This document shows, piece after piece, positions 1-19,069 of a stretch of 19,069 bases of DNA. Both the position numbers and the translations under genes were made by a program. The notes under the pieces were generated by a model. That model was not told the DNA's origin. It worked only from the letters and a program-made list of their open reading frames with translations, and made no database searches. The first letter of the stretch is position 1, and each line of letters opens with the position of its first letter. This DNA is from Candidatus Thorarchaeota archaeon (lineage in GTDB: Archaea; Asgardarchaeota; Thorarchaeia; Thorarchaeales; Thorarchaeaceae): NCBI GenBank assembly GCA_020348985.1, contig CP070761.1, positions 156,331 through 175,399 on the forward strand, given 5' to 3'.

Positions 1-2015
1 AGCTTGAAGGGGCCTATCCGGTAATTGTCAAGCCAGGGTCTCTCTCCAATAGTTGCGTGGAAACCAGCTACTGCTGGAGTCTTTCTCGCCGCAGCAGTGA
101 CTGGCTGAACCTCATGTCTGGTGATTTCTTCAATAGCTCTAACATCAGTATGAACCGTGTCAATGAGCCATTCCAATCCAAGTTCTTCGAGTTTCTCTTT
201 GGATGGCCTTCCGTGCTCATCCCAACCTCGATACTCGTAATAGGCATCCAGAAGAACATCCAGGTTGACGACATGGCCTTCTGCAGGACCTTCCGGTAGC
301 GGATCCTCCAACAGTCGCGGCGGCAATGTGTCGTCCGCTCTTGTGAATCCCTCTCTCAAGATGTAAGCGCGCTCTAGGTTGTAGATTCTTTCTCCTGTTT
401 TTCGGAACTCCTCGGCTGTGATTTTGAAACCCATTAAGGTAGACATCAACTTGGCCCAATCTTCCGCAGTCAGCACCATGCCCATGAACTTGCATCCACC
501 AATAGCATCGAAATTACCGAGTGCATCCTCGAAGTTCTTTACCACCAAAGCAGTCTCTGGGATTTCCTTCAGGGGGTCTCCAACATCTGCGTCATCGACT
601 ATCATGAAAGGCATCGCGAGAAAGGCTGGGCCTTCAATATACGCAGTAATGTGGTCTCCACCACGATTGGCAACAGCATAGGCTAGACCCGTCACCTTGG
701 CTGCTCGACTATCATAGGCAGGAAGCTCAAGACCTTTGACGTGCATCGCAAACCTCTCGGAACCCTGTCCGAGCTTTTCGGACATCCTCTTCGTGCCCTC
801 GGCGAGAAGATCTCCAATCCCCTCCCGCTTTCCAATCTTGTGCACTATGTCGACGATTAGCTGAGGATTACCCCAAGAGAAGTCCATCCCATCAACGTCC
901 TTGTCAGTGAGGATGCCCCTTTCATAGCATTCCATAGCAAATGCAACTGTGCTACCTGCGGAAATAGTGTCCATGCCGTATTCGTTGCACAGAAAATGAG
1001 CAAGTGTGATTGCCTCCAGGTTGTCCACACCACACATAGTCCCGAATGAGCCTATGGTCTCGTATTCAGGTCCTTCCCCTTTGCTCTTGAAGGGGCCCGA
1101 CTTGATTTCTGCAATTCTGCCGCAGTGGATAGGGCATGCGAAACATGGTTTACGTTTCACGAGAATGTTGTCATTTATCGCTGTCCCATTTATCATCTCG
1201 GCGTTCTCGAAGACGCCTGTCTGCCAATTCCTTGTCGGGATTCCACCCTTGACGTTGACGAGGTCCACCATAGTGGCAGTGCCATAAACCTCGAGGGTCA
1301 TTTTCAGGATGCTTTGGTTCACCCAGTCGAATCTCTGCTTCGCTTCAGCTTTGTATGCCTCCGGATCTGCGATGGGTATGTTCATGGTTCCCTTGGAAGC
1401 AATGGCCTTGAGGTTCTTTGACCCCATAACAGCGCCAACACCACATCGACCAGCCGCACGTCCCCAGTTTTCTTCATCACAGTCGTTCATGATTGCGGCG
1501 TACTTCACGAGGTTCTCCCCTGCAATGCCGATGCATGCTACATTGAATTTGGATCCATGTTTCTCCCTGAGGATTCTTGTTGTCTCAGAGGTGTTCATCC
1601 CCCAGATCTCTTCAGCATCTACAAGTTCTGCTCTGCCATCTTCAGTAAGCAGGTACACTGGCTTTGGCGCTTTGCCCTCGAAAATGACCCCATCAAATCC
1701 GGAGCGCTTGAAATCCCTTCCCCAAAAGCCTGCAGAGTTTGCCTGGCCCCAGCCATTGGTTAGGGGAGCCTTCGTAACCACACTGTACCTTCCTGTGCTA
1801 GGTGAAGACGTGCCAGTCAAAGGACCAGTCATGAAAATGAGCTTGTTTTCTGGTCCAAGGGGATCAATTCCCGGCTCCGTCTCATCAATGAGAATCTTGG
1901 TAGCTAATCCTGCACCTCCAAGGTACTTCCTAAGGGTCTCCTCATCTGGGAATTCCTCAGTGATGGTTGAGGTTGTCAGATTGACTCGTAGAATCTTACC
2001 CATGTAGCCATACAT
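1..2015 (-). CDS. aor: Tungsten-dependent aldehyde:ferredoxin oxidoreductase (AOR family), 3'-partial, with an in-frame C-terminal extension running off the window
   Basis: Hand translation from ATG at 2015: MYGYMGKILRVNLTT...YLGGAGLA, TKAPLT, GRAAGRCGVGAVMGSKNLKAI, CFACPIHC (4Fe-4S), GPEYET, CNEYGMDTIS, NRGGDH, YYEYRGWDEHGRPSKEKLEELGL. No stop seen down to base 1 (>671 codons). Confidence 0.96.
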   Translation of the reverse strand, partial: MYGYMGKILRVNLTTSTITEEFPDEETLRKYLGGAGLATKILIDETEPGIDPLGPENKLIFMTGPLTGTSSPSTGRYSVVTKAPLTNGWGQANSAGFWGRDFKRSGFDGVIFEGKAPKPVYLLTEDGRAELVDAEEIWGMNTSETTRILREKHGSKFNVACIGIAGENLVKYAAIMNDCDEENWGRAAGRCGVGAVMGSKNLKAIASKGTMNIPIADPEAYKAEAKQRFDWVNQSILKMTLEVYGTATMVDLVNVKGGIPTRNWQTGVFENAEMINGTAINDNILVKRKPCFACPIHCGRIAEIKSGPFKSKGEGPEYETIGSFGTMCGVDNLEAITLAHFLCNEYGMDTISAGSTVAFAMECYERGILTDKDVDGMDFSWGNPQLIVDIVHKIGKREGIGDLLAEGTKRMSEKLGQGSERFAMHVKGLELPAYDSRAAKVTGLAYAVANRGGDHITAYIEGPAFLAMPFMIVDDADVGDPLKEIPETALVVKNFEDALGNFDAIGGCKFMGMVLTAEDWAKLMSTLMGFKITAEEFRKTGERIYNLERAYILREGFTRADDTLPPRLLEDPLPEGPAEGHVVNLDVLLDAYYEYRGWDEHGRPSKEKLEELGLEWLIDTVHTDVRAIEEITRHEVQPVTAAARKTPAVAGFHATIGERPWLDNYRIGPFK

Positions 2016-2056
2016 GCAAGATGAACCTCGATTAAGCAAGAAACGGTTCTGTGCGC

Positions 2057-2065
2057 TTTTATAAG
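2057..2065. promoter_or_regulatory. Candidate bidirectional TATA box between aor and moaD
   Basis: TTTTATAAG (reverse CTTATAAAA) in the 83-bp divergent gap. Confidence 0.55.
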
Positions 2066-2098
2066 CTTGATGACTGCACAGAATCAGAAGGAGATTGC

Positions 2099-2392
2099 TT
2101 GAAGGTCACAGTGAAGTTCTTTGCGCATTTAAGAGACCTCGTTGGAAAAAAGAGCACAATAGAGGTTGATTTGGAGGAAGGTGCCACAGTATCACGACTC
2201 ATGGCAGAGCTTTGTATGGATGAGCAGGTCAGGGCCACGTTACTTGACGAGAACAGGGAACTCAAGTCGGACATAACCATCCTGAAGAATGGTCGAGAGA
2301 TACGATTCCTGGAAGGGATGGACACCAAATTGGAGTCAGGAGACGAAATCTCGGTCTTTCCGGTTGTTGCAGGTGGAAACCAAACGGATTAA
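2099..2392 (+). CDS. moaD: MoaD/ThiS-family ubiquitin-like sulfur carrier (SAMP-like)
   Basis: TTG start after AAGGAG; KVTVKFFAHLRDLVG...ILKNGREI...LESGDEISVFPVVAGG followed by NQTD; next to AOR. Confidence 0.92.
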   Translation: MKVTVKFFAHLRDLVGKKSTIEVDLEEGATVSRLMAELCMDEQVRATLLDENRELKSDITILKNGREIRFLEGMDTKLESGDEISVFPVVAGGNQTD

Positions 2393-2421
2393 AGTCGGAA
2401 CGAACTTAGGCGTTTATTACA

Positions 2422-2871
2422 ATGCCGAAGTTTCTATCAGACGAATGGTTGGATTTGTACAAGGACGCGCTCAATGACAACGAGGCCTATGCCAAGGCAG
2501 CTTCGTGGTGGACTGGTGATTTCATTTTTATTGTCAGAGCCAGCGGCAATCTGGATCATGATGTCAGTGCTTTCATCGGACTGAAGCACGGCAAGTGCAC
2601 TGGTGTGAAGTCAATATCGAGTGAGGACGAATATGAACTTGTAGCACCGGGAGGCAGCGCAACCAGCGAGGACAAAATCGCAGTAGAATATGTCTATGAG
2701 GCTGACTACGACTCTTGGGTTCAGATTCTGAAGGGCGACCTGGATCCGGTTCGTGCTCTCCTTAGTGGACAGTCTAGGATCCAAGGTGACATGGCAAAGG
2801 TCCTCAAGGCCACAGATGCCGCGAAGGAACTCGTTCGAACTGCAGGAATGGTTGAAACCGAGTTCTTCTAG
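2422..2871 (+). CDS. SCP2 sterol/lipid-binding domain protein
   Basis: FLSDEWLDLYKDALN...YAKAASWWTGDF...ADYDSWVQILKGDLDPVRALLSGQSRIQGDMAKVL, typical of prokaryotic SCP2 proteins. Confidence 0.88.
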   Translation: MPKFLSDEWLDLYKDALNDNEAYAKAASWWTGDFIFIVRASGNLDHDVSAFIGLKHGKCTGVKSISSEDEYELVAPGGSATSEDKIAVEYVYEADYDSWVQILKGDLDPVRALLSGQSRIQGDMAKVLKATDAAKELVRTAGMVETEFF

Positions 2872-2891
2872 CAATGATTGGGTGAGATGCA

Positions 2892-3299
2892 ATGGATGAG
2901 GCCGCACAGGAAACCCTGTTCATGACTTTCAGGGCCGTAATACAAGACGTCATCGCAGACAAGCGCAAGAATCCAAAGAACACAAAGACACTGGACGAAT
3001 TCGAGGCCAAGATGAACATCGGTCTACATGTTGAGGAGGCGTTCATCCTTTGGGTCAACCTGATAGCCGACGGCGGCGAATACACTCTCAACAAGGGCAG
3101 ACTGTACGATTATGACCTGGAACTGGTCTCCGACCCTGAGGACTTGATGTATTTCACGAATCGGCAGTACTCTGTCCTCAAGATGATGCTTACAAAGAAC
3201 AGGTTCGGAAAAAGGCGGCTTCGCTATAAGGGTGGAACAACAGGTAGAAATCTGGGCAAACTATTGGCATTACGAAAGGTATTGGTCTTGGACAAATAG
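2892..3299 (+). CDS. Hypothetical protein, possibly divergent SCP2-like fold
   Basis: 135 aa, GGTGA SD, 20 bp after the SCP2 gene; pattern WVNLIADGGEYTLNKG..YDLELVSDPEDLMYFTN...LRYKG recalls SCP2 topology. Confidence 0.6.
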   Translation: MDEAAQETLFMTFRAVIQDVIADKRKNPKNTKTLDEFEAKMNIGLHVEEAFILWVNLIADGGEYTLNKGRLYDYDLELVSDPEDLMYFTNRQYSVLKMMLTKNRFGKRRLRYKGGTTGRNLGKLLALRKVLVLDK

Positions 3300-3369
3300 T
3301 AGGCTTGGACTTCCCCGAATAGACCCATGAGTGAGCTAGAAGGCTCTACGGGCTCGCAGAGCCTACTAT
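3296..3369. repeat. 10-bp perfect inverted repeats enclosing an inner hairpin between convergent genes (possible bidirectional terminator)
   Basis: ATAGTAGGCT (3296-3305) / AGCCTACTAT (3360-3369); inner GTGAGC-TAGA...TCTA-cgg-GCTCGC. Confidence 0.55.
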
Positions 3370-4058
3370 GGTGAATAGTAGACATTGTAGATTCGGAAAG
3401 GGGATCCTCCTAATGCATACCAAACACGACAGAGCAGGAATTTCCTCACATGAAAGATTACTCCGTGTTCTCGAAAACCTTGAGCACTGGTTTCAATCTT
3501 CTCCTTCAGCAGAACAACTCGTCCTAACTTCTTCATACATTGTGATAATCGCAAGTCCTCAAGAAGTGGGACTTCAAGCAATCTCAAACACTGCCTTAGA
3601 ACGTCGGTCCGCACAAACATGGCACGGTCACCGTAGAGTTCCCCAGAGATCCTAAACCATTGATTCAGCATCCAGTTACCTAGGTCATAGTATGGTCTAT
3701 GGTAGTCATACGTTACGGAGAAGCCTCCACCAACAACTCGCGGATCATCAAATGCGGCAAGAATCGCTTGATCCCATCCGTCCGGGGGAATCGTGTCAGA
3801 GTGCAGTAGCAGAGTTATGTTGCCTGTGACACTTGCGATTCCTTTGAGAAAGGCAAAACCCCGACCTCTTCGGGGGGCCTCCACCACTGATTCATTGGAG
3901 GCTTCCGGTTCAATATGCCCAGTTAGTATCGGATTGTTCAAAACAAGAATGAATTGTATAGGAACATTCGCCGAAGATAGCGCCTTCCTGATTTCAGGGA
4001 TTCTATGATTATTTGTATGAACTGGGGTTACCACAGAAATCAATGGTGAACGTTCCAT
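3366..4058 (-). CDS. GT2 glycosyltransferase, TIGR04283-like (rSAM/selenodomain-associated transferase 2, arsenosugar-associated)
   Basis: Probable ATG at 4058 after GGTG; ISVVTPV, RGRG, LLLHSDT, VVGGGF, YGDRAMFVR, PLLEDLRLS, ETSA; clusters with arsS-like and TIGR04282-like genes. Confidence 0.85.
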   Translation of the reverse strand: MERSPLISVVTPVHTNNHRIPEIRKALSSANVPIQFILVLNNPILTGHIEPEASNESVVEAPRRGRGFAFLKGIASVTGNITLLLHSDTIPPDGWDQAILAAFDDPRVVGGGFSVTYDYHRPYYDLGNWMLNQWFRISGELYGDRAMFVRTDVLRQCLRLLEVPLLEDLRLSQCMKKLGRVVLLKEKIETSAQGFREHGVIFHVRKFLLCRVWYALGGSPFRIYNVYYSP

Positions 4059-4175
4059 AGTGTGCACCAAGCTATTTCGCTCAGGTGGCGTCCAATACTG
4101 AAGAACAGATAAGCATATCATTATCTCCATTATGATGTTTTGCCAATTCCGTAATCAGTAGAAGGAGGTAAGATC

Positions 4176-4931
4176 TTGACGAGTGATTCAGCTCCTGATG
4201 CTACCCCCGCTCAGCCGAACAAATACCAAGTCGGTCCGGGAATTGGACTCCTGTTAATGGGTATTATGTACCTCGTATTTTGGTTGTCACCATTGACCTT
4301 TGAAGCGTTCACAACAGATCCTCGATGGTCCCACAATTGGGTCTATGCATTGATAATCATAACAATAGGTGCTTCCTTCTACCAGAAATCTGTGGGTAGT
4401 CGGTTCATTGCTATGGTACAGGGACTACTGATGCCACTCACTGCAAGTGGAGCGTTCAGTACAACATTGATGACAATGGCCGCCCTATTCTTCCTCTCAT
4501 TATGGATTGTCGTCTTTCTTTTCGAACGTAATAGAAGTACCCTTTTGCTACATCAACGGTTGTCGCAACGTACCCAGAATTGGATAGTCATGCATTCACT
4601 GATTGTCTGTTGGATTCTTCTTGCACATATGGGACTCGTTTTCTTCTTCGGTCGGCTACCATTTGAAGCTCAGCTTGACACAATTGGTACTAGCCTGGGG
4701 GAAAGCATTGGTTTCCTGATCAATCTTCCAATTGAGCGCTATGATTTGGTAACCTATGTGTTTGACATCAACTTGACAATTCTTGCGGTGCTTTTCGGTT
4801 ACGAGCAATTCAAGGTCGGCTATAACCTCAGGAATCGTCCTTGGCCTCGAATCAGCTTTTGGTTTCTCTGGATTACCATCATACTCGGCCTAGTGCTACT
4901 TCCTATCAATCTCGAAGGAATCGTACCTTGA
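4176..4931 (+). CDS. Polytopic membrane protein of unknown function (about 7-8 TM segments)
   Basis: TTG start after GGAGGT; 251 aa with repeated hydrophobic stretches. Confidence 0.8.
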   Translation: MTSDSAPDATPAQPNKYQVGPGIGLLLMGIMYLVFWLSPLTFEAFTTDPRWSHNWVYALIIITIGASFYQKSVGSRFIAMVQGLLMPLTASGAFSTTLMTMAALFFLSLWIVVFLFERNRSTLLLHQRLSQRTQNWIVMHSLIVCWILLAHMGLVFFFGRLPFEAQLDTIGTSLGESIGFLINLPIERYDLVTYVFDINLTILAVLFGYEQFKVGYNLRNRPWPRISFWFLWITIILGLVLLPINLEGIVP

Positions 4932-4954
4932 GACTCATCTACGTTGTTCAATTG

Positions 4955-5665
4955 TTATGAGAATAGGATTTGCAGAAGCCCTGGATTACTCCGAAGATAT
5001 TCCATGGTCCGGAGAGTACTTGAGGGCTGCATCTCGTGGGTTCTGAAGAATTGTCGGAGATCCCTTTTGGTGTCGATATCGCCCCATTCCGGCAGCACTC
5101 GGACCCGGTTAGTTACGGTTTCTATTCGTGAAAGGGTTTCCTGAAATACGGTTTCTGTTCCCCAAGATATGTCATAGAATGCATCGGCGACAAAGTGATC
5201 GTGGGCGAATCCGATTAGATAAAAGCCTCCATCAAGTCCCGGCCCAATGACTACTTCGTCGGTTTGAAAAGCTGATATCGCTCTTTGTAGAATCTCCGCT
5301 GGGAGGTCCGGACAATCGGTTGCAAGAGCAACTACCTGTTGATACTCTTTGTCGAACATCGTGACGAAGCCATTATGGAGGCGTTCCCCTAAGTTCTCAC
5401 CTTCTTGTGGAAAGAATTCGTATGAATGTCCCAGCCAATCAGCAAACTTGCCGTGAGATTCTGGTGGATGTACTGCAATGTGAAAGGGAACATCCAGAGC
5501 TTCCACTGTTTTGAGTGTGTCTTTGACAAAAGCACAGTACAGGGCAGTTGCAGCTTTTTCTCCCAAAGACTCTGCAAGCCGTGACTTAACCTTCCCTGCC
5601 TCGGGATACTTCATCACGAGGAAGATGCCGGGTTGGAGTCTCTTGTCAGAAGGATACACAGTCAT
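4955..5665 (-). CDS. TIGR04282/DUF2064-like CofC-related transferase (rSAM/selenodomain-associated transferase 1, arsenosugar-associated)
   Basis: KYPEAGKVKSRLA, QEGENLGERL, ATDCPDL, VIGPGLDGGFYLIG, ISWGTETVFQET, DIDTKRDL; 19 bp downstream of the arsS-like gene. Confidence 0.92.
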   Translation of the reverse strand: MTVYPSDKRLQPGIFLVMKYPEAGKVKSRLAESLGEKAATALYCAFVKDTLKTVEALDVPFHIAVHPPESHGKFADWLGHSYEFFPQEGENLGERLHNGFVTMFDKEYQQVVALATDCPDLPAEILQRAISAFQTDEVVIGPGLDGGFYLIGFAHDHFVADAFYDISWGTETVFQETLSRIETVTNRVRVLPEWGDIDTKRDLRQFFRTHEMQPSSTLRTMEYLRSNPGLLQILFS

Positions 5666-5684
5666 TCATCCTTGTCCACGTTTC

Positions 5685-6635
5685 TTACTCAAGGGCACCG
5701 GCACAAGAAGATCCGAATCCAGCCGTGCAGCCAAAACAGTGACTTCCCGTCACGATTTCACGGGTTCTATGGGAGGCACGATCAAAGAGATTGACTTGTC
5801 GGGGTGTAGTGACAACTGGAAGTTCGAGGGCGAAATTGAAATCGCAATCATAGAGAAGTCCATCCCAACCAACGCAGACCTGATGGCGGCACATCAGTTT
5901 GTCCAAAGTGAGAGGATTAAACGATTCCTCAAGGAGCTGCTGGTATTGAGCGGATTTTTGCCCCGCTTCCAGCATTTGTCTAAACCGGCCAATAGGCATG
6001 TTGGTTATGGTCAACAGGCGGTTGAATTGGATATCGAATTCTGAAGACAGTGTTTCTTTGTAGGTTTTTTCAAGCTTGGATTGATCAGGAGGCAGGAAAG
6101 CATCTTCCGGATTGAAGACCAGATTCAATTCCAGCTTGGGATTGATTCCGTAGCCCACGGCATTGAGCTCCCTCAGAATCTGAATGCTTCTCTTGAACAC
6201 TCCTTTTCCTCGCTGCCGATCCACATCTTCCTCCAAATAGCATGGCAACGATCCAACCAATCGTACCCTAAGATCCCGATACATCTTCATATGTCCTCTC
6301 AATTCCGGATCCAGAAGTACAGTGAGGTTTGTGCGAACCTGAACGTTATGGTTTCTGTCAACTAATGCTTCTAGAAATCTGGGAAGGGAGGGATTCAATT
6401 CAGGTGCCCCGCCTGTGATGTCCACAAGTTCTGGGTGAATCTCATCGGCGACTTTTAGGACATATTTCATGAGGTCCCAATTCATGATATCAGTACTCTC
6501 TGGCGTGGCTTGTACATGACAGTGAGTACAAAGGTGATTGCACCTATTTCCCACATTCACCTGAAGCGTGCTATGAGTTAGTCCAGTCAATTTGGACCCT
6601 GTTGCGCTTACCATTCGTTGACTAAACGTCGACAT
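5685..6635 (-). CDS. arsS: Arsenosugar biosynthesis radical SAM protein ArsS-like (TIGR04167, DUF3641 C-terminus)
   Basis: ATG at 6635 after GAGGTG; TLQVNVGNRCNHLCTHCHV (CxxxCxxC), DITGGAPELNP, SLPCY, VDRQRG, ITNMPIGRF, LMCR, YDCDFN, HCFGCTAGFGSSCAGAL. Confidence 0.93.
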   Translation of the reverse strand: MSTFSQRMVSATGSKLTGLTHSTLQVNVGNRCNHLCTHCHVQATPESTDIMNWDLMKYVLKVADEIHPELVDITGGAPELNPSLPRFLEALVDRNHNVQVRTNLTVLLDPELRGHMKMYRDLRVRLVGSLPCYLEEDVDRQRGKGVFKRSIQILRELNAVGYGINPKLELNLVFNPEDAFLPPDQSKLEKTYKETLSSEFDIQFNRLLTITNMPIGRFRQMLEAGQKSAQYQQLLEESFNPLTLDKLMCRHQVCVGWDGLLYDCDFNFALELPVVTTPRQVNLFDRASHRTREIVTGSHCFGCTAGFGSSCAGALE

Positions 6636-6691
6636 TCTCTGCACCTCTTCGGCCAATCCCCAACACAAAAGCGTCTCATATAGATTTGGAG

Positions 6692-6705
6692 ATTGAGGAC
6701 TCAAT
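6692..6705. promoter_or_regulatory. Palindromic site upstream of arsS (candidate operator)
   Basis: ATTGAG-GA-CTCAAT, just upstream of a weak TATA-like AAATCTATAT on the minus strand. Confidence 0.35.
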
Positions 6706-6751
6706 GTTGCGAAGGAAGATTTGCTTTTGGCAATAGATGGTCCAAGGACAT

Positions 6752-8266
6752 TTACTCTGTGGACTTTGATCTGAACTCCCTTCCTTCTTTCTTGCAAAGT
6801 ATCTGGATCACGTTTCTGCCAGTATAGATGCTGCCCGGGACACCTCCTCCTGGCAATACCCAATGTCCTGCCATGTAGAAGTTGTCCAAGCCTGGCAAGG
6901 TGCGTGGAATCAATTCTGTCAGAGTGCTCCTTGTCAACAACCAGCCCATCGGGGAGCCCTTGTCGTTCAGGGTGTATCTCCAAGAAGTGTAGGGAGTGGC
7001 AACATCCGTCATCTCGATCTGAGAGCTAATCCCCGGATAGTGAACGTCAAGACGTTTGATTATCTCCTCTGCAATCTGTTTCTTGACTTCCTTGTATTCG
7101 TCATGATTCTGTCGGAGATCATACCAGTAGTCCCAATCAGTTTCAAGCATGACCTGAATGACGGTCTTTCCTTCAGGAGCAAACGCGTCACCGTAATTCA
7201 TAACTCTCAATGGGAGACAAGTTATGGCACGCCCACCATATTCGAGTGGTTCCTTCATAATGTAGATAGTAAATGGAGCCTCTTTCTCAAACACTCTATC
7301 GACACCTAGAGTCACAATCACCATTGGATCATAGGGTTTCCAGGTGTCGTAGCGCTTCTGGATTTTTGAATCGACATACTTGCCGCCAAGCATGTCATAG
7401 ATCGTGCTTCTACCATCAGCGGCGGATACGACAATGTCCGCTCTGTGCTCTGTCTCATCTGATAGGACTACACCAACGGCCACATCGTCTTCAACTAGAA
7501 TCTTCTCTACTTTGGCCCGATACTGAATCTCGCCGCCCAGCGACTCGTATTTCTTCACAATTGCTTCTATGAATTCATGGCAACCACCTTTGAAGAGACC
7601 CAGCAGTCCTGCTGCAACTGTTGCCATTATCATGATCACGAACCAGATTGCGACTGTCGGCGTAAATAGATTCTTGAAGAGAATCTTCAGAAATGGATCT
7701 TTCAGGTACTCTGAGTATCCTGTCGCAGACTTGGACCACTTTCCAGTGAAATACTTCATGAAGCCTCGCATGTTCCACATGTCTTTCAGAGTATCAAAAC
7801 GACCTCTGAGCTCGGGTGGACTAGTACTCATTCCAAGATCGGTCAAAAGTGGAGAGTCCTTCATCCAGTCGACCTCCTTGACGAACTTCCGAATCTCATC
7901 TGCGTCTTCTGGAGAGAGCTCGATAAGGTCCCGTTCCAGTTTCTCGAGGTCCATTGTGAATTCGACAGATTTGGTTCCTGTTTCGTCAACAAATCGCATG
8001 TACTTGGTCATGTCTTCGATTTCATAGGACCCAACTGCACCAATCTCTTTGTACACGTCATAGATTTGTGTACCTGGCTTGTGGCAGATTAGAAAGTGGA
8101 TTCCCCCATCTATCAGGTAGTCACCTCTTCTCCAAACGGCAGCGACACCCCCTGGCTTCGTGTGATACTCGAAGATCTTGCTTTCGTAGCCATTCATCTG
8201 CGCATAGCAGCCTGTTGATAGTCCTCCCAAGCCCGCTCCAATAATGATCATTGACTTCTTACTCAT
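6752..8266 (-). CDS. Phytoene desaturase (CrtI)-family NAD(P)/FAD-dependent oxidoreductase; substrate unknown
   Basis: IIIGAGLGGL Rossmann motif, FE..PGG, DGGIHFL, DVATPYT, LPGLDNFYMAGHWVLPGGGVP; GAGGAGG SD. Confidence 0.9.
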   Translation of the reverse strand: MSKKSMIIIGAGLGGLSTGCYAQMNGYESKIFEYHTKPGGVAAVWRRGDYLIDGGIHFLICHKPGTQIYDVYKEIGAVGSYEIEDMTKYMRFVDETGTKSVEFTMDLEKLERDLIELSPEDADEIRKFVKEVDWMKDSPLLTDLGMSTSPPELRGRFDTLKDMWNMRGFMKYFTGKWSKSATGYSEYLKDPFLKILFKNLFTPTVAIWFVIMIMATVAAGLLGLFKGGCHEFIEAIVKKYESLGGEIQYRAKVEKILVEDDVAVGVVLSDETEHRADIVVSAADGRSTIYDMLGGKYVDSKIQKRYDTWKPYDPMVIVTLGVDRVFEKEAPFTIYIMKEPLEYGGRAITCLPLRVMNYGDAFAPEGKTVIQVMLETDWDYWYDLRQNHDEYKEVKKQIAEEIIKRLDVHYPGISSQIEMTDVATPYTSWRYTLNDKGSPMGWLLTRSTLTELIPRTLPGLDNFYMAGHWVLPGGGVPGSIYTGRNVIQILCKKEGREFRSKSTE

Positions 8267-8272
8267 ACCTCC

Positions 8273-8770
8273 TCACTCCTCTAGTTCACTGGCGATGTAC
8301 TCCAATACCATCTCCAAAGCTTGATTCCAAAGTCTCATTGCTTTGATTTCAACGTTCAATGCCTTCCTCAGCTCAGTGTCCTTCTTGCTCCTGGCTGAGA
8401 GGTCCTTCATTCTTGCAATGAAACCCTGATTCACGGCGATAAAATGCTGAAGCATCGAAAACCCAAGGTTTGTGGATGAAGCGACTCTGTACTTGTACCC
8501 AGTTTTTCGAGACCCCGTTTTCTCAACAACACCATATGTCTCGAGAACCTTGATGGCGCGATTGACAGAAGGAATCGATGTAGGGTACTTGGATTCAGGG
8601 AATAGTTCTCGCAATCTCACCGATATCCCTTGTTGTGTCCATTCTTGAGTTTCAAGTAGCATAAGCCCCTCTATCCACCCGCAGTATTCAGGATACCCGT
8701 AACTATCATACATGGCTCCTACTGCTGTCAGGAACTCTCGGCGTAGTTCATGTGAAGCCAGAAACAGCAC
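8273..8770 (-). CDS. GbsR/MarR-like winged-helix transcriptional regulator
   Basis: YGYPEYCGWIEGLMLL..WTQQGIS..TSIPSVNRAIKVLETYGVVEK..SRKTGYKY; 6 bp upstream of the oxidoreductase; start codon uncertain. Confidence 0.8.
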   Translation of the reverse strand: MLFLASHELRREFLTAVGAMYDSYGYPEYCGWIEGLMLLETQEWTQQGISVRLRELFPESKYPTSIPSVNRAIKVLETYGVVEKTGSRKTGYKYRVASSTNLGFSMLQHFIAVNQGFIARMKDLSARSKKDTELRKALNVEIKAMRLWNQALEMVLEYIASELEE

Positions 8771-8804
8771 CTCACATGATACTCAGTGACATGATGATTT
8801 AAGT

Positions 8805-8830
8805 ATTTCAGTTTTCCGAAATTATGAAAT
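8805..8830. promoter_or_regulatory. Imperfect palindrome, candidate operator of the adjacent regulator
   Basis: ATTTCA-N14-TGAAAT, 18 of 26 positions self-complementary, abutting a TATA-like ACTTAAAT (minus strand, 8797-8804). Confidence 0.55.
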
Positions 8831-8937
8831 TCTTCTAAATGTCGTGTCATATATGGCCAAGTAGAGTGACCAGAGTCGAGTGCTCTCCAATGCAGAGTGA
8901 AAAGCAATATAATGTGCCCTGCAGATGCTGGATGTTT

Positions 8938-9414
8938 ATGTCGAATGTAGATTTTGATGAGATTCTAACTGAGGCCTACAAGCGAATGCACAGATACACA
9001 TGTGCAGAAGCTTCGCTGCAGGCGCTTCTGAAACTATGGGATATGCCAGAACCTCAATTGTCTTGGGCAACCGCTGGGTATATGGGAGGGATTCTTTCAG
9101 GAGAAACAACTTGTGGCCTGTTGATTGGAAGCTGTGTCGCTATTGGCCTTAGGTGCGGACAAGGGAAGGACTCAATTCCTGAAGACCATGCTGAAGGGAG
9201 AGGAACTGCCATTGCAGCTGTTACGGAGCTTTACGAGGCCTTCAAAGAGGAATTTGGTAGCACGACCTGCAAAACGCTAACCAATGTTGACTTCAGCGAT
9301 GGCGATCAGCTTGGAGAATACATCGTAGAGAAGAAGTGGAAATCGACGTGCGATGTCTTCCTAGGATACACATTAAGAAAACTGGTCTCCATGGCAGAGG
9401 ATGGAAGACTCTAA
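8938..9414 (+). CDS. C-GCAxxG-C-C family putative redox protein
   Basis: YTCAEASL, AGYMGG, TCGLLIG, FKEEFGSTTCKTL, C-terminal Cys; start at ATG 8938 (or 8932). Confidence 0.88.
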   Translation: MSNVDFDEILTEAYKRMHRYTCAEASLQALLKLWDMPEPQLSWATAGYMGGILSGETTCGLLIGSCVAIGLRCGQGKDSIPEDHAEGRGTAIAAVTELYEAFKEEFGSTTCKTLTNVDFSDGDQLGEYIVEKKWKSTCDVFLGYTLRKLVSMAEDGRL

Positions 9415-9416
9415 CA

Positions 9417-9450
9417 AGAGCTGACACGCTGAGCAAAACGGCACAGCTCT
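9417..9450 (+). terminator. Stem-loop right after the stop codon
   Basis: AGAGCTG...CAGCTCT inverted repeat. Confidence 0.35.
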
Positions 9451-9515
9451 CATTGCTTTCACAAGATAGGCTTTAAGGCAAAGCGAGAGCGGCCAGGTTC
9501 AAGGAGATAGGAGAT

Positions 9516-10301
9516 TTGGAGAACCTGCCAGATGGAATAAAGAATTCTGGAGCTCTAGAAATCCGAGATCGACTGGGCTCGATCTCAGGCGGACGAGTCC
9601 TTGATGTTGGTACACAGGAGGGTAGCTTCATCGGACTGCTGATGAAGATGTTGAAGGACTACGAGTCAATTGTGGGAATCGATATCTCGGAAGAGGATCT
9701 GCGAAAGGCAAGAGAGGAATTCAAGGACGGTCCCGTGGAATTTGAGCTGATGAGTGGAGAAAAACTAACATTCGACGATGACTCTTTTGATACTGTATGC
9801 ATGTCTCACACGGTACACCATCTTGAAAATATCGAATCCGTATTATCAGAAATGAAGCGCGTCCTAAAGCCAGGAGGATATATGATTATACAGGAGCAAT
9901 TCTCCGATGGTGATCAAAGTGATGCTCAAAACACAGAAACACTCGTTCATCACTTGGACGCCACAGTCGACACCTGGAAAGGAATCCCGCATTTCGAAAC
10001 ACTCTCCCGCCACCGGCTCAACGATCATATTGCTCAACTAGGAATGGGGACGGTCGAGGTCTTTCAGTCGTCAAGATTAGTGCAGTGTCTCGTGTGCAAA
10101 GAGCCGGAGGATTGCGAAGACCCAAGAAGCAAGAGAAACGTCGAAGAAGGTTTCGAGTCACTTGACAGCATTCTTGAAAATGCGGCAGGTCATCCGGAGT
10201 ATGACAAGATTGTAGCAGAAGCCGGTCGTCTCAGAGAGAGAATTCAGGAGACCGGCTATATGCCGGCATCATTGCTGTTCTTCATCTGCAGGAACAGCTA
10301 G
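9516..10301 (+). CDS. Class I SAM-dependent methyltransferase
   Basis: TTG after GGAGAT; VLDVGTQEG, GIDIS, LTFDDDSFDTV, HH, EMKRVLKPGG; C-terminal CLVC-x5-C. Confidence 0.92.
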   Translation: MENLPDGIKNSGALEIRDRLGSISGGRVLDVGTQEGSFIGLLMKMLKDYESIVGIDISEEDLRKAREEFKDGPVEFELMSGEKLTFDDDSFDTVCMSHTVHHLENIESVLSEMKRVLKPGGYMIIQEQFSDGDQSDAQNTETLVHHLDATVDTWKGIPHFETLSRHRLNDHIAQLGMGTVEVFQSSRLVQCLVCKEPEDCEDPRSKRNVEEGFESLDSILENAAGHPEYDKIVAEAGRLRERIQETGYMPASLLFFICRNS

Positions 10302-10309
10302 TGCGTCAT

Positions 10310-10344
10310 CACGGGGCATGTTAGCCCTACACATGCAGTTCGTG
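10310..10344. terminator. Hairpin between convergent genes
   Basis: CACG..GCATGT-TAG-CC-CTA-C-ACATGC..CGTG. Confidence 0.4.
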
Positions 10345-10347
10345 TGC

Positions 10348-10590
10348 TCACTCAATCTTCGCCTTTGCACTTCTCCAGACTAGGATTCCATCAACAACGC
10401 GATAAACCGAGTGTAACAAGGCAAAGAAGATGATGCTCAATAGGAACAACAGCATCGCATCTCCACCAGTACCGAACGTGGGTGATGTTTCAAGCAGATA
10501 CGCCATCAAACCAATGGCTGCCAAAGCCTGGAGAATGGCGAGGAAGAACTGAAACACGAGTCGGATTAGGGCTGATCTAGTTTCTCCCAT
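10348..10590 (-). CDS. Small two-TM membrane protein
   Basis: MGETRSALIRLVFQFFLAILQALAAIGLMAYLL...AMLLFLLSIIFFALL; ATG 10590 preferred over TTG 10671. Confidence 0.65.
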   Translation of the reverse strand: MGETRSALIRLVFQFFLAILQALAAIGLMAYLLETSPTFGTGGDAMLLFLLSIIFFALLHSVYRVVDGILVWRSAKAKIE

Positions 10591-10673
10591 CGAAACCACT
10601 GATTGAGAAATCTGCACACCGGTAAATGAACCTTCTGTAATTCTCGCTGCGGTTCTTGCAGGCAGCTTCAACT

Positions 10674-11468
10674 CTATTCATTGAGGGTGATCATCATCCC
10701 CCACTTACCAATGCTCAACTGAAGATTGTCTCGGTATGACTTTGCGTAGCCTTCTTCTATGCGAATTCTGGAGTCCAATCTGACTTGTCGAATCTGGTCC
10801 CCCCAGAGGACAAGTGTTATCGAACCTGAGTCATCAGTCAATGTCGCATCAGCTACTTTCAGTTCCTCTCCAGTCTTTCTGGATGTCACGGTCCGCGTAC
10901 TTGCGATACCGTCCACATGGCCTTCGACGATTATCCTTTGCCGTCCGTCGTGAATGTCTCCGATTCTTGACATTGCTTTTGGATATCTTTCTGTGATTCT
11001 CTTCTCGTAGTAGATTCCGTCCCAAGAGTGTTCATGGGTCCTACCTATCTGTACAAAACCAATCTTCTGATAGAAGAGATTCGTTCTTTGATTCCATTCG
11101 GGTGTCCCAAGAACCCACAGGTCAGCTGAAGGATACTTGTCCCAAATGAGTTCGAAGGCTCTCGAGCCGATGCCCTGTCTCATGTAGTCGGGGTCAACCC
11201 ATATCCTCTCACATACTTGATATCCTGGACCTCTGTCTCCTACGATGAACCCTCCAACGATATCGCTGTCAATGAGTATCGTGTAGTATTGGAGATACCG
11301 ATTCTTGATCTTGTCTATATTCCATTCCACCGAGTCATACCCTGGGGGGCCTCCTGGTCCAGGAGCTCCAAACTCCGAGTCAGAGTCAAATGCTCTCTTG
11401 CAGGAGTCAGTTAGCTGTTTTGCTTCGTCTATTGCTGCATTCCGTATTTTGATTGAGTCTTGACTCAA
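10674..11468 (-). CDS. GNAT N-acetyltransferase fused to a C-terminal SSB/RPA-type OB fold
   Basis: GNAT: IWVDPDYMRQGIGS (motif A), TPEWNQRTNLFYQKIGF. OB fold (10674-10973): IGDI..VEGHV..RTVTSRK..VADATLTDDSGSITLVLWG..IRIEEGYAKSYRDNLQLSIGKWG. Confidence 0.9.
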   Translation of the reverse strand: MSQDSIKIRNAAIDEAKQLTDSCKRAFDSDSEFGAPGPGGPPGYDSVEWNIDKIKNRYLQYYTILIDSDIVGGFIVGDRGPGYQVCERIWVDPDYMRQGIGSRAFELIWDKYPSADLWVLGTPEWNQRTNLFYQKIGFVQIGRTHEHSWDGIYYEKRITERYPKAMSRIGDIHDGRQRIIVEGHVDGIASTRTVTSRKTGEELKVADATLTDDSGSITLVLWGDQIRQVRLDSRIRIEEGYAKSYRDNLQLSIGKWGMMITLNE

Positions 11469-11474
11469 TAGTGT

Positions 11475-11537
11475 AATCTCCTGAAGAGAATCGCAGATCT
11501 ATGAGTCATGTATTCTTCTCTCATAGAATCCGAGATT
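11475..11537 (-). promoter_or_regulatory. Intergenic stem-loop that could mask the SD of the GNAT-OB gene
   Basis: TCTATGAG/CTCATAGA 8-bp stem (11498-11527) within an AATCTC/GAGATT pair overlapping the GGAGAT SD. Confidence 0.35.
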
Positions 11538-11547
11538 GATGCATTGA

Positions 11548-13575
11548 CTACGAATAGGTCCTGTCTTGATAGAACACCAGACTCTTGACAGTTACCGGAA
11601 AGACCTGCCCCGAATGAAGTGGGGGGCCAATGTCGATCCAATCTCCTTCTTCCAGAAACAATTCGTCTAGACTAATTATGTTGTGTTGAATCGAGGTCTC
11701 TCGACGAGTCGTCAGTCCAACCATCTTGCCAATATCAGTTTGAAAGAGAAGAATCACCATCATCTTTCTGGCTACTGTCTCAGGAAGAGCGCGCTCAATA
11801 GATTTGACAAAATCTTGCAACCAGGAATAGGAGCGAAAGAGTGAATCTTTGAAATAGAGTGCGATTATGTCATCTCCCTCTTTCATGTCGTGTATCGACA
11901 AGGCACGATGGATTTCCTGCTCCACTACTCCGGGCCTATAGTTCTCTCTTGTTACATTGACTGGAATGATGGGGATATTGGTTATGGGAAACTCGATGCT
12001 TTTGTCAAAGTAACAGGTTGACCCGGACACAGAGAGAGAGAATGCTCCAGCACCGATGACAGTGGCTCGAATCTTATTTGGAGGTTCGATTACAGAGAGG
12101 CCTTGCTCTTCCACCAATGTTCTAATCTCATCCGCAAGCATAGCTCCGATGTCGTCGAACTCACCGTCACCACCATAGAGCAACTCAGAAACCCCCCCCG
12201 AGAATGAGTATTCATCCACTGGAATCGAGAAGTCCAAATCATCAGTCATCATCAGTTCCTTGGCAACTGTGCTCTCGGCCGGACCTTTCATCACTTCAAC
12301 CAATGCTTTCGCGTACTCTGTTGCAATAGTCCTTGCATCTTCTTCGCGGATTGTGTCGCCAATCTGATAGCTCATGCCTAGTTCTTTCATCAGGAATTGT
12401 GTGGGTCCATCTATTCTCCAGATTTTGAAGTTCTTTTCAATCCCAAGCAAACGACCACCAACGTTGATGCACGACGTACCAATGATCTGGCCGTTGGATG
12501 CAATCGCCAAGTTACTAGTTCCTCCACCCACGTCAACATTCAGGACTGTCTTCTGGGTGTGAAGCGTCTGATCAACAATCCCACTTCCCCTAGCACTAAG
12601 AAGGGACTCCAGATTGGGCCCTGCAGCTGCACTGACGAATCTTCCAGATTCGGAAGCTAGTCGGCTAACAATTTCGGCCGCATTCTGTTTCTTGGCCGTC
12701 TCTCCAGTGACTAGGACTGCTCCTGTCGCAACCATTTCTGGAGTTATTCCAGCTCTCTTGTATTCCTCCTCGCAGAACTCAATTACCGCCTCGATATCGA
12801 TGTTGTATCGGTCGACAAGCGGAGTGAAGATGATCGAGCTTTGGTAGATGATTTCGCGATTAACGAGGTTGAAACGATTCGAAATGTTGAGCAGGCTCCT
12901 CTCACGTTTCATAGTGAGCCGAGAGAAAATGAGGTGAGATGTGGATGAACCAATGTCAATGCCAACACTCAGAACCTTCATGTATTGAACGTTATCAGCC
13001 GGAAGATGGCCCATGAGAAGTTCTACGGGTTCGAATGGTTTGTCGGCTACTTCTTCGATCTTGGGGGCTTGTCGTTTTCGAGAAATCCTGATCTTCACTT
13101 CCTGCCCACAGTGAGAGGGCAGTTCCACTTCACCCTCTGAATTCAGAATTTGCATCTTCTCTTCATGAGAAACATCGACTTCCCCTTCGCAGACCGCACA
13201 ATGGAAACCAATCTCAACCGATTGGTCACTTCCAGGTATGACTGGTCCATTTCTTCGAGGAGATGGTTTCTTTTCTCGCCGATGTGCTCCTTCCCACGGG
13301 GCTTTTAACATCGAAAGCACCATGGTGAGAAGATTGTCAAACTCTTCACAAGGTTGTAGGACGGAGGCCAGAGCAGGCTTAAAGGAAGTGATTAGTCTGC
13401 GAATACCTTCAACTTCATCGGCTGCTTCTTGCTCATGCTCCTGCAGTAAGTCAACATACTTATCCTCGAACGACCTGCCTAGGTCTGCCCCATCTTCGCC
13501 AAAGTGCTGCTCTAGGAACTCCTTGGCAGCTGATATGACGTGCCGCTTCATGTTCTCAGCATTCTTGGTATTCAT
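11548..13575 (-). CDS. eutA: EutA-like (ethanolamine ammonia-lyase reactivase family) actin-fold ATPase with ~200 aa N-terminal extension
   Basis: LSVGIDIGSSTSHLIFSRL, IIFTPL, TGAVLVTGETAKKQNA, FVSAAAGPNLESLLSARGSG, NVDVGGGTSN, FSGGV, IRATVIGAG, PVTVKSLVF; ATG 13575 preferred. Confidence 0.9.
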   Translation of the reverse strand: MNTKNAENMKRHVISAAKEFLEQHFGEDGADLGRSFEDKYVDLLQEHEQEAADEVEGIRRLITSFKPALASVLQPCEEFDNLLTMVLSMLKAPWEGAHRREKKPSPRRNGPVIPGSDQSVEIGFHCAVCEGEVDVSHEEKMQILNSEGEVELPSHCGQEVKIRISRKRQAPKIEEVADKPFEPVELLMGHLPADNVQYMKVLSVGIDIGSSTSHLIFSRLTMKRERSLLNISNRFNLVNREIIYQSSIIFTPLVDRYNIDIEAVIEFCEEEYKRAGITPEMVATGAVLVTGETAKKQNAAEIVSRLASESGRFVSAAAGPNLESLLSARGSGIVDQTLHTQKTVLNVDVGGGTSNLAIASNGQIIGTSCINVGGRLLGIEKNFKIWRIDGPTQFLMKELGMSYQIGDTIREEDARTIATEYAKALVEVMKGPAESTVAKELMMTDDLDFSIPVDEYSFSGGVSELLYGGDGEFDDIGAMLADEIRTLVEEQGLSVIEPPNKIRATVIGAGAFSLSVSGSTCYFDKSIEFPITNIPIIPVNVTRENYRPGVVEQEIHRALSIHDMKEGDDIIALYFKDSLFRSYSWLQDFVKSIERALPETVARKMMVILLFQTDIGKMVGLTTRRETSIQHNIISLDELFLEEGDWIDIGPPLHSGQVFPVTVKSLVFYQDRTYS

Positions 13576-13643
13576 GGTCGTTCTTCCTTGCATCAATGAG
13601 CTGCTGAATTCTGAAGGATATCCAACTGAATATAAGGAATATG

Positions 13644-13675
13644 TTTATATATTAAATGATACAAAATTGTATTAT
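13644..13675 (+). promoter_or_regulatory. TATA box plus palindromic operator over a likely leaderless start
   Basis: TTTATATA (13644-13651) about 23 nt before ATG 13674; ATACAA-AA-TTGTAT (13659-13672). Confidence 0.6.
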
Positions 13676-14027
13676 GCGCCGGAAAAGCAGAACTCTGACT
13701 GAGAGAGCGAAATCAATCTTCAGATTTATCGAAGCGCAACCAGAGCCGTTCCCAAAGTCAGAACTTCAAAGGATTGGGTTCAATCCGTCGACAGCTGAAA
13801 CCTGGCTTCGCCTGATTGAGTATATCCAGAGCCAGCCGAGAATAAGGGTTGTAAGGATGGGGTCTTCAACATTCGTTGAGAAGATTGAGAATCAGTATCT
13901 TAGTATGTTGAGGAAGAGAATACTAGACTCAAATCTCTCAATCAAAGAACGAGGATCAACGATGGATGATTATATCTCGGCTCTCATTACCCTTGAACGA
14001 GCAGAGATGGGTAGGATCAAGAAATGA
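13674..14027 (+). CDS. Small basic protein, probable winged-helix DNA-binding protein
   Basis: MRRKSRTLTERAKSIFRFIE..PFPKSELQRIGFNPSTAETWLRLIEYIQ..IRVVRMGSSTFVE: helix-turn-helix plus beta-wing pattern. Confidence 0.7.
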   Translation: MRRKSRTLTERAKSIFRFIEAQPEPFPKSELQRIGFNPSTAETWLRLIEYIQSQPRIRVVRMGSSTFVEKIENQYLSMLRKRILDSNLSIKERGSTMDDYISALITLERAEMGRIKK

Positions 14028-14051
14028 TCTCAGAAGTTGAGGTAGAACATC

Positions 14052-14690
14052 ATGAAGGAGCTAGTACTTGTCAGGCATGGTGAAGCGGAGCACCTGGTCA
14101 AAGGCATAGTTGGAGGATGGACTGATTTGCCATTGACGGATAGAGGAAGACGTCAGACAGAAATCACAGGAACGAGGCTAATGGAACTCTTCGAATCAAG
14201 GATTCAGAAGATCTACGCTAGTGATCTGATAAGAGCATCAGAGGCCGCCAAGATAATCCAAGAGAAACTCGACGTTCCACTCATTATCGATTCTCACCTG
14301 AGAGAACTCAACCAGGGTGTCGCGAAAAACATGACTCACGAAGAGGCCGCGAAGGTGGCTATTCCAATGTCCGAACCCTCAGTAGATTGGACGCCGTATC
14401 CTGAAGCTGAGAGCTGGCGCATGCTACAGGAGCGTGTTGCAGAAGTCATGTCGGAGTTGGAGCAGAAAGAGGAAGATGTCGTTCTGATTGTGGGCCACGG
14501 GAATACCAACGCTGTGATTGTGGAGTGGTGGCTTCAGTTGCCGTCGGAACACAACATCTACTTCCCTACTCATCCTGCGAGTATCACATGGCTGGGAATA
14601 AACGACTTCGGTGATCGTGAAATCAGGAAGCTGAACGAGACCGCTCATCTGACGAATGAAGGACTTGACGATTGCGTTTCTCAACAATAG
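14052..14690 (+). CDS. Histidine phosphatase family protein (PGM/CobC-like)
   Basis: LVRHGE, DLPLTDRG, SDLIRA, LRELNQG, AESW, LIVGHG, LNETAHL; GAGGT SD. Confidence 0.93.
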   Translation: MKELVLVRHGEAEHLVKGIVGGWTDLPLTDRGRRQTEITGTRLMELFESRIQKIYASDLIRASEAAKIIQEKLDVPLIIDSHLRELNQGVAKNMTHEEAAKVAIPMSEPSVDWTPYPEAESWRMLQERVAEVMSELEQKEEDVVLIVGHGNTNAVIVEWWLQLPSEHNIYFPTHPASITWLGINDFGDREIRKLNETAHLTNEGLDDCVSQQ

Positions 14691-14761
14691 ACATTAATCA
14701 AGCAAATGTCGTTGTGCCAACACTTGAACATCTGTCTTCGTAGTCTGAGAGGCTGTGTGAA

Positions 14762-15742
14762 ATGGGAATCAAACACAGGTTCATGAAGTCCGTCATAATG
14801 AGATTTGGTGTGCCTCGTGTCAAGAGAATGGTGGCGAAACAAAGATCACTGCAGGAGATGCCGGGAATCCTCCTTCCAACTTCTAACTCCCCCACTAGGT
14901 TTGAGATACCAATGGAGATGCTGAAAATGCTTCAAGAGCGTGACGATTTCGAAATGAGGCATGTCTTCCCGATTAGACGTCTTCTTTCTGTCATGAGGAA
15001 CATCCATCGAAGCGTTGATACCATTGAGGAGAACCCGTCAACTCCGAGATCAGCGCTCACACCAGAGCTTCTCGAGCAACTCCAAGATTACTCTCGTGGT
15101 TTGGGAATCAGCCGGTTTGGATTCGTGAAATTGCCACAGGACCTCATCTTCGACAAATTCGGTGTGTTCTATGACAATGTCATCGTGCTAGCAATGGAGA
15201 TGAGCAAAGAGAAAATCGACAAAGCACCAAGCCAAGAGACCTTGAACATGGTCTTTGGGACCTATGATGAGTTGGGAATAGCAGCCAACAAGATTGCCGC
15301 GTTTCTCAGAGAGCAAGGCTATGCCGCTCAGGCTGACCATCCTCTGGGTGGTCTAGTCTTGTTTCCTCCACTGGCCCAGAAGGCAGGAATTGGTTGGGTT
15401 GGCAAACATGGGATCCTGATCACTCCAGAGTTTGGTCCAAGAGTCAGACTGGCCGCTGTCTACACGAACATAGAGAACCTGCCTTTCGCTGATTCGAATA
15501 ATCATGGATGGATTGAGGAGTACTGCAAGATTTGCGGGTTCTGTGTAAATCAGTGTCCGCCCGGCGCTATCATGGAAGATACTGTCGAGCATGAGACAGG
15601 ACGTATAACAAACATCCTTCAACGAGAGTGCTTCGAGTACTTCGGTCAATTCTATGGGTGCTCAGTGTGCGTGAAGGTTTGCCCGTTCTCAAAGACCGCC
15701 GATGCGTATGACAGACTAAAGGCTGTAGTCGAACGACGATAG
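14762..15742 (+). CDS. Reductive dehalogenase/epoxyqueuosine reductase superfamily protein with 2x[4Fe-4S]
   Basis: IAAFLREQGYAA, PLAQKAGIGWVGKHGILITPEFGPRVRLAAVYTN, CKICGFCVNQCP, C-x9-CSVCVKVCP. Confidence 0.85.
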   Translation: MGIKHRFMKSVIMRFGVPRVKRMVAKQRSLQEMPGILLPTSNSPTRFEIPMEMLKMLQERDDFEMRHVFPIRRLLSVMRNIHRSVDTIEENPSTPRSALTPELLEQLQDYSRGLGISRFGFVKLPQDLIFDKFGVFYDNVIVLAMEMSKEKIDKAPSQETLNMVFGTYDELGIAANKIAAFLREQGYAAQADHPLGGLVLFPPLAQKAGIGWVGKHGILITPEFGPRVRLAAVYTNIENLPFADSNNHGWIEEYCKICGFCVNQCPPGAIMEDTVEHETGRITNILQRECFEYFGQFYGCSVCVKVCPFSKTADAYDRLKAVVERR

Positions 15743-15758
15743 CGTCACGATCGGATAC

Positions 15759-16064
15759 TTAATCCCTGACACCCAGAATCACTACGTCTTCCAATGCATT
15801 GATGCCTCTCATTTGATTGGCTTCCATGGCAATGTATTGGTCCTTCTCGAGTTCGACTTCCTGGTCTCCAGATGTTATGATTGCCTTTCCTTTCAACACC
15901 AAGAAGAAAGCTGAGTGTGATGCCATGTGAGGAGGAATCCTCCCTCCCTTGCCTATTGATATTCTCAACACTGAATAGTGGTCTCTCTCAGACAGAGACA
16001 CCTTGTTAGGACCCTTTGGGAAGATTAGGTTCTCAAGTACGTTTCCACTTGTCATATGAATCAT
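15759..16064 (-). CDS. Cupin domain protein
   Basis: IPPHMASHSAFFLVLKGKAII..VELEKDQYIAMEANQMRGINALED; TATA position favours ATG 16064 or 16055 over GTG 16082. Confidence 0.85.
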   Translation of the reverse strand: MIHMTSGNVLENLIFPKGPNKVSLSERDHYSVLRISIGKGGRIPPHMASHSAFFLVLKGKAIITSGDQEVELEKDQYIAMEANQMRGINALEDVVILGVRD

Positions 16065-16086
16065 CGGGCTTGCATGAGCCACTCCA

Positions 16087-16094
16087 TATATAAA
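16087..16094 (-). promoter_or_regulatory. TATA box for the cupin gene
   Basis: TTTATATA on the minus strand about 23 nt before ATG 16064. Confidence 0.55.
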
Positions 16095-16212
16095 CTATAG
16101 TTAACAACCACTTGAACGTGACTACATGGACTCCAAATCCGAGCAATCCTTGCCGGTATCTGATGGAGTTTTGTAGACACTGCTAAATGATACTGAAGAA
16201 ATCCTCAAGGAC

Positions 16213-17055
16213 TTGAATCTCTTGACTGACAAACTGAAGCATGGCTTGTTGTTCCCCAATGGGGGGAAAAACCTCGGACCATTGGAACTGGCTGATGCGG
16301 CCGTCGAAGCAGAAAAGGCGGGTTGGGATGGGTTCTTCATTTGGGACAATCTTGTTAATCTAGATCCTACCGTGTCTCTAACCGCAATCGGACTGAAGAC
16401 CAAGAAGATGAAGTTTGGCCCCATGGTGACTGCAGTCGCCCGAAGAAGACCATGGAAACTGGCGAGGGAAACAGTGGATTTGGATCATCTTTCCAGTGGT
16501 AGGTTAATCTTCGGTGCTGGATTGGGTGACGAGACTGCTTACGATCCCTATGGAGAAGACAGCAATAGTGCAATCCGTGCTCAGAAGCTAGATGAAGGAC
16601 TAGACATTCTTGATGGTCTGTGGTCTGGCGAGAAGTTCAGCTACGATGGCAAACACTATCAAATCAAGGAAGTTCAATCTCGATCTACTCCAATACAGAA
16701 GCCACGCATTCCGATCTGGATTGGTGGACTATGGCCCAACAAGGGTCCATTTCGAAGAGCTGCTCGCTGGGACGGCATAATGCCACATACCGTTCGATCA
16801 GTGCAACTCGGTGAGCAACTGACACATCAAGAAGTGAAGGACCTGATGTCATACATAGAAGAACACAGAAGGGGATCGATGGACGATTTCAGTTTGGTCA
16901 TGTTGAGCAGCACACCAAACAAGGAACATGCTGATGAGATCATTTCTCCATTTGTTGAGATTGGAGCCAAGTGGTGGTGCGAAAGCGTGTTTGAATGGCA
17001 GATTCCGTTGGATGACGCAGTTGCTAGAATCAAGCTGGGACCGCCATCAATCTAG
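16213..17055 (+). CDS. LLM class (luciferase-like) flavin/F420-dependent oxidoreductase
   Basis: AEKAGWDGFFIWD, DPTVSL, GPMVTAVARRRPWKLARETVDLDHLSSGRLIFGAGLG, PIQKPRIPIWIGG. Confidence 0.93.
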   Translation: MNLLTDKLKHGLLFPNGGKNLGPLELADAAVEAEKAGWDGFFIWDNLVNLDPTVSLTAIGLKTKKMKFGPMVTAVARRRPWKLARETVDLDHLSSGRLIFGAGLGDETAYDPYGEDSNSAIRAQKLDEGLDILDGLWSGEKFSYDGKHYQIKEVQSRSTPIQKPRIPIWIGGLWPNKGPFRRAARWDGIMPHTVRSVQLGEQLTHQEVKDLMSYIEEHRRGSMDDFSLVMLSSTPNKEHADEIISPFVEIGAKWWCESVFEWQIPLDDAVARIKLGPPSI

Positions 17056-17074
17056 TCCTCCCAACAACATCACG

Positions 17075-17107
17075 AGAGAACTCAGAAAGCCATTCTGAAG
17101 GTTCTCT
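17075..17107. terminator. Long hairpin between convergent genes
   Basis: AGAGAAC-TCAGAA-AGCCA-TTCTGA-AG-GTTCTCT, extendable by AACATC/GATGTC. Confidence 0.55.
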
Positions 17108-17114
17108 GGGATGT

Positions 17115-17290
17115 CTATAGTAGCTTCTCCAGCAACTCAGATGTATCTTCAACATACTTAGAGCAATTGTCAAAGGCTCCGGTTTTGAATGCCTGGCTAA
17201 CATCCTCATCCGAAATCAGATCATGGTTGATCAATTCTCTACAGATTGTAGACCCGTGAAGAGACTCGAATCCGTTCAATTCAACAACAA
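17115..17290 (-). pseudogene. C-terminal remnant of a C-GCAxxG-C-C family gene
   Basis: FESLHGSTICRELINHDL...FDNCSKYVEDTSELLEKLL matches the family C-terminus; no CGAxxG motif in the upstream frame; 5' boundary approximate. Confidence 0.65.
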
Positions 17291-17496
17291 TGCTTACCTG
17301 CATCAGCCAAACATTGTTCGAAATGTGGGTCATGGTATCAGCTATATTACCTGTTCCAATCTCAGATATGGGATAGCTGGTAGGTGTCAAGACTCCTGCT
17401 ATTGATTCAGTTATTTCAATGGCTAGTCAGGTATTACAACAGGATTTTCGAGCTATTGGACGAACTATTGATTCCCTTGGAATTGAATTGAGTGTT

Positions 17497-18066
17497 CTAG
17501 ATAAACTTCCAAAGTATGTATTTCCGATCTTCAATCTGGAGAAGGAATGTCTGACTTACTTTGAGTCTGGAAATGGTTTCAATCTCCCTTTCTGAGGGTC
17601 CTATTCCCAACATATACCAATTTTCATAGGGCCATTCTCTCTTAAACCATTTAGGCAATTCCTCTAGCAATTTCTCGTATAGATTTAGCTTTCGAGCTGT
17701 CGGTGTTATCCAAAAAGAAAAACCAGGATCATTTTCTTGTATTTGCAGATCTTCAAAGATTCTGTCATTAAAGAATGCAAACTTCAGAAATGGAACTACT
17801 GGTCTAATGTAAATGCACCCATAGCATTCTGTTTCATCAACATCAAGAATTGTAAAAGTAAATTCCTTTTTCATATCATGATCTTTTTCGTGAGCTGTTA
17901 ATTCCTTGAGATTCGCTTCTTTGGGGAATCCTTCTGGTCTGAATCCACTTTCAATTGCAGCCTTATAGTCAATTTCATTGTCGCTTGCTCTCAATGGGCG
18001 AATCTTTACTTCTCCAAAAATCACTTCTTCAGGAATGGATTGATTTGGGGGGAAGAATTCATTCAT
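17497..18066 (-). CDS. GNAT-like (RimJ/RimL-related) acetyltransferase-fold protein
   Basis: IRPLRASDNEIDYKA, NLKELTAHEKD..EFTFTILDVDETECYGCIYIRP, SFWI, WFKREWPY. Confidence 0.72.
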   Translation of the reverse strand: MNEFFPPNQSIPEEVIFGEVKIRPLRASDNEIDYKAAIESGFRPEGFPKEANLKELTAHEKDHDMKKEFTFTILDVDETECYGCIYIRPVVPFLKFAFFNDRIFEDLQIQENDPGFSFWITPTARKLNLYEKLLEELPKWFKREWPYENWYMLGIGPSEREIETISRLKVSQTFLLQIEDRKYILWKFI

Positions 18067-18117
18067 GCACCGATTCCGATTTCTAAGAAATATCAGCATT
18101 ACTTTCAAAGCAAGAGA

Positions 18118-18164
18118 AATTCTGAAAAAGAAATGAAGAAGGATTTTGAAACTCCTTCAGAATT
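18118..18164 (-). terminator. Hairpin followed by a U-rich tract on the minus strand
   Basis: GAAGGA/TCCTTC stem then TTCATTTCTTTTT on minus; alternative pairing AATTCTGAA/TTCAGAATT. Confidence 0.35.
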
Positions 18165-18388
18165 ATAGACTTTTCAATTCCGTGTTCGAATACTGAACGA
18201 TAATCAATCTGTGACTCAACAGTTTCACTTGGATTTCAATTAAAGTCCAAGGAATGGAACGACCTCTTCATGGGTGATTCTCAGCTCAATCCATATACTG
18301 GACCCAGAATCCATCTTATCTCCAATTGTTTTGATAGGAGTAATTTCATGGTCGTTGGGCACATTGAATATGAGATGGTAAAATACAA

Positions 18389-18754
18389 TCAACTAAATTG
18401 CTCTCTTCTATTTGGAAGTTGCAGATATGTTGCGACGATAATGCTGACTGCTAGCAGGAAGTAGTTGTCTAAGCTCATGGAATCGATGATTATGTTAAAG
18501 ATCACCTGAGCTGGAAATCCAATCTGAAGAATAAGCCGAGCCCAATTCTTCAGGTTCCACAGTCCATAGAAGAGCGTCAAACCGATCATTCCACCAAAGA
18601 GGAGCAGTACTCCGCAGTAGACTCCTATGGTAGTATGTGCAGATGGGATTGCGATGTAACCCAACACCATCATGCCGCCATAATAGAAGTCCATGCAGAA
18701 GGAAATCATCATAAAGATTGCAAACAAGTAGACTCCAGTTGGTTTGTCAAGAAT
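18389..18754 (-). CDS. Four-TM membrane protein, start codon uncertain (possible ATT at 18754)
   Basis: DKPTGVYLFAIF...YGLWNLKNWARL...IIVATYLQLP; GAGGAGG SD 10 nt before an in-frame ATT; first standard start is TTG 18727. Confidence 0.7.
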   Translation of the reverse strand: MLDKPTGVYLFAIFMMISFCMDFYYGGMMVLGYIAIPSAHTTIGVYCGVLLLFGGMIGLTLFYGLWNLKNWARLILQIGFPAQVIFNIIIDSMSLDNYFLLAVSIIVATYLQLPNRREQFS

Positions 18755-18771
18755 CGGATCGAAGCCTCCTC

Positions 18772-19068
18772 TTATTTGGGATTGTCCAGAGTAATTATGA
18801 CATGTCCCTTCTTCTGTCCAGATTCGACATACCTGTGAGCCTCGGTAGCCTGTTCAAACGGATAGATTTTGTCGATGAATGATCTCATCTTTCCAGCTTC
18901 AATGAGTTCTCTAAGGAAGATTAGATTTTCATTTGTATCTTCTACGAGTCCCATTATTGCTTTCTTGGTACTTCTCCGGTTAAGCCATGCCATTCTAAGA
19001 ATGCGTCCTAGTCCAAAAGTCGCAAAAAGATAGATGCCTGTTTCCTTGAGCGATTTCACGCAACGTGA
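18772..19068 (-). CDS. NAD(P)-dependent MDR/zinc-type alcohol dehydrogenase-like oxidoreductase, 5'-partial
   Basis: [14 protein letters not shown]...[46 protein letters not shown]; frame open to the window end. Confidence 0.9.
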
Positions 19069-19069
19069 A

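Follow-up and report, generated by a model that had tools for sequence, protein, structure and literature searches.

The left end of the 19,069-nucleotide window analysed here appears to hold the 5′ 55% of a gene for a single polypeptide of about 1210 residues, in which an aldehyde oxidoreductase (AOR) is followed by an acyl-CoA ligase. The reading that best explains all of the evidence, and which we consider probable, is a fused AOR-ligase that takes a poorly soluble aldehyde to the acid and on to the acyl-CoA, with its two halves docked against each other. It is very probable that the two enzymes work one after the other on a single substrate.

The aldehyde oxidoreductase half

The fusion gene lies on the minus strand, and its first 671 codons (3..2015) run without a stop until the contig edge ends them. 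The frame begins at the ATG at 2015, with the N-terminus MYGYMGKILRVNL. The AFOR_N domain covers residues 6-210 (1386..2000, minus strand; Pfam PF02730, E 1.2e-78), and AFOR_C domains 2 and 3 cover residues 237-614 (174..1307, minus strand; PF01314, E 3e-143, and alignment with 1aor). The alignment with Pyrococcus furiosus AOR (1aor) is end to end, over residues 1-601 of 605 (E 2e-167). The motif CFACPIHC, residues 291-298 (1122..1145, minus strand), provides three of the four [4Fe-4S] cysteine ligands by motif and 1aor alignment, while the AFOR_C region holds the fourth cluster Cys together with the active-site Thr, Tyr-Glu, Tyr, His and Tyr. Compared with the active-site residues listed in PMC12096430, the window copy retains the cluster cysteines and T243, Y312, E313, Y427, H448 and Y452 (P. 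furiosus numbering), and its motifs are CFACPIHC, YGTA, GPEYE, LPAYD, GGDHITAY and IGGCKF. The neighbours identified in the window and in the orthologous loci are MoaD-like, SCP2-like and ligase genes. The AOR half has the sequence features of a complete single-subunit, ferredoxin-type ('Class I') tungsten/molybdenum-pterin aldehyde oxidoreductase.

The linker and the ligase half

A sequence-only reading of this DNA had noted that no stop follows the usual end of the AOR. The frame does continue past ...LEELGLEWLID, and the details quoted by that reading lie at the bases it gave, including the linker and the start of the ligase. The linker, as defined by the junction alignment, comprises residues 620-657 (38 residues; 45..158, minus strand). 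It is followed by the first 14 residues of the ligase half, ERPWLDNYRIGPFK (3..44, minus strand), which carry the clade-specific motif [KR]PWLxxYxxGP[FY]KL. The same continuation is kept in register in orthologs from five related genomes and is therefore not a matter of chance. In the junction alignment of the orthologs, a conserved ...LEWLID leads into a linker of constant length (about 40 residues) and variable sequence, for which the consensus is mostly undefined, and then into a conserved GE[RK]PWLxxYxIGPFKL[QE]HSMAPYPE. The PWLxxY motif, which had been regarded as a general feature of long-chain ligases, turns out to be specific to the clade of AOR-linked ligases.

The orthologs in five genomes of the same family are 83-88% identical to the window frame over residues 1-671, tail included and with no frameshift, and are either open frames of 1218-1224 aa or are ended by a contig edge. 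The sequence-only reading had expected about 550 further codons matching PF00501, and ortholog ORFs of 1204-1226 aa indeed carry PF02730, PF01314, PF00501 and PF13193. The AMP-binding and AMP-binding_C domains are found in the orthologs with E values of about 1e-85 (PF00501) and 7e-13 (PF13193), the window itself showing only 14 residues of this half. The predicted motif of the TGGTTGxPKG type occurs as TGGTTG[LQVH]PKG in 33 of the 36 full-length members; two others have TGGTTGVPKA and one has no pattern match. The core motifs of the ortholog ligases are A3 TGGTTGxPKG, A5 YGATE, the A7 Asp in (M/T)GD, the A8 hinge DRIKDMINVSG and the A10 Lys, whose segment LP(L/M)T..MK(L/I) aligns with SGK of 3g7s. 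In orthologs of 1213 aa, Pfam finds the four AOR and ANL domains only, and neither a PP-binding carrier nor an NAD(P)H reductase domain.

In the orthologs the second half is, by its domains and motifs, a complete adenylate-forming acyl-CoA ligase, which upholds through the orthologs the identity first proposed from the few residues in the window; the catalytic residues of both halves are intact. It is nearest to the long-chain-type fatty-acid-CoA ligases, although 'long-chain' here expresses nearest-neighbour similarity only, since all 25 NCBIfam models listed for it score below their cutoffs (the best, PRK06187, has 372 bits against 476). The architecture AFOR_N + AFOR_C + AMP-binding, which the same reading had proposed to look for in relatives, is found in about 46 protein-database clusters, all from Thor-, Hod- or Promethearchaeota, and none of the outcomes that it had named as speaking against a fusion was found in the relatives. 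In the two other genomes of the same genus as the window, the gene was not detected. Taken together, the sequences make it almost certain that the fused architecture is present in this genome.

Companion genes

Divergent from the AOR frame is a MoaD/ThiS-like gene of the SAMP1 or 'WorX' type (2099..2392, plus strand; NCBIfam SAMP1, 77.3 bits against a cutoff of 60, and moaD_arch); the WorX concept is that of PMC13328260. Its likely start is the TTG at 2099 and not the GTG at 2051, and Pfam ThiS covers residues 5-93 counted from 2099. Such a gene lies beside the AOR-ligase pair in 21 of 38 orthologous Asgard loci and in nine bacterial loci. The next gene encodes protein 'a' (2422..2871, plus strand), an SCP2-fold carrier by Pfam (SCP2, 22.6 bits against a cutoff of 21.3). 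Its AlphaFold2 model (pLDDT 94.2, pTM 0.87) has an SCP2 alpha/beta fold as predicted, and Foldseek ranks 1-10 are all SCP2 structures, among them 2cx7 (E 6e-12, 31% identity, TM 0.76/0.87). Protein 'a' is co-located in 32 of the 38 Asgard loci.

The second small companion, protein 'b' (2892..3299, plus strand), may be SCP2-like, on weak evidence: the window copy has no Pfam match, and an ortholog (L082:1170-1562) matches SCP2 below the cutoff (19.9 bits). It is co-located in the loci of family f1 and in two loci of family f9. As far as gene content tells, the usual companions of the AOR-ligase pair are a putative lipid carrier of SCP2 fold and a MoaD/WorX-like cofactor helper. The idea that the ligase adenylates the MoaD-like protein was dropped, since the MoaD-like gene is undetected in most f9 loci that keep the pair and the ligase is of the fatty-acid type. 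An ORF of 153 aa just downstream of the fused gene in one locus (L016) has no Pfam or NCBIfam match, is not conserved elsewhere and was not counted as part of the unit.

Proposed reaction and its direction

The AOR half would oxidise an aldehyde of poor water solubility (fatty, isoprenoid or aromatic) to the acid and hand two electrons to ferredoxin. The ligase half, covering the mouth of the AOR substrate funnel, would receive the acid directly and, using ATP and CoA, form an acyl-CoA destined for beta-oxidation or lipid use, while SCP2 proteins would deliver or remove the lipophilic ligands. The net direction from aldehyde to acyl-CoA is favoured, with some reserve. Whether the substrate is long-chain or otherwise lipophilic is an even call; the suggestion comes from the SCP2 fold of the companion and from the nearness of the ligase to long-chain-type ligases. 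The release of a free acid followed by the spending of ATP looks wasteful when compared with a CoA-acylating aldehyde dehydrogenase.

The same polypeptide might instead work in reverse, as an ATP-driven, ferredoxin-dependent carboxylate reductase, in which the ligase would turn the acid into acyl-AMP or acyl-CoA and the AOR would form the aldehyde by reducing either the acid or its activated acyl form. It would then be a tungsten analogue of the carboxylic acid reductases. In a variant, acyl-CoA would be converted to the acid with a gain of ATP and then to the aldehyde as an electron sink. Because the acid/aldehyde couple has a lower potential than ferredoxin, activation would help the reverse direction, and the architecture and the predicted docking fit both directions equally. 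AORs are reversible, and no other enzymes are known to act as reductases of non-activated acids (PMC9295118); the title of PDB entry 4z3w describes a member of the AOR family, BamB, binding a CoA ester. Against this, the protein lacks a PP-binding carrier, or any comparable arm, that could transfer an activated acyl group, the active-site residues of aldehyde-oxidising AORs are all unchanged, and in the loci read, where six query proteins were compared, no conserved neighbour of the pair is an alcohol dehydrogenase. We know of no AOR chemistry on acyl-AMP or acyl-CoA. On balance, the reverse direction is unlikely.

A still more doubtful proposal is that the AOR-ligase pair constitutes a sixth, undescribed class of tungsten oxidoreductase, docked so as to enclose a path from the tungsten site to the adenylation site, its boldest form being the ATP-driven, ferredoxin-dependent carboxylate reductase. 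If so, it would be a pterin-based counterpart of the carboxylic acid reductases, and with it anaerobes could obtain aldehydes from fatty or aromatic acids at physiological ferredoxin potentials. A reverse direction would also offer a new biocatalyst for acid reduction, and the fused form already provides a single-gene construct on which either direction could be tried.

The gene pair and the predicted complex

The AOR and ligase genes occur separately, yet directly adjacent, in other Asgard families and in Bathyarchaeales, Dehalococcoidia, Desulfobacterota, Syntrophomonadaceae and Anaerolineae. The 38 orthologous Asgard loci comprise 10 that are fused, 23 with separate genes, the AOR lying upstream in the same orientation, three that are unjudgeable and two without an AOR. 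Among named genomes, the AOR is directly upstream in 21 of 22 judgeable ligase loci (matches of at least 43% identity with enough upstream DNA, and L117 at 41%; 18 are non-Asgard), against none of the other 54 ligase loci at 42% identity or less and none of six control paralogs. In a few loci the two genes are 1-2 kb apart, and two genomes of family f22 keep the ligase ortholog with no AOR within 4 kb. In the ligase tree the fused genes fall in two separate clades (SH-aLRT 99 and 95), and a single fused clade is rejected by the AU test (delta lnL 298.9, p 0.000125). These results indicate that the gene arose by fusion of a conserved AOR-ligase neighbour pair, widespread among anaerobic bacteria and archaea, with at least two fusions within the Asgard archaea.

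The complex predicted for a split pair, formed by AOR domains 2-3 and the ligase, has an ipSAE of 0.84, compared with 0.00 for the best control. Of 80 solved complexes, 58 reach this ipSAE mark, as do 2 of 110 mismatched pairs; these counts apply only roughly because custom-built alignments were used. The runs agree in at least 95% of contacts, with a partner pLDDT of at least 88. Searches of the PDB returned no solved AOR-ligase complex, which makes it unlikely that the prediction merely reproduces a known structure. The predicted interface sits on clade-specific segments, the N-terminal ligase motif included, with the Pro-Phe of ERPWLDNYRIGPFK (window 6-11) within the modelled AOR contact. 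In L082 numbering, the predicted contacts involve S235, L237, K238, E242 and D251 of the AOR and P11, R288 and K359-F363 of the ligase. On the ligase side, linked genes conserve 0.71 of the interface and unlinked paralogs match 0.10 of it, the figures elsewhere being 0.68 and 0.44 (p 1e-9); on the AOR side the values are 0.69 and 0.16, against 0.75 and 0.47 elsewhere (p 2e-5), 'elsewhere' in both cases taking in buried as well as surface positions. AOR domain 1 was left out of the modelled complex, an omission that may expose artificial surface, and two of the predicted contact residues sit next to the Fe-S cysteines, a possible docking site for ferredoxin. An AlphaFold2 model of a 1200-residue fused ortholog from a 35-row alignment (mean pLDDT 46.7, pTM 0.39) shows no readable domain arrangement, the alignment being too shallow and its members too similar. 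On the strength of the split-pair model, the AOR and the ligase quite probably dock.

The two enzymes might also be co-expressed, and sometimes fused, with no hand-over of substrate, serving different molecules within one regulon, in which case the predicted contact would be a modelling artefact. The long and variable linker, a model built with domain 1 removed and the two genomes that retain the ligase but no AOR could all be read in this way. Such an arrangement leaves unexplained why adjacency extends across distant phyla and is missing from unlinked paralogs, why fusion took place twice independently, why one enzyme class makes what the other consumes, and why clade-specific inserts lie at the predicted contact. 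It is accordingly regarded as very unlikely.

The contig end

The window spans an entire contig of a Thorarchaeota-type MAG, in whose record the pieces are joined by 100-N spacers. The record consists of 132 pieces, of which the window is piece 5; all 131 gaps are exactly 100 N, and pieces 1-63 are ordered by length, so that which pieces are adjacent in the record is arbitrary. The left edge of the window is a true contig end. For this reason the leftward extension recommended by the sequence-only reading is impossible in the genome record, where the frame crosses the Ns into an unrelated, 5′-truncated EtfB gene, followed on that other contig by ferredoxin-EtfA. The true neighbour was sought by exact k-mers (15-127 nt) and by blastn, and no overlap with the contig end was found elsewhere in the assembly; nor has the tail of the AOR frame a tblastn match elsewhere in it. 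The missing ligase half is on no contig of this 86%-complete assembly, the best match being a 38.6% identical paralog, and it is from the orthologs that the fused architecture is inferred for this window.

The contig ends only 14 codons into the ligase half and the remainder is on no other contig, which might suggest that the open frame is an artefact or a remnant, arising from a chimeric contig end, from an error that removed a stop or from a truncated pseudogene. This is highly improbable, because intact orthologs match both the linker and the 14 ligase residues in register, the frame keeps its 83-88% identity over residues 1-671 with no frameshift, and related split AOR genes stop at ...IDQIY, right after the WLID-type motif, whereas the window frame does not. 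An AOR fused to the beta subunit of electron-transfer flavoprotein, as suggested by the single 952-residue frame with AFOR_N, AFOR_C and ETF domains that results when the record is translated through the Ns, can practically be dismissed as a concatenation artefact, given the spacer of exactly 100 N, the length-sorted pieces, the truncated EtfB and the lack of any such architecture among the orthologs. For genome annotation, this case shows that MAG records joined by N spacers can create a false fusion beside a true one.

Comparison with known systems

Tungsten oxidoreductases form 92 clades, and only a handful have a known physiological role (PMC13328260); a five-class scheme of 2026 has no ligase-linked class. 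No description of an AOR-ligase fusion or gene pair was found in the full text of papers open without subscription. Comparative genomics here provides one AOR clade with a fixed partner (the acyl-CoA ligase), a fixed accessory (the SCP2 lipid carrier) and a testable contact surface, for a pair that spans Asgard archaea and widespread sediment bacteria. If lipophilic aldehydes are indeed converted to acyl-CoA with neither oxygen nor NAD, this would add a route to the anaerobic turnover of lipids, waxes, alcohols and hydrocarbons, and a source of low-potential electrons.

The AOR half shares with P. furiosus AOR ('AOR sensu stricto', a Class I WOR) the three-domain layout, the four cluster cysteines and the active-site residues; among the neighbours identified, none is a small Fe-S subunit gene. 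P. furiosus AOR is a stand-alone protein of 605 residues, whereas the C-terminus here runs on into the ligase, and clade-specific residues occur in the loops surrounding Thr243 and following Tyr452. Like Archaeoglobus fulgidus FadD-1 (3g7s; NCBIfam PRK06187 subfamily), the ligase half combines the ANL fold and both Pfam domains with motifs A3, A5, A7, A8 and A10. Relative to long-chain ligases, it adds the N-terminal [KR]PWLxxYxxGP[FY]KL and the conserved inserts PLKxG and SKVTGF, which are missing from unlinked paralogs, and its A10 reads ..MK(L/I).. rather than ..SGK...

Carboxylic acid reductases likewise combine an adenylate-forming domain and a domain that interconverts acid and aldehyde in one polypeptide. 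The present protein has neither their phosphopantetheine carrier nor their NADPH-dependent reductase domain; its redox half is a pterin/Fe-S enzyme that precedes the adenylating half, and its likely direction is the opposite one. In Aromatoleum aromaticum, phenylacetate, once formed, is activated by a CoA ligase. Its formation from phenylacetaldehyde in anaerobic phenylalanine degradation is catalysed by the tungsten AOR AorABC, which has MoaD-like genes in its operon (PMC6365974). AorABC is a three-subunit, NAD-linked Class III enzyme, for which neither fusion, adjacency or a complex with the ligase nor an SCP2 partner is reported. In eukaryotes, fatty aldehyde dehydrogenase and acyl-CoA synthetase convert lipid-derived aldehydes to fatty acids and then to acyl-CoA, as proposed here, and SCP2-type carriers take part in lipid and acyl-CoA handling. 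The eukaryotic route, however, employs an unrelated, NAD-dependent ALDH, is oxygen-tolerant and is carried out by separate proteins.

The fused open reading frame

The AOR-ligase frame lies on the minus strand and runs from ATG 2015 (MYGYMGKILRVNL) to window base 3, with no stop before the edge. AFOR_N and AFOR_C (Pfam) cover residues 6-210 and 237-614 of the window protein, and its alignment with P. furiosus AOR (1aor) extends from residue 1 to residue 601 of 605 (E 2e-167). A usual AOR terminates a few residues past ...LEELGLEWLID. Here the frame continues past this point through a 38-residue linker (window 158-45, minus strand) into the start of the ligase half, ERPWLDNYRIGPFK (window 44-3, minus strand), which forms the last visible codons. 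The sequence-only reading, which had described an AOR end without a stop, a linker and a ligase-like start, was accurate, and the same coordinates were found again. The nearest structures to the AOR half are those of AOR sensu stricto (1aor, 9mqx, 9g7j). The cysteine ligands of the cluster, three in CFACPIHC and one in IGGCKF, are intact in the window copy, as are Thr243, Tyr312, Glu313, Tyr427, His448 and Tyr452 of the cavity (Pf numbering, PMC12096430).

A six-frame search of 40 related genomes finds orthologs that are 83-88% identical across all 671 visible residues. Four of them (G019, G016, G004 and G012) have frames that stay open for 1218-1224 aa, and a fifth, in G024, is interrupted by a contig end. 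The complete ORFs at two loci, L016 and L018, are 1213 aa long and bear AFOR_N, AFOR_C, AMP-binding (E about 1e-85) and AMP-binding_C, so that the proposed fusion of an AOR to an acyl-CoA ligase, with the domain order expected for it, exists as single ORFs in the orthologs. At the junction, the AOR end is conserved, the linker keeps its length with a variable sequence, and a conserved GE[RK]PWLxxYxIGPFKL[QE]HSMAPYPE block follows; the window contig breaks off 14 residues into this block. The ligase halves of the orthologs have the predicted TGGTTGxPKG motif (A3), together with A5 YGATE, the A7 Asp, the A8 hinge and the A10 Lys. Judged from these motifs, the AOR and ligase halves both look functional. 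The ligase half is nearest to A. fulgidus FadD-1 and to long-chain-type NCBIfam models, yet falls under every cutoff of those models. When the junction alone was searched against the protein database, about 46 clusters (90% identity) with the AOR-ligase architecture were recovered; their named sources are Thorarchaeota, Hodarchaeota or Promethearchaeota, and the protein annotation is generic.

The contig boundary

Directly to the left of the window (G000:C1:156331-175399) are exactly 100 N. The 3.16-Mb G000:C1 record, nominally one contig, contains 131 such runs, each of exactly 100 N, which divide it into 132 pieces, the last one empty. The first 63 pieces are strictly ordered by decreasing length and the remainder are unsorted; the window, 19,069 bp long, comes fifth. 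Since the spacers are uniform and the first 63 pieces sorted by length, the window corresponds to a single entire contig in a MAG-like assembly (86% complete), and nothing can be read from which pieces lie next to it. Gene adjacency or fusion across any spacer in this genome is meaningless, and windows bounded by a spacer need the same caution. Extension to the left in the genome record, which had been expected to reveal the rest of the ligase, leads through the 100 N to an unrelated EtfB. Translated through the Ns, the record stays in frame by chance and gives a 952-residue "AOR-EtfB"; this fusion is rejected as an artefact, its parts being separated by a spacer between arbitrary contigs. The end of the window contig overlaps no other contig of the assembly, and the expected ligase half is absent from the assembly by tblastn, the best match being a 38.6% paralog.

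The end of the preceding piece (L002:7958-9900 = G000:C1:154288-156230, minus strand) carries the 5'-truncated EtfB (PF01012), followed by a 399-aa EtfA whose domains are Fer4, ETF and ETF_alpha, the first being a ferredoxin domain of the 2x[4Fe-4S] kind at the N-terminus. EtfAB proteins with such a ferredoxin fusion are known from anaerobes; this one is unrelated to the AOR although in frame through the Ns.

Distribution of the gene pair

The closest unfused AORs are 74-75% identical, and immediately downstream of each, in the same orientation, lies a separate ligase gene that shares 72% identity with the fused ligase half. With the ligase half as query, 38 orthologous loci (at least 57% identity) were read from 301 genomes of the Asgard phylum. 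Ten are fused (eight in family f1, two in family f22), 23 are split, the AOR preceding the ligase in the same orientation, three end at a contig end where the AOR cannot be judged, and two have no AOR within 4 kb. A wider survey finds open frames of 1003-1242 aa in 17 f1 genomes, and frames of 701-945 aa ended by contig ends in four further ones. No AOR, SCP2 or MoaD gene neighbours the six paralog ligases used as controls (40-43% identical), of which one belongs to the window's own genome.

A scan of named-species genomes gave 25 ligase matches at 43% identity or more; the 21 with enough upstream DNA, together with locus L117 (41%), make 22 judgeable loci. An AOR (52-88% identical) is directly upstream in 21 of these, L108 being the sole exception. 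Eighteen of the 21 are non-Asgard, all split, and come from Bathyarchaeales, Dehalococcoidia, Syntrophomonadaceae, several Desulfobacterota, Anaerolineae and one genome labelled Pseudomonadota. An AOR is absent from all 54 remaining loci, which are 42% identical or less and come mostly from Bacillales.

No AOR occurs within 4-5 kb upstream of the f22 ligase orthologs at L068 (G260:C1:4195647-4197308) and L071 (G116:C32), which are 57-58% identical, or of the L108 ligase (a Dehalococcoidia MAG, 44% identical). These may be cases in which the unit has broken up; at L068 the ligase has kept a MoaD-like gene downstream of it despite the missing AOR. Extra DNA separates the AOR stop from the ligase start at L070 (G214, about 1 kb) and L096 (a Desulfobacteraceae MAG, about 2 kb). 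Some Thorarchaeota genomes have the unit twice: G183 has a fused copy (C148) and a split one (C236), and G209 has two fused copies (C40 and C142) with 85% and 77% identity to the query. No ortholog turned up in the same-genus relatives G001 (98% complete) and G002. The unit appears to be accessory, with a patchy distribution.

The fused genes form two distinct clades in a ligase tree rooted on paralog ligases. Those of f1 (support 99) have the split f1 genes (support 100) as their sister group, and the two from f22 (support 95) branch from within the split f22 genes. A single fused clade, a group named after the tree was seen, is rejected by the AU test (delta lnL 298.9, p 0.000125). The simplest reading of the tree is that one operon was fused twice, independently.

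Predicted docking of the two halves

The full-length AlphaFold model has a pLDDT of 46.7, too low to inform on the arrangement of the domains. The complex was predicted for a split pair from a same-family genome, with residues 211-622 of the L082 AOR (domain 1 left out) as chain 1, the whole ligase as chain 2 and a 26-row alignment per chain. The AOR and ligase are predicted to dock, with an ipSAE of 0.84 against 0.00 for the best of three controls. Of 80 solved complexes, 58 attain this mark, as do 2 of 110 mismatched pairs; these counts apply only roughly here, since the alignments were our own. At least 95% of contacts are shared by the three runs, and the partner is modelled with a pLDDT of 88 or more. 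The PDB search matches include no solved AOR-ligase complex.

The predicted contacts comprise AOR residues 230-256, 276-295, 465-471 and 514, and ligase residues 11-12, 233-243, 287-290, 308-313, 333-336 and 357-363. Ligase residues 11-12 correspond to Pro-Phe/Tyr in the N-terminal motif that the window still includes. The AOR contacts flank, in sequence, the cavity residues Thr243 and His448/Tyr452 (Pf numbering), a position that suggests, by sequence and not by coordinates, that the contact surface is the mouth of the substrate funnel. As a model-independent check, contact and other positions were compared for conservation in linked genes and match in unlinked paralogs. Ligase contacts are 0.71 conserved and 0.10 matched (other positions 0.68 and 0.44, p 1e-9), and AOR contacts 0.69 and 0.16 (other positions 0.75 and 0.47, p 2e-5), the control being all other positions and not surface ones only, and surfaces differing more between paralogs anyway. 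About 36% of the ligase contact positions are inserts absent from the paralogs.

Proposed function

The architecture in orthologs, the intact catalytic motifs, the adjacency across phyla, the repeated fusion and the SCP2 fold of a companion are established, and beside them stands a proposed pathway. The AOR half would oxidise a poorly soluble aldehyde with reduction of ferredoxin and hand the acid directly to the ligase, which would convert it to acyl-CoA; SCP2 proteins may shuttle the lipophilic ligands. The reverse direction, an ATP-assisted reduction of the acid, seems unlikely. The lack of any carrier domain and the unchanged aldehyde-oxidising active site both speak against a version that reduces an activated acyl group.

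Companion genes and comparison with known systems

The divergent neighbours of the window gene reappear next to the pair at fused and split loci alike, in several gene orders. These recurrent companions are a MoaD/ThiS-like gene (window 2099-2392, plus strand), an SCP2-like gene "a" (2422-2871) and a small gene "b" (2892-3299). The predicted fold of the gene "a" protein is of high confidence (pLDDT 94.2), and SCP2 lipid carriers make up all of its best structural matches, with Thermus 2cx7 (E 6e-12, TM 0.76/0.87) first, ahead of yeast, human and insect SCP2. Weak matches to it (24-34% identical) occur near the pair at some Dehalococcoidales, Desulfobacteraceae and Chloroflexota loci (L094:492-884 and 1247-1630, L096, L123:7152-7550); most bacterial loci have a MoaD-like gene instead. 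The MoaD-like protein scores above the NCBIfam SAMP1 and moaD_arch cutoffs. Its start is probably TTG 2099 (MKVTVKFF..., preceded by GGAG), not the GTG 2051 of the ORF list (2051-2392, plus strand), and four residues (NQTD) extend beyond its C-terminal Gly-Gly.

Each half belongs to a well-known family; their combination belongs to none. Full-text literature searches, with subscription-only papers outside their scope, found no paper on an AOR-ligase fusion or gene pair, and the fusion proteins are present in public databases under generic names. The five-class scheme of tungsten oxidoreductases (2026) includes no class linked to a ligase and makes no mention of Asgard members (PMC13328260). 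The same paper describes a helper, WorX, next to Class I WORs, which is matched by the MoaD-like protein of the window, and the aor operon of A. aromaticum likewise holds MoaD-like genes (PMC6365974).

Follow-up and report, generated by a model that had tools for sequence, protein, structure and literature searches.

What does an acetyltransferase do when an SSB-type OB fold is attached to it within the same polypeptide chain? This question is raised by a gene of a Candidatus Thorarchaeota archaeon, lying in a stretch of 19,069 nucleotides (the window, to which all coordinates below refer) that sits within one 3.16-Mb contig. We have analyzed the gene, its relatives and their genomic surroundings by computation.

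The gene and its two domains

An initial annotation made from the DNA sequence alone had described a single unbroken ORF of 264 amino acids, encoding a GNAT acetyltransferase followed by an OB fold. The uninterrupted ORF is present as described, and is located on the minus strand, which the initial annotation had left unstated. Its features are as follows.

10674..11468, minus strand: complete GNAT-OB gene (264 aa and a stop codon), beginning with TTG; homologues full-length at 65-77% identity
11478..11482, minus strand: AGGAG, putative Shine-Dalgarno-like sequence 9 nt 5' of the TTG start, from sequence inspection
10983..11468, minus strand: GNAT acetyltransferase domain, residues 1-162 (Pfam PF13508/PF00583; Foldseek 1tiq, 3fnc, 8osp; profile versus PDB)
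11331..11354, minus strand: GGPPGYDS (residues 39-46), the subfamily's signature loop, which in the model connects helices 1 and 2
11163..11183, minus strand: acetyl-CoA pyrophosphate loop MRQGIGS, residues 96-102, retaining the glycines of Q/R-x-x-G-x-G/A
11070..11105, minus strand: second signature TPEWNxRTxxFY, residues 122-133; T122, P123, W125, N126 and Y133 in 76/76 copies
10971..10973, minus strand: ATG encoding M166, where the two domains meet; probably a remnant of the start codon of an ssb gene that once stood apart
10677..10973, minus strand: SSB-type OB fold, residues 166-264, tail-less (Pfam, NCBIfam, profile versus PDB, model); 34% identity to the genome's own SSB
10803..10805, minus strand: W222, aligned with the base-stacking W56 of SsoSSB; W in 74/76 copies
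10746..10748, minus strand: Y241, aligned with SsoSSB W75; Y, F or H in 69/76 copies
10734..10736, minus strand: Y245, aligned with SsoSSB F79; Y or F in 75/76 copies

The gene begins with TTG at 11468, and homologues use ATG at the same position; upstream of the TTG the frame stays open for just 10 more codons (an open frame of 274 aa). Homologues are labeled in public records either as 'GNAT family N-acetyltransferase' or as 'replication factor A1'. The two-domain organization that had been proposed was borne out, with residues 1-162 forming the GNAT and residues 166-264 a single OB fold, both passing Pfam cut-offs.

The N-terminal domain was matched by Acetyltransf_7 (PF13508; 38.1 bits against a cut-off of 27) and Acetyltransf_1 (PF00583; 33.7 bits against 20.7). 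The model of the full-length protein is of moderate quality only (pLDDT 66, pTM 0.64), and in it Foldseek finds the GNAT fold, with probability 1.00 to many GNATs and TM scores by target of 0.6-0.73. The structures matched are generic small GNATs; PaiA (1tiq) comes first, 3fnc and 8osp also stand at the top, and SpeG is high. Searches of a protein atlas by features and by fold returned generic GNAT clusters and the family's own Thorarchaeota cluster, and nothing else. The loop that would bind the pyrophosphate of acetyl-CoA keeps G99 in 71 of 76 copies and has G or A at position 101 in all 76. Its first position is M or H instead of Q/R, and R97 adjoins M96.

Two sequence motifs characterize this GNAT. 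The first, GGPPGYDS, occupies the loop between helices 1 and 2, which we take to be the usual place of acceptor binding in GNATs; among the 76 fusion copies P41 is invariant and Y44 occurs in 74, and both are present in 22/22 free-standing bacterial relatives. The second includes Y133, located where GNATs usually have their general-acid tyrosine, and so a candidate for that catalytic role. In the wider subfamily the motifs read AF[DH]SD...G[AS]PxPGGPPGYDS and W-x-L-[GD]-TPxWNxRTxxFYxKxGF, and the same motifs occur in free-standing proteins of ~160 aa from Chloroflexota, Armatimonadota, Acidobacteriota, Bathyarchaeota and others. By these two sequence marks the GNAT domain belongs to a distinct, unnamed and uncharacterized subfamily. 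Elsewhere its members are joined to SWIM, to pentapeptide repeats, to transglutaminase-like and P-loop kinase-like (AAA_18) domains, or to a second GNAT.

What are the closest relatives of known structure? A profile of the GNAT subfamily searched against the PDB gave as its best match B. subtilis PaiA (1tiq, E 1.4e-13), over nearly the whole domain, followed by a PaiA-like Lactobacillus enzyme, other polyamine acetyltransferases (2bei, 8a9o, 9dsb/2fl4) and RimI-type enzymes, among which 9mto was a weak match (E 4e-9). At the level of family models the resemblance to PaiA is weak, with NCBIfam NF053587 (SpmdActasePaiA) scoring 20 bits against a cut-off of 250. The RimI model TIGR01575 scored 24.6 bits (E 2e-5) against a cut-off of 86.4, and none of the curated NCBIfam cut-offs was attained. 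The domain is acidic (pI 5.05), and its putative acceptor loops contain acidic and aromatic residues. This composition fits a cationic amine as the acceptor, which might be a lysine, an N-terminus or a polyamine.

The OB part scored 28.3 bits with the Pfam Ssb-like_OB model (PF21473; cut-off 24) and 27.2 bits with tRNA_anti-codon (cut-off 27). The NCBIfam SSB model PRK06461 matches residues 166-259 with E 3.9e-16; the whole-protein score of 59.6 bits lies below the cut-off of 188 for a canonical archaeal SSB, as expected because a single domain is matched and the cut-off is that of a whole protein. A profile built from the OB part, its relatives and the genome's own SSBs found SsoSSB in the PDB (1o7i/2mna, E 3e-19), and then P. 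abyssi RPA and human SOSS-B1/hSSB1. Structure prediction, which the initial annotation had suggested as a check, gave an AlphaFold model of the OB part alone with pLDDT 93.6, in which a five-stranded barrel has a helix between strands 3 and 4. It superimposes on 1o7i with TM 0.87 and rmsd 1.6 Å; the next matches are 2k50, hSSB1 with ssDNA and RPA OB folds.

The Sulfolobus SSB pattern that had been read in the OB part is present, as both of its motifs were found (DDSGSITLVLW and IRIEEGYAKSY). HMMER alignment to SsoSSB pairs R192 with R28, V194 with I30, W222 with W56, Y241 with W75 and Y245 with F79, thus placing W, Y and Y at the base-stacking positions as had been claimed. In the 76 copies the SsoSSB ssDNA-contact positions are the best conserved of the OB domain (R192 and V194 are each kept in 71). 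With a pI of 7.3 the OB part is close to neutral. Only 3 residues follow the last OB strand; the protein has no tail, and so lacks the acidic one whose absence had been remarked upon. The genome contains three separate SSB genes, two encoding RGG-rich tails and the third a basic tail. The fusion OB is closest to the first of the RGG-tailed SSBs (34% identity without gaps, E 1e-19), and therefore derives from an ssb gene. We conclude from these comparisons that it is a tail-less ssb paralogue, distinct from the housekeeping SSB. Both domains retain the residues needed for their textbook activities.

Origin and distribution of the fusion

The ATG that the initial annotation had noted at 10973 encodes M166. 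Methionine is the commonest residue at this position (42 of 76 copies, with I, L, T or V in the others), and free-standing OB proteins start exactly at the equivalent position. One metagenome contig of 1.7x coverage reads ...PY-TAG-ATG-TPIGDL..., where its nearest fused relative has PYEMTPIADL. This TAG is either an error of sequencing or a sign that the two genes are separate there. Since a GNAT-TAG-ATG-OB order exists in that contig and M166 is the commonest junction residue, the fusion most simply, and probably, arose when a GNAT gene lost the stop codon that separated it from a coupled ssb gene next to it. Does the OB domain continue to be made separately? There is no Shine-Dalgarno-like motif 5' of ATG 10973 in this window, and M166 is lost in divergent members; a separate OB product is thus unsupported as a conserved feature.

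A search of a protein collection at 90% identity found 390 relatives at E ≤0.001, and all of the 120 matches listed from these cover at least 96% of the query. The homologues that are named come from Thorarchaeota and related Asgard archaea. An exhaustive metagenome search added about a dozen 50%-identity clusters of equal length and architecture, down to 29% identity. Full-length or near-full-length fusions are present in ~69 of 400 Asgard genomes, so that the gene is not confined to one assembly, a possibility against which the initial annotation had asked that taxonomic spread be examined. Of the other 85 genomes in the family to which the window belongs, 42 have such a fusion, as do 9 of 19 in a Hermodarchaeota family, 14 of 22 in a third family and 3 of 135 in a fourth; 12 genomes have two or three copies.

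Could assembly, sequencing or gene calling have joined two genes artificially? A TAG exactly at the junction in the 1.7x contig would agree with this, but ~80 copies from ~69 independently assembled genomes, closed single-contig ones included, have the same continuous frame with no internal stop, and the window itself lies in a contig of megabase size. The probability of an artefact is virtually nil, and we have rejected this explanation for the GNAT-OB family. The mean pairwise identity of 76 extracted copies is 0.52 for the GNAT and 0.50 for the OB part, and the two are correlated (r = 0.87). It follows that purifying selection has acted on the two domains as a single evolving unit. The GNAT-OB fusion is a real, selectively maintained two-domain protein of Asgard archaea.

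It is also optional, and not part of the core machinery. Both the fusion and the GNAT are missing from a genome of the same genus that is 98% complete, in which the best match (4e-21) is to an SSB only, and four fusion copies are broken by stops, frameshifts or truncation. In a quick tree of the fusion copies, rooted at the midpoint, there are two Thor paralogue clades, and Hermodarchaeota form one clade (support 99) nested in a Thor clade. This nesting suggests lateral transfer, which would have been from Thor to Hermod. In a synteny comparison within the genus the DNA was too diverged to show insertion or deletion; the EutA homologue is only 44% identical.

Genomic context and the acceptor

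In the window the fusion is surrounded by genes for an EutA-like ATPase, a SAM methyltransferase and a C_GCAxxG protein, by a 107-aa membrane ORF that lacks conservation, and by others of metabolic function; none of them travels with it. Clustering of the neighbors at 43 Asgard loci revealed local synteny only and no conserved operon. The recurrent neighbors are a PEMT-like methyltransferase (14 loci), a convergent MFS transporter (13) and EutA (6). Among 148 genes at most 2 positions away, the commonest Pfam families are MFS (11/148), SAM and PEMT/ICMT methyltransferases, EutA and PAS. No replication, repair or RNA family is among the 25 commonest Pfam families of these 148 neighbors, and no conserved small ORF flanks the gene on either side at the 43 loci. 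PADLOC gave no match, PHROGs a generic acetyltransferase only, and IMG/VR no full-length copy and one weak partial match to the GNAT. The loci of bacterial GNAT-only proteins (n=37) have no common context. A recurring neighbor cluster at these loci was discarded, as it consists of unrelated ABC ATPases; UvrA is adjacent in 1/37.

Our preferred reading, to which we would give a probability of about 0.38, is that the protein acetylates amines and is docked on single-stranded DNA or RNA, or switched by it, the acceptor that we favor being a strand-bound protein. The OB fold would bind ssDNA or RNA through aromatic and basic residues of the SsoSSB/hSSB1 type, and binding would place the N-terminal GNAT at exposed single strands or switch it on there. 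With acetyl-CoA as donor, the GNAT would then acetylate a primary amine in a ligand that sits on the strand or next to it; in the version we favor, this amine belongs to a lysine or the N-terminus of an SSB/RPA-type protein, a chromatin protein or an RNA-binding protein. Fused genes often code for proteins that interact, which is the basis of Rosetta-stone reasoning. Both SSB and Alba are N-terminally acetylated by SsArd1, a small GNAT of archaea (PMC5390088), and SSBs of this type are described as binding ssDNA and RNA alike (PMC10684826). The weak matches to RimI also bear on a protein acceptor. Because of the Rosetta-stone logic, the SsArd1 precedent and the NAT-like features of its loops, we rank strand-bound proteins first as acceptors. 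Polyamines or other small cationic amines would come a close second because the core is PaiA-like, the pocket is acidic and the bacterial relatives are free-standing, with nucleic acid or aminoacyl-tRNA behind them. The motifs of the acceptor site are equally kept in bacterial relatives that have no nucleic-acid module, and the acceptor is thus probably common to bacteria and Asgard archaea. We count against a protein acceptor that the neighbors are metabolic, that the gene is optional and that the best solved relative, PaiA, is a polyamine enzyme.

A more novel form of the proposal is a strand-templated acetyltransferase, in which the OB domain bound to ssDNA or RNA positions or activates the GNAT so that it marks SSB/RPA-type proteins or the nucleic acid itself (in the manner of N4-acetylcytosine); we consider this unlikely. 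The initial annotation had suggested an acetyltransferase targeted to ssDNA or RNA that modifies nucleic acid or repair and replication proteins, and this is supported in part. The architecture is intact, and the ssDNA-contact residues are kept in the 76 copies. The suggested substrates fared less well, as no such family is among the 25 commonest of the neighbors and the kin of the GNAT are free-standing and PaiA-like.

The alternatives differ in the acceptor or in the role of the OB fold. The enzyme might acetylate spermidine, spermine or a similar small cationic amine, thereby removing a positive charge and freeing the amine from nucleic acid; the OB fold would place the enzyme at RNA- or ssDNA-bound amines or make its activity strand-dependent. 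PaiA is a spermidine/spermine N1-acetyltransferase (PMC4964394), and the structural, profile and NCBIfam matches to it, the rank of SpeG in Foldseek and the polyamine enzymes next in the PDB search all favor this possibility. So do the acidic and aromatic motifs on the acceptor side (D28-S-D30, Y44-D45, W125), which together with the low pI would suit a cationic substrate, and the many bacterial relatives that stand alone without conserved context. Yet the GGPPGYDS loop is absent from PaiA in the alignment, GNAT sequence similarity predicts substrates poorly, and a freely diffusing substrate would benefit little from tethering. MFS transporters, the commonest Asgard neighbors, could be taken to point the same way as the PaiA matches, but these genes are convergent with the fusion, and thus not co-transcribed, and occur beside it in closely related genomes only. 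We regard a small-amine substrate as doubtful, if a serious contender.

Acetylation of the nucleic acid or of an amino acid carried by tRNA, at an exocyclic base amine (ac4C-like) or the alpha-amine of aminoacyl-tRNA, seems to us distinctly unlikely. The tRNA_anti-codon model is matched at its cut-off, there is a weak match to KacT (5zgn, E 9e-4), and the patchy distribution, paralogues and probable lateral transfer would suit a conflict or accessory gene; moreover, GNATs have been proposed as DNA modifiers within defence loci (PMC12839542). Against this, the lack of a conserved small partner gene on either side leaves no antitoxin candidate, PADLOC and IMG/VR offered neither a defence match nor a full-length copy, the cytidine acetyltransferases TmcA/NAT10 are large and helicase-coupled, and the acceptor side is acidic in a domain whose free-standing relatives have no nucleic-acid module. 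It is very unlikely that the OB fold has ceased to bind nucleic acid and serves an ordinary GNAT as a module for oligomerization, protein docking or regulation. OB folds are versatile, the C-terminal tail with which canonical SSBs recruit partners is lost, the pI of the OB part is near neutral, and the same GNAT subfamily is joined elsewhere to unrelated modules; but the best-conserved residues are those of ssDNA contact (W222, R192, V194 and the aromatic residue at 245), which would not be expected had binding been lost.

Novelty and comparison with known systems

The initial annotation knew of no characterized protein with this architecture, and our literature search on GNAT joined to an SSB-type OB fold likewise found no paper and no characterized protein. 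The fusion is a new combination of two known kinds of domain that is conserved, centered on Asgard archaea, and optional. To our knowledge, few enzymes are fused to an OB fold of the SSB type, and such a fusion points to where the enzyme works even without its substrate being known. Asgard archaea are the closest prokaryotic relatives of eukaryotes, where acetylation regulates RPA and hSSB1. If an Asgard acetyltransferase acts at single strands, it could represent an early acetylation-based control of the ssDNA response; strand-templated marking of SSB/RPA-type proteins, if true, would foreshadow in archaea the way in which acetyl groups control eukaryotic RPA and hSSB1. If the acceptors are polyamines, the enzyme would provide local control of nucleic-acid charge. 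In either event the function of the fusion would also give a function to the GGPPGYDS subfamily of GNATs, which is widespread in bacteria. At 264 aa the protein is small, and its expression and assay should be straightforward.

How does the fusion compare with systems that are understood? TmcA/NAT10 resemble it in coupling a GNAT to a module that handles nucleic acid. Both are large, combining the GNAT with a helicase and a domain that binds tRNA, and neither appears among the domain, sequence and fold matches of the fusion. The TacT/AtaT/KacT toxins acetylate the alpha-amine of aminoacyl-tRNA. They share with the nucleic-acid reading of the fusion a GNAT acting on an amine borne by nucleic acid, and with the fusion itself a patchy, accessory distribution; but they have no OB fold, the fusion has no antitoxin partner, and the KacT match is marginal. 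With no conserved flanking ORF at the 43 loci and no PADLOC match, the gene does not have the organization of a GNAT toxin-antitoxin pair.

SsArd1/Naa10 and RimI are, like the fusion's GNAT, small and monomeric. The matches to RimI are weak, far below its cut-off, and confined to the GNAT core (residues 58-144), and SsArd1 is absent from the PDB matches of the GNAT profile at E ≤0.001. In SsArd1 and hNaa50 tyrosines hold the peptide (Tyr37; Tyr153/154), and the P-x-x-Y loop and Y153-Y154 of the fusion may be comparable. Enzymes of the PaiA/SSAT type are small single-domain GNATs of ~160 aa, and provide the best solved match by both profile and fold. PaiA has ~18-20% identity to the GNAT of the fusion, and differs in having no OB fold and neither the GGPPGYDS nor the TPxWNxRTxxFY loop.

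The OB domain finds its counterparts in SsoSSB (1o7i, 2mna, 7wcg) and hSSB1/SOSS-B1 (5d8e, 5d8f, 4owt), which have the same single PF21473 OB fold, with W56, W75, F79, I30 and R28 of SsoSSB aligned to the corresponding residues of the fusion. The difference lies at the ends of the domain. In SsoSSB and hSSB1 the OB fold continues into a flexible C-terminal tail that is RGG-rich or acidic, whereas the OB fold of the fusion has no tail and carries an enzyme at its N-terminus.

Genes around the fusion in the window

The GNAT-OB fusion gene has the following neighbours on the minus strand.

10348-10671 (-): 107-aa ORF with a TTG start, directly past the stop of the GNAT-OB gene
11548-13596 (-): EutA-like protein of 682 aa (PF06277, E 1e-135)

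The 107-aa ORF has apparent hydrophobic, membrane-like segments. It has no family match and no homologue in any of the 43 related Asgard loci, and may not be a genuine gene. The EutA-like protein possesses an additional N-terminal segment of about 200 aa. Homologues from related genomes align to residues ~204-678 only, and thus lack this extension. Neither eutB nor eutC accompanies the EutA-like gene within the window.

Other genes of the window include the following.

3-2392: aldehyde:ferredoxin oxidoreductase and a ThiS/Urm1-like small protein of 113 aa
5685-6983 (-): radical-SAM/DUF3641 ORF
6752-8266 (-): flavin amine-oxidase-like ORF

The first two genes lie back to back, that of the oxidoreductase being incomplete, as it extends beyond the start of the window. 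The radical-SAM/DUF3641 and amine-oxidase-like ORFs, which are adjoined by a DUF2064 gene, overlap by ~230 nt as listed, so the listed start of the downstream gene probably lies too early.

Separate OB genes and a possible variant junction

The genome of the window contains three SSB-type OB genes besides the fusion, all on its contig G000:C1.

504154-504417: SSB-type OB gene L001
205519-205782: SSB-type OB gene L002
1478802-1479029: SSB-type OB gene L003

Two of them, of 192 and 177 aa, end in RGG/glycine-arginine-rich tails; the third, of 169 aa, has a basic Ser/Arg/Lys tail. Elsewhere, at L086:3001-3581, a free-standing, tail-less SSB-type OB gene of 98 aa precedes a TRAM-domain gene of 84 aa and has FEN1/XPG and an AP endonuclease as neighbours. 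The 98-aa protein is 47% identical to the OB fold of the fusion.

One divergent member of the family was found on a metagenome contig of 798 nt with 1.7x coverage.

L085:2-469: this divergent member, its frame interrupted by a TAG

The TAG falls exactly at the GNAT/OB junction, with an ATG directly after it. The arrangement reflects either a sequencing error or a split form in which the two domains are separate genes.

The GNAT subfamily in other settings

At a divergent metagenomic locus (L168:394-4095), a Pyr_excise pyrimidine-dimer glycosylase and a DEAD-box helicase lie less than 5 kb from the fusion, a grouping seen in this single case and nowhere else. In an Armatimonadota genome (L055:6668-9616), uvrA directly follows a free-standing GNAT relative, an arrangement present at one of the 37 bacterial loci. 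GNATs of the GGPPGYDS subfamily in other organisms (P0134, P0170, P0242, P0167, P0237) have alternative fusion partners: a SWIM zinc finger, pentapeptide repeats, a transglutaminase-like core or an AAA_18 kinase-like domain.
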